Assembly (NCBI GenBank): GCA_964538235.1
Contig: CAZIFJ010000004.1
Coordinates: 1 to 39,834 of the forward strand
Length of the DNA stretch: 39,834 bases
Reading direction: 5' to 3'
DNA from: Candidatus Woesearchaeota archaeon
GTDB lineage: Archaea; Nanobdellota; Nanobdellia; Pacearchaeales; GW2011-AR1
In this document: in pieces, positions 1 through 39,834 of the stretch
Layout of the letters: the number at the start of each line of letters is the position of its first letter
Position numbering within the stretch: position 1 is the stretch's first letter
Translations under genes and position numbers: made by a program
The notes under the pieces: generated by a model
The model's database searches: none
What the model saw: only the letters and a program-made list of their open reading frames with translations
What the model was told of the DNA's origin: nothing

Positions 1-20
1 AAAAAAGAATTCTCTTAGTA

Positions 21-72
21 TCAGAGATTTTTAATCTCTAAGCCCGCGGATTTAATGAGTGTTAACGAGCGT
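21..72. repeat. Hairpin-module cluster, probably the end of a palindromic element cut by the window edge
   Basis: Hairpin TCAGAGATT-TTT-AATCTCTAA (21-41) has the same layout as the module at 11818-11838. GCGGATTT-AATGAGTGTT-AACGAGCGTT (46-72) matches GCGAATTT-AACGAGCGTT at 38031-38048. Confidence 0.5.
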
Positions 73-77
73 TAATA

Positions 78-464
78 CTAATCCTCATAATCAACATCAC
101 AACCCCCATCACATTGATCATCAATAACATTCTCTTTTTGTCTATCTTTCTCTCCCCAATAATCTTCTACCTGTTTTTCATCAATCATAAAATAAATAAC
201 AGGCGCATAACAAACAGAGTTAAAACCTCCAAAGGGGTCTTCCAATTTAACAACGTGCCGACCATAATAAGCATTTGCTCTTGTAGGACAATTATTTAAA
301 ACAGCCTCTTCATAACTAGGATAAAAGTAGTTCAAAATCCTAATACCCCCAATAGGAACAGGATTTATTGGAGAAGAAGTAGAGCCAGAGATATATAATC
401 TATCACGATTATCTCTATCTTCTAATAATTCAATCAATCTCTTTTTTTTATTTTCATCGCTCAT
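78..464 (-). CDS. Hypothetical protein (128 aa)
   Basis: ORF with ATG start, an upstream TTTAAGAA box and a plausible composition; no family recognised. Confidence 0.65.
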   Translation of the reverse strand: MSDENKKKRLIELLEDRDNRDRLYISGSTSSPINPVPIGGIRILNYFYPSYEEAVLNNCPTRANAYYGRHVVKLEDPFGGFNSVCYAPVIYFMIDEKQVEDYWGEKDRQKENVIDDQCDGGCDVDYED

Positions 465-569
465 AATAAAACGAAAAGAAAAACAATTCTTAAAGATAAT
501 TATAATTGAAAATAATTTTTATAATCTCTATATTATTTTAATATCCGAAGTTTTTTCTGAAACGAGGAT

Positions 570-597
570 TAGCGAAACAATCAATATTGTTTCGCTA
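570..597. repeat. Perfect 12-bp inverted repeat spanning the proS stop codon (possible terminator or 3' hairpin)
   Basis: TAGCGAAACAAT-caat-ATTGTTTCGCTA; one arm is proS coding sequence. Confidence 0.6.
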
Positions 598-2038
598 TAT
601 AAACTATTTTACTAGCTTTCTTTCCGCAAACAGCACATTTTCCTTCGGCTTTTTCATTTTCGAATCTTGTTCCTCTAACACTTGCTCCAACTTCTTTTTC
701 AATAATTTCAGCACAATTAATTCCTTCTTTTTCAATAGAACAAAATCCACAACGTGCAATCGCACCACTCTCAACTATTTTTTTCATTTCATTAATATCT
801 TTAACATTTTTAATTCTTCCTCTAAAAACTACATCAGCCTGTTTTCTTAAATTTTCAGTTGTCTCTCGCGAAACTTTTTCAACATATTTCTTCAAATTCT
901 TCTCAAAAATAATTTCTTTTTTGTTTAAATCTCTTCTAAAAATAGTCAGCTTTTTATCTTGAATATCTTTCAAACCTAAATCAATTCTCAAAGGAATACC
1001 CTTCATCTCCCAATAATTAAATTTCTCACCAGCACTCTTCTCACTAGAATCAATCTCAACACGTACAAAATTCTCCAATTCCTTCTCTAACTCCTTAGCT
1101 TTCTGAATTAATTTTTTATCTTCTTTAACAGGAACAATTACAATTTGATAAGGAGCAATCTCCCAAGGGAATCTTAATCCCTTATCATCCCCATGAGAAA
1201 TAACAACAGAAGCAAAAATTCTTGAAACAGCAGGTCCATAACAAGTTATCCAAACAAATTTCTCTTTTCCATCTTTATCTCTAAATTTAACATCGAAAGC
1301 TTTTGCAAATTCCTGTTTTAATAAATGAGTTGAAGGTTGTTGAACAACTCTTCCATCAGGATTCAAAACATCAGCGGCAAATGTTTTCTCTGCTCCAGGA
1401 AATTTATCCCAGTAAGGTCTCTCAAAAAAAATAAAAGGTAATCCAAAAATTTTACGCAAAACTTCCTCAGTTGTTTCCATGTCTTCTTTCACTTGTTTTA
1501 AAGCATCTTCTCGTGTTGCATGAGCACAATGCGCTTCAATCCAATGAAATTCCCTGCTTCTTAAAAAGGGACGAGTAGCTTTAGTTTCATACCTAAAAAC
1601 ATTTGCTCTCTGATACGTCTTAAATGGTAAATCTTTATAACTTCTAATCCACAATCCAAACATCTGATAAAAAGCAGTTTCAGAAGTCGGCCTAAGAGCA
1701 AGCTTCTCTTCAAATTTATCTTCTCCTGCTCCAGTCACCCAAAAAACCTGAGGCGTAAATCCTTTAATATGTTCACTCTCCCTCAAAAAATTCTTTTCAG
1801 GAATCAGCGTCGGAAAAAAATATGGTTTGTGCCCCTTAGATTGTAAAGCTTTTTCCAAATAATAATAAATCTTCTCCATACACAAAACACTCCATGGCTG
1901 AAAAACCAAAAAGCCTTTGACATTATATCTTAAATCAGCCAGCTCACATTTTTGCACAACTTCACTATACCACTCAGAAAAATTTTCATTTTTTTTAACA
2001 GAAATTCCTTTCATTCCTTTATCAGAATTTTTTTCCAT
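581..2038 (-). CDS. proS: Proline--tRNA ligase, archaeal/eukaryotic type
   Basis: Motifs FSEWYSEVV, ALRPTSET, FRYETKATRPFLRSREFHW, HGDDKGL, and a C-terminal Zn-binding CAVCGK...IAKQY. Start moved to MEKNSD (2038). Confidence 0.97.
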   Translation of the reverse strand: MEKNSDKGMKGISVKKNENFSEWYSEVVQKCELADLRYNVKGFLVFQPWSVLCMEKIYYYLEKALQSKGHKPYFFPTLIPEKNFLRESEHIKGFTPQVFWVTGAGEDKFEEKLALRPTSETAFYQMFGLWIRSYKDLPFKTYQRANVFRYETKATRPFLRSREFHWIEAHCAHATREDALKQVKEDMETTEEVLRKIFGLPFIFFERPYWDKFPGAEKTFAADVLNPDGRVVQQPSTHLLKQEFAKAFDVKFRDKDGKEKFVWITCYGPAVSRIFASVVISHGDDKGLRFPWEIAPYQIVIVPVKEDKKLIQKAKELEKELENFVRVEIDSSEKSAGEKFNYWEMKGIPLRIDLGLKDIQDKKLTIFRRDLNKKEIIFEKNLKKYVEKVSRETTENLRKQADVVFRGRIKNVKDINEMKKIVESGAIARCGFCSIEKEGINCAEIIEKEVGASVRGTRFENEKAEGKCAVCGKKASKIVYIAKQY

Positions 2039-2183
2039 ATTATTTATAGAAAAAACAACTATTAAATGTTTTCTAAAGATCAACAGATGATTTTTCATTA
2101 AATATTCATTACTTATAACAAATTTTAATTCTCCTAAATAAATTCTTAAAATATTATAACTTTATAGTTAATAAAAAGAAAGG

Positions 2184-2192
2184 TTTAAATAA
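2184..2192 (+). promoter_or_regulatory. Archaeal TATA box (TTTAAATAA) with purine-rich BRE-like upstream bases
   Basis: Begins 28 nt before the ATG at 2212; the same 28-29 nt spacing recurs at 14286/14315 and 36518/36547. Confidence 0.6.
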
Positions 2193-2211
2193 TAAATTCT
2201 TATTCAAATAT

Positions 2212-2691
2212 ATGCAACAAATCTATAAATCAAATATTCTGCTTTGGATGGAAGACGATAAAGACCAAATGGATAGTTATGCTCTTAGTTTTGGAAATGA
2301 TGAAAAAATAACAGAAATATTTAGAGGAGAACTCAATTATATATTTTCTAATATAGAACAAAAAGTAGATACAGAAATTGCTAAAAAAGAAATAGAAAAT
2401 TTAATAGAAAAATCAAATAACAATCCTTCTTTAATTAATTTAAGAGATTCCAACTTCCCAATAAATGGCGCGAAAATTATGGAATGGCTAAGTGAACATG
2501 GTTTTCCTGATTACCCCTTAACTGGTTTTTCAGGCACAGCGTATGCAAATCTTCCACCAGAATACCAGGAAATATTTGCTACAACCTCTGCAAGATATTT
2601 TACAAAAAGTAGAAAAGAATCTGACCAAATGAAAGACCATGTTATTTTATCTAAAATGTATAACGATAGAAAATATCTAAATAAGCATTAA
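2212..2691 (+). CDS. Stand-alone response-regulator receiver (REC)-like protein
   Basis: ILLWMEDD acidic pocket, LRDSNFP-INGAKIMEWL (phospho-acceptor Asp plus the P..G pattern), TGFSG, and YFTK with the conserved Lys. Confidence 0.6.
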   Translation: MQQIYKSNILLWMEDDKDQMDSYALSFGNDEKITEIFRGELNYIFSNIEQKVDTEIAKKEIENLIEKSNNNPSLINLRDSNFPINGAKIMEWLSEHGFPDYPLTGFSGTAYANLPPEYQEIFATTSARYFTKSRKESDQMKDHVILSKMYNDRKYLNKH

Positions 2692-2714
2692 TAATTGTTA
2701 GAACATATTTTTCT

Positions 2715-2945
2715 TCATTCACTATTTCTAGATAAAAAAGTTTTATAATAACTAACATAGCTTTCTAAAGTAGGTAAATCACTTTGTCTAATAAAACCAC
2801 CACTCCGAGAATATGATAATATAATCTTAGAAATTTTTGCTTTTGAATTCCATCCAGTGTTAGAACTATTAAATCGCTCATCATTTAAAGCCTTTTTTGC
2901 ATCACTAATTAATCCAGCACAATCTTCAACAATATTTTCAATCAT
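2715..2945 (-). CDS. Hypothetical protein (76 aa)
   Basis: ORF with a TTTATAAA box ~29 nt upstream; no family recognised. Confidence 0.55.
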   Translation of the reverse strand: MIENIVEDCAGLISDAKKALNDERFNSSNTGWNSKAKISKIILSYSRSGGFIRQSDLPTLESYVSYYKTFLSRNSE

Positions 2946-2981
2946 GAAAAATCTAAAAATAACGTATTTATAAATATTTAG

Positions 2982-3053
2982 TAGGCCTACGAGGAATTGA
3001 ACCTCGATTTTCCGGTCCGAAGCCGGAGAGTCTATCCATTAACTTATAGGCCC
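2982..3053 (-). tRNA. tRNA-Arg (anticodon TCG), no intron, CCA not encoded
   Basis: Minus strand reads GGGCCTA...AGTTAATGGATAGA...TCCGG-CTTCGGA-CCGGA...CGAGG-TTCAATT-CCTCG-TAGGCCT-A, a complete cloverleaf. Confidence 0.95.
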
Positions 3054-3093
3054 AAAATAAAATAGAATTTATTGTTTTTAAGTTTGACGAAAA

Positions 3094-4467
3094 TTAACTC
3101 AGCTCGCTCTCTAAAATTTTCCTTGTAATACTATAATCTGCTCGTCTTTCAGTCTTTTCCATAACTTTCCCCATTAAAAAATTAAAAGCTTTTTCTTCCC
3201 CATTTTTATAATCCTCAACAGATTTTTTATTCTCCTTTAAAACTAATAAAATAATTTTCCTAAGTTCTCCCTCATTAGAAATTTTTCCGCCTTTATTAAA
3301 TTCTTCAACAGGGTCAAAACTTCCATCTTTAAACTTCCTTAAAATATCTTTCCCCTGTAATTCTGTAATTTTTTTATTTCTTATCAAATTCAAAAGTGAA
3401 ACAAAATGCTCAATCTTAATATCAATCTCGCTCAAAGTTTTTTTATTATAGTTCAAAACACTCCTCAATTCAATTGTAATCCACGGAAGAGCAAACTTAG
3501 CATCAATTTTTTTAGAAACTCTCTCAAAGAATTCAGCAATATCAAAATTTTTAATTAAGATCTCAGCATTCTTTGTATCTATCCTAAATTGCTTAATTAT
3601 TTTTTCCAATTTTTCTTCAGGACTTTCAGGAAGATTTTTTTCAATTTCAGAAATAAATTTTTTATCCAAGTAAATATCTTGTAAATCAGGGTCAGAAATA
3701 AATCTATAATCTTGAGCATTTTCTTTCCCGCGCATTCTAACTGTTTTTCCAAAAACTTCATCATATCTTCTTGTTTCTCTTTCACTTCCTTCCTCACTTT
3801 GTCTTTTTAATTCGTATTCTATAGCATTTTTTATGCTATCCAAAGAATTAATATTTTTTACTTCAACTCTTTCTGTTTTTCCAGGTATGTTAATGTTAAC
3901 ATCAACTTTAATTCCTGCATTTGAGTCAACAGCTTTTAAATATTCCAAATTATGTAAAAGTTTCCTAAGCCAATCAACAACTTCTTCAGCAGTTGAAAAA
4001 TCCGGTTCAGTTACAATTTCAACTAAAGGCAATCCAGACCTGTTATAATCAATTTTTCCTGTTAAGGGCTCCCAAGACGCAGGATCTTCTTCCAAATGCA
4101 TTTCTCTAATTTCAGCTCCTAAAAATTTCCCATTAACACCGACGGGAATTGCGTAAGGCCCAGACAAAGTATTCTGATAACCCTTAGGTAAATCAGGCCA
4201 ATCATAATGTTTTCTTTGCCAAATTAAATTAGAATTTATTTTACATCCAAGCATTAAACCTATCATTACAGATTTTTCAACAGCATTTTTATTCGGCAAC
4301 ATCGGCTTTGCTCCAGGCATCCCAGTGCAAATCGGACAAATCAAGCTATTTTCTTTCAAGCCCCTTTCCCTAGAAACCCTACAATTGCAAAATAATTTTT
4401 CTTTTGTTATTAAATAAACATGAATCTCTAAACCAATTTTTCCTTCAAGAATTTGTGATTGAACCAT
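3094..4467 (-). CDS. gatB: Asp/Glu-tRNA amidotransferase subunit B
   Basis: IGLEIHV, KLFCNC, CPICTGMPGAKP, YDWPDLPKGYQ, HLEEDP, DYNRSGLPLVEIVTEPD, RVEVKNINS, DYRFISDPDL and a YqeY-like tail. Confidence 0.96.
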   Translation of the reverse strand: MVQSQILEGKIGLEIHVYLITKEKLFCNCRVSRERGLKENSLICPICTGMPGAKPMLPNKNAVEKSVMIGLMLGCKINSNLIWQRKHYDWPDLPKGYQNTLSGPYAIPVGVNGKFLGAEIREMHLEEDPASWEPLTGKIDYNRSGLPLVEIVTEPDFSTAEEVVDWLRKLLHNLEYLKAVDSNAGIKVDVNINIPGKTERVEVKNINSLDSIKNAIEYELKRQSEEGSERETRRYDEVFGKTVRMRGKENAQDYRFISDPDLQDIYLDKKFISEIEKNLPESPEEKLEKIIKQFRIDTKNAEILIKNFDIAEFFERVSKKIDAKFALPWITIELRSVLNYNKKTLSEIDIKIEHFVSLLNLIRNKKITELQGKDILRKFKDGSFDPVEEFNKGGKISNEGELRKIILLVLKENKKSVEDYKNGEEKAFNFLMGKVMEKTERRADYSITRKILESELS

Positions 4468-4543
4468 AGAGAATTTAATTTTAGGAAGTATAAAAAAGTT
4501 TGTAAAGAAATTTTTTTTAAGTAAAAAACCAAAATTTAATTTA

Positions 4544-5457
4544 TTAAATAGTTTCCAACTTCAATCTCATCTGTTCAATTTCACCTTCAAGCCTTTTCCT
4601 TTCCCCTTCTTTTTCTGCTTCCAGTTTTTTTCTTTTTGCTTCTTGTCTTTTAAACTCAGCAATATCTTCAGGAGTAAATCTCTCTACAGAAATAAGTTCA
4701 CAATTTTTAGATATAATTCCCGAAAAGTTTTTAATTTTTTGTTTATTTCCAAAAACTAATCCTATATCATCAATTTTATATATCTTATTCAAGTTAAAAG
4801 ATTTATGTTCTCCTTCCAATTTTCTTAAAGCTGGCAATTCAGGAAGCTCTAAACCAATCAATGATGATACACCTTTAGTCATATTATATGTCTTCTTCAC
4901 AAATCCATAAACAACATCTTCAAATGGAAGTACAGACAATTCAGAAACACTAAGCCCAAACGAACCAATTCTTTTCATCAAAGAAAAATTATCCTTTATA
5001 TCGCACCCAATTCCAAAAACATAATAATCTTGTCTATTGTAAGATTTACATAATCCATCAGAAACCAAATGTAACTTAAAATATTCTTTTTCTTCCTCCC
5101 TCGGAATTATCTCAATAACCACAGTACTAATAGCAGCCCCTTCTTCCATATGAAAAGCACTAGAAAAACCAAAATTACTTATTTGAAAATTTGCGCAATT
5201 TTTATCTAATCTAACAATGCGCTCTAATCTTCCAATAGAAACACCAAGCAGCCGACCATGGTTCTCTCCTTCTGATTTTGTAGTAACACCTATTACATAA
5301 CCATTCCCCTATTAAAACCATTTTTATTTATTTCAACACTCCACTCATTAAATGAAAAATATCTTGATATTGATCCTTCATCGGAAGGTCTGTTCTCTAC
5401 AAAATAACCTAAATCAACTGGCACATTAATAATTTCCCCTTTAAAAACCATCTTCAT
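4544..5457 (-). pseudogene. Hypothetical ~304-aa gene with a single frameshift at a G4 run (plus strand 5306-5309)
   Basis: ATG at 5457 gives MKMVFKGE...KNGFNR. One extra G joins it to GNGYVIGV...SAFH-MEEGAA, continuous with ORF 4544-5149. Could be a real lesion or an assembly error. Confidence 0.6.
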
Positions 5458-5571
5458 AGAATATGTATTTTGCTTTAAAAATATTTATATAATAAATCTT
5501 ATATATCTTAGGGCTTTATTTTTTTACTTATTGTTTTCTAAAAATTATTATATTTCTGAATAAAAAGTAAT

Positions 5572-8500
5572 TTATCTTTTCTTAAGCCACTTACTCAAAA
5601 ATCCTTGGGTATATTCATGATCTGCAACGACATGTCCAGTAGGAGCGCTATACGTTTCTCCACCTGAAGGAGCACTATACGTTTCTCCACCTGAAGGAGC
5701 GCTATACGTTTCTCCACCTGAAGGAGCGCTATATGTTCCACTACTTGTACTACTTGTAGTAGTACCACTAGATGTTGTTGTTCCACCTGAATATGTCCCA
5801 GTAGTACTCCCGCTATATGTTCCAGAAGAATGAGTAGTTGTTGATCCAGAATAAGTTGTACTTCCACTATATGTTGTAGTTCCTCCAGTTGATGTTGTAG
5901 TTCCTCCACTATAAGAACCTCCAGAATAATCCCCACTACTTGAATATGTTCCTGTTGAAGAAGTTGTACCTGTTTGAGTTCCTCCACCCTGATTACTCCA
6001 TGTCCCATCACTACCTTGTGTCCAAGTATTTCCAAAATTATCCTGCACACTACCTGAATGTGTAGGAGAAGTACTTGTTGGTGGTACATAAACATAACCT
6101 CCCTCCTTCGCTTCAACTAATGCCCCACCAGAATAAGAGTAAGAATAAGACTGTTCCTTCCCACTAGCATCCTTGTAATGATACATCCCATAATCAGAAG
6201 TGGATGTTCCAGTACTTCCTGTTCCTGTTGAGCCAGTTTCTCCAGCACCACCACTATAAGTACTTGTCTTTGGATCCCAAGATTCTCCAGTTGTCGTCTT
6301 CCATGTCCCATCACTACCTTGTGTCCAAGTATTTCCACTTGCATCAGTAACACCACCACTTGCTGTTGCTCCAGTTCCTTCATGAGAAATTATTTCTCCA
6401 TTATCATTAATATATCCTCTTGAAGCATCATATCTATAATAATGATGAACAGGTGGTGTATAACTCTCTCCCTTTGAAGAAGCCCACTTACCTCCTTCAA
6501 AACTCCACGTTACTCCATCAGCAGTTGAATATGATTTCTGCTCCTCATGCCCAACAGGTGCTCCAATTGCAGTTCCTTGATAACTCCTCCCATCATTCGA
6601 GTTCCATTTCCCATCACCTTTGTAATTCCACTGCTCGCCGCCATAAGAATAAACATATTCTTTCGTTCTACTATCATAAGCAATATTGTTCTCATGAACA
6701 GAAACGTCAGGAGTATAAACTTTTCCAGAAACAGGATCAACATAATTATTATATTGTGGATTATAATCATATTGCGTCACAACCCCACTATCTGACTTCA
6801 TAGTAAATCCAGTAGGTTTATTTTGAATTTCTCCTCCACCAACAATATCATGATCCCCAGTAGGATAAGCAACTTTCTCAACAACGGTTCCGTCTTTAAC
6901 TACTTCATATCCAGTTGCAGAATATTTATAAGTCACAGTTCCTTCAGCAGTTTTCACCTCAGTAGTATATTGCTCATCTCCAGTTTTGTAAACAGGAGAT
7001 GGATCAAAACCCTCTGGATAATTCACTTCATACTTAATACCAAGATCAGTAGTATAACTATAACCTTTGTCATTAAATTTACATTTATATCCAGTCGCAG
7101 GATCTTTATATTCCTGATTTACAATAAAAGCCCCATTAAACTCAATTTTAGTTTCTTCACCTTCTACCGTCGTCTTCCGTTCAAAGAAATCAGGAGGAAT
7201 TTCCCCAATAGGAATCACTTCAACTTCTACTTCACCCTCTATTTTTTCTCCATCTTTTTTATGTTCATAATTCACAAATCCAGGAGGAACATACATTTCT
7301 CCACCATAAGCTTCAGCATAAGCGTCAGCAAACTTCTGTGATAAAATAGAAGTTGCTTCTTCAGCGCTCTTCCCTTCTGCTTGCAACTCAGCAAACTTTT
7401 TATCATAAACCTCACTCAATTTAGCTGAAAGCTCAGCAATTTTCTGTGCCTGTTCTTCTCGTGCTTTAAAGTATTCTACTTTTTCAGGATATTTTGCAAT
7501 AATCTCATCTTTAAATTGTATCCACTGCTCACTTGAAAAATGTTCATTTTTTTCAGCAAGTTCTTGTTGAATTTCTTCAGGTGTTTCCAAAAATTCCTCT
7601 AACTCACTAAAAGCACCTTTATCTCCATCATTAAATTGCTCAACAGCTCGCTCACTATTACTAATCAAATGCTCTGCAGCAGTCAATTGCCCAAAAGCCT
7701 CGCCACTATCACCATCCTCTTTTGCTTCTGTCGCTTGAGCAACTTTTAATTCAGCCTGCTCAACTAAAGTCTCCAACTGCCGTGCATCACTCTCAGCCCC
7801 AGCCTCACGTAAATCAGCAACCTCTACTCTCAAAGCAAGTAACTCTTCTTGAACAACATCAATTTTTTCACTAGAAGTCTCAGCCGCAAATGTTGTTGTT
7901 AACCCTGCATCTTCTTGAACACTCTCAACAATCAACTCAGCTTCTGCACCAGCAATATCACTATTCGTCGCAACAACATCAACAATTTCTTCTGTTTTTT
8001 CCTCAGTCGCAACAGAAAGTTCACTAGTCCCAGCATCTACAGTATGCATAAATTCAGAAATTTGTTCCTGAGTAACTTCTCCAGAAGCAGCTTTCTCTTG
8101 CAAAAGATCCTCAAAATTTTCAGAAAATTCCTGTAATTGAATACTATGATCACTCAACTGCACAACCTCAAGCAACTCAGAATCCTGCGGAGCAACATCC
8201 CCCTGAGGCTGTATTCCAGTCGCATCAACCTCACTCACATCAATCGTCGCAGTTTGCTCTGCCGCACTACTTAATCTTTCCTCAACATCACTCGCAAGTA
8301 CAAGTGCTCCTTCAATATCACCAGCTTCAAGCAAAACCTCAGCTTCAGCCATTCGCTCTGCCGCAATTTCAATATCAAATTCTGCTTGTGCATGCTCATC
8401 AAAAATAAAAGCATCCTGAACTCCTTCAGCAAAATGATCAAAAAAAGATAAAAACCCATTTTCAGGAGTAGTACCAGCATCAAACTCAAGTGTAAATTCT

Positions 8501-8640
8501 ACATCATTTTCCGTCTCTGTTCCAGAAACAACATCATGCGAATCAGCACTAGCAATAGAAAAAAAACTAAACATTAAAATAAAAATAGAAAAATATGTAA
8601 AAATTTTCTGAAGCGAATCTATTCCTCTCTTTTGTTTCAT
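5572..8640 (-). CDS. Large secreted/surface protein (1022 aa): signal peptide, acidic helical DUF5667-like region, beta-rich repeats, Ser/Thr/Gly tail
   Basis: Hydrophobic signal ending ASA, FFDHFAEGVQDAFIFD..IAAERMAEAE segment, duplicated GNTWTQGSDGTW, (TYSAPSGGE)x3, and C-terminal TGHVV...GFLSKWLKKR. Confidence 0.85.
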   Translation of the reverse strand: MKQKRGIDSLQKIFTYFSIFILMFSFFSIASADSHDVVSGTETENDVEFTLEFDAGTTPENGFLSFFDHFAEGVQDAFIFDEHAQAEFDIEIAAERMAEAEVLLEAGDIEGALVLASDVEERLSSAAEQTATIDVSEVDATGIQPQGDVAPQDSELLEVVQLSDHSIQLQEFSENFEDLLQEKAASGEVTQEQISEFMHTVDAGTSELSVATEEKTEEIVDVVATNSDIAGAEAELIVESVQEDAGLTTTFAAETSSEKIDVVQEELLALRVEVADLREAGAESDARQLETLVEQAELKVAQATEAKEDGDSGEAFGQLTAAEHLISNSERAVEQFNDGDKGAFSELEEFLETPEEIQQELAEKNEHFSSEQWIQFKDEIIAKYPEKVEYFKAREEQAQKIAELSAKLSEVYDKKFAELQAEGKSAEEATSILSQKFADAYAEAYGGEMYVPPGFVNYEHKKDGEKIEGEVEVEVIPIGEIPPDFFERKTTVEGEETKIEFNGAFIVNQEYKDPATGYKCKFNDKGYSYTTDLGIKYEVNYPEGFDPSPVYKTGDEQYTTEVKTAEGTVTYKYSATGYEVVKDGTVVEKVAYPTGDHDIVGGGEIQNKPTGFTMKSDSGVVTQYDYNPQYNNYVDPVSGKVYTPDVSVHENNIAYDSRTKEYVYSYGGEQWNYKGDGKWNSNDGRSYQGTAIGAPVGHEEQKSYSTADGVTWSFEGGKWASSKGESYTPPVHHYYRYDASRGYINDNGEIISHEGTGATASGGVTDASGNTWTQGSDGTWKTTTGESWDPKTSTYSGGAGETGSTGTGSTGTSTSDYGMYHYKDASGKEQSYSYSYSGGALVEAKEGGYVYVPPTSTSPTHSGSVQDNFGNTWTQGSDGTWSNQGGGTQTGTTSSTGTYSSSGDYSGGSYSGGTTTSTGGTTTYSGSTTYSGSTTTHSSGTYSGSTTGTYSGGTTTSSGTTTSSTSSGTYSAPSGGETYSAPSGGETYSAPSGGETYSAPTGHVVADHEYTQGFLSKWLKKR
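5641..5733. repeat. Coding 27-bp tandem repeat, ~3.4 copies (TYSAPSGGE)
   Basis: AGGAGCGCTATACGTTTCTCCACCTGA at 5641, 5668 (1 mismatch) and 5695, with a partial copy at 5722; no spacers. Confidence 0.95.
5998..6337. repeat. Identical 37-bp dispersed repeat within the surface-protein gene (5998-6034 and 6301-6337)
   Basis: CCATGTCCCATCACTACCTTGTGTCCAAGTATTTCCA occurs twice and encodes GNTWTQGSDGTW. Confidence 0.9.
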
Positions 8641-8784
8641 CGTAATAAAATAATATTAACAATTAAAATAAAAAAGTATTTAAATCTTTCGCCTACAAAT
8701 AAAAATAAAATTTTTTATTTTTCCAGAAAAAAATAAATGTTTGCCGATGAAACTCCTAGAAAAATTCTTCAAAAAAATAAAAAT

Positions 8785-9486
8785 CTACTTCCCAAATCTC
8801 CTCTTCCTTTTTCCAAATTCCAAAATCGCACGTCGCAAATCTAGCGAAGAAAATTCAGGAAAATATTTTTTTGTAAAATACAACTCACTATAAACCGACT
8901 GCCAAGGCATAAATCCGCTTAATCTCATTTCCCCAGATGTCCTTATAATTAAATCAGGATCAGGAATATCCCTTGTATCTAAAAAACTTATTAAATTCTC
9001 CTCGCTAATCTCTCTGCGCCCATTCTTAATTAAATTATTTATTCCTCTAATAATCTCATCTCTTCCTCCATAATCCAAACACAAATTAACAAAAAAGTTA
9101 TTAAATTTCTTACTTTCATTTTCTAATTCTTCCAATTGACTAATCAAATCTTTTGGCAGTCTATCTCTTCTTCCAATTAATCTAAACCGAATTTTATTTT
9201 TCTCGATATCATCCATAAAAACCTCGGTAATTATTTTTAATAATTTAAACAAAGAATTTATTTCTACTTTGCTTCTTCTCCAATTCTCAGTTGAAAATCC
9301 CCACAAGGACAAATATTTTATTCCAAGTTTCTTAGACTCATAAAATAAACTTTTCAAATGTTCATACTCAGTTGCTTTTACATGACCTTGTAATTCCTTT
9401 AATCCTCGTTGTCGCGCCCATCTTCTATTTCCATCAGGAATTATAGCAACATGCCTTGGAATCTCCAAATTTTTTCTCTCATGCAT
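8785..9486 (-). CDS. uppS: cis-prenyltransferase (polyprenyl diphosphate synthase)
   Basis: PRHVAIIPDGNRRWA, FSTENWRRS, DYGGRDEI and PDPDLIIRTSGEMRLSGFMPWQSVYSELYF. Confidence 0.96.
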   Translation of the reverse strand: MHERKNLEIPRHVAIIPDGNRRWARQRGLKELQGHVKATEYEHLKSLFYESKKLGIKYLSLWGFSTENWRRSKVEINSLFKLLKIITEVFMDDIEKNKIRFRLIGRRDRLPKDLISQLEELENESKKFNNFFVNLCLDYGGRDEIIRGINNLIKNGRREISEENLISFLDTRDIPDPDLIIRTSGEMRLSGFMPWQSVYSELYFTKKYFPEFSSLDLRRAILEFGKRKRRFGK

Positions 9487-9517
9487 ATATTAATAAACAA
9501 AAAGTTAAATTAAAAAG

Positions 9518-10570
9518 TTATCGAATCTCTTCCTCAAACAATTCTCTAAATTTCTCTATATCTTCCGCACGTATTCTAGCGCCAACCGCATCTTTATGCC
9601 CCCCTCCACTCGCATGCTCCATTTTTTCCAAAACTTTTTCCAAAATATTCCTAACATTTTTTCCACGAATAGAAACATTTGCAACAGCTCCTTTTTTGTA
9701 AAGAACAATAACATATTTATCAGGAAATTCGTACATCAAAGCATTCGCAATATCAGAGCTAATACTCGATTCTCCAGCATAAATAAAAAATATCAATCTC
9801 TCAGAAATATTTTTATGCGCCTTTTCCAATAAAGAATCATATTTCTTCCTAATTTCTTTAAATTTTCTAAGAAAATTTTTATTCCCTAAACTTTCAGATA
9901 AAACCTCTCCAGGATTACTGCATAAAAATAAAAATTTTTGCAATTTAACAACATTAGTTATAGAATCCTTCAATCCAAAATTCAACGCTCTCGCTAAATT
10001 GCCTATTTCAGTTTTATAATAAACATCAAAAGCCCCTTTAACTTTTCCAGAATATTCAGAAAATCTTTCAGAAAATTCGCTCCAAAAATCAGGAAGATAA
10101 TTATCAGAAATACAGCCCATTACAGCAATCCAAACATCTTCCTTTTTATTGCAAATTCTATAAGACAAATAAGAAACAGGTTCATCACTTTTATCTTTTC
10201 CAAAATTCAGAGTAGGATTATAAATAAAAAAATTATCAAACTCCTTTCTAAAATCCTCTACTTGAATCTCATGATGATCAATCCAAACAAAAGGTATACC
10301 TAAACTATTTATCTCCTCAACAAATTCTCTAGAAATTTTTGGCTTGTCTAAAACAAAAACATAATCTGCGTCAAGTTCTTTAGCCTTTCTTGCATAATCT
10401 TTATTCAACTCAGGATAACTCCTTATAGAAACTCCATTACCTCTTCCAATAAATCTCCTTAATAAAAGAAAACTGCAAAGCCCATCACAATCATTATCAT
10501 AATAAAAAATAGGATTCTGCGCTCTCTCCAAATGTTCTCTAATCTCATTAATTTGTATTTTAGTCAGCAT
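9518..10570 (-). CDS. DHH/DHHA1 family phosphoesterase (RecJ/NrnA-like)
   Basis: DNDCDG, VLD, WIDHH, and C-terminal SIRG and GGGHKDAVG. Start moved to MLTKIQ (10570). Confidence 0.9.
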   Translation of the reverse strand: MLTKIQINEIREHLERAQNPIFYYDNDCDGLCSFLLLRRFIGRGNGVSIRSYPELNKDYARKAKELDADYVFVLDKPKISREFVEEINSLGIPFVWIDHHEIQVEDFRKEFDNFFIYNPTLNFGKDKSDEPVSYLSYRICNKKEDVWIAVMGCISDNYLPDFWSEFSERFSEYSGKVKGAFDVYYKTEIGNLARALNFGLKDSITNVVKLQKFLFLCSNPGEVLSESLGNKNFLRKFKEIRKKYDSLLEKAHKNISERLIFFIYAGESSISSDIANALMYEFPDKYVIVLYKKGAVANVSIRGKNVRNILEKVLEKMEHASGGGHKDAVGARIRAEDIEKFRELFEEEIR

Positions 10571-10613
10571 GATAAAAAAGAAATAAAGAGTATTTAAAAC
10601 AATCCAAAAAACC

Positions 10614-11462
10614 TCACCGCATCTTATAACTAATCTTTCTTTTAGGATCTCGAAGTAAAAAATTCGGCTCAATATGAAAAAGTCCATAATGCTCAATAGC
10701 ATTAAAAACATGTCTGCGATTAAAAGTTATATATGGACTATCAAAGCCAAGAGAAGAGCCAAAAGAAGGCGAAACAGAGTTTTTATCAAGTCCAATCTTT
10801 GGATAAAGTGTTTCAAAAAAAGAAACAACCGTTAAACCGAGTGAACGAGAATTCTCAAAACTATTTGATTTCGGAAGAGCCAGCCGATAATTCTCCCCAG
10901 AAAGCATTTTCGAAGCGCGGTTTTGTAATAAAACAGCCAAATGGTCACTAAGCACTATCCGCGAAATAACTTTCTCTTCATAACAAATCGAAGAATAATT
11001 ATCCGATAAAAAATGAAGGTAAGAAGGAAGGGTAAACGCATCTAGACTCTTTTTTGAAAATTTAATACCATCCAAACAAGAAATAAGTCTTAAATAAGCC
11101 GCGCCATGTTCAGAAAAAGCATAATGCCTAAGTTTACTAATTTTAAATTCGATTTCTAAAGGTCGAATTCTCTCCCTAATCGGTTCAAAAATTTCTTCTG
11201 AAGTGCATATAACTCCAATTGGTCTATTCCAATAACCTGAGTTTAAACTCAATCCACCTCCCCAAACAACCGAAGAAACAAGAAGATTAAATTCCCTAAA
11301 CAATAAAGAAGTATACTTCAAAGGCAACAACCCTTTTTCCTGCAAAAAATCGATGCTCTCCCGCGCCTTTTTATGTTTCGGCTTATTATATTTTCCAACA
11401 AATTTTTCTAAACTAACTAAATCTTCCTGCTTCTCCAATAATCGAGGTTCCCAATATGCCAT
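10614..11462 (-). CDS. Hypothetical protein (~282 aa)
   Basis: Long ORF; start moved to MAYWEP, which has a TTTAAAT box upstream; no family recognised. Confidence 0.7.
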   Translation of the reverse strand: MAYWEPRLLEKQEDLVSLEKFVGKYNKPKHKKARESIDFLQEKGLLPLKYTSLLFREFNLLVSSVVWGGGLSLNSGYWNRPIGVICTSEEIFEPIRERIRPLEIEFKISKLRHYAFSEHGAAYLRLISCLDGIKFSKKSLDAFTLPSYLHFLSDNYSSICYEEKVISRIVLSDHLAVLLQNRASKMLSGENYRLALPKSNSFENSRSLGLTVVSFFETLYPKIGLDKNSVSPSFGSSLGFDSPYITFNRRHVFNAIEHYGLFHIEPNFLLRDPKRKISYKMR

Positions 11463-11536
11463 AAAATTCAAATAAAAAGACATTTAAAAAAGTATTTAAA
11501 ATATAACCTACTAATAATAGTAATAAATAAATTAAA

Positions 11537-11731
11537 ATGAGAAAAAGAGAAATCGCAGAAAAAAAATATAATGAAATAAAAGAAGTATATGAAGGGTCTG
11601 ACGATGCGTCAAGAGCCGAAATAGCTCCATTAATGGACTATTATAGAGACGAACTTCAAATATATGAAGATATAAGTGCACATAGAACAACAATAAATAA
11701 TTTAAGATGCTTAAGACACAACGGCTACTAA
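11537..11731 (+). CDS. Hypothetical protein (64 aa)
   Basis: Short ORF with ATG and an upstream AT-rich promoter-like box. Confidence 0.5.
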   Translation: MRKREIAEKKYNEIKEVYEGSDDASRAEIAPLMDYYRDELQIYEDISAHRTTINNLRCLRHNGY

Positions 11732-11745
11732 TTCAAACAAAAGAA

Positions 11746-11754
11746 TTTATTAAT
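11746..11754 (+). promoter_or_regulatory. TATA box (TTTATTAAT) separated from its start codon (11945) by an inserted element
   Basis: Removing 11768-11937 puts the box exactly 29 nt before the ATG, the spacing seen at other genes in this window. Confidence 0.6.
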
Positions 11755-11767
11755 GTTACTTTCCAAA

Positions 11768-11937
11768 TGTCAAGAACCAGCCACTAAAGTGACTGGCGTG
11801 TTTGGTTCTTGATCACCTCAAAAATTTTTAATTTTTGATGGCACAAAAATATATTGTATTTTTGTTGTGCTCAAGAATTCTGTTTGCTTACTCACGAACT
11901 AAAGTAGGGAGTTTACGCAAAAAATAATTCTTTAACA
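11768..11937 (-). mobile_element. 170-bp modular palindromic element (family A), copy 1
   Basis: Reverse complement of the 36861-36975 element (13 substitutions and 3 indels over ~118 aligned nt, by eye) with 52 extra nt (two hairpins, 11816-11867) between the modules. Ends are TGTCAAGAA and TTCTTTAACA. Confidence 0.85.
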
Positions 11938-11944
11938 TATTAAA

Positions 11945-12266
11945 ATGAATAAGTCAAAGTCAATAAAAAGAAAATTCATAGCAACAATATTTTTCTCAAT
12001 ATATTAAACCAACTTATTCTTTCGGTTTTTTCTGTTGGTTTACTATACTCGCTTCAATCGGTGGAACAATTCACGGAATATTCTTTGATGTAGATTTTTC
12101 TCAAATAAAAAGACTAACAATTGAAGGTTTTATCTTAACATTCATTATTTTATTTCCTCCTTACTTTTACTCGAATGGATTTTTGATTTAGAAATATAAA
12201 GAAGGATTCAAAATTCTTGAGCAAAGAACTCAAATCCTTGAAAAGAAACTAAAGATTAATAAATAA
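11945..12266 (+). pseudogene. Degraded small membrane-protein gene
   Basis: MNKSKSIKRKFIATIFFSI|LASIGGTIHGIFFDVDFSQIKRLTIEGFILTFIILFP is restored by removing 46 bp (12002-12047). Further frameshifts lie near 12158 and 12193 (LLLLEWIFDLE / KEGFKILEQR...). Confidence 0.65.
12001..12047. mobile_element. ~46-bp hairpin element (family B), copy 1
   Basis: ATATTAAACCAAC-ttattctttcggttttttct-GTTGGTTTACTAT, closely similar to 13139-13185; ATA is repeated at both junctions. Confidence 0.75.
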
Positions 12267-12283
12267 TAAATCTATAAGACTAT

Positions 12284-12979
12284 ATGCAAAAGAGGACAAT
12301 ATATCAAATATTTTTAATAATAATTTTTGCAATTGTATGGATTTGGGCAGCAATAAATCCAAAATATCCACACGACTGGCTCTTAGAAAATTATCTTGTT
12401 TTTATTTTTGTTCCATTAATAATAATCACAGGAATTTATTTTAGATTATCAAACATCTCATATACATTAATAACTATATTTATGATTTTACACGTAATTG
12501 GAAGCCACTACACTTATTCGGATGTTCCATTTGGTTTTACATTACAAGAATGGTTCAATTCTAACAGAAATATGTATGATAGATTTGTGCATTTCTCATT
12601 TGGACTATTTTTAGCTTATCCTATTAGAGAAGTTTTTCTAAGATTAGCAAAAACAAAAGGAATTTGGGGATTTTTGCTTCCAATTGAATTTACTCTAGCT
12701 ACATCAACAATTTATGAAATTATAGAATGGCTTACAGCAATAGTTGTAGAACCAAGTGCAGGTTTAGCATTTCTCGGCTCACAAGGAGACATTTGGGACG
12801 CTCAAAAAGATATGCTTCTTGCTGGAATTGGAGCATTTTTCACAATGTCGCTAACAACGGCAATTCATATAAAATATAACAAAAATTTTCTTAAAGAAGT
12901 TAAAGAAAGTCTAATGCTCTCAAAAAAAGATGAAATTCTCGGCGAAGTTAAACTAGAAAAAATGATAAAAAGAAAATAA
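12284..12979 (+). CDS. DUF2238 / YjdF-like inner membrane protein
   Basis: DWLLEN, LHVIGSHYTYSDVP, RNMYDRFVHFSFG, YEIIEW and FLGSQGDIWDAQKDM. Confidence 0.9.
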   Translation: MQKRTIYQIFLIIIFAIVWIWAAINPKYPHDWLLENYLVFIFVPLIIITGIYFRLSNISYTLITIFMILHVIGSHYTYSDVPFGFTLQEWFNSNRNMYDRFVHFSFGLFLAYPIREVFLRLAKTKGIWGFLLPIEFTLATSTIYEIIEWLTAIVVEPSAGLAFLGSQGDIWDAQKDMLLAGIGAFFTMSLTTAIHIKYNKNFLKEVKESLMLSKKDEILGEVKLEKMIKRK

Positions 12980-14224
12980 TCACTTTCTTCTAAATCTTCT
13001 CTCAATATAATCAATCAAAGATTTTCCTTCTAATCTCGTTGAAGAAGGTCCATTTCTAACATAAAACTCCTCGCCTTTATCTGTTTTCAAAAAAACTTCA
13101 CTATTACTTTTAGAACAATAAATTCTCAAAATCTTTTTATAGTTAACCAACTTATTTTTTCGGTTAGTTTCTGTTGATTTACTATCAAGCGGAGCAATTA
13201 AATCAGCCGAAGAATTTAATTGGTCTGCTATATCTTTAATTTTAACAAAAGCAAAATGCAAATAAGGAAGAAAATCAGCCCCAATATGTGTTTTAATCAA
13301 ATTAGTAAAATGAAGTTGCATTTTATCATCGCTCACAAAACCATCTTTCTCAATTCCTAAAATCTCTCCTCTATCAGAAACTCCTATTAATAAAGTTCCT
13401 CCCTCAGAATTTAAATAAGCAGTTAATGTTTTCAATGAAGCATATTCTAAATTTTTGTCAAACTCTCCTGTATGCAAATTCTTTCTTAAAGTTGCCTTAA
13501 ACTCAACATCATATTTCTCTCCCGAGTTTACTAGTTTCAAAATATCTTCTCCAATATTGTGTTTTCCCGACTTAAATATAAGAGGATATTTTTTCATTAT
13601 TTTCAAAATAAAACCGCTTAACGTTGATTGATCGTTTCTCAAAACATAAAAATATCCAAAAACAGAAACAATTAACGCTCCAAAAAAATTTGCAACTAAA
13701 TCAAACATCGTCTCTCTCAAATCAATCTGCAAATTAAATCCTAAAAAGCTATCCAAAAAAAATTCAAACAACTCCCAAACACTTCCTAAAGCAAATGAAA
13801 AACAAAAAGAAAAAAAAGAAATAATTAGCGGGCTCGCGTCCAATAAATCCTCTTTATATAAAAAAGAAAGTATTGTCAATCCAATAAACCCTAAAATAAT
13901 AGATGCTCCTAAATTCAACATTAATCCCCACCACCAAAATTCAGAATACAATCCTCTTATATCTCCCAAAAATAAAGTTCCATATAAAAATAAAACCACA
14001 AAAAGCTCAACATCGTAAAAAAACTTAAAGTTGAAAATCCTTTCAAAAAGAAAAGGCAAAAAAGTAATTAAAAAACTAATTCCAGAAACAAGTAAAACTA
14101 AATCTCTCTTTGAATAAAATGCCCCAACAAAAGCAAACAAAAGCATTACTCTAAGAAACCACAAAACAAAAATTCTAAATTTTCCCGAAGTCTTATTATT
14201 TTCACTTAAACCATTATTTCCCAT
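12980..14224 (-). CDS. Multi-TM protein fused to a C-terminal AlbA_2 (Schlafen-like) domain, with a 31-aa in-frame hairpin insert
   Basis: About six TM helices with VWELFEF..TMFDLVAN, then GEKYDVEFKATL, KTLTAYLNSEGGTLLIGVSDRGEILGIE and FYVRNGPSST. Confidence 0.85.
   Translation of the reverse strand: MGNNGLSENNKTSGKFRIFVLWFLRVMLLFAFVGAFYSKRDLVLLVSGISFLITFLPFLFERIFNFKFFYDVELFVVLFLYGTLFLGDIRGLYSEFWWWGLMLNLGASIILGFIGLTILSFLYKEDLLDASPLIISFFSFCFSFALGSVWELFEFFLDSFLGFNLQIDLRETMFDLVANFFGALIVSVFGYFYVLRNDQSTLSGFILKIMKKYPLIFKSGKHNIGEDILKLVNSGEKYDVEFKATLRKNLHTGEFDKNLEYASLKTLTAYLNSEGGTLLIGVSDRGEILGIEKDGFVSDDKMQLHFTNLIKTHIGADFLPYLHFAFVKIKDIADQLNSSADLIAPLDSKSTETNRKNKLVNYKKILRIYCSKSNSEVFLKTDKGEEFYVRNGPSSTRLEGKSLIDYIERRFRRK
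13141..13233. mobile_element. 93-bp in-frame composite insert: family-B hairpin plus a second hairpin
   Basis: ATAGTTAACCAAC..GTTGATTTACTAT (13139-13185) plus AGCGGAGCAATTAAAT..ATTTAATTGGTCTGCT (13188-13229). TAT is repeated at the junctions; removal gives KIKDKKILRIYC. Confidence 0.75.
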
Positions 14225-14314
14225 AAAAAATAAAGAATATTCAGCGATATAAAATTATCTAATACACACAACAATCACCACAAAGTTTAAATATAAAAAT
14301 AAAATAATCTTAAT

Positions 14315-14500
14315 ATGAATAAATGGCTTGAACTTTTAGTTGGATTAATCTTAATAATTATGCCAATTTATATTTGGGGAATGAACTATTGGGGATTCGG
14401 CGCAGCAGCATTAGAATTTCTAAAAGGTGGAGTTATCTGGTTTATACTTATGATAGGAATATTATTTCTTTTATTAGGAATTTCTGATCTAAAAGAATAA
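14315..14500 (+). CDS. Small two-TM membrane protein (61 aa)
   Basis: Two hydrophobic helices ending LLGISDLKE; TTTAAATA box 29 nt upstream. Confidence 0.8.
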   Translation: MNKWLELLVGLILIIMPIYIWGMNYWGFGAAALEFLKGGVIWFILMIGILFLLLGISDLKE

Positions 14501-14508
14501 TTCTACAA

Positions 14509-14625
14509 ATGAGTTTATCAAAAAATATAGCAAAATCCAAAGTAAAAATGAAGCAAAGAGGATTAAAAAAAATCTTCCCTAAAAAAAGATTTGGAAAAAC
14601 AAATAAAAAAATAATCAATCTTTAA
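14509..14625 (+). CDS. Small very basic protein (38 aa, MSLSKNIAKSKVKMKQRGLKKIFPKKRFGKTNKKIINL)
   Basis: ATG 8 nt after the upstream stop; fills the gap exactly and overlaps the convergent stop; 14 K/R and no D/E. Confidence 0.45.
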   Translation: MSLSKNIAKSKVKMKQRGLKKIFPKKRFGKTNKKIINL

Positions 14626-15074
14626 TTCTTTGTCTTTAAAATATCTTCAATAGAGTCTCTTAGATGATTCAAATAAAAATTCATGAAATAAAAAATTGGT
14701 GTAATTAATCTCTCAGAAGATAAATTATGTGGAACATATTTCGCTCTTTTAATATCAGAAAGAACATCAAGGTCTAATGCACTTCTAGATCCAACATTCA
14801 CATGTCTCACACCAAAATCATTATCTAAATGTAAATCAAAATATCTGAATCTCCCCCTAAGGTCTTCAGAATAATTCTTAATAATTTCAATCATTTTTGG
14901 ATTACTCATAATTCTCTTCGCTCCCTCTTGCCATATAGGATGAAAATTATCTACAATCAACCCTCCATCTCTTCCATCTTTTGGAAAATAAGTATACATC
15001 CTAAAATGATTCATAAAAAATAAAAATTTCTTTCCTTTAAAAATATAATTATTCTCTACAACAATGCTTATCAA
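14622..15074 (-). CDS. Hypothetical protein (true start probably internal, e.g. MNHFRM at 15014)
   Basis: ORF with plausible composition; no family recognised. Confidence 0.6.
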   Translation of the reverse strand: MISIVVENNYIFKGKKFLFFMNHFRMYTYFPKDGRDGGLIVDNFHPIWQEGAKRIMSNPKMIEIIKNYSEDLRGRFRYFDLHLDNDFGVRHVNVGSRSALDLDVLSDIKRAKYVPHNLSSERLITPIFYFMNFYLNHLRDSIEDILKTKN

Positions 15075-15095
15075 TTATATTAATTAAATAAAAAG

Positions 15096-16256
15096 ATGTC
15101 TTCCTGTAAAATTTGCGGTAAAGAAAATTGTAAAAAGCATTCTACACTAATTGGAAAAACAATAAATATAAAAGAATTTTCAGGTTCATCGCCTCCAGAA
15201 ATTTTTGTCGGAAAATGGAACTACCCAAATGTCTACACTGGAATTCTATCTCCAACAGAACACGGAGAAACACAAATAATGTCTTCTCCTGAAATCTGGC
15301 ATCAAAAAAAACTCTCAATAAAAAATATTCTCTCTTTAAGAAATCAATTAATTTATTCTCGGACACAATCCAACATAAAAAAACTAAAAACAAAATTCCT
15401 TGAAACAACAAAAGAAATAGCAATGGCCGAAAAGCCAATCAGCGCAGAATACAAATTAAAAGAGCCAATTAAAAAAAATTTAGAAAATGATTCTCACACT
15501 CCTTTAATCTCAAAAGCTGCACAAATAGAAAATGTCTCTCTTCAAGAAAATCCCAAAATAAACAAAAAAGTAGACTACATAGTAAATGATTCTGATATAA
15601 AATCAAAAACAGCATTATTAGAATTAGAAAATTCAAATATTCCAACTTCTACAATGATAAAATTACTTTCAGCAGGACTTTTAGGAATGAAAAAAAATCG
15701 TAAATTAGTTCCAACTCGTTGGGCAATCACAGCAACAGATGATACTTTATCAAAAGAAAAAATAAAAAAAATAAAATATTATAAAGAAATTGAAGAATTC
15801 CAGTTGTTTGAATCCGATTATTTAGGTAACTTCTACAAATTCTTACTAATTCCAGATAAATTTTCATTTGAAGTTATAGAAATCGCAGTAAAAAATTTTT
15901 CATTCTGGACAGACTATGAAAGTTTTTATGGAAGAAAAAATTACGCAGAATCCGTCACAGGAGCATATTATTCAAACAGATTGGCGCTCACAGAGTATCT
16001 TGAAAAAATAAAACGCCAATCCTCCTGTATAGTTTTTAGAGAAATCCGCCCGCAATACGATTCACCTTTAGGAGTAGGAATATTAAGACAAACATCAAGA
16101 GAAGCATTCTCAAAATCTCCAGAAAAATTCTCCTCATTAAAAGAAGCTCTCCAAAAAATTCAGGAAAAAATTGTAATCCCAATAGAAAAATTCACATCAC
16201 ACTCAACAATTCTAAAAAATTATAACAAGCAAACAAAGTTAAATCAATTTATCTAA
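15096..16256 (+). CDS. nreA: Nre-family DNA repair protein with C-terminal PIP box
   Basis: N-terminal CKICGKENC, GSSPPEIFVGKWNYPNV, LSAGLLG..RKLVPTRWAITATD, GAYYSNRL, and tail QTKLNQF. Confidence 0.9.
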   Translation: MSSCKICGKENCKKHSTLIGKTINIKEFSGSSPPEIFVGKWNYPNVYTGILSPTEHGETQIMSSPEIWHQKKLSIKNILSLRNQLIYSRTQSNIKKLKTKFLETTKEIAMAEKPISAEYKLKEPIKKNLENDSHTPLISKAAQIENVSLQENPKINKKVDYIVNDSDIKSKTALLELENSNIPTSTMIKLLSAGLLGMKKNRKLVPTRWAITATDDTLSKEKIKKIKYYKEIEEFQLFESDYLGNFYKFLLIPDKFSFEVIEIAVKNFSFWTDYESFYGRKNYAESVTGAYYSNRLALTEYLEKIKRQSSCIVFREIRPQYDSPLGVGILRQTSREAFSKSPEKFSSLKEALQKIQEKIVIPIEKFTSHSTILKNYNKQTKLNQFI

Positions 16257-16262
16257 AAAAAT

Positions 16263-16820
16263 CTACTGATTTTCCTTAATCGCTTTCTTCACATTTTTGT
16301 AAAGTTGTCTCATTGAATCTTCAAGTTGCTCTTTATTCTTAGTTCCTGTGCAAACTAATTTCCCGTTTGAGAAAAGTAAAAATGTTGCAGTCGGTTCAGC
16401 AAGTTTGTAAACTAATCCTGGAAATTGTTCTGGCTCATATTCAGTATTCTCTAATTGCAAAGCTAAAAGATTGAGGTTCAAAGTCAGATTAATACTTCCA
16501 GAAGCAACTATGTTTTGCACAGTTATCTTCGGCTTGTCTGTTATTCGCACCCCAATCTTGGCGATTTGTCTAATCACCGCTTGTATCACCTCTTTCACTT
16601 GTGCAATACTTTTTGTTCCAGTACACACAAGGTTCCCAGAAGAAAAAACCAAAACCGCAGATTTTGGCTTCTTAACCCTAAGCACCAGCCCAGGAAATTG
16701 TTCCGGATTATATTCTGTATTGCTCTGCATTCGCGCAAGTTTCGTCAAAGAAATCGGCTTGCCAAGAGAAGTTGTGGCAACAATATTTTGAACTTTAAGG
16801 TCAGATCCAGGTTTAGCCAT
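16263..16820 (-). CDS. tbp: TATA-box binding protein
   Basis: Two repeats: VQNIVA..EYNPEQFPGLV..LVFSSGNLVCTG and EYEPEQFPGLV..LLFSNGKLVCTG. Confidence 0.97.
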   Translation of the reverse strand: MAKPGSDLKVQNIVATTSLGKPISLTKLARMQSNTEYNPEQFPGLVLRVKKPKSAVLVFSSGNLVCTGTKSIAQVKEVIQAVIRQIAKIGVRITDKPKITVQNIVASGSINLTLNLNLLALQLENTEYEPEQFPGLVYKLAEPTATFLLFSNGKLVCTGTKNKEQLEDSMRQLYKNVKKAIKENQ

Positions 16821-16860
16821 TTTAATCATCCTTTTTAAAGCCCATTTATATATAAACCTT

Positions 16861-16947
16861 TCTAAGAGAAGTTTGAATAATTCAATTTTTACGAGAGAAT
16901 TTTCAAACTTCTTATTAGAGAACTTTTATTTTTGCAAAGTTCTCTAA
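16861..16947. repeat. Two chained intergenic hairpins between lig and tbp
   Basis: TCTAAGAGAAGTTTGAA..TTCAAACTTCTTATTAGA (16861-16919) overlaps TTAGAGAACTTT..AAAGTTCTCTAA (16915-16947). Confidence 0.7.
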
Positions 16948-16997
16948 AAATTTTCGAGGAAAAAATGAAAATCACTCCAAACCACCAGTATTCTTCC

Positions 16998-18695
16998 CTA
17001 AATTAATTCTCTAGATTCTTTCTCAATATCCTTCAATGTAGCAATCTCGCTCAAGGGTTTATCAGGTCTATAATTTTTTATTCTCGGAAATCTCAAAGCA
17101 AATCCTGAACTATAATTTAGACTTTTCTGAATATTTTGATAAGTAACAGAAACAACAACTTTCGGAGAAACTCTAACAATATTATCTTTCTCAGAAATAA
17201 TCAAAGGCTTCAAAAGTTTAGTCATCTCATCATATGTTGTTCCCTCTTCTTGCTCCTTCTCCTTTAATCCTGAAGAAACTTTTCCAATTTCCAAAAATTT
17301 TCCAGAATGCTCATTATCTCCACACGCAATTATATAACTTGTTAAGCCACCTGCTCTTTTTCCATTTCCATATTCAGCTCCAACAATTACAACATCCAGA
17401 TCAGTATTTTCAGGTTTCATTTTAGCCATATACCCAACTAATCTCCCAGGCTTGTATGGAGCATCCAATTTTTTTATCATAATTCCTTCCTCTCCAGATT
17501 TCAAAGCTTTTTTATAAAATTCCAATGCCTCATCAACATTATCTGTAATAAATTGCATCGAAGGTCTAATAACTTTTTCAATATTGGGAATAATTTTTTC
17601 AATTAATTTTCTTCTCTCAGAAAAATGAGTCAAAAAAAAATTTTTATCATTGTAATAAACAACATCAAAAATATTTATCTCAACAGGAAGTTTCTCAATC
17701 AGTTTATCAATGTCGTATTTTCTTTTAATTCTCTGACTTATCGCTTCAAATGGTTTATACTTATTTGTCTTAGAATCATATCCAACAACTTCAGAATCCA
17801 AAATAAAATTTTTTCCTTTAACATATTTTCTAACAGCGTCAACAACATCAGGAAATTGTTTTGTAACATTCTCCAATTTTCTCGTAAATAAAAATATTTT
17901 ATCATCTATTTTATGAATTATCATTCTAAATCCATCATATTTATGCTCGATTGCAATAGGACTTCCACAAACTCTAAATGCCTCATGAATATCTATAACT
18001 TTTATTGGCAGCATAACTCTCATTGGCTTCCCAGGAACAAGACTAATATTTTGTAAAGCGTCTTTTCCTTTAACAGCCGCCTCAAAAACTAAAGCATAAT
18101 CATTCGCTAAATCATAAGCCTCGCCAATTAATTCTTTCATCTCAATTTCATTCGGAAAAAACGCCTTAGCCAAAGCATCTCTCAAAGTTCCTTCAGCAAC
18201 TCCAATTCTCAAATCATTCAATAAAGTTCTAATAATATATTTTACCTCACCTTTCTCCGCAGAGACCAAAATTTCGGAAATCAAAATCATCTTTTTATCA
18301 ACAGCCCCCTTTCCCTCAATAAAAAAAAGTTTGTTCAAATTCTCAAAAACTTTATCAACACTTAATTTAGAAGAAAATAGTCTAGATTGTTTTTTCTTAT
18401 CTAAAAATTCTTCAGCAACTTCCCCTAAATCTCCGATTTTTTTAAGTCTTTCCAAAATTTTTTCAGGTTTTATTCCAAAAGAAATGCTCATCGCTTTTAT
18501 AGCAAGTTGTCGTGAAATTCCAAATTCCCTTGAATCATAATCCGGCAAAACTCGTCCATGTAATAAATAAACCCACTCACTTTTTCCGTGCTTACTCAAT
18601 TTCAAAAAAAACTTTGCAAGAATATCTTCTTTCTCCAACCTCTTTGTCGTCTTAGACAATTCTTCATACACTTCAACAAATTCAGAATATCTCAT
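16998..18695 (-). CDS. lig: ATP-dependent DNA ligase
   Basis: EHKYDGFR (motif I), FILDSEVV, IFDVVY, EEGIMIK, KMKPE, LDVVIVGAEYG and FALRFPR. Confidence 0.97.
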   Translation of the reverse strand: MRYSEFVEVYEELSKTTKRLEKEDILAKFFLKLSKHGKSEWVYLLHGRVLPDYDSREFGISRQLAIKAMSISFGIKPEKILERLKKIGDLGEVAEEFLDKKKQSRLFSSKLSVDKVFENLNKLFFIEGKGAVDKKMILISEILVSAEKGEVKYIIRTLLNDLRIGVAEGTLRDALAKAFFPNEIEMKELIGEAYDLANDYALVFEAAVKGKDALQNISLVPGKPMRVMLPIKVIDIHEAFRVCGSPIAIEHKYDGFRMIIHKIDDKIFLFTRKLENVTKQFPDVVDAVRKYVKGKNFILDSEVVGYDSKTNKYKPFEAISQRIKRKYDIDKLIEKLPVEINIFDVVYYNDKNFFLTHFSERRKLIEKIIPNIEKVIRPSMQFITDNVDEALEFYKKALKSGEEGIMIKKLDAPYKPGRLVGYMAKMKPENTDLDVVIVGAEYGNGKRAGGLTSYIIACGDNEHSGKFLEIGKVSSGLKEKEQEEGTTYDEMTKLLKPLIISEKDNIVRVSPKVVVSVTYQNIQKSLNYSSGFALRFPRIKNYRPDKPLSEIATLKDIEKESRELI

Positions 18696-18793
18696 AAAAT
18701 AAAAAAGAAAGTATGTATTTAATTGTTTTTAAATAAATTCCCAATCTATCTAATAAAAAATAACACATAGGTAAATTATCTCCTTAAAAATTT

Positions 18794-19249
18794 TTAAATC
18801 TTATTAGGAGAACCTTCGCCTCTTAGTCTCTTTATAATTTTTTTTAAAAAATCAAAAACCTTCTCAGCATATTCTTTATCTAAAATCTTTCCATAATAAG
18901 TAATAGAGTTTCTAAAATATCTTAATTCATTTAAAAAAGATATCTCATTGTCTGAAAACCCCAGCTTTCTAAGATAAGAAATCTCTGCTTCATGTGCATA
19001 GCTTCCTGATGAAGAATATCCTTCCAAAAGAAGTTTTGCTCTTATTCTTTCCATCATAATATCATAGCAGTCTTTTATTATAGAATTTGCATTCTTATTA
19101 TTTATTCCAATTATTCCAACTCTTTCTTTTAATCCTTCCAACGAAACTTCAGATTCATTTATCAAAAATTCCGCTCTCGGTTTATTTTGACTCGTCTTCC
19201 TAATTATTCCTTTCTGCAGATAGTATTCAAATTCTTTGGGCAATTTCAT
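18794..19249 (-). CDS. HEPN-domain protein (toxin partner of the MNT)
   Basis: Helical protein with CYDIM..AKLLLEGY, HEAEI and LRYFRNSITYYG (Rx4-6H position occupied by Y); overlaps the MNT stop (ATGA). Confidence 0.75.
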   Translation of the reverse strand: MKLPKEFEYYLQKGIIRKTSQNKPRAEFLINESEVSLEGLKERVGIIGINNKNANSIIKDCYDIMMERIRAKLLLEGYSSSGSYAHEAEISYLRKLGFSDNEISFLNELRYFRNSITYYGKILDKEYAEKVFDFLKKIIKRLRGEGSPNKI

Positions 19250-19815
19250 AAGTCAATACTTCCCGATAATAATATTCCATTCAATATGCTGTCTCTTAGA
19301 TGTTTGTTTATTTCTTTAAATGATACATAGAAATTAATGATTATAGTTCTTTCTAGTAATTTCTCGAATTTTTTTAAATCTACTTGCTTCTCTTTTGAAC
19401 CAATTATAGCAATGTCAATATCAGACCTATATCCTCCTGTCTCCTTAGTATAGATATCTTCTCCTCTTGAATAACTTCCAAAAAGAACAATTGTGCATCC
19501 AGGAAAATTATCTTCTAAAAATCTAATGATTCCAGATTCATAGACCATATTTAAATTTTCAACTCTTTTTAGATCAATTGCTCTTTGATTATCTCTATTA
19601 AATTCAATTGCCCATCTGCCAGAATCTTTATCTTTTTTTATTTTTACCAAACCTTTTTTTTCCAATTCTGGAAGGGCTTTTACTATTCCTGCCTGCGTTC
19701 TGTTGAGAGGTTTTGCTAATTCTCTCGCATTGAATAAGATACCTGATTTTATGAATAGATATCTTAAAATTTCTTGTTGAAGCAAAGTAAACTGCGGTTT
19801 ATATATATTTACCAT
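19246..19815 (-). CDS. HTH + minimal nucleotidyltransferase (MNT) antitoxin
   Basis: N-terminal wHTH (NARELAKPLNRTQAGIVKALPEL), then VLFGSYSRGED and SDIDIAIIG. Confidence 0.88.
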   Translation of the reverse strand: MVNIYKPQFTLLQQEILRYLFIKSGILFNARELAKPLNRTQAGIVKALPELEKKGLVKIKKDKDSGRWAIEFNRDNQRAIDLKRVENLNMVYESGIIRFLEDNFPGCTIVLFGSYSRGEDIYTKETGGYRSDIDIAIIGSKEKQVDLKKFEKLLERTIIINFYVSFKEINKHLRDSILNGILLSGSIDL

Positions 19816-19825
19816 AGTTTAGATA

Positions 19826-19843
19826 TATAAACTTAAGTTTATA
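19826..19843. promoter_or_regulatory. Perfect 18-bp palindrome overlapping the MNT-HEPN TATA box (putative autoregulatory operator)
   Basis: TATAAACTTAAGTTTATA is self-complementary and lies 11-28 nt upstream of the MNT ATG. Confidence 0.6.
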
Positions 19844-19905
19844 AAGATTTGTGAAGAAGAATTAAAAAATTATTTTTTCTGAAGAAGGAATTGAATTGTG
19901 AAAGA

Positions 19906-20178
19906 TTACATCCTAAATAATTCAGACTTATCTTTATACACTCTTCCTCTTTTATCCAGAACTTGAATTGTCAAAATCCTATTATTAAAATCAATATCAA
20001 CTAATGCCCGATAATCACCAATTCTTAATTTGTAATATTCTCCTTCATAATGCTCCAAGAAATGAAAAGGATTTTCTTTTATAGATTTAATTTTTTTCAA
20101 TATTCTTTCTGAAACATCTCTTTGGAGTTTCTTTAAGAAATTCAATGCTCTTTCATCCCATTCAATAGAAAAACTCAT
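19906..20178 (-). CDS. RelE/ParE-family toxin
   Basis: ERALNFLKKL..RILKKI..ENPF, YKLRIGDYRALV and VLDKRGRVY. Confidence 0.9.
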   Translation of the reverse strand: MSFSIEWDERALNFLKKLQRDVSERILKKIKSIKENPFHFLEHYEGEYYKLRIGDYRALVDIDFNNRILTIQVLDKRGRVYKDKSELFRM

Positions 20179-20384
20179 TTTCTAAGAATAATTCTCTCAA
20201 CTTCTTCGTGTGATATTTTTTTCTTACTTTTTCTAGCTTCTTCAAGTTCTTTCTTGGCCCAATCTGTCAATTCAATTTCTTCTATTTCTTTTTCTCCTTT
20301 TTGGGCTAAAAGCATCTCTTTAATTTGAGCCACATCACTTATTAACTTTCTTAAATCTTCTGTTTTAACATTTATATTTTCCAT
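20175..20384 (-). CDS. Antitoxin of the RelE module
   Basis: Small charged ORF with ELEEAR..KISHEEV, overlapping the toxin start (ATGA). Confidence 0.8.
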   Translation of the reverse strand: MENINVKTEDLRKLISDVAQIKEMLLAQKGEKEIEEIELTDWAKKELEEARKSKKKISHEEVERIILRK

Positions 20385-20439
20385 GATTTACTTAGAATCT
20401 TAAAGTTTAAAAAATTATCTATCAACTAATTCAAAATTC

Positions 20440-23400
20440 TCAATCAACTCCAAATTCCCAACTCGCATCTTTCCTATATGAAGAAACACTTGAAACAAAC
20501 TCAACAAAAATTCTATATTCTCCAGCAGAATCAATACTAAATTCTTCCGGATTAAATATCTTATCCAATTTTATTAAATCTCCGGACAAAATATCAACAT
20601 TCTCTTCAACAAAAATACCTTCAACATCTTCCCATTGCTCATCAACTTTTTCTTGAACTTTTATAACAACTTTTCCATTCACACTTTCATTTCCATTATT
20701 AACAATTTTAGATTGTGGAACAACTATTTTTGAAAATCTATCTACATTATTCTCAACATCAAGATCTCCTTCTAAAATTCCTTCTGCTTTTAACTGAACA
20801 TAATCTCCAACATTATCTTCTGGAACATAATTGAAAATAATTTCTCTTCCTTCAAGAGAAGTAATGCTCTCTATGTTCTTACTGTCTATTAAAATATCTT
20901 CTTCTACCCAATCATCTATCTCTTCAGAATAATATCTTTTTTGCTTATATAGATTAATCGTCACGTCCTTAGCTTCCTCAACACCAATATTCCTAACACG
21001 AACTTTAATTTCTTTAGAAACTCCTTCAACAAAATAAGAATCGTCATAAACAAAACCCAAATCTAAATCAGCATCTTGAGTTATAGCTCTAATATTAAAC
21101 TCCATTTTATTATTTCCTGGCCAGACCTCATTACTTGACTCAACAATCAAAAGTAAATTATCATACTTAGACACAGGAGTATATTCTAAACTATCATCAA
21201 TCCAATTATTAGCTTCTATATCGTCCAAATTTTTACTTTCTAAAAGTGTCCTATTTTCTTTTTCTTCATATTCTCCAGTATCTGGATTCTTAATCCATTC
21301 TCTTTCAATATTGTATAAAGAAACAACCACATCTTCGGCTTTTTCTAAGCCATTATTCCCAATAGAAAAATCAATACTAGACTCTTCTCCAATAATATAT
21401 ATTTTATCCCAAACATTAGAATAAATATCCAAATCAGCTCCTCTTCTCATAACTCTCACTGAAAACTCCCTACGATTATCTTCCAAATTATCATCTTCAA
21501 CTTCAGCTACAAGAGACAGCTCTAATAATCCTTCTTGTAAAGAAGTATATTCAAATTCAACGTCCGCAAAACTATTTACTTCAATACCTTCTATATTTTG
21601 TCTACCAATCTCCTCATCCCCTGAAAACAAAACAACATCAAACTCTCCAAAATCTTCAGAGCCAGTATTACGCAAAGAAAACACTAATTTACTCTCCTCG
21701 CCAACTAACATAAAATCAGAATGAATCCCTCCTATTTCTATATTATTAAATTTCTCAAACTGCTCATATGAATACTCATTTTGTAAAACCACATCATTTA
21801 CAACATCCACTCTTTCTCCAATAAAATTATAAGATAAACTTATTTCTCTCAATAAGATCTCTCCCTTAACTCTCGCTTTCCTTAACTCAACACCATCATA
21901 AACAAGAGAAACATTATATATTCCAGGAGTTAATGCCTCAAATTTATTAGAATCATAGGAAGAAGATGTCCCAAAATCTAAACTACTAGACAATTCATAT
22001 TCACCAGGAATACTTACATTCACACTAATATTTACAACCAGCTCATCATAAAGACCATCTCCATCCAAATCAACACCATAATCAACAACCTCTGGAATAA
22101 TTTTTGAATTATCAGTAAAAGATTCATACTTATAAGCTTGTGTAATAATTTCATCAAAAGAATCAACAATAATATTTCCATTCTTACCTTGACCTATCAA
22201 AACAATATTTGAAATTTTATAAGGACCATTAAGCTCATACTTTTTCAAGGATGGAAGATAAATAATAGCACTAACATTTTGCATACCTTTATCAAGCTCA
22301 AATTCCCAACTACGATAATTTCCAAAACCGGCTCCTAAAAATGAAGTTAAATCAAATAAAACAGAATAAAAAGATTTCTCTTTAACATCCAACTCAAAAC
22401 TAACATTTAAGAATTCAAATTTACCATCACTATTTAAGTCAATTAACTTTTCAGAATGCCCAACTATCAAAGCGCCCTTTACCAAAATTTTATTTCTTAT
22501 CTTATTATTAACTAAATAACTTTCATCTGTTAAAGATAAAACTTCTAAAGAAACTAAGTGCTCTCCTCCATTTCCAGGAACAAAAGAAAAGTTAAATTCT
22601 TTAATATCTCCACTTAAAACATTCAAAGTTTTACTCTCAATTTCCTCGTCATCGTAACTAAATTTCACAACAACTTCTTCATTGTCAAGACCATGATTTA
22701 CAACTTTAGCACTAACAACAGTTTCTTCTCCAATAATAATTTCGTCATCCAATTTAATATCAGAAATACTTACATCTTTTTCTCCTTTCTCCCCCTTCAT
22801 TAAATTTGTCCACACAATAGAATTATAAAAAAACTGTCTGTCTACTGCTTCTTGATAATAAATTTCTGGAAGATAAGTAAAATACACAGATGCACCCTTT
22901 TCAGATTTATATGCGCTGACAAAAACATCATCTTGTTCCTCTCCACTAGCAACTCTGACAACATCCTTGCTCTCATCCAACTCTAAATTAATAACAGAAT
23001 GAATAAAGACAGGAACATATGAGGTCGGAATATCTTTAGTTAAAATTCCATCATCCACAAAAATATTTAAGTTACTTATAAGTTCAGCATCATTACTATT
23101 CCAAAGCCCAATCGCTTCCTTAATTCCAAATAATTCAGCAAGCCCAATATTATTCTCAACAAGTTCTGACAAAGTCCCAGCAGTCCCAATTAATCCATGA
23201 CCCTCTTCAGTATATTTCTTAATCGCGCTAATCTCCTCATCTGTAAATTGCAAATTCATCCCACGCTGTCCATTTGCCCAAGCATTAGAAATAATCAAAA
23301 CATCCGCCCCACTATTTACAATATCTTCATAACTAATATCTTCTTTCATTAAGCTATCATAATCAATTTCAACTAAATAATTACCATAATTAAACCAATT

Positions 23401-25926
23401 TTCATTTAACTCATCAAAAATAGTGGCTCTAGCCGCCACATAATTTCCCCAAGAATCAAGCACAACTGCTTTTATTTTTCCTTCAACAATAGAAGCATTT
23501 ACATCTCCTAAAAACTCATTATTAGAACTAAGTAAATCTCCTTCAACATTAGAAATTTTAATCTCTATAGAATAAGATTTTTCTTCTTCAGGAGTATAAG
23601 AAAATTTAATCTTTTTATTTTCCTTAGCGAGTAGCTCAACACTACTTCTACTCTCTTCTATTCCATTAACTAATAAAAAGACATCGAAAGATTCATCATT
23701 TAAACCATAGTTAATAACCTCAGTATTAATCTCAAACTCTTCTCCAACAATCATGTAACTCAACAAATCAACATTAGATATTCCAACCTCATGCTCCGGA
23801 GGATTAAGCTCAAAATAAGATAAAAGAGCATTAATTACTCCATGACCATAATTATTATCCGGTCCTTCTTCACCTTTATCAATTACAGTTCTCGTCAACA
23901 AATCCTTAACTTCTCTTGGACTTAAATTAGGTTTAGCTTCCAAAAGTAAAGCCACATCTCCAGACACCATCGGAGTCGCCATAGATGTTCCAGAGTGACT
24001 ATCATAATTATCATTTCCTCCAGGAATAGAACTAGTAACCTCAACGCCAACAGCCGATACATCAGGTTTCAATCTTCCATCTTTTGTTGGACCTCTAGAA
24101 GAGAAACTTGCTATTTCTAAATTGTCATCAACAGCTCCAACAGTAATAACATCAAAAGCAGAAGCAGGAATCCCAACACTGTTTTCTCTAGGTCCGGAAT
24201 TTCCTCCAGCAACAACAACATTAATACCTTGTGCAACAGCATAATCCACAGCCTTTTCAACAGGAGTGGTTCCATCACTATTATAATTTGCTCCAAGACT
24301 CATACTAATAATATCAATTCCATATTTATCTTTATTCTGAATGACCCATTCAATTCCAGATATGACTCCATCAAAACTACCCCTTCCCTCACCACTCAAA
24401 ACCTTAACACCTACTAACTTAGCTCCTGGAGCAACTCCGATATATTTTCCTCCGCCTCCTGTACCTGCAGCAATCCCTGAAACATGTGTTCCATGACCAT
24501 GGTCGTCATAAGGTTCATTCCTAAAATTAATATAATCTTTAAAACCAATAACTTTAATATCTTCTGTAGATGAATCATCATCAAGATCATCAAGACTTTC
24601 ATGAGAAGCATCAATACCAGTATCTATAACAGCAATAGTAACTCCCTCTCCTGTTACACCAAAAGAATCTCTTAATAAGTCTAATTTTAAAGCAGGAATA
24701 GCACTATCTAACGAAACATTAATAAGATAATTAGGATACACAGCTTTAACATTTTCCATCATAGCTATACTATCAGCATCCTCTTCAGAAACATCAACTA
24801 AAAACCCATTAAAAATATATTTATATTCTTTCACAATCTCATTAGAAAAATCTCTCAAGTCAGCTTTAACTTCGATATGCTCACTCTTAATATTATTTTC
24901 AGCTTCCTTAATTTTATCAAAAGACTCGTCTTTCACTTTAGAATATTTTTTTCGTAAAGAATTAGCTTGAAACTCTCTAATAGGTTTTAAGAAAAATACG
25001 CCTTCATCTGCCTTAATACTTTTATCAATGGACTTCTCCTCAATATTTTTTAGCTGGGTTTCTACTTTATTTTCCACTTCAATCAAAGGCTCTTCCTTTA
25101 ACTCCACAAAATACCCCTGAATAATAGCCTCAGAGCCAACTGCCTTTGTATCCTCTAACCAAGCATTCACACCAACACTCAAAGAACCTGCCTCAACATC
25201 TTTATCAGGAGGATCAGTAAGAGTTAATGGTTCTCCAATTGAATAATAATTTTTTGTTGTAGATATAGAAAGATTTATATCATTTATTTCTATTTTTTCA
25301 TCTTCCTCGTTTTCTTTATTTAAAAATTCACAATTATCCTCAACCTTAATTCTAATCCCTTCTCCAATTAATTCATCTTGTGATTTAAAATTAATTTTTT
25401 TATTTAATGAAATAGAAGTCCAATTTTGTTTTTCTGCATCCCAATAACTCGCATCGCTAATTTCACAATCTCCTTTAATTTGCTCAAGACTCTTTCCATA
25501 AATTAAATCATTAATAGCAATTAAATTATCTCCCTTAAAAAATTCATAAGCTCCTCCTAATCTTTCAGGAGAAATAAACGAAGGAGAAACTTTGTAAATT
25601 AAAGTTCCTCCTTTAGCAGAAAAAACCCAAAAAGCATTCGCGTAAAAAGATAATGGCTCAACATTTCCAACTTGATAATTAGGTCTTATCTCAACATCTT
25701 CATTCGTTTCAGCATTATGATAAAAAGATTTCCATATCGCATTAAGGTTAAGTTCAGAATCTTCATGTAATTTTTCAGAAAAACTTATTCCTGCAACTAA
25801 ATTCCATCCTTTTTCTAATTCTTGCTCAACATAATAATTCTCATTTTCCAAAAAAATTCTTGACTCAGAAAAATTAGAGAATAAAATTAAAGAAATACAA
25901 AATAAAAAAATTATTTTTAATTTCAT
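20440..25926 (-). CDS. Secreted subtilisin-like S8 serine peptidase with I9 propeptide and multiple CARDB/Ig-like domains (1828 aa)
   Basis: Signal peptide; YKYIFNGF propeptide; triad VAVIDTG(I)-HGHGTHVSG-SGTSMATP; repeated V.N.G...NN CARDB-like units. Confidence 0.92.
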   Translation of the reverse strand: MKLKIIFLFCISLILFSNFSESRIFLENENYYVEQELEKGWNLVAGISFSEKLHEDSELNLNAIWKSFYHNAETNEDVEIRPNYQVGNVEPLSFYANAFWVFSAKGGTLIYKVSPSFISPERLGGAYEFFKGDNLIAINDLIYGKSLEQIKGDCEISDASYWDAEKQNWTSISLNKKINFKSQDELIGEGIRIKVEDNCEFLNKENEEDEKIEINDINLSISTTKNYYSIGEPLTLTDPPDKDVEAGSLSVGVNAWLEDTKAVGSEAIIQGYFVELKEEPLIEVENKVETQLKNIEEKSIDKSIKADEGVFFLKPIREFQANSLRKKYSKVKDESFDKIKEAENNIKSEHIEVKADLRDFSNEIVKEYKYIFNGFLVDVSEEDADSIAMMENVKAVYPNYLINVSLDSAIPALKLDLLRDSFGVTGEGVTIAVIDTGIDASHESLDDLDDDSSTEDIKVIGFKDYINFRNEPYDDHGHGTHVSGIAAGTGGGGKYIGVAPGAKLVGVKVLSGEGRGSFDGVISGIEWVIQNKDKYGIDIISMSLGANYNSDGTTPVEKAVDYAVAQGINVVVAGGNSGPRENSVGIPASAFDVITVGAVDDNLEIASFSSRGPTKDGRLKPDVSAVGVEVTSSIPGGNDNYDSHSGTSMATPMVSGDVALLLEAKPNLSPREVKDLLTRTVIDKGEEGPDNNYGHGVINALLSYFELNPPEHEVGISNVDLLSYMIVGEEFEINTEVINYGLNDESFDVFLLVNGIEESRSSVELLAKENKKIKFSYTPEEEKSYSIEIKISNVEGDLLSSNNEFLGDVNASIVEGKIKAVVLDSWGNYVAARATIFDELNENWFNYGNYLVEIDYDSLMKEDISYEDIVNSGADVLIISNAWANGQRGMNLQFTDEEISAIKKYTEEGHGLIGTAGTLSELVENNIGLAELFGIKEAIGLWNSNDAELISNLNIFVDDGILTKDIPTSYVPVFIHSVINLELDESKDVVRVASGEEQDDVFVSAYKSEKGASVYFTYLPEIYYQEAVDRQFFYNSIVWTNLMKGEKGEKDVSISDIKLDDEIIIGEETVVSAKVVNHGLDNEEVVVKFSYDDEEIESKTLNVLSGDIKEFNFSFVPGNGGEHLVSLEVLSLTDESYLVNNKIRNKILVKGALIVGHSEKLIDLNSDGKFEFLNVSFELDVKEKSFYSVLFDLTSFLGAGFGNYRSWEFELDKGMQNVSAIIYLPSLKKYELNGPYKISNIVLIGQGKNGNIIVDSFDEIITQAYKYESFTDNSKIIPEVVDYGVDLDGDGLYDELVVNISVNVSIPGEYELSSSLDFGTSSSYDSNKFEALTPGIYNVSLVYDGVELRKARVKGEILLREISLSYNFIGERVDVVNDVVLQNEYSYEQFEKFNNIEIGGIHSDFMLVGEESKLVFSLRNTGSEDFGEFDVVLFSGDEEIGRQNIEGIEVNSFADVEFEYTSLQEGLLELSLVAEVEDDNLEDNRREFSVRVMRRGADLDIYSNVWDKIYIIGEESSIDFSIGNNGLEKAEDVVVSLYNIEREWIKNPDTGEYEEKENRTLLESKNLDDIEANNWIDDSLEYTPVSKYDNLLLIVESSNEVWPGNNKMEFNIRAITQDADLDLGFVYDDSYFVEGVSKEIKVRVRNIGVEEAKDVTINLYKQKRYYSEEIDDWVEEDILIDSKNIESITSLEGREIIFNYVPEDNVGDYVQLKAEGILEGDLDVENNVDRFSKIVVPQSKIVNNGNESVNGKVVIKVQEKVDEQWEDVEGIFVEENVDILSGDLIKLDKIFNPEEFSIDSAGEYRIFVEFVSSVSSYRKDASWEFGVD

Positions 25927-25939
25927 GTTTCATAAAAAA

Positions 25940-28753
25940 TTAAGTTGGGATAGGAGGTGGAGAACTTAAATCAGAACCTCCTCCAGTTCCTCCACTATTT
26001 GAAGACGAAGAATCAACATAATTTTCTCCAAGAAATTCTACAACACACTGATTATAACTATCACCATCGAATAAATTAGCAAGTCTACACAAAATTCTAA
26101 CAACAAATTTCTTCAATGCACTTCCTTGCTCAATTGCTTTCTGAGTATCAATACATTCTCCATTAGAACATAAATTACTTGCACACTCATAATTATTTTG
26201 GCATTGCGCCCAATTTCCTTCATAATCATTTGTTTTTTGTTGTTTTATATTTCCATCTATATCACAATAAGCATTATATGTATCTACAGTTTTTTGATTT
26301 TGTTTAAATATAATAGTCAAATCAACATAACTTTCTCCTTCAACAGAAGAATCAATTATATTATCCACAAAAATAACAGCAGAAACAATATCCTCATCAT
26401 CGCCCCCCTCAATAGCAATTAATCCCTCAGTTATATCAACAGATTCTCCCTCAATTAGCTCATAAGTATAATTATTTCCATCTCTTCCATGAAGAACTAA
26501 AACCGCAGAAGTATCTGATTCTATATTTAAAGAATACTCTCTCTCACTTCCTTCCCTTAAACTTGCTCCTTCAGTTTCTTCAACTAATTTTATACTCTCT
26601 CCACTTACCGCAGAAATTCTAAATCCATAAGGCACACAAATATTATCAGAATATCTACTTCCAAAAAATCTTGGAACATAACATCCTGAACAAATTCCAG
26701 GTGAACAGGAAATTTGCTCTTCTCTTTTCTGTCCACAACTATTATCTTCGCAAATTTTTGTTTGGTATCCATATTCAGGACAAATTACAGGCTCTAATTT
26801 ACAGCTCCAACTTGGAAAACATTCTTCATCAGTTTCTTCATTAACTGGTTGAGGAACCTTAGAACTACAAATACCAATTGAATTTCCAATTTGCTCCGAA
26901 AGAGGATAATCTATATTAAAATTTTCCCATTCAACATATTTTCTCTGATTATTCCTCAAATCATTTAGGAAATTCTGGGTCCTCTTACTCGCAATTTTCA
27001 TTATTTCTTCATTTGACAAAGATTTTCCAACATTAGTATAAATATTAACAAGAACATTATCATTAAACCAAAAGATTTCTCTTGTTTCATAATTATAATC
27101 ATTATCTAAATTCTGTTCATTTCTCAAAACATCCCAATTGCAAACATAAACTTTATTTTCTTTGTCTTCAAAATCCCAATAACTACGAACATCACAAACA
27201 CTATAAGAAAGTCTATTCTGTAAAATTTTGTTTAAATCAACACTTTTATTTTTATCATCAAAAACAGAAAGCTCATAAGAAATAAAATTATATTGCTCAT
27301 CATAATAAGTATTCCAGCTCGCATAATAAGAAGTATAATTATATGCTTTTCCATCAATCCACCAATCAGATTTATATGTTGAATTCCAATTAAGATTATA
27401 ATCCAAATTCCCATCTGAAAATCCAGAAGGTAGAGCAACCTTACTAATTAATCCAGAGCAAACCTCATTACATTCTCCTTTAATATAATTATTTATTCCA
27501 GAAATAATTATTGCGTTACACTCATTAGAATATGTTTTTCCATCGCTCCCACAAACAGGCTCGTAATTTGCAGTGCAAACATATTGAGAGCAAATCCCAT
27601 TTTTAACAAGCCATCTATCATAAGAATTCGCATTATCATCTCCATCAATATCACCTATTTTATTTCCATTTTTACATTGCTCAACTACACAAGAATCAGC
27701 TCTCTTCCAATTTGTTCCGTCAAAAGTATAATTTCCTGTTCTTTCATTATTTTCTCTGCAATTATATAAATGAATAAATGAATTTAATTCGTCTTCAGAA
27801 ATATTCCAATTTTTATCTAAATCAGAAGAATGTGGATCACAACCACGAGAACCATCTCCAAAAGCATAGCCATCTTCATCATTACTACTACAATAATATC
27901 CATCTTTAGAATTATAAAAAGAAATGATTCTTGATAATTCAGTTAATTCTATTCTTCCATTTTTATTAGAATCTCCAGAATGATAAGAAAAATTTTTACA
28001 AGCTCCATCTGAACAACCATATTGACAAGCATATTGTACATACTCGTCAGAAGATTGAATACATATTGCCTCTAAAATCTCATCCGTAAGTTTTCCATTT
28101 TCATCTTTTACGCAGTCATCATCTTTTTCACCACCATTAGATAATTTGGTGCTTCCTTTAACATAATAATCAATACCTCCGTCGCTGTCAGTACAAGTCG
28201 CAACGCTTTTAGCACTAAACTCTGCACTATCAACTTTTATTTCGGTCAAACTACCATATGTCCGTTTAGCACTATGCTCTGTAATTCTAACATATCTTCC
28301 AGTTGTTTCAGAAAACGGAAAGAGAAGACTGCTATCACCAACAGAAGAAGATTGATTTACAAGAACTTCCTCCCAGTTATTCCCATCTTTAGAAATAGCA
28401 ACGCTAAATTTTAAAGGAACATCAGACTTAAAGAAATTCAGCTCAACTCCCTTTAAGCATTTTTCACTTCCTAAATCAGCAGTTAAATATTTAGGAAAAG
28501 GAGTATTTAATTTACCAAACCAGTAAGTATCCTTTCTACCGTCAATTGCTTTCAAAGCAGTATATGATTGACTATACTCTTCACTCGCACTAGCGTTTAT
28601 AGGAGAAACAAGAGAATAACTCCCACAACTCCCTCCAGATACAACATTTCCTGTAACTTTTCCAAATTTAAAAAAATCAAAAAATCCACCTGAAGCAAAA
28701 CTAAAAGCAAATAGAAATATTATTCCGAAAACAAAAAACCTCTTTAAAACCAT
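25940..28753 (-). CDS. Secreted Cys-rich mosaic protein: discoidin (F5/8), CTDSDGG module, EF-hand/dockerin-like repeats, Kazal domain
   Basis: KAIDGRKDTYW..ADLG..GRYVRI; CTDSDGGIDYYVKG; HSGDSNKNGRIELTEL and HSSDLDKNWNISEDEL; CTANYEPVCGSDGKTYSNEC. Start moved to MVLKRF. Confidence 0.85.
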   Translation of the reverse strand: MVLKRFFVFGIIFLFAFSFASGGFFDFFKFGKVTGNVVSGGSCGSYSLVSPINASASEEYSQSYTALKAIDGRKDTYWFGKLNTPFPKYLTADLGSEKCLKGVELNFFKSDVPLKFSVAISKDGNNWEEVLVNQSSSVGDSSLLFPFSETTGRYVRITEHSAKRTYGSLTEIKVDSAEFSAKSVATCTDSDGGIDYYVKGSTKLSNGGEKDDDCVKDENGKLTDEILEAICIQSSDEYVQYACQYGCSDGACKNFSYHSGDSNKNGRIELTELSRIISFYNSKDGYYCSSNDEDGYAFGDGSRGCDPHSSDLDKNWNISEDELNSFIHLYNCRENNERTGNYTFDGTNWKRADSCVVEQCKNGNKIGDIDGDDNANSYDRWLVKNGICSQYVCTANYEPVCGSDGKTYSNECNAIIISGINNYIKGECNEVCSGLISKVALPSGFSDGNLDYNLNWNSTYKSDWWIDGKAYNYTSYYASWNTYYDEQYNFISYELSVFDDKNKSVDLNKILQNRLSYSVCDVRSYWDFEDKENKVYVCNWDVLRNEQNLDNDYNYETREIFWFNDNVLVNIYTNVGKSLSNEEIMKIASKRTQNFLNDLRNNQRKYVEWENFNIDYPLSEQIGNSIGICSSKVPQPVNEETDEECFPSWSCKLEPVICPEYGYQTKICEDNSCGQKREEQISCSPGICSGCYVPRFFGSRYSDNICVPYGFRISAVSGESIKLVEETEGASLREGSEREYSLNIESDTSAVLVLHGRDGNNYTYELIEGESVDITEGLIAIEGGDDEDIVSAVIFVDNIIDSSVEGESYVDLTIIFKQNQKTVDTYNAYCDIDGNIKQQKTNDYEGNWAQCQNNYECASNLCSNGECIDTQKAIEQGSALKKFVVRILCRLANLFDGDSYNQCVVEFLGENYVDSSSSNSGGTGGGSDLSSPPPIPT

Positions 28754-28804
28754 GTTAAAGAGAGAGAGAGACAATATTTAAATATTTCCTAAACATAAAG
28801 TTAT

Positions 28805-29137
28805 ATGCATCAAATAAAAAGAGTAGGAATATTCTCAGCTGCAAAATTTTTTTCAATATTTTTTGCCATCGGCGGAATAATATTTGGAATACTAACAGCA
28901 CTATCAGGAAATTTAGTAATAGAATTTATTACTAATTTTTTTATAACAACAAAAATCCCAATAAATAATCCTCTTGAAGGATTAAAAGGAATTATGTGGA
29001 TAAGTACATTCACAATAATTCCAATAATCTCAGCAATAATCGGATTTATTATCGGAATATTCACAGCAACAATATATAACACAATAGCAAAAATAAACGG
29101 CTTAAGAATAGATCTTGTTTTAGAAAATAAAATTTAA
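28805..29137 (+). CDS. Two-TM membrane protein (DUF3566-like)
   Basis: IKRVGIFSAAK start, hydrophobic helices and A.IYN.IAK..GLRIDL end. Confidence 0.7.
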   Translation: MHQIKRVGIFSAAKFFSIFFAIGGIIFGILTALSGNLVIEFITNFFITTKIPINNPLEGLKGIMWISTFTIIPIISAIIGFIIGIFTATIYNTIAKINGLRIDLVLENKI

Positions 29138-29172
29138 AAAATAAATAGTCATCAAATAAATTTAAAAAAACT

Positions 29173-29877
29173 CTACAACCATCCCCTCTTCCTAACTCCC
29201 TCATTCACAATTTGAAAAACCAATTCTTTTTCAGGAAGACTTCTATGTTTCCTCAAATAAGCACTCCTCCTACCTTTATCATTAACAAGCTCAATTAAAC
29301 ACTTTCCCCAATATTTCATAATATCTCCTCCGACTAATTTATCATTATCTTCCCATCTATAAACTTGTGCAGTAGCAAGAACAGAAATATATTTTTTCCG
29401 CGCAATTTCCGCAAGAGTTTTTATCTGTCTTGCAAGGTCAGAATTAATTTTCCTTACTTCCTTTCCACTATCTCCATTCCTCTCATCTTTATCTCTCGCC
29501 TCAGCAAAATCCAGTCTATATAGAATTGTCATTCCATCAACAACAATCAAACTAATCTCATCTTTCAAATGTTTTAACAACTGCCCAAATGCTTCTCTCT
29601 GCTCATCAAAATTAGTCGGCTTCAAAAGAAAAATATTTTTCAAAACTTTCTCAAATTCCTCTCCAGAAAGTTGCTTAACTCTGTCAACACTAAAACCTCC
29701 CTCAGTATCAATATATATAACTTTATTTCCTTTTTTCGCTTGAGAAACAGAAGCCAACAAACAAAAATTCGTCTTCCCTGTCCCAGGTCCTCCGTAAAGA
29801 ACAGTTACAATATCAGTTTCATAACCTCCATAAAGCCAGCTATTCAAATCATAACTCCCCGCAGAAATTCTTACCAT
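29173..29877 (-). CDS. radB: DNA repair and recombination protein RadB
   Basis: Walker A GGPGTGKT, YIDTEGGFS, IVVDG and the RadB-specific KHRS motif. Confidence 0.93.
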   Translation of the reverse strand: MVRISAGSYDLNSWLYGGYETDIVTVLYGGPGTGKTNFCLLASVSQAKKGNKVIYIDTEGGFSVDRVKQLSGEEFEKVLKNIFLLKPTNFDEQREAFGQLLKHLKDEISLIVVDGMTILYRLDFAEARDKDERNGDSGKEVRKINSDLARQIKTLAEIARKKYISVLATAQVYRWEDNDKLVGGDIMKYWGKCLIELVNDKGRRSAYLRKHRSLPEKELVFQIVNEGVRKRGWL

Positions 29878-29980
29878 AAAATAAAAAAGAGAAAGATTAT
29901 ATAAACATAATTACTCCAAAAGTTTTTAATTTCTACACTAATAAATATAAAAAAAATTCATTCAACATCTTTAATACTTC

Positions 29981-30073
29981 TTACTTCAATTTTATCTTAG
30001 CTAATCTATTCAAAATTTCCTTTGCATCTTTTTCTGCTTCAGCACTAAACCAAACCTGATAATATTCAACCAT
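29981..30073 (-). pseudogene. 30-aa fragment resembling the N-terminus of a CutA1-like protein
   Basis: MVEYYQVWFSAEAEKDAKEILNRLAKIKLK*: strand-then-helix pattern recalled from CutA1 N-termini; unverified. Confidence 0.3.
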
Positions 30074-30151
30074 AAATTCTATTAATCTCCAAATTCACAT
30101 AACTCCCATAAAAAAAGTAAAAAATAAATTTTTAATTTTTTTGTATATTTT

Positions 30152-30340
30152 TTACTTTTTCTTCTTTTTTAAAGGTATTCCAACATCAGTACTGCACATC
30201 CCACAATTTTTGCACGTCCAAGCATGTAACAATAACAATACTGCAGAAATAATTATTACCCAAAAGCCCAAATCAGATTCCAAGAAACTAAATACTAATA
30301 TAACAACAGCAAGAATAGTCTCTGTCCATTTACAATTCAT
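30152..30340 (-). CDS. Small two-TM protein with a CxxCxxC cluster and basic tail
   Basis: SD-like GGAGGTG just upstream of ATG 30340; two hydrophobic helices, then HAWTCKNCGMC. Confidence 0.75.
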   Translation of the reverse strand: MNCKWTETILAVVILVFSFLESDLGFWVIIISAVLLLLHAWTCKNCGMCSTDVGIPLKKKKK

Positions 30341-30409
30341 TTTAGACACCTCCTTTCCATTATTAACATATCAAAAAAAGAATATTTGTATTAATAAACT
30401 TAACTCTTA

Positions 30410-30667
30410 CTACTTCTTTTTAAGAACATTTAACAAAACAGCACTTTCTTTTTCAATTTTTTCTACAGCATCTCCAACAGCTTTCTTTACACTTTTTCCA
30501 GAAGATTTTATTCTAAAAATAATCGGCTTTGAAGGATGCTCCCTTCTCCAAGCAGCAAATTCAATTCCCTCTTCATTCAAATAAACTCTCAAGATTTCAG
30601 CAACAGTAACATTATCAAGCTTAACTTCAACTTCATTTTTTGCAAGCTCATTAACTTCAATTTTCAT
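30410..30667 (-). CDS. rpoL: DNA-directed RNA polymerase subunit Rpo11 (L)
   Basis: TVAEILRVYL..IEFAAWRREHP..FRIKS pattern, 85 aa; TTTATAAA 29 nt upstream. Confidence 0.85.
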   Translation of the reverse strand: MKIEVNELAKNEVEVKLDNVTVAEILRVYLNEEGIEFAAWRREHPSKPIIFRIKSSGKSVKKAVGDAVEKIEKESAVLLNVLKKK

Positions 30668-30700
30668 AAAAGAATTCACAAAACACAATTTATAAAACTT

Positions 30701-30814
30701 TCTCTAATCAATAATTTCTATGTCTGAAACAGAATACCTCTACGAAGATTAGAAAATTTCTATATCTGAAAATTCGTGAGAATTGAAGACCTGAGATTTT
30801 GTCAAAAAATCTCA
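30701..30814. repeat. Intergenic repeat/hairpin composite
   Basis: 17-bp direct repeat AATTTCTAT(G/A)TCTGAAA at 30713 and 30755; CTAATC..GATTAG arms; TGAGATTTT..AAAATCTCA hairpin around the upstream gene's stop codon. Confidence 0.5.
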
Positions 30815-31416
30815 ATGTCATCATCTAAAGAAAAAGCATTTTCATTCCTATTTTTGATAAATGAAGAACCTTCGTTGCTTTTTCTCTTAGAATAATCATC
30901 ATCTTTGTCAATTACTTTTTCTCTTATAGGAATCTTGTAAGTATGTGAAGGATTGGAAGCAATTTCAGAGCTAAAATCTTTATCATCTCTTCTCAAATTA
31001 ATTCCTAAAGCGCTTTGAATTTTATTTATCAAAACATAATCTCTGAAAGGATAAGTTCCATTTTCAATTAATTTAATCTCATTTTCAGAAACGCCGACAG
31101 AATTTCCAAGTTGTTTTCGAGTCATATTCTTAGCCTTTCTCTCCCTAGCAACAATCCAATGATAATTATCAACTAAATCCTGCACAACTTGTTTTTTTCT
31201 CCAATCCAAAGGTCTCCTAAAATCATCAAATCCTAATCTTCCCTCAGTTAATTGCTTCATTTTATTTTTTTCAATTTCTGATTGAGAAACAGTTTTAACA
31301 ACTTGTGGCTCAGACTTTTTCAAAATTAACATTCCTTCTCTCAAGGCGAAAGATTGTGGAACCTTTACAATTTTCCCTTCATGTATCGCATCAACCAAAA
31401 CCTCACTCAAATCCAT
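30802..31416 (-). CDS. MBF1-like XRE/HTH_3 protein
   Basis: LVDNYHWIVARERKAKNMTRKQLGNSVGVSENEIKLIENG..KIQSALGINL. Start moved to MDLSE. Confidence 0.75.
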   Translation of the reverse strand: MDLSEVLVDAIHEGKIVKVPQSFALREGMLILKKSEPQVVKTVSQSEIEKNKMKQLTEGRLGFDDFRRPLDWRKKQVVQDLVDNYHWIVARERKAKNMTRKQLGNSVGVSENEIKLIENGTYPFRDYVLINKIQSALGINLRRDDKDFSSEIASNPSHTYKIPIREKVIDKDDDYSKRKSNEGSSFIKNRNENAFSLDDDIEIF

Positions 31417-31551
31417 AAATATAATGCTCAAATTGTATTTAAATCATTTATTGCTCTCTAAAACAATCTTTTGAAACTCATCAAATGTTACAATATCATC
31501 AACAATTTTAATTAAAAGAACATTTTAAAACAAACTAATCTTAAATAAAGA

Positions 31552-32126
31552 GTGAAAAAAACACTAATTCAATTCATAAAATTTGCAACTATTGGGACTA
31601 TTGGTACAATAATCCATTTTATAATTCTCTTTACTTTAACAGAATTCCTTGAAATCAACAACCCAACCGCAGCAAGCTGCGGGGTATGACTAACTGAAAT
31701 CCGACAAACGTAACTGACCCTTTGCACCTCCTTGCTCCTCGACGTATTTTTTTATTTTTTCAACCGCTATAATTGCTTAAAAAAAATTCTTTAGGTTATT
31801 GCTTTGCCCAGCCGCAGCAAGCTGCGGGGTAAAACTATTTAATTTATTATATAATTTCTTCTGCAATAGCCTTCCTAGTAGCAATGACAAACAATTTCAT
31901 ACTTAATAAAATATGGACTTTTAACGAAAGTCTAAAAGAAAAAGCACATTCAAAATACGCAAAATTTTTTATTATTAGCTCAACAGCTATGGCGATAAAC
32001 TTATCATTACTATATATAATAACAGAATTCTTTGGTGTTTATTATCTAATCTCTCAAATAATTGCTATTTTTTTCTCTCTATGGCTAAATTTCTTCGGAA
32101 ATAAATTCTGGACTTTTAGGAACTAG
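31552..32126 (+). pseudogene. GtrA-family membrane protein interrupted by a 188-bp insertion
   Basis: GTG start MKKTLIQFIKFATIGTIG..LTEFLEI | YYIISSAIAFLVAMTNNFILNKIWTF. Removing the insert gives 128 aa with two GtrA half-repeats (cf. TEFFGVYYLIS..NKFWTF). Confidence 0.9.
31657..31844 (-). mobile_element. Internally deleted IS200/IS605-type element (tnpA remnant)
   Basis: Two direct copies of the hairpin CCGCAGC-AA-GCTGCGGGGTA (31667 and 31812). Between them the minus strand encodes AVEKIKKYVEEQGGAKGQLRLSDFS* (31767-31690), the TnpA Y..Q helix. Boundaries can slide a few nt. Confidence 0.85.
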
Positions 32127-33531
32127 CATTTTTAAAAACAAATAGATTATATTTTCCACAAGTATATATCTCCTTGAAATTATTAGTTTGTTTATTTAAA
32201 TTAAACCAATCTCCATCGACATAAAAATAATAAATTTCTTTGTCAAGATAATCTTTTTTTAAAATTTTCTCAAGATTATTATAATTATTAACCCTGATAT
32301 TTGGTTTTAAGGTATAATAATAAACAGGAGAAAAATATTCTGTAATTACAGCAGAAGAATTAGATTTCTTTATAAAATCCATAACAGAAAAGAAACACTT
32401 TTTATCTTCTGAATTAATATTTTCATAAGAGTCAAAATAAAAATTAGATACTTTAAACAATAAAATAGACAAAAGTATAAAATATAAAATATAAAAAAGT
32501 AATTTAGATTTCTTAGAAATATAATAAAAAGCTAAAGAAGATATTACTAAAATAGATGGTGCAATTAATAAGAGATATCTGTCTTCTTTTGCAGGAGTTA
32601 AAGATGCACAAATAAAAATAATAAAAAACCATAAAGGGAAGAAATATTTTTTCGAAGGTTCTATTTTCAACTTAAATGATACGAAAAATCCAATAATTAA
32701 AAATGGTAGAAAATAAACATAATCTCTTATTAACGTTTTAAAATAAAATAAAATAGGCTTAAAACCCCAAATTACAGAAGATATAGAAGAAGAAAGTAAA
32801 AAACCAAAAACAGAACCATAACTAAAATAATTAAAAATAAACCAAGGTAAAACAACCAAAAAAGATAAAGAAATGCTATATAAAAAATTTCTCTCAAATA
32901 AAAAAGAAAAATTCTTATTTCTAATCAATAAAATAACAAAAAATAAAGGAAATATCCAAGGAGAATTATATCTAGAAAGAAAAGATAAACCAATAAATAA
33001 TCCAAATAATAAAGCACAATTTCTCTTAAATCTGAAATCACCTTCCAAAATAAACGCATTAAAGAAAAAATAAGAAGCGATAATCAAATATGATGTAGCA
33101 ATAGAATCATTCAATATTTTTGAGCCCCAAAAGAAAAAGGATGGTGTAATAAAAAATAGAATACTAGAAATTAAAGCCACCCTCTGATTAAACAATTTTT
33201 CACATAATAAAAAAAGAAATATTATTCCAAAAGAAGAAATTAAAGGTGTAATAAAATTAAGCCAAAAATCATTTAAGGAAAAAAGAGAAAGAAAAAAGAT
33301 AATAAATGGAAGCATTGGAGGTCTAATACCTGCATTTGGAAGACCTAAAGCAAAATCTGAAAAGCCGTTTGAAAAAGAATAATCTCCATAAAGAACTAAA
33401 TTTCTACCAAGATTGACATAAATTGTTTCATCCCAATATTTATATTGATTTAAAATAGACAAAGAACTCATTAATAAAAAAGAAATACAAGATAAAACAA
33501 TAACAAATAAAAAACTTTTTCTAAGCATCAA
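32116..33531 (-). CDS. GT-C fold glycosyltransferase (PMT_2/ArnT-like)
   Basis: YWDETIY, RPPMLP, LSFLSRY, LPWFIFN and KEDRYLL with ~11 TM helices. Confidence 0.88.
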   Translation of the reverse strand: MMLRKSFLFVIVLSCISFLLMSSLSILNQYKYWDETIYVNLGRNLVLYGDYSFSNGFSDFALGLPNAGIRPPMLPFIIFFLSLFSLNDFWLNFITPLISSFGIIFLFLLCEKLFNQRVALISSILFFITPSFFFWGSKILNDSIATSYLIIASYFFFNAFILEGDFRFKRNCALLFGLFIGLSFLSRYNSPWIFPLFFVILLIRNKNFSFLFERNFLYSISLSFLVVLPWFIFNYFSYGSVFGFLLSSSISSVIWGFKPILFYFKTLIRDYVYFLPFLIIGFFVSFKLKIEPSKKYFFPLWFFIIFICASLTPAKEDRYLLLIAPSILVISSLAFYYISKKSKLLFYILYFILLSILLFKVSNFYFDSYENINSEDKKCFFSVMDFIKKSNSSAVITEYFSPVYYYTLKPNIRVNNYNNLEKILKKDYLDKEIYYFYVDGDWFNLNKQTNNFKEIYTCGKYNLFVFKNASS

Positions 33532-33532
33532 T

Positions 33533-34195
33533 CTACCTCAAATATTTCTCTAATTCCTCAACACTATTAAGTTCCGTAATAATTTTATCTTGATTAATAA
33601 TAACATAAGGCCTATCTTCAGCTAAATTATATCTTATCCTCAAATAATCTAAAGATTTTATCTCGCTATCATAAGCAATTGGAATCAAAATAACTTTATC
33701 TCCATATTTCTTTTTCAAATCTAAAAGAACTTTTGACATCGCCGCCTGTTTTGCATGCGTATCAACAGAAGGCTCTTTATACTGATATAAATAAACAGCA
33801 ACATTAAAATCTCTTCTACACTTTTCTTGTTTATCAATTAAGCTATTCCAAAGAAAAGTTCTTAATAAGTCATATTTTCTATGCAACCTAAAAGCTTCAT
33901 CACTTATTTTATTTGCAGAATCATATTTCTCAAGTTCTCTCGCCTCATAATAAATCTTATCCGCAAGAAGAATCCCACTTTCAACTACTAAATCACAACT
34001 AAAATTTCCTTTTTCCAAAACCTGTTGTTGCAGCATAATATCAAACAAATTTGTTTCAGAGCTATAATAAAATTGCCTAAATTTATCAACTCTTCCTTCT
34101 TCAAACCAAACTCCTAATATAATCCCTCCAAAAAAAATTACTAAAGTTACAACAAGCGCCTGCCAAAAAACATGTTTATTATTAATCATTTCCAT
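33533..34195 (-). CDS. Membrane-anchored conserved hypothetical protein with a thioredoxin-like C-terminal region
   Basis: N-terminal TM (HVFWQALVVTLVIF), coiled region, then VYLY..VILIPIAYD..PYVIIN. Confidence 0.75.
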   Translation of the reverse strand: MEMINNKHVFWQALVVTLVIFFGGIILGVWFEEGRVDKFRQFYYSSETNLFDIMLQQQVLEKGNFSCDLVVESGILLADKIYYEARELEKYDSANKISDEAFRLHRKYDLLRTFLWNSLIDKQEKCRRDFNVAVYLYQYKEPSVDTHAKQAAMSKVLLDLKKKYGDKVILIPIAYDSEIKSLDYLRIRYNLAEDRPYVIINQDKIITELNSVEELEKYLR

Positions 34196-35421
34196 TTAGT
34201 ATCTCCCTTAATAAATCTATATATAGATGCAAACCATACAATAGGATACAAAGTAAGATACACTAAAATATAAAAAATCAGATTAAAAAACCTTTTTGTT
34301 GTCAAATTTTTTTCAAAACTCGTTTTTCTCAAAACATAAAGAGAATAACTAACAGAAAGTGTAAATAAAACAATAAAATAAAATATTATAACAGAAGGAT
34401 GAAGATTTATATCTTGCAAAGTAAAAACAGCCGAATCAGTGGCTAAAGAGTAATTAACAGTAAGAAATTTAATAATAAAAAATTTAGCCAAAAGATAAAA
34501 TGAAAATAAAAAAGTCAAAATACTAAGTATAATACTAAAAGAAACATACGGCAAAACAAAAGCCCCAAACATTCCTTTTCTAAAAAAAATTCTTTTATAT
34601 TTTGCAATAGCTTGTAATCCTCCCAGCCCCCACCGGGTTCTTTGTTTAAACCATGACTTAAATTTTGAAGGGGCTATTGTACTTACCCTAGCATCTAGAC
34701 ACATACCAGTTTTATATCCTCTACTCAACATATTCCAAGTTATATCAATATCCTCAGTAATAGAATCCTTATCAAACCCACCAGCTTCTAAAAGATATTT
34801 TTTTCTGTATAAACTTAAAGGCCCATTAGTAACATAAACAGAATCAACATAATCAAGAAGCTTTCTACTCCAACCCATTATTAAATATTCTAAAGATTGT
34901 ATCTTCGCAAAAAAATTATCTTTAAAATTTCTAACAGAAACGAAAGAAGTAACAGCGGCCATTTTTTCATCATTAAAATAACCAGTTAATTTTCTTAAGG
35001 AATCTGGCTCAGGAAAACTATCAGCATCAACAACTGCAATTAATTCACCCTTTGATTCTTCAATTCCTCTATTAATTGATAAAGCTTTACCGGAATTTTT
35101 TTTATTAATTAATTTTAAATTTTGATAATTTGGCAGCATTCTTTCAACAATATTTTTTGTTCTATCTGTACTTCCATCATTTACAACAATAATTTCTATT
35201 TTATCTTTAGGATAATTAGAAGCATAAACATGCTTAATAGTATCCTCAACACTTTTTTCTTCATTCCAAACAGGAGTAATTACACTAATAAAATAATCTT
35301 TTTTTGGTTTTGGATAACTAAAAAGAGTCTCTTTATTCCGAGTTAATAAAATTATAAAAAAAGAAAAAAAATAAAATGCAATAAAAATAAATGAAAGATA
35401 AACAATTGTAATAAACTCCAT
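34186..35421 (-). CDS. GT2 processive glycosyltransferase (CESA/PgaC-like)
   Basis: VITPVWNEE, VVNDGSTD, GKALS, VVDADS, ITED and KQRTRW (QxxRW); N- and C-terminal TM helices. Confidence 0.92.
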   Translation of the reverse strand: MEFITIVYLSFIFIAFYFFSFFIILLTRNKETLFSYPKPKKDYFISVITPVWNEEKSVEDTIKHVYASNYPKDKIEIIVVNDGSTDRTKNIVERMLPNYQNLKLINKKNSGKALSINRGIEESKGELIAVVDADSFPEPDSLRKLTGYFNDEKMAAVTSFVSVRNFKDNFFAKIQSLEYLIMGWSRKLLDYVDSVYVTNGPLSLYRKKYLLEAGGFDKDSITEDIDITWNMLSRGYKTGMCLDARVSTIAPSKFKSWFKQRTRWGLGGLQAIAKYKRIFFRKGMFGAFVLPYVSFSIILSILTFLFSFYLLAKFFIIKFLTVNYSLATDSAVFTLQDINLHPSVIIFYFIVLFTLSVSYSLYVLRKTSFEKNLTTKRFFNLIFYILVYLTLYPIVWFASIYRFIKGDTKWK

Positions 35422-35422
35422 C

Positions 35423-35980
35423 CTATTTTTCTCCAATATCTAAATTTTCTTTATTCTCTCCACCCTCTAAAGAACTAATTTCATTGTCTCCAACATTAAA
35501 ATAATCATGAAAACTCTCACTTAAAGTCAGCTCAGAAGTATGTCCTAATTTTTTCTTCATAATCAATCCTAACTCAACAAATTTCTTAATATGATCATAA
35601 CCCTTATTTCCCCTAATTTTTATCAAAATACTTTGCTTAATAGGTTGTTTATAAGCAATAATCGCGAGAGTTTCCTGCTCAGCATTACTAAATTCAGAAT
35701 TTCCTGAAGCCAATCTATTAACAAGCCACGCATATTCAGAAGCGACATCCATCTTCCACAAATCATTTTTTTGAACAATTGAAATTCCAGAATTGTTATA
35801 TTTCTCCTGCAAATCTTCCAGAATTTTTTTTAGCAAAATAGGATTAACATCAGTTAAAGCAACAAGTTCTTTCACACTCAAAAACTTCCCAGAAATAAAA
35901 AGTGCCGCCTCAATTTTTCTCATATTTTCCAATTCTGCTGCATCATCTATCTCATCCAAGCTCTTTCTCGTAACATCCAT
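35423..35980 (-). CDS. scpB: Segregation and condensation protein B
   Basis: KIEAALFISG, ETLAIIAYKQPI, IRG..HIKKFVELGLI and FHDYF. Confidence 0.92.
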   Translation of the reverse strand: MDVTRKSLDEIDDAAELENMRKIEAALFISGKFLSVKELVALTDVNPILLKKILEDLQEKYNNSGISIVQKNDLWKMDVASEYAWLVNRLASGNSEFSNAEQETLAIIAYKQPIKQSILIKIRGNKGYDHIKKFVELGLIMKKKLGHTSELTLSESFHDYFNVGDNEISSLEGGENKENLDIGEK

Positions 35981-36073
35981 AATAAAATAAAAAACCAAAG
36001 ATATATATATATATCCCTTAAAAAGAAGAGTTTAAAAAAACTTTTCATGAAAATGAAAGGAGGTATGAAATAA

Positions 36074-36478
36074 ATGGAAACAAAAGATTTTTGGATGGTA
36101 TTAATAATTTGTTTAATTGTTTCTGGAATTGTTGCTTTTGGAACTGTCAAATTGACTGGAGATGTTATAAAAGTTTCAGCTGCTAAAAAAGGAACAGAAG
36201 TTTATACAAAATCAGAGGTTGATGGTTCTTTATCCAAACTCGACTCTCAGATTAGATATGGTGAGGGGAGTGTAACTTATGATGTGCTTGTTCGTTTGAA
36301 TAAATGCGAAGTTATTAAGGACAAACAAACTAAAGGAGTTATATCATGCGATATTATTTGTAAAAATAATGGTAATATGCTTTGTGTTGACGCAGACTAT
36401 GAAGGAACTTTAACATCTTGCTCGCAATCGTTTGGGAGTATAAATACAGACAGGTTCTGTAAGTGTTGTGGGTTATAA
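36074..36478 (+). CDS. Small secreted or membrane-anchored Cys-rich protein
   Basis: SD GGAGGT upstream; N-terminal TM then TGDVI; SCDIIC..LCV..SC..CKCC C-terminus. Confidence 0.8.
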   Translation: METKDFWMVLIICLIVSGIVAFGTVKLTGDVIKVSAAKKGTEVYTKSEVDGSLSKLDSQIRYGEGSVTYDVLVRLNKCEVIKDKQTKGVISCDIICKNNGNMLCVDADYEGTLTSCSQSFGSINTDRFCKCCGL

Positions 36479-36524
36479 TAAAATTTAACTTTTTATTTTT
36501 AATTAATCAAAGCAAAATTTATAT

Positions 36525-36544
36525 ACTATAGAATAACTATAGAA
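36525..36544 (+). promoter_or_regulatory. Tandem ACTATAGAA sites between the TATA box and the antitoxin start (putative operator)
   Basis: ACTATAGAA at 36525 and 36536, 11 nt apart; each contains the palindrome CTATAG. Confidence 0.5.
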
Positions 36545-36546
36545 AT

Positions 36547-36777
36547 ATGATTACAACAATTCAATTAAATGAAGATATAAAAAAAGCATTAGATAGATTA
36601 AAATCTAACAAAGAAACTTACGAAGAAGTTATTCTAGGTCTAATGAAAATTGCAGACAAATATAGCAGAGAACAAGAAAGTTTGCTTATAGAGGGTTGCA
36701 AAACAATGGCTCAAGAAAATATAAAAATAACTAAAGAATTTGAATCAATTGAAGATTTAAATAGATGGAAATGGTAG
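36547..36777 (+). CDS. Antitoxin (RHH-like N-terminus) of a MazF/PemK module
   Basis: [26 protein letters not shown] and [12 protein letters not shown] (NdoAI-like C-terminus); overlaps the toxin start. Confidence 0.8.
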
Positions 36778-37233
36778 AAATAAAAAGAGGAGATATTTTC
36801 TTAGCAAATCTTGAACCAACAAAGGGAAAAGAACAAGGAGGAATTCGACCAGTTCTAATATGTCAAGAATTATTTTTTGCGTAACTCCCTACTTTAGTTT
36901 GTGACGAAGCAAAAATAATTCTTGAGCATGCTCAAGAACCAACACATCAGCCACCTTAGTAGCTAGTTCTTGACAATCCAAAATGATATTTCAAACAAAC
37001 ATTCTCCTGTTACAATAATTGCTGCAATTACTTCAAAAATTTATGAAAAAGAGTTTCCAACAAATGTTTTCATTTCCAAAACAATCTCTAATCTAAACAA
37101 AGACTCGACAATAATGTTAAATCAAATAAGAACAATTGACAATTCAAGATTAATAAAAAAAGTTGGATCTCTTAATCAATATTTAATAAGTAGTGTTGAT
37201 AAAGCAATAAAGATAAGTCTTGGACTTTCATAA
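36771..37233 (+). pseudogene. mazF: MazF/PemK endoribonuclease toxin interrupted by a 115-bp element
   Basis: [30 protein letters not shown] | IQNDISNKHSPVTIIAAITSK..QIRTID..AIKISLGL. Exact removal of 36861-36975 gives 115 aa; read-through stops at 36882-36884. Confidence 0.93.
36861..36975 (+). mobile_element. 115-bp modular palindromic element (family A), copy 2
   Basis: 9-bp terminal IR TGTCAAGAA/TTCTTGACA. Module A (36861-36928) and module B (36929-36975) are each self-complementary; no target duplication. Confidence 0.9.
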
Positions 37234-37236
37234 AAA

Positions 37237-38067
37237 TTAAATTCTCAAACCAATTAAAATCGCCTCAATAATAGCAGCTAATAATAAAAGAGGTATGACA
37301 ATCAATAAAAATACTTTTATAGATTCATAAAATCTTTTTCTAAATTCTTTTTTGATATCTTTAGAAAACAAAAACATACCAAGTTTAATTCCCAATCCTA
37401 AAGAAATAAAAACTGCTGTTAATTCAAAAATTCCATGTGGAAGAATTCTCCAAAAATCAGCTACTCCAGAAATTCTCCAAGACAAACTTAAAACAAAACC
37501 TAAAACAATCCCGTTTAATAAGGCCGTAAAAATAGGAAAAATCCCAAGAAAAATTCCGAATAAAAGACCAAACAAAGAGCTTGAAACATTGTTGTTAAAA
37601 ATAAAAAAAGTCAAATCTAGCGCAGAAAGATTTCTTGTTCTTTCAACTAACTCCAACAAAATCTTTTTTAAAATGACAGCCAAATAATCTGAAAAAACAG
37701 CCCCTAAAACAGCCCCAAAAATAAAAAAGCCTAAAATCAAATAAACATAATCTCTGCTTTCTTTAATATAATCAAAACAGCTCTTGTAAGGTTTTTTTTC
37801 AGAATTACTAAAATAAAAATATCCCCCAATACCAAAAAAAATAAAAGCCAGACTGCCTACATAAAAATTAAATTTCTGTTCTTCTCCAAAAAAAATTAAA
37901 ACTTTTGAAAATAGGCTTACTAAATATAAAAATACTCCTCCATAGATAAAAGATTTTCCTAAAGTCGCAAAACCCTTAGGTTTTGTGACCGCCAAGAAAT
38001 CCGCAGCAGGCAGACTATGGGCTAAAGACTGCGAATTTAACGAGCGTTTAAATTTTTCTTTATTCAT
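37237..38067 (-). CDS. SpoIIM / DUF95 membrane protein with a probable in-frame hairpin insert near the N-terminus
   Basis: FIFNNN, LNGIVLG, ILPHGIFEL and LLLAAIIEA. Confidence 0.88.
   Translation of the reverse strand: MNKEKFKRSLNSQSLAHSLPAADFLAVTKPKGFATLGKSFIYGGVFLYLVSLFSKVLIFFGEEQKFNFYVGSLAFIFFGIGGYFYFSNSEKKPYKSCFDYIKESRDYVYLILGFFIFGAVLGAVFSDYLAVILKKILLELVERTRNLSALDLTFFIFNNNVSSSLFGLLFGIFLGIFPIFTALLNGIVLGFVLSLSWRISGVADFWRILPHGIFELTAVFISLGLGIKLGMFLFSKDIKKEFRKRFYESIKVFLLIVIPLLLLAAIIEAILIGLRI
37952..38048. mobile_element. Probable in-frame composite hairpin insert (~93-97 bp)
   Basis: Locally GC-rich. GTCGCAAAACC..GGTTTTGTGAC and AAATCCGCAG..CTGCGAATTT hairpins, then AACGAGCGTT shared with 63-72. 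Confidence 0.55.
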
Positions 38068-38909
38068 TTGAAAAATCTCCCAAGTAAAGCAACTTTTTTA
38101 GGATATTTTTTTCTCAAATAAAAACCATAGGCCAATCCGACTAAAAGACCTCCGAAATGAGCAGTATTTCCAATAGGAAGAGAAACAAAAATTCCAATTA
38201 TCATTAAAGGCACAATTGCAATAAATGGAGCAACCCATAATTTCATTTCTAAAGGCAAAGAAATTTTTCTAATGCTTGAAAATGGAGCGAACATTGCAAA
38301 TGCACTGATAAAAGTAAATATCAACGCAACATAAGACAAAATAACAAATATAAAATTATTTCCTAAGCTAGAAAAAATAACTTGAAAAATAATTCCAATT
38401 AAGGGTCCTGTAATAAGATAAATTCTCTGATTTGGAATTAAAACCGCAAGTAATCCTAACAAACCAAACAGCGCTCCAGAAGCCCCAACACCAGATATAT
38501 CAACACTTCCAAACAATTTCTCCCCTAATGGAAAAAATGTTCCCAGATAAGCAAAATAAACAAAAGCCAAACTACCAAAAATTCCAGAAAAAAGATAAAG
38601 CCAAATAATTCTTTTTTTTCCAATCAACTGCTCACAGAACATTCCAATAAAAAACAAAGTAAACATATTAACAGCGAGATGTAAAAGATTTCCATGCATA
38701 AAAATACTCGTAAAAATTGTCCAAACATTTTTTCCTTGCAAAATATCACTCGGTTTCAAAAAAATATAACTTTGAATTTCAGGATAAAAAAATAACAAGG
38801 GAGATAAAATAAAAAAAATCAAAATATTCAAAGATATCATCAAAAAAGTAAAACTCTTCCTAAAAAATAAACTTTTCCTAATCATTCCATAACTACTTAA
38901 ATAAACCAT
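38064..38909 (-). CDS. Rhomboid intramembrane serine protease
   Basis: WTIFTSIFMHGNLLHLAVNM, VGASGALFG and AHFGGLLVG. Confidence 0.93.
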   Translation of the reverse strand: MVYLSSYGMIRKSLFFRKSFTFLMISLNILIFFILSPLLFFYPEIQSYIFLKPSDILQGKNVWTIFTSIFMHGNLLHLAVNMFTLFFIGMFCEQLIGKKRIIWLYLFSGIFGSLAFVYFAYLGTFFPLGEKLFGSVDISGVGASGALFGLLGLLAVLIPNQRIYLITGPLIGIIFQVIFSSLGNNFIFVILSYVALIFTFISAFAMFAPFSSIRKISLPLEMKLWVAPFIAIVPLMIIGIFVSLPIGNTAHFGGLLVGLAYGFYLRKKYPKKVALLGRFFK

Positions 38910-38910
38910 T

Positions 38911-39834
38911 TTATTTAGAAGACTTCTTCCTGAATAAGTTTCCTATTCTCTGATTTACTTTTTTTAAAACACCCTCAAGTTTTCTAATGTCGGATTTTAT
39001 TTTATTTTTTTTTGCATGGTGTTTTAAATGCTTTTTAATATCGTGATTCTTATGCTTTTTCTTATTATAGTATTTTTGATTTTTATGCTCTATAGTTTCC
39101 TTCTTTTTAGGTTTTTTTATTTTATACTTTTTCTTGGCATGGTATTTTACATGCTTGACATTTTTATTTTTCATATTTTTTAATTTTCTATGAATACTTT
39201 GATTCAAAGATTTTTCTTTTTTTGCTACTTTTCTTTTTTCTTCTTTAATTTTTTGTTTCTTCTTTTCCTCTAATTTATTTCTTCTTACTTTAGTTTTTTC
39301 ATTTTGCAAGTTTATAATTTCAACTTCTTTACTGACACCCTCTAACACATCTCCAAGTTTTAAAATTTCTTTTTCAAGAGCACTCGCTTCAACGCTTCCA
39401 TCCTTAATTTCCAAAAGTTGCCCGCATTCAGGACAAGTATACTCATTAATCAAAGCATCTTCCTCGCTCAGCTCCATATGACAATTAGGACAAGCCAAAA
39501 ATCTCTTTGTTCTTTTAATATGAAGTTGCTCTTTCAAATTTCCCATATCTCTAGTCAATTTCTCCTTAAATTTATTCAATCCATGTCCGGTATTTAATGT
39601 CCAAAAATAAACATACCATCCTCCTTTTTTCCTATCTTTCTTTCTTTCAAAACTAACAAGCCCCTCATCTAAAAGTTTATACAAAACATTTCTCGTCTGA
39701 TTAATAGTCATTTTAAGTTTCTTTGCAATCAAAAACTCATTTACATTCTTCTTTCCATAAAGTAAATCAACAATTATCTTTGTATTCGCTCCTGTAATAG
39801 ATGAAACAACCTCTTTTAAAAGCGCAACCTGCAT
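38911..39834 (-). CDS. tfe: Transcription factor E (TFE alpha) with a long basic C-terminal extension
   Basis: wHTH NEFLIAKKLKMTINQTRNVLYKL, GWYVYFW and Zn ribbon CPNC..CPECG. The ATG sits at the window edge. Confidence 0.88.
   Translation of the reverse strand: MQVALLKEVVSSITGANTKIIVDLLYGKKNVNEFLIAKKLKMTINQTRNVLYKLLDEGLVSFERKKDRKKGGWYVYFWTLNTGHGLNKFKEKLTRDMGNLKEQLHIKRTKRFLACPNCHMELSEEDALINEYTCPECGQLLEIKDGSVEASALEKEILKLGDVLEGVSKEVEIINLQNEKTKVRRNKLEEKKKQKIKEEKRKVAKKEKSLNQSIHRKLKNMKNKNVKHVKYHAKKKYKIKKPKKKETIEHKNQKYYNKKKHKNHDIKKHLKHHAKKNKIKSDIRKLEGVLKKVNQRIGNLFRKKSSK

Follow-up and report, generated by a model that had tools for sequence, protein, structure and literature searches.

An optional two-hairpin cassette in a non-autonomous mini-element of a DPANN archaeon

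The DNA analyzed here (the window; 39,834 nucleotides) is the entire contig C4 of a 618,678-base, 27-contig assembly of approximately 29% G+C and 84% completeness. It carries two copies of a hairpin-rich element, one within a mazF/pemK toxin gene (the mazF copy) and another, longer by two hairpins, upstream of the start codon at position 11945 (copy 2). This raises the question of whether copy 2 acquired the additional hairpins after its insertion and now acts as a structured leader, as an earlier note on this DNA had proposed, or whether it brought them along.

Limits of copy 2 and precision of insertion

Copy 2 occupies positions 11768-11937 of the plus strand (170 nt), and direct reading of the sequence gives the order B-H1-H2-A. 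Module B (11768-11815, plus strand; 48 nt) represents, on the top (minus) strand, the right end of the element: a hairpin of 8 bp whose loop is C-TTTA-G, with a tail of 9 nt (TTCTTGACA). The optional cassette follows, composed of H1 (11816-11841) and H2 (11842-11867), both of 26 nt on the plus strand and each folding, as DNA, into a perfect 9-bp hairpin. H2 is identical in the copies on contigs C22 and C23, while the loop of H1 is TTT in copy 2 versus AAA in the copies on C22 and C14; the AAA form is also present at 11827-11829 in Logan contigs. Module A (11868-11937, plus strand; 70 nt), the left end on the top strand, consists of a long stem around an imperfect hairpin with a C-TTTA-G loop. 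In copy 2 this module is a mosaic of a left arm of the C10/C7 type and a right arm of the standard type: in blastn comparisons, positions 107-154 of the copy found their best match in C10, and positions 124-165 are 100% identical to C23, C6 and C21. The right terminus of this module A is mutated, reading TTCTTTAACA in place of the TTCTTGACA found in 8 of the 10 complete copies of the same genome. The host DNA adjoining the A end (11938-11944, plus strand) is the target motif TATTAAA, or TTNATA on the top strand.

In the mazF copy (36861-36975, minus strand; 115 nt) B meets A directly at ...GAGCA|TGCTC..., across the palindrome ...TTCTTGAGCA|TGCTCAAGAA..., and a repeat search paired the A arms of the two copies (11868-11913 and 36883-36928) over 46 nt with 89% complementarity. 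The earlier note had placed 52 extra nucleotides, forming two hairpins, exactly between modules B and A of copy 2, and both the size and the place of this segment are as claimed. The proposed boundaries of copy 2 are likewise correct, since the limits of B, H1, H2 and A can be read directly and removal of the 170 nt restores a promoter spacing (see below). The likeness of the two copies holds for the B/A architecture and for the 52-nt difference; it does not extend to close sequence identity, the B modules being only approximately 77% alike and module A of copy 2 being a mosaic.

The mazF copy is precisely inserted after the codons CTA ATA of the toxin gene (36765-37236, plus strand), upstream of which lies the antitoxin gene (36547-36777). 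The N-terminal fragment (36765-36860) matches positions 1-26 of the PemK_toxin profile, and the C-terminal fragment (36976-37233, followed by the stop codon) matches positions 27-109. The profile is thus continuous at 26|27 across the insert, which shows that exactly 115 nt were inserted and that no duplication was generated. The lack of a target duplication had been deduced at copy 2 from the restored spacing, and the toxin gene bears it out more strongly. At locus L142 of another assembly, an IS200-type tnpA gene is split by an element after TTTATA; the frame ...YIENQEVHH resumes exactly behind the insert. Members of this family are mobile DNA, which inserts precisely and without target duplication.

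Promoter and pseudogene at ATG 11945

A BRE-like A-rich stretch and the TATA box of the gene starting at 11945 were recognized at 11737-11754 (plus strand), the TATA box (TTTATTAAT) occupying 11746-11754. Once the 170 nt of copy 2 are removed, TTTATTAAT begins 29 nt before the ATG. A genome-wide profile of 434 ORFs (each of at least 150 codons) revealed an A-rich segment at −36 to −31 and T-T-T-W-W-A-A-A at −29 to −22 from the ATG, which is the pattern of leaderless archaeal genes. With a position weight matrix built on this profile, the comparison sites at ATG 2212, ATG 14315 and ATG 36547 scored 5.6, 6.45 and 7.16, respectively. ATG 11945 scored −1.43 in the DNA as it stands and 5.85 without 11768-11937, with the best values at offsets 0 and −1; a score of 5.85 is at the 98.8th percentile for 5000 random ATGs and at the 82.5th for real starts. 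The spacing argument of the earlier note therefore holds and is strengthened by the change in score upon removal of the element. Copy 2 did part a genuine promoter from a genuine start codon. From the spacing, transcripts driven by the old TATA box would be predicted to start 7-8 nt inside module B and to meet the T5 tracts of H1 and H2.

The ORF that begins at ATG 11945 is open for 20 codons only. One frame on, a reading of 60 residues (12009-12188) is matched by homologues in 12 of 120 further genomes belonging to the same taxonomic family (E values from 1e-8 to 2e-16). The seven homologues that were extracted are 84-92 aa long; in four cases a T-rich octamer begins at −29. A tblastn search with these homologues placed residues 1-19 at 11945-12001, directly followed by a 46-nt hairpin mini-element (12002-12047, plus strand) that causes the first frameshift. 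Further copies of this mini-element were detected by blastn at C4:13145-13185 and C1:73593-73629, and there are others. The middle of the protein is encoded in frame +1, the segment LLLLEWIFDLE is back in frame 0, and the tail is again in frame +1, with an intervening stop. The hairpin insert and the frameshifts identify the region 11945-12266 (plus strand; pieces in frames 0, +1, 0 and +1) as a pseudogene of a small conserved membrane protein.

The outcome at this locus looks like gene loss and not like a regulated leader, and the state of the gene would fit silencing better than modulation of expression. In the sequence of events that we propose, copy 2 would have inserted 7 nt upstream of the ATG of a leaderless gene, shifting its BRE and TATA box 170 nt away; the gene may have decayed afterwards, or its decay may already have been under way.

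Distribution and origin of the two-hairpin cassette

Blastn searches of the genome with the two copies gave approximately 20 loci. An expression describing module B retrieved 15 distinct copies, and three further copies have a diverged B (C15:~500-577, C1:~100162-100236 and C20:531-613). The family is non-autonomous and gene-less, and this 0.62-Mb genome has about 18 copies with both modules, several of them located at or close to contig ends.

When the 170 nt of copy 2 were used as a query against 40 relatives, the only clear carrier was G024, a genome of another genus of the same taxonomic family, with 30 matches (best E value, 1.6e-17). Eleven other relatives produced AT-rich matches of 18-59 nt (E values from 1e-4 to 0.01) that were not counted as copies, the exception being a B-like module in G017 (locus L004). 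An exact-pattern scan of species genomes found module B in 72 stretches of 17 named assemblies, which may overlap the set of 40 relatives and which are labelled Nanoarchaeota, Pacearchaeota, Woesearchaeota or Nanoarchaeia. A looser right-end pattern added eight copies of the Nanoarchaeota type among the matches listed (at least 120 stretches, mostly of unrelated bacteria).

The H1-H2 cassette is present in five copies of the studied genome (C4:11768, C22, C23, C3, and C14, which is cut by a contig end), that is, in 5 of its 15 copies defined by the B expression. In the C3 copy the entire middle is inverted and the GATCA and GAGCA variants of the junction have changed sides, exactly as predicted for an inversion between inverted CAAGAA boxes. 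At locus L090 of another assembly, a diverged homologous pair (H1'-H2') occupies this junction, likewise with the GATCA variant; the element there also carries an H3/H4 pair inside module A, like the copies on C22 and C23. Other pairs of 50-62 nt were found at the B|A junction of L080, L086, L063 and ten copies of one assembly. A fuzzy search (up to 5 substitutions) located neither H1 nor H2 outside B...A in this genome, apart from an H1-like hairpin at C1:73664.

Since H1-H2 is shared by five copies and has a homologous counterpart in L090, copy 2 most probably inherited the cassette on transposing, and its local acquisition is not supported. We envisage H1-H2 as an old optional cassette that copy 2 would have brought along at insertion. 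Copy 2 itself is a well documented and fairly ordinary case, and its extra hairpins would represent a module that is optional within the family and was inherited. For the source metagenome, Logan contigs (three DNA runs of one study) were also inspected: the empty-site form was not found in them, nor was there, among those listed, a contig joining across copy 2. A Logan joint between 11806 and 11878 on the opposite strand probably derives from an inverted copy of the C3 type and is therefore not independent evidence.

A less likely scenario, which we regard as a tentative alternative, takes the opposite direction from short to long forms. Ancestry may lie with the long form (B-H1-H2-A, either with H3/H4 or lacking it), and short forms such as the mazF copy may be recurrent deletions that arose by recombination or slippage between repeated CAAGAA boxes, as in the core deletions of PATEs (palindrome-associated transposable elements). 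The full six-hairpin architecture is common to C22, C23 and L090; the copies C6:33167 and C21:7945 resemble C22 minus everything from B to H4; and repeat-mediated core deletions are documented for PATEs in the available text of PMC3119063. Against this, 26 copies from 11 assemblies have a direct junction that is exact (GAGCA|TGCTC), and there is no direct repeat flanking H1-H2 that could yield such a product. Direct forms are moreover the commoner ones, and minimal forms exist (74 nt in L067 and 83 nt in C20:531).

The same survey of the junction bears on the idea that H1 and H2 were acquired by copy 2 after its insertion, in the course of a stepwise growth of elements by addition of cassettes at CA|TG, and that they provide a regulatory structured leader. 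Among 88 distinct copies, 26 have the direct junction, and 17 defined by the expression (from 4 assemblies) contain a cassette, with C23, C14 and L094 as additional cases; in three of the four cassette-bearing assemblies direct-junction copies occur as well. The B|A junction is thus a recurrent site of two-hairpin cassettes, as had been suggested, and true nested insertion does exist in the family. It is certain that C23 arose by such a gain: it has the architecture of C22 plus 167 nt within the loop of H1, directly after TTTAA (top strand), without duplication. The model of IS200 right ends described below has its two best hits in hairpins of this 167-nt insert (21.2 and 18.4 bits; E values of 1.3e-4 and 1.3e-3).

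Nevertheless, we consider post-insertion gain by copy 2 improbable. Four other copies of this genome (one of them inverted) carry the same cassette together with the GATCA variant, and a homologous cassette is found in another assembly. The leader part of the proposal is opposed by the pseudogene state of the downstream gene, and growth confined to CA|TG by the positions of cassettes in the decomposed copies, which include module A, the vicinity of the terminus, the loop of H1 and the loop of B. The H3/H4 pair lies inside A; in C21:7945, L065 and L081 a cassette is placed between the A hairpin and the terminus; in L188 one occupies the loop of the B hairpin and begins with the canonical terminus TGTCAAGAAT; and in L091 a pair similar to H1/H2 forms the core of a different outer hairpin.

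The modules are also reassorted. A single assembly contains 19 copies of one and the same 45-nt B core, joined to a cassette in 9 cases, directly to A in 3 and to other right partners in 7, which indicates that modules reassort within a genome faster than B diverges. Nested insertion would contribute to such reassortment, as would inversion or recombination involving the repeated CAAGAA boxes, and perhaps also the pairing of ends of neighbouring elements.

Several features of the cassettes hint at mobility of their own: the hairpins are always paired, the L188 cassette combines a terminus with a loop position, the L091 pair is the core of another hairpin, and the loop is occupied in IS200 right ends. 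In the right ends of the IS200-type elements L121, L126, L133, L134, L135 and L145, as in module B of L188, two small extra hairpins are placed on the 5' side of the loop.

It is conceivable, albeit doubtful, that the two-hairpin cassettes of 50-62 nt (H1-H2, H3-H4 and their relatives) are the smallest mobile units in this system, homing to single-stranded spots of other hairpin elements. Such spots may be found at the tip of the B|A palindrome, on the 5' side of loops in TnpA-type hairpins, and at the apices of stems. Cassettes of this kind may build composite "Russian-doll" transposons and could disable or tune IS200-type ends. If they move alone, few known transposable units would be smaller; they would represent a counterpart, in DPANN archaea, of the enigmatic SMR-A elements of Haloquadratum, and a handle on the targeting or disabling of single-strand transposons. 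Whether the cassettes move by themselves is the sole point of wider interest raised by copy 2.

Target, termini and relationship to IS200-type elements

The flanks were tallied for 35 copies with a recognizable standard right end; five rows (L037, L105, L063, L080 and L099) were removed as false ends, in which an internal motif had been matched. In the remaining 30 complete copies, from this genome and 11 named assemblies, the A-side flank reads T30 A28 T29 (T17/A8/C5) A30 A28, i.e. T-A-T-N-A-A, while the B-side flank is without consensus. In the mazF and tnpA cases the motif is the host gene's own sequence, and it is therefore a target located outside the element. On the top strand, on which the loops read C-TTTA-G, the order is TTNATA, A end, B end. 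The left end (module A reversed) consists of the terminus, 25 nt and the imperfect C-TTTA-G hairpin; an optional core follows, and then module B reversed, with its 8-bp C-TTTA-G hairpin and 9-nt tail ending in TGACA. The termini are perfect 9-nt terminal inverted repeats (TGTCAAGAA ... TTCTTGACA), and the hairpin is set back from the terminus by 25 nt on the target side and by 9 nt on the other.

Such repeats are a feature of ordinary TIR-type MITEs moved by a DDE transposase (e.g. of the IS630/Tc1-mariner type, with TA duplication), in which the hairpins would be incidental, and TA indeed begins the right flank in 28 of the 30 copies and ends the left flank in 9. We nevertheless find this origin very improbable, because the mazF frame and the PemK profile require the removal of exactly 115 nt, whereas a TA duplication would leave two surplus bases. 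In addition, TA is present on the left in none of the 10 copies of this genome, the conserved 6-nt flank is one-sided, and a DDE transposase was not found in this genome. The TA-duplication reading was rejected on two of these grounds, the restoration of the PemK profile without extra bases and the left-flank tally.

We consider it probable that the family consists of IS200/IS605-type elements moved in trans. A Y1_Tnp domain is encoded in 46 of 201 genomes of the order and in four of the five element-bearing assemblies tested. Immediately downstream of 17 of 38 tnpA loci we found an uninterrupted hairpin of at least 6 bp with a TTTA loop, and ten of these stems lead into a 9-nt tail, AGGA(T/C)GT(C/T)A, beyond which the copies diverge. 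Module B reversed is equal to these ten IS200 right ends in loop, stem length and tail length (C-TTTA-G, 8 bp, and 9 nt ending in CA), and the 5' half of the A hairpin in its context (...AAACTCC..ACTTTAG) is similar to the right ends of L108, L116 and L141. A covariance model of the ten right ends, run over 48,977 bases, gave weak matches to B hairpins (9.2-14.5 bits; E values from 0.028 to 2), that of copy 2 (11777-11796) scoring 11.4 bits with an E value of 0.33; up to an E value of 10 the hits included no A hairpin and lacked the B hairpin of the mazF copy. Insertion sequences of the IS200 type from the same order (Y1_Tnp only; e.g. L116, L136, L141 and L143) share with the family the C-TTTA-G end hairpins, the 8-bp stems and the 9-nt right tail ending in CA. 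They differ in that they encode TnpA, have the tail AGGATGTCA instead of TTCTTGACA, and are without terminal inverted repeats; the left-end flanks of the full copies examined show no TTNATA.

In the studied genome (84% complete) there were no matches to Y1_Tnp, the TnpB zinc ribbon, OrfB_IS605, DDE_Tnp_1, rve or IS110, and Y1_Tnp was not found in G024 either; G017 has a decayed Y1_Tnp copy with 5 stops. A tblastn search with nine TnpA proteins from relatives, directed at all element loci and the whole genome, did not reveal a tnpA gene bounded by element termini: the sole matches were an interrupted tnpA (L065), a partial one approximately 5.7 kb from a B module (L102) and a 22-aa piece (L041). 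No tnpA was present among the matches listed for the looser right-end pattern (at least 120 further stretches).

According to the mechanism that we propose, the elements would move as single strands by "peel-and-paste", with catalysis provided in trans by an IS200-type Y1 (HUH) TnpA of the kind common in related genomes, which would recognize both subterminal hairpins. The B|A junction would correspond to the position of the transposase gene in an autonomous element and would thus be free of the constraints of transposition. Hairpins that fold upon themselves, at the junction or in loops, would leave the flanking recognition parts unseparated, and this, together with the lack of constraint at the junction, would explain why two-hairpin cassettes collect there.

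The closest described kinds of element are the PATEs and SMR-A elements of Haloquadratum. According to the available text of PMC3119063, the PATEs of Haloquadratum walsbyi are IS200/IS605 derivatives in which the palindrome is farther from the terminus at the 5' end, and PATE-like elements moved in trans by TnpA are mentioned in the accessible part of PMC10055086. As far as they are described there, PATEs resemble the present family in being too short to code, in the absence of a target duplication and in having a targeting sequence at one end only. Further common features are near-terminal palindromes, which may be related to those of the IS200/IS605 type, with a longer spacing on one side, heterogeneous cores and nested small elements. 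PATEs are, however, defined in that text by the absence of terminal inverted repeats, and the family is not filed as a strict PATE because its own repeats, of 9 nt, are perfect. Classical IS200/IS605 elements are without such repeats as well. Unlike PATEs, the family resides in a low-GC DPANN archaeon, in whose genome (84% complete) neither TnpA nor TnpB was found, and its body is built nearly entirely of hairpins with CAAGAA-type feet.

With SMR-A elements, compared by their description in PMC3119063, the family shares a length of approximately 110 bp, inverted terminal repeats and the lack of target duplication. In that account the enzyme mobilizing SMR-A is unknown, and the elements are nested in IS605-type hairpins, targeting the near-terminal palindromes of PATEs and IS605 elements. 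By contrast, whole elements of the present family insert next to TTNATA in genes or spacers, hairpin loops being occupied only by the small cassettes and by the 167-nt insert of C23.

A Woesearchaea genome is named in the accessible text of PMC11602168 as one of the densest in MITEs, but the present family is not described there. We found no description of the present family in the DPANN and MITE literature, although the supplements of PMC11602168 and PMC3119063 may list such elements.

The BOX elements of Streptococcus pneumoniae and the BIME/REP mosaics of enterobacteria combine constant outer modules with a variable number of internal hairpin modules. They are bacterial, exclusively intergenic and unrelated in sequence to the present family; the likeness is a functional analogy only.

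The family offers a checkable example of hairpin mini-transposons remodelling very small DPANN genomes: one copy cuts a toxin gene, and another parts a leaderless gene, now a pseudogene, from its promoter. It combines terminal inverted repeats with hairpins of the IS200 type, and its internal hairpin modules are reassorted.

The hairpins of the elements are under structural constraint. In 42 distinct B sequences, six of the eight pairs of the inner helix show changes on both sides (57 cells), a level of covariation reached by none of 500 shuffles and far above that of slid controls. This covariation and a strongly negative folding energy would also suit a family of structured non-coding RNA genes, a scarcely tenable reading given that two protein genes are precisely interrupted by copies, that copies occur in both orientations with variable modules and, like repeats, often at contig ends, and that no Rfam family reached its gathering score in the window except a tRNA at 2982-3053. 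The outer stem of B is invariant across the 42 sequences, an invariance that the search pattern itself demanded. The loop of four bases, which reads TAAA in the printed orientation and TTTA on the opposite strand, is conserved, and the pair that closes it varies between C-G, A-T and G-C.

IS200-type hairpins within and beside the modular elements

A 167-nt element that carries two IS200-type hairpins with C-TTTA-G loops (C23:8957-9123; locus L157) was found elsewhere in the genome, inserted precisely into a B-H1-H2-A copy within the loop of its H1 hairpin, and the uninterrupted counterpart of this nested architecture is present on contig C22. A further two-hairpin element, with a terminus of the TGTCAAGA type, is located at C2:25800-25920 (positions 100-220 of the extracted stretch L164, minus strand), where it adjoins a B-containing element whose right module is of a different type. 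Its hairpins scored 20.5 and 18.4 bits with the covariance model of IS200 right ends, and the stem of one of them is, except for one pair, that of the right end of L116, an IS200-type tnpA locus of a relative.

Among the full IS200 copies of relatives, the right-end hairpin carries two small additional hairpins at the 5′ side of its C-TTTA-G loop in L121, L126, L133, L134, L135 and L145, and lacks them in others (e.g. L136 and L143).

Composite elements and a GC-rich repeat

In one named assembly (loci L037-L107, for example L054, L097 and L104), the B...A' unit is itself enclosed by an outer hairpin whose termini follow the same style (TGTCGGAAAT... / TGTCAGAAAT...), and this composite abuts TCTTAA; composite elements of three layers have thus been amplified there. 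More than 25 copies were identified, many of them at contig ends.

A GC-rich hairpin repeat with a CCGCAGCAAGCTGCGG core occurs twice in the window (31662-31692 and 31807-31837). It is similar to the hairpins that flank another IS200-type tnpA gene (L118), and is probably part of a family of palindrome-associated transposable elements (PATEs).

Mini-elements and repeats within coding regions

The genome also contains a second mini-element family, consisting of one hairpin of 40-46 nt (arms ...AAACCAAC / GTTGGTTT..., variable loop), with copies at 12002-12047 and 13145-13185 of the window and at C1:73593-73629, C6:22927-22974, C6:3891-3935 and C17:12350-12395. One copy causes a frameshift in the small membrane-protein gene.

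Within a minus-strand ORF of 414 aa (12980-14224) encoding a Schlafen AlbA_2 domain, a copy of this single-hairpin mini-element and a neighbouring repeat of the GCGGAGCAAT...TTGGTCTGCT type, other copies of which occur at C1:~73690 and C18:~4547, are both in frame (13100-13230). The 117 profile positions of the domain are spread across 163 residues, and the in-frame insertion is RPE-like.

Four to five tandem units of 27 nt (5636-5770) are present within an ORF of 1022 aa (5572-8640, minus strand).

Follow-up and report, generated by a model that had tools for sequence, protein, structure and literature searches.

A PCNA-interaction motif at the C-terminus of archaeal IS200 transposases was described by Gómez et al. 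(2014, Genome Biol Evol 6:727, PMC3971601), and in Supplementary Table S5 of that work the tails end in YIENQGNQEEKEAYKQMKIIDFQ for M. barkeri, in QRIIDDF for M. mazei and in QRRLDDF for Methanosaeta. The same source reports that a peptide with the M. barkeri tail bound both M. barkeri PCNA and the beta clamp of E. coli, and that point mutants bound neither (PMC3971601). For bacteria, Lavatine et al. (2016, NAR 44:7866, PMC5027513) document an interaction of IS608 TnpA with DnaN in two two-hybrid systems; they state, as 'data not shown', that mutation or deletion of the C-terminal QTKAL left both the DnaN two-hybrid signal and excision unchanged, and they note that full-length transposases had yet to be shown to bind the clamp. 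Links between transposases and sliding clamps are summarized in a 2017 review (PMC5371812). Clamp binding by such transposases was thus proposed, and first tested biochemically, in 2014, and for this reason the locus described here opens no new question. Within a limited literature search, we found no paper on PIP-tailed TnpA proteins in small DPANN-type genomes.

Non-autonomous derivatives of IS200/IS605 elements, known as PATEs or MITEs, lack a transposase and keep the subterminal hairpins, and they invite comparison with REP-like hairpins. We analysed a stretch of 39,834 nt (hereafter the window), which constitutes contig C4 of a small archaeal genome (27 contigs totalling 618,678 bases, 84 % complete, 1.6 % contaminated, ∼29 % G+C) that encodes PCNA, NreA, RNase HII and PolD. 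The window contains the 3′ end of a decayed IS200-type tnpA, and in the intact parent of this gene the C-terminal tail most likely docked into PCNA; for this reading as a whole we would give a probability of roughly three in four. The features on which it is built are collected in Table 1.

Table 1. Features of the IS200-type relic, its surroundings and related units (window positions, except where another contig of the genome is named)
Feature	Position	Strand	Remarks
NreA, 386 aa	15096..16256	+	Nre_N E 1.3e-76, Nre_C E 4.9e-32; ends KQTKLNQFI
GtrA-family gene, N-terminal fragment, 35 codons	31552..31656	+	Frame continues into the element, stop at 31689
Internally deleted IS200-type element, 188 bp (LE + tnpA stub + RE)	31657..31844	-	GtrA orthologue alignment
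RE repeat unit	31662..31692	-	Hairpin 31667-31682, few bases past the stop codon
tnpA remnant VEKIKKYVEEQGGAKGQLRLSDFS	31693..31764	-	Residues 121-144 of a 144 aa TnpA; tblastn, alignments A2 and A3
PIP-like tail QLRLSDF (Q1, L4, F7)	31696..31716	-	One S before the stop; conserved QLxLxxF
Catalytic-helix Gln	31734-31732	-	
Catalytic-helix Tyr	31746-31744	-	
LE repeat unit	31807..31837	-	Hairpin CCGCAG-CTTG-CTGCGG at 31812-31827; direct repeat D1
GtrA-family gene, C-terminal fragment, 93 codons	31845..32126	+	Orthologue alignment
Hairpin-only units, ∼52 nt	C1:121735-121790; C20:∼90-145; C22:∼7570-7625; C8:∼8010-8060		

Identification of a tnpA remnant

The original prediction, made from the letters of the window, placed the end of a tnpA gene on the minus strand at 31767..31690, and translation of this interval returned the predicted peptide exactly, reading AVEKIKKYVEEQGGAKGQLRLSDFS up to a stop codon at 31692..31690. 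In the longer minus-strand translation of 31860..31687, KKLYNKLNSFTPQLAAAGQSNNLKNFF (which ends in KNFF) is followed by a stop, by AIIAVEKIKKYVEEQGGAKGQLRLSDFS, by the stub's own stop and by a serine, the first of these stops lying in frame at 31779..31777, four codons 5′ of the stub peptide.

In order to determine what this peptide belongs to, we searched the whole genome by tblastn with an intact TnpA of 144 aa from a related genome (L149 of genome G169). The sole significant match was at 31764-31693 of the window, where residues 121-144 aligned over 24 aa with 70.8 % identity (E = 2.2e-5). When the 28 aa peptide was in turn used as a query on 401 genomes from the same order, matches at E ≤ 1 were found in 23 genomes, the own genome included, and they fell on the C-termini of TnpA ORFs of ∼144 aa, in keeping with the prediction that it should recover Y1_Tnp proteins. 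The best of these (91-95 % identity) lay at contig ends in a genome of another genus (G307), and intact ORFs of 144-145 aa from G169 and G385 were 74 % identical to the peptide. Within it, the segment KKYVEEQ had been taken for the YxxxQ helix of TnpA, an assignment borne out by the alignment of its Y and Q with Y127 and Q131, which are invariant in alignment A2.

The Pfam Y1_Tnp profile (PF01797), which was carried by 16 of the 60 relatives searched, gave no match at E ≤ 10 in the whole of the own genome. This miss is expected, as the stub is only a 24-residue end piece, and its homology consequently rests on tblastn and the peptide search. The closest PDB matches to the intact L149 protein were 2ec2, ISDra2 2xm3 and 2f4f/2f5g (E 9e-19 to 6e-17), with the IS608 TnpA structures 2a6m and 2vhg following at E ∼2.5e-10; these alignments end at about residue 135, and no chain aligns to the QLxLxxF tail. 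Before tails were counted, we left out seven weak peptide matches with E > 0.06 that were not at a TnpA C-terminus, five of them inside ORFs of ∼500-950 aa (L156, L157, L159, L162 and L165) and two in open frames of 33 and 130 aa (L166 and L169), together with three rows that had no locus (G227:C24, G162:C6 and G162:C12).

A fragment of just 24-28 residues that Pfam Y1_Tnp does not score might in principle be no transposase remnant at all, its resemblance being due to chance. Against this stand the genome-wide E-value of a match that is the only significant one, the 91-95 % identity to TnpA ends of another genus, the placement between LE-type and RE-type hairpins as in full-length elements, and the fact that the stub element breaks up a gene. 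Taken together, these observations refute chance resemblance for practical purposes and leave it with a very small probability.

The HUH metal-binding motif and the N-terminal beta-sheet core are missing from the stub, of which only residues 121-144 are left. No ORF of ≥ 20 aa starting with ATG, GTG or TTG is present in its frame in the ORF list of the window, and the peptide stretch itself is without any of these three codons. As the stub has no start codon and no HUH motif, and is preceded closely by an in-frame stop, it is dead, and no protein is made from it.

Structure of the element and its insertion into a GtrA-family gene

The stub lies within an element that inserted into a GtrA-family gene and later lost ∼360 bp of its interior. 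What survives of it is the left-end hairpin, ∼45 nt of leader, the last 24 codons of tnpA and the right-end hairpin. The LE and RE units are direct repeats of 31 nt each, 90 % identical and 145 nt apart, and their subterminal hairpins are in direct orientation on the tnpA-sense strand at both ends, as in IS200/IS605 elements. Both stem-loops are present in the DNA minimum free energy fold, and the 20 nt core of the repeat occurs twice in the window, with none expected from 100 shuffles. The whole stretch of 211 nt, folded as ssDNA, was no better than its shuffles (z 0.02), the two short hairpins being its only notable structures. An Rfam search of window positions 31000-32600 returned no family for the hairpins, and a single sub-threshold snoRNA-like match (E 0.98) was located away from them.

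Full-length relatives are tnpA-only elements with the LE hairpin 35-40 nt 5′ of the ATG and, in every one examined, the RE hairpin closely 3′ of the stop codon. The extent of the deletion was read from a DNA alignment with the L149 element (A3), in which the LE leader aligns until ∼10 nt before the ATG and coding homology is back at GTT GAA AAA, corresponding to residue 121, for an interior loss of ∼360 bp.

The insertion site was located with the aid of GtrA orthologues, which a 93 aa query recovered from two related genomes at 59-63 % identity (E 3.3e-33 and 1.3e-28). Orthologues L181, L182 and L183 read TE-xxxx-YY at the insertion point, and the window reads TEFLEI (ATC at 31654-56), the insert, and then YYIISS (TAT at 31845); the frames of the two halves differ by 2 modulo 3, consistent with an insert length of 188 nt. 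As AAT is present at both junctions, where a 3 nt duplication is indistinguishable from target plus end, the boundaries can be placed only to within ∼3 nt. In all five copies (the element and four hairpin-only units, see below) the sense strand is preceded by ATT and ends in GATT. For annotation purposes, the gene at 31552-32126 is a GtrA-family gene broken by a 188 bp IS relic. As separate observations, an ATG is found at 31884 within the C-terminal GtrA piece, and the L181 orthologue is fused to a glycosyltransferase domain in an open frame of 373 aa.

Related hairpin units elsewhere

The 16 nt palindrome of the element recurs in its own genome, with ≤ 3 changes, at C1:121752, C20:107 and C22:7587 and in degenerate form at C8:8025; a fifth match, at C1:28479, has no flanking similarity to these and looks fortuitous. 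Each of the four former sites is a hairpin-only unit composed of the left flank of LE, a single hairpin and the right flank of RE, and all four are located between ORFs or at ORF ends. Judged by this composition, they have the appearance of products of recombination between LE and RE, or of minimal REP-like relics, and for annotation they can be recorded as IS200 end remnants.

Scanning genome contigs for the 18 nt hairpin ACCCCGCAGCTTGCTGCG yielded at least 121 loci in many bacterial and archaeal phyla. Amongst the matches listed, TnpA-like coding was present within 1 kb at only 7 of 121, the hairpin being widespread as a hairpin-only unit. The bases beside the 18 nt hairpin vary by locus and yet stay complementary (gaaga..tcttc, caaat..atttg). 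Several loci from Nitrospira and deltaproteobacteria have a longer left arm in common, which suggests MITE families.

The element itself shows the MITE/PATE trait of keeping both ends and losing the transposase. It might accordingly be asked whether it is still active, either as a mobilizable MITE/PATE-like unit or as the source of a small PCNA-binding peptide, since it has kept two intact hairpin ends that are 90 % alike and hairpin-only units of the same family occupy four other sites in the genome. We consider this highly improbable: the assembly (84 % complete) yielded no Y1 transposase, the stub frame is without a start codon and has a stop upstream, and the stub-bearing deleted form exists as one copy in the genome, with no copy bearing the same deletion seen in relatives. 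On these last two grounds the 188 bp form was also rejected as a multi-copy MITE. Other short frames in relatives proved to be truncations at contig ends, a full-length pseudogene (L153) and a different truncation (L164).

Conservation of the C-terminal tail

The stub ends in a peptide that is a candidate PCNA ligand, and the QxxLxxF motif originally read into QLRLSDF is there with the Q1-L4-F7 spacing, giving it the Q at position 1, the aliphatic residue at 4 and the aromatic residue at 7 of a PIP box. The textbook PIP is Qxx[ILM]xx[FY][FYW], from which the stub tail departs in having only one aromatic. The second aromatic, at position 8, is replaced by S in the stub and is variable or absent in its relatives; it is also missing in three of the four host PCNA clients described below (which have I, V or nothing there), the fourth having F.

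To establish how common such tails are, we scored the pattern Q..[LIMV]..[FYW] followed by ≤ 3 residues in 27 Pfam matches, all of them above the cut-off, covering the profile to its end and followed through to a stop codon, drawn from the loci of the 60-relative search and eight further stretches. With the Y1_Tnp profile ending at the YxxxQ helix, this is the fair sample. The tail, which the original prediction expected to be conserved, was present at 8 of the 27 complete C-termini, including all five members of the stub's own 'WGGEFWSDGG' subgroup. The remaining three were single proteins with different cores and linkers, namely L004 (ending GQLKIGDFFG), L223 (QRKLIEF) and L014 (QTKLGDFRS), and all other subgroups lacked it (0 of 19). 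Similar tails are therefore carried by at least three TnpA subgroups, on unrelated linkers of 5 to > 20 residues. By alignment, the stub's terminal QLRLSDFS corresponds to the conserved extreme C-terminus of the archaeal 'WGGEFWSDGG' subgroup. As 19 of the 27 TnpAs of related genomes are without any such tail, clamp binding by this means would not be general to the family.

In the sample gathered with the peptide, which is biased in that the query contained the tail, QLxLxxF was found at 20 of 22 loci outside the window. The two exceptions are both from genome G227 and end in QLKLSRV, with no aromatic; they are an intact copy (L173, contig C23) and a full-length decayed copy (L153, contig C20) of the same IS200, the latter having lost its start codon and acquired a frameshift, and both run to a stop directly after QLKLSRV. 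In alignment A2, which carries the same bias because its query contained the tail, Q, L and L are invariant and F is nearly so. Further afield, 74 of the top 150 cluster representatives from 1.84 billion proteins keep the C-terminal YxxxQ region, and by the patterns used PIP spacing is seen in 7 of these and a bacterial-type ending, QLxLF, in 14.

The codons of 15 sequences were examined next to the residues they specify. Q is written CAG in ten and CAA in five, F is TTT in eight and TTC in seven, L2 uses five codons and L4 four, and positions 3, 5 and 6 vary freely in residue. Synonymous variation at Q, L, L and F together with free residue change at positions 3, 5 and 6 indicates that the constraint acts on the peptide and not on the DNA. 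These data bear directly on the idea that the last codons overlap a cis-acting right end recognized by the transposase, with the likeness to a PIP arising as a by-product. The RE hairpin does start a few bases past the stop codon in all full-length copies, which places the gene end within or beside the functional right end. Nevertheless, a constraint on DNA is disfavoured by the use of five codons for L2, four for L4 and both for Q and F, as well as by the freely changing residues at 3, 5 and 6, and we regard it as very improbable.

PCNA clients in the host proteome

As an internal control, the pattern Q..[LIMV]..[FYW].{0,3}$ was applied to the C-termini of 606 ATG-started ORFs of ≥ 100 aa from the own genome. 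It was found in four, with 1.6 expected from composition, and these four were NreA (QTKLNQFI, the ending named in the original prediction as comparator and found as such in the window), RNase HII (QKTLGDF) and two PolD DP2 proteins (QENLGKWV and QTQLEKWF). The families of NreA, RNase HII and PolD DP2 are all counted among the PCNA interactors in a review (MacNeill, 2016, PMC4929162) that makes no mention of transposases (0 occurrences of 'transpos'). The stricter tail QL.L..F was present in none of the 606 ORFs. Comparison of 8/27 TnpAs with 4/606 ORFs by Fisher's test gave p = 1.6e-9, a value that is overstated as related sequences are not independent. Going by these C-terminal residues, the Q1-L4-F7 spacing of the stub equals that of the C-terminal PCNA-interacting peptides of the host's own NreA, RNase HII and PolD.

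Two side observations arose from this survey. The two DP2 genes, at C11:3177-6707 and C25:2806-6282, are both full length, are 54 % identical and each have their own C-terminal PIP; they are either real paralogues or derived from two organisms in one bin (the contamination estimate being 1.6 %). In addition, a protein of 1022 aa at window positions 5572-8640 (minus strand), whose only Pfam match is DUF5667, ends in TQGFLSKWLKKR and has a PIP-like pattern five residues from its C-terminus. It is not a known client, and may be a further PCNA partner or a product of chance.

Tail type and host clamp

Amongst the matches listed for the 18 nt hairpin, a Methanotrichaceae record has a tnpA next to the hairpin that ends in QLKLFDFK, and bacterial loci with the same hairpin end in QLNLF (L133, and L067 from a Pyrinomonadaceae MAG) or QLMLW (L087, from a Candidatus Moanabacter MAG). 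Profile A2 was then run against two sets of 201 genomes each, one from the class to which the Methanotrichaceae archaeon belongs and the other from the phylum of one of these bacteria. PIP spacing was found in 28 of 32 complete archaeal tails and in 0 of 33 complete bacterial ones, counts that describe a pattern and not a rate, given that A2 includes the tail columns and that the best 30 loci per search were taken, several per genome. The four archaeal exceptions look decayed (Q changed to E or K, truncation, stop), and 12 of the 33 bacterial loci, representing three distinct tails, end in the beta-clamp-type QLNLF or QLMLW. On these counts, the spacing of the tail follows the clamp type of the host within one TnpA clade.

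Such a switch matters for the question of what the tail does. In a real tnpA remnant, the tail could also have served the transposase itself, through packing against the core or a partner subunit, DNA binding or control of stability. This would agree with the dispensability of the clamp-like motif of IS608 for both DnaN interaction and excision (PMC5027513), with the solved TnpA structures, which align only to about residue 135, and with the invariant L at position 2, which is outside the PIP consensus. It is more difficult to square with a spacing that switches with clamp type (28/32 archaeal versus 0/33 bacterial, best 30 loci per search), with the presence of similar tails, behind unrelated linkers, in three or more TnpA subgroups, with a host proteome in which the only proteins so ending are PCNA clients, and with the binding of the M. 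barkeri tail peptide to PCNA (PMC3971601). As such, we consider a role confined to the transposase unlikely.

We thus favour docking of the parent transposase into PCNA. By analogy with published systems, a flexible tail of the intact protein would have docked in the hydrophobic pocket of PCNA, and the ssDNA transposase would in this way have been kept at the fork, the place at which its single-stranded substrates (hairpin ends and targets) would be exposed on the lagging-strand template. We infer such docking from the published binding of the M. barkeri peptide to PCNA and from the IS608-DnaN work, and this analogy supports the proposal, already part of the original prediction, that the parent transposase would have been recruited to PCNA.

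A broader, more tentative possibility, which we hold to be less probable than its opposite, is that the QLxLxxF tail is a swappable adaptor to the clamp of the host. It is suggested by the presence of the tail, in this archaeal order, in three or more TnpA subgroups whose linkers are unrelated, by the bacterial QLxL core that QLxLxxF holds inside PIP spacing, and by the association of the same 18 nt hairpin with QLKLFDFK in an archaeon and with QLNLF or QLMLW in bacteria. If true, an IS lineage that gained or lost two residues would be redirected from one clamp to the other, beta or PCNA, and such tail switches would mark transfers between the two domains. The idea is already hinted at by the M. 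barkeri peptide, which is reported to bind the E. coli beta clamp too (Gómez et al., 2014, PMC3971601); the new part would be one of scale and of extension to very small archaeal genomes.

Comparison with known systems

With the idea itself published, what the present locus contributes is a further host lineage, that of small AT-rich archaeal genomes, for tails matched to the sliding clamp, the finding that three or more TnpA subgroups of this lineage carry the tail, and a clean internal proteome control in which the other such endings belong to PCNA clients only.

As an element, it resembles PATEs, MITEs and REP-like hairpins in having no transposase, in keeping its subterminal hairpins and in the scatter of its hairpin-only units through intergenic DNA. 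It differs from PATEs and MITEs in that the stub form is single-copy here and in that the four hairpin-only units hold one hairpin and not two. With regard to the protein, the Y1 structures 2ec2, 2f4f/2f5g and 2xm3 have the HUH core and the YxxxQ helix in common with L149, whilst the tail is unaligned. H. pylori IS608 TnpA is likewise a Y1 HUH transposase of homologous fold that uses ssDNA at the lagging-strand template; its clamp, however, is bacterial beta and not PCNA, and its QTKAL is not needed for the interaction. IS608 furthermore carries tnpB, whereas the elements considered here are tnpA-only.

The tails of the host's NreA, RNase HII and PolD DP2 share with that of the stub the extreme C-terminal position, Q at 1, an aliphatic residue at 4 and an aromatic one at 7, but are attached to unrelated replication and repair proteins. 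The closest described counterpart is the IS200 TnpA of M. barkeri. Its host is a methanogen, unlike the small AT-rich archaeal genome (∼0.6 Mb) analysed here, in which the window copy is a dead stub of 24 codons, and the linker from YxxxQG to the motif is ∼11 residues in M. barkeri compared with ∼4 here. The two nonetheless have the same C-terminal region, WSDGGYIGTVG followed by Y-x3-QG, and the same motif at the extreme C-terminus, with Q at position 1, an aliphatic residue at 4, F at 7 and no aromatic residue at 8 (QMKIIDFQ in M. barkeri and QLRLSDFS in the window).

Follow-up and report, generated by a model that had tools for sequence, protein, structure and literature searches.

The mazF toxin gene in the window (the whole 39,834-nucleotide stretch of DNA analysed here) is interrupted by a gene-less, 115-bp element of two hairpins, a member of a non-autonomous mobile family with many copies and insertion sites in DPANN archaea. 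Its members have exact, duplication-free junctions, a target on one side only and conserved, covarying hairpins, and they occupy many independent sites in many genomes. We lean, with modest confidence, towards reading the mazF insert as a decayed copy of a PATE-like, non-autonomous IS200/IS605-type element that was moved in trans by a Y1 HUH transposase.

RESULTS

The mazF gene is split by an exactly bordered insert

The source assembly (genome G000) comprises 618,678 bp in 27 contigs with about 29% G+C and is 84% complete; the window is its contig C4. The mazF locus contains the following features, all on the forward strand.

36547-36777, forward: antitoxin-like ORF of 76 aa that overlaps the mazF start (Pfam DUF7557, E 1.7e-6; VAPB_antitox, E 2.3e-5, under its cut-off)
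36765-36860, forward: mazF 5' fragment, ATG at 36765, 32 codons up to GGIRPVLI (PemK_toxin profile 1-26, E 9.3e-8)
36855-36860, forward: target hexamer CTAATA (host codons Leu-Ile) directly 5' of the left end of the element, from the sequence and the family consensus T-T-(A/G/T)-A-T-A
36861-36928, forward: left-end (LE) hairpin module, TGTCAAGAA..TTCTTGAGCA, with perfect 15-nt arms; the outer stem covaries over 21 elements
36884-36904, forward: conserved LE core, an imperfect inner hairpin with a TTTA loop; exact match to the core pattern, alignment columns invariant or nearly so
36929-36975, forward: right-end (RE) hairpin module, TGCTCAAGAA..TTCTTGACA, defined by arms and motif; the inner hairpin covaries
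36976-37233, forward: mazF 3' fragment, 85 codons and stop, beginning with IQND (IQNDISNKHSPVT) (PemK_toxin profile 27-109, E 6.6e-19)

The two-hairpin insert occupies positions 36861-36975 (115 bp, not a multiple of three), and the mazF frame picks up again at 36976 and runs to the stop at 37233. An earlier note, made from the sequence alone, had claimed that exact removal of the 115 bp rejoins RPVLI and IQND, and the profile search bears this out: the first Pfam PemK_toxin match ends on the last residue of the N-terminal piece and the second begins on the first residue of the C-terminal piece, so that profile positions 26 and 27 abut. Among the best 119 mazF homologues, 74 contain RPVLIIQND and 9 contain RPVLVIQND, and the 3' fragment is 80% identical to homologues of 114 aa. 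The host sequence before the insert (CTAATA) and the end of the insert (TTGACA) have only the final A in common, and the sequence after it (ATCC) has nothing in common with its start (TGTC). Any target duplication at mazF therefore cannot exceed 1 bp, and the placement of the borders is ambiguous by the same single base.

An 87-aa ORF (36970-37233), which corresponds to gene call P0001, reads in frame into the 3' fragment from a TTG start provided by the final six bases of the element. Another 87-aa MazF, protein P0117, starts with LIIQND and is 69% identical to the mazF fragment of the window; it may represent a second truncated or interrupted mazF elsewhere.

Unitigs of the probable source sample (three runs of one study) covered 36300-36936 and 36916-37500. 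None crosses the whole element, so that its interior at mazF rests on the original assembly; a 171-nt unitig piece from a second sample crosses the right junction. The unitigs contained the filled site only and no 115-bp skip corresponding to an empty mazF site, but they are blind to rare alleles and uninformative on excision. The sole joint listed in them, from 36877 to 36912, is a short-loop variant of another copy.

The element consists of two covarying hairpins

The claim that the insert is built of two self-complementary modules was confirmed. The LE arms (36863-36877 and 36911-36925; 15 nt) and the RE arms (36932-36939 and 36966-36973; 8 nt) are both 100% complementary, and the region folded as single-stranded DNA with z = -4.17. 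The pattern TCAAGAA..TTCTTGA occurs three times in the window against 0.06 expected, a count reached in none of 100 shuffles. The hairpins begin 2 nt from the element ends, and the last six bases, TTGACA, equal the target TTAATA changed by two transitions. In the mazF copy, the inner RE stem has decayed relative to other copies.

Twenty-one full two-hairpin elements from different genomes were aligned, and their consensus fold has 40 pairs. Compensatory double changes were found in 15 of these pairs, those of the inner right-end stem among them. Even the first two element bases covary, TG pairing with CA being replaced by CA pairing with TG, and hardly any variation is seen across the alignment in the left-module core or in the right-module TTTA loop. 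The MITE-like terminal inverted repeat emphasised in the earlier note proved incidental. The subfamily of the source genome has TG..CA termini and a terminal inverted repeat of 9-12 bp, and the repeat matches at 9/9 positions in 11 of the 21 elements; in 6 of the 21, it falls to 7/9 or less (lowest 3/9) while the left hairpins stay paired. This indicates that constraint acts on the hairpins and the hexamer, not on the terminal repeat.

Copies are mosaics of an LE hairpin with the conserved core, an RE hairpin, optional middle modules, short-loop versions and nested insertions. In three copies (L054, L057 and L086), the LE core is inverted within an unchanged outer stem, which, judged from the sequences, suggests that recombination between the hairpin arms has flipped the core. 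Single-hairpin versions were also observed (L084, L061 and L082 at 1200), in which the left module alone follows the same hexamer and ends in ..CTTGACA or ..CTTGATA; from these, one hairpin may be the minimal mobile unit.

Many copies occur in the source genome

The window contains a second copy, on the reverse strand.

11768-11937, reverse: composite second copy, with RE at about 11768-11815, an extra middle module at about 11816-11867 and LE at 11868-11937 (sequence and BLAST)
11938-11943, reverse: target hexamer TTAATA of the second copy (reverse complement of the sequence)

This stretch had been described as an inverted copy of about 86% identity. It is indeed present on the minus strand after TTAATA, but it is composite: its left module is 91% identical to that of the mazF copy over 65 nt and its right module 84% over 45 nt, and the two are separated by the extra module of about 52 bp. 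Copies on contigs C23, C21 and C6 match parts of this composite at 98-100% identity.

Genome-wide BLAST, which the earlier note had suggested, together with motif scans, identified about 15 left ends and about 20 right ends in the source genome, and relatives and metagenomes contain copies too. The 21-nt left-end core has 11 matches in the source genome, against none for a reversed control. Many copies lie at contig ends. Recent activity is suggested by modules that are 100% identical over 45-59 nt between some copies in the source genome; the mazF copy, at 89% identity to the one on C11, is one of the more divergent.

Other small hairpin-repeat families, with CTTTAG/CTAAAG loops, were observed at positions 1-48 of the window, at C17 1-520 and C14 13880-14450, and on C9, C2, C10, C1, C23, C7, C24, C8 and C20, many of them at contig ends. 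The source genome has the appearance of a patchwork of hairpin-repeat modules.

The family is patchy but widespread in a DPANN order

A genome of the same family but another genus (G024) has 24 element matches. Among GTDB representatives, the core pattern was found in 58 stretches from about 20 MAGs labelled Nanoarchaeota, Pacearchaeota or Woesearchaeota; two bacterial chance matches were also among the results. It was further found in at least 120 metagenome stretches, and 11 of the 301 genomes that sample the order evenly carry it. The counts in these three collections show that the family is patchy but widespread in the order. Three core-pattern matches in IMG/VR lack hairpin context and are chance matches. 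One left end that runs into non-repeat DNA (L044) belongs to a truncated copy beside an ordinary gene. In G024, a tRNA-like gene with an apparent intron adjoins an element copy (L027, contig C9, about 560-700).

Insertion follows a host hexamer without duplication

All loci were pooled and every 45-nt upstream context was taken once, which gave 146 distinct left-end contexts. ATA directly precedes the element in 134 of them, and the consensus is T-T-(A/G/T)-A-T-A: at the 134 ATA sites, T occupies position -5 in 132 and position -6 in 131, and position -4 is A in 94, G in 24, T in 14 and C in 2. TTAATA accounts for 91 sites, TTGATA for 22 and TTTATA for 14; the mazF site is the sole CTAATA. The 12 exceptions to ATA comprise nested copies, copies with a flipped core and a small number of variants. 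The bases at positions -14 to -9 are close to background, and no motif was found in the right flank over 39 distinct right ends. The left flanks of the copies are thus non-random, the outcome of the flank tally that had been suggested earlier. TAATA had been taken as the target; a fixed left motif does exist, but it is the hexamer. The first element bases vary by subfamily (TGTCAAGAA in 21, CATCAAGAT in 17, CTGAGAAAA in 4, and others) while the hexamer is unchanged.

Taken alone, a constant hexamer could be part of the element. This is ruled out by four interrupted genes, which show its host origin. Each full element was excised exactly, and a single open frame across the joint was required, with four offset controls. 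Five elements passed with clean controls among 44 from the GTDB stretches, G000 and G024, and six among 72 metagenome elements, one of which duplicates L029. For the four checked genes, exact removal gives a single ORF and none of the four offset controls does.

These genes are mazF, a membrane protein gene (L029), a thymidylate kinase gene (L154) and a GDSL lipase gene (L216). As had been proposed for mazF, the bases before the left end are target: the hexamer consists of host codons in mazF, L029 and L154. In L029, where it encodes ..Phe-Ile, both halves are colinear with 3 of 3 homologues. For the thymidylate kinase, the N-terminal (P-loop) piece matches profile positions 1-19 at residues 19-37 and the C-terminal piece matches 41-167 from residue 12, and the matches to PDB 2yof_A (5-30 and 72-164) also abut. 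This tmk lies on a low-coverage metagenome contig (L154, 3372-4154), where it is split by a 117-bp copy with both halves open. The lipase N-terminal piece matches profile positions 1-34 (weakly, E 0.1) and the C-terminal piece matches from position 48. In L051, the N-terminal piece has no counterpart in six homologues, and the halves at L015, L041, L050, L065 and L144 gave no Pfam family at E 0.01 and only two weak, sub-threshold matches.

It follows from the four in-gene junctions that the element enters 3' of a hexamer belonging to the host, that its orientation to this hexamer is fixed and that no duplication arises. The absence of a target duplication at mazF, claimed earlier, extends to all four genes, with at most 1 bp ambiguous. 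Simple decay into pseudogenes does not account for the intact halves of the four genes.

The target (T)(T)TTAATA, for example at 36853-36860 and 11938-11945 of the window, presumably resembles an archaeal TATA box, and the conserved LE core starts 22-25 nt after the hexamer. By this likeness, element copies might be transcribed from the captured target.

Y1 transposases occur in the order, but none adjoins a left-end core in the loci searched

Matches to PF01797 (Y1) were absent from the source genome, which is 84% complete, and from G024, G109, G321, G324 and G043. Across the order, 78 of 301 genomes (26%) have Y1 transposases; a match was found in 4 of the 11 core-bearing genomes of that sample (G056, G186, G235 and G063), which represents no clear enrichment over the background, and the G056 match is partial and lies at a contig start. 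Four of five further element-bearing MAGs also have Y1 transposases. The intact transposases of element-bearing genomes fall in different clades (L087, L089 and L101). TnpB, IS110-type, DDE_Tnp_1 and rve transposases (PF07282, PF01548, PF01609 and PF00665) gave no match in G000, G024 or G056. The search of G000 with PF00239 gave nothing save a sub-threshold Resolvase-like match, a weak one at C6 8508-8726 (E 9.7e-5, under the Pfam cut-off) inside a 277-aa open frame. Since MAGs lose repeated genes and many Y1 matches in the 301-genome sample lie at contig ends, the absence of an enzyme is weak evidence.

An autonomous copy was sought by tblastn with 10 Y1 transposases against the element loci, the source genome and 120 metagenome and 3 viral stretches. 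No transposase adjoined an LE core in 58 GTDB stretches, the source genome or the 3 viral stretches. Nor did any among the 120 metagenome stretches listed, four of which hold TnpA: in L143 and L182, it lies about 3.6 kb from the core, and in L149 and L218, it is likewise not adjoining. L034 has a divergent transposase as a neighbour.

One Y1 clade (L089, L103, L105, L112-L116 and L254) has ends built like the hairpin element. Its right end is a TTTA-loop stem followed by about 10 nt ending in TGTCA(C/T); its left end, preceded by TTTTAA.., consists of an inner TTTA-loop hairpin enclosed by an outer stem that holds CAAGAAAT. When an HMM of the 39 right ends was run against 97,470 nt of transposase loci, the best matches were right ends of this clade on the transposase strand, at E-values (0.0015 for L105 and 0.028 for L103) that indicate a weak likeness. 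The presumed target of the clade, TTTTAAAG or TTTAAC, is unlike the hexamer of the hairpin family.

The transposase at L087, which has TTAATA and a TCAAGA-stem hairpin upstream, was considered as carrying an element left end and was rejected, seven relatives placing the clade borders further out (TTCATTAC.. and ..TTCATT); by this comparison, the likeness is probably due to chance. IS608-type elements follow a guide-to-target pairing rule and have hairpins further than 2 nt from their ends. A rule of that type was sought by eye in the hairpin family, and no clean one was found.

DISCUSSION

Proposed mechanism and alternative explanations

The one-sided target, the lack of duplication, the exact junctions, the two different hairpin ends and the target-like right-end motif point to the IS200/IS605 route. 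For that family, PMC10055086 and PMC3119063 describe excision that leaves no scar, duplication-free insertion downstream of a transposon-adjacent motif and the movement of PATE-like elements in trans. We infer the enzyme, the single-stranded route and the strand used. A Y1 HUH transposase supplied in trans would bind the two imperfect hairpins of one DNA strand, cut the left end just 3' of the target hexamer T-T-(A/G/T)-A-T-A and cut the right end 3' of the related, element-borne hexamer TTGACA. The single-stranded circle thus released would be pasted 3' of another copy of the target hexamer, with no duplication on entry and nothing remaining on exit. At mazF, the element would have landed after the Leu-Ile codons CTA ATA, breaking the toxin gene and leaving the antitoxin gene whole. 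The HUH-type route suggested earlier is supported in part: one-sided, duplication-free insertion is the IS200/IS605 signature and Y1 transposases are present in about a quarter of the genomes sampled from the order, but the main weakness of the reading is the lack of a Y1 match in the source genome and of an autonomous copy in the collections searched. The weak likeness of the ends (E 0.0015 at best), the hairpins at 2 nt from the ends and the identical modules in a genome with no visible enzyme also count against it.

A tentative alternative, which we consider clearly less probable, is that the hairpin element is an orphan moved by an unrecognised enzyme other than a Y1 HUH transposase, comparable to SMR-A of Haloquadratum. 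Its size (115-121 bp), the terminal inverted repeat of most copies, the lack of duplication and the strong target preference correspond to the published description of SMR-A (PMC3119063), as do nested insertions into the hairpins of other copies (L029, L030, C21 7945 and L063). The absence of PF01797, PF07282, PF01609, PF00665 and PF01548 from G000, G024 and G056, save the partial Y1 match of G056, and of an autonomous copy from the loci searched also fits an unrecognised enzyme. However, a one-sided target and hairpins that covary where the terminal repeat is not conserved are what an HUH mechanism predicts, the order contains related Y1 elements whose TTTA-loop hairpins are similar, and repeated transposase genes are often lost from MAGs at contig ends. 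Taken further, the hairpin elements would form a self-standing DPANN class of duplication-free transposons, independent of recognised transposases, with reversible in-gene copies and possibly target-driven transcription, a proposal that we regard as rather improbable. Their mover would then be an unrecognised enzyme or one from the host cell or a virus, and the copies in mazF, thymidylate kinase, lipase and membrane protein genes may be tolerated through precise excision or RNA-level removal and so act as reversible switches.

Removal at the RNA level, by a bulge-helix-bulge intron or by other splicing or bypass, would leave the interrupted genes functional. The fact that both halves are open in four of the four checked in-gene copies, with exact removal restoring the frame, fits this idea, as does the identity of one of the genes, since thymidylate kinase is normally essential. 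We nevertheless judge it very unlikely. An archaeal bulge-helix-bulge intron has two 3-nt bulges, a 4-bp helix apart, at its junctions, whereas the predicted RNA and DNA folds consist of two self-contained blunt hairpins with unpaired exon flanks, in which flank and element form no common helix and the junctions lack 3-nt bulges. A search of 36500-37300 against Rfam gave no family (the best match, to a miRNA, is at chance level, with E 0.054 and a score of 24.5 bits where the gathering score is 90), most copies lie outside genes by a reading of their flanks, and 115 nt is not divisible by three. Least probable of all is a classical DDE-type MITE with a target duplication of 1 bp or none. The TG..CA termini and the terminal inverted repeat of the source-genome subfamily are of the expected kind, and the 1-bp A at mazF could formally be duplicated, but no duplication longer than that base is seen at the four junctions, the target motif is confined to the left side, the terminal repeat has been lost in subfamilies whose hairpin is retained, and DDE_Tnp_1 and rve have no match in G000, G024 or G056.

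Comparison with known systems

The literature searched, which excluded supplementary element and MITE tables, held no description of the hairpin family. The earlier statement that the element belongs to no described family thus stands for the family, but its kind is already known, from PATEs, the SMRs and bacterial REP/BIME sequences with their RAYT. REP, BIME and REPIN sequences are short imperfect palindromes in mosaic arrays, found in bacteria and moved by RAYT, a Y1 HUH enzyme related to the IS200 TnpA, whose single-copy gene is flanked by the repeats. The hairpin family resembles them in its short imperfect palindromes and mosaic arrays; unlike REP/REPIN, it has no GTAG-type 5' tetranucleotide and has two distinct ends and a one-sided target, and no RAYT-like (PF01797) gene was found in the 84% complete source genome.

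PATEs (palindrome-associated transposable elements) are non-autonomous IS200/IS605 derivatives moved in trans, and, as described in PMC3119063 and PMC10055086, they resemble the hairpin family in their near-terminal palindromes, lack of target duplication, many copies and short fixed motif at the left end. As described there, published PATEs lack terminal inverted repeats and have ends in common with a resident IS605-type transposon. The hairpin family, in contrast, has a 9-nt terminal repeat in most copies, hairpins at most 2 nt from the ends, a hexamer target and a mosaic build from hairpin modules; the loci searched contained no cognate transposon. According to PMC3119063, SMR-A of Haloquadratum walsbyi is about 110 bp long, has prominent inverted terminal repeats, makes no duplication, reaches tens of copies, has a strong target preference and inserts into the palindromes of other elements, and its mobilisation is called enigmatic. 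The likeness to the hairpin family in size, terminal repeats, lack of duplication and target preference is one of description only. SMR-A belongs to a different phylum and, as described there, targets the palindromes of PATEs and IS605 elements, whereas the hairpin family mostly uses a free hexamer.

Classical DDE MITEs are likewise small and non-coding, with terminal inverted repeats and many copies, but PMC11602168 defines MITEs by target duplications of 2-10 bp, which the hairpin family does not make; the same survey reports DPANN archaea as MITE-rich, including one MITE-rich Woesearchaeal genome. The hairpin family differs from these known kinds in its hexamer target, its terminus-reaching hairpins that mimic a MITE repeat, its BIME-like mosaic and its spread among DPANN archaea with no linked transposase.

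Implications

The element explains the 87-aa "MazF" gene call of this genome and similar truncated calls, which bears on annotation. With 146 sites, one hexamer and four exact gene junctions, the family offers a clean natural set of data on how a duplication-free route selects its targets, and its ends are concrete DNA substrates for testing archaeal Y1 transposases. If no Y1 enzyme moves it, the family would join the SMR repeats of Haloquadratum as evidence for an unknown archaeal transposition route. Little mobile DNA is generally assumed for the tiny genomes of DPANN archaea; in this case, a single gene-less hairpin family accounts for tens of copies in each genome of 0.6-1 Mb, fragments assemblies at contig ends and disrupts genes.
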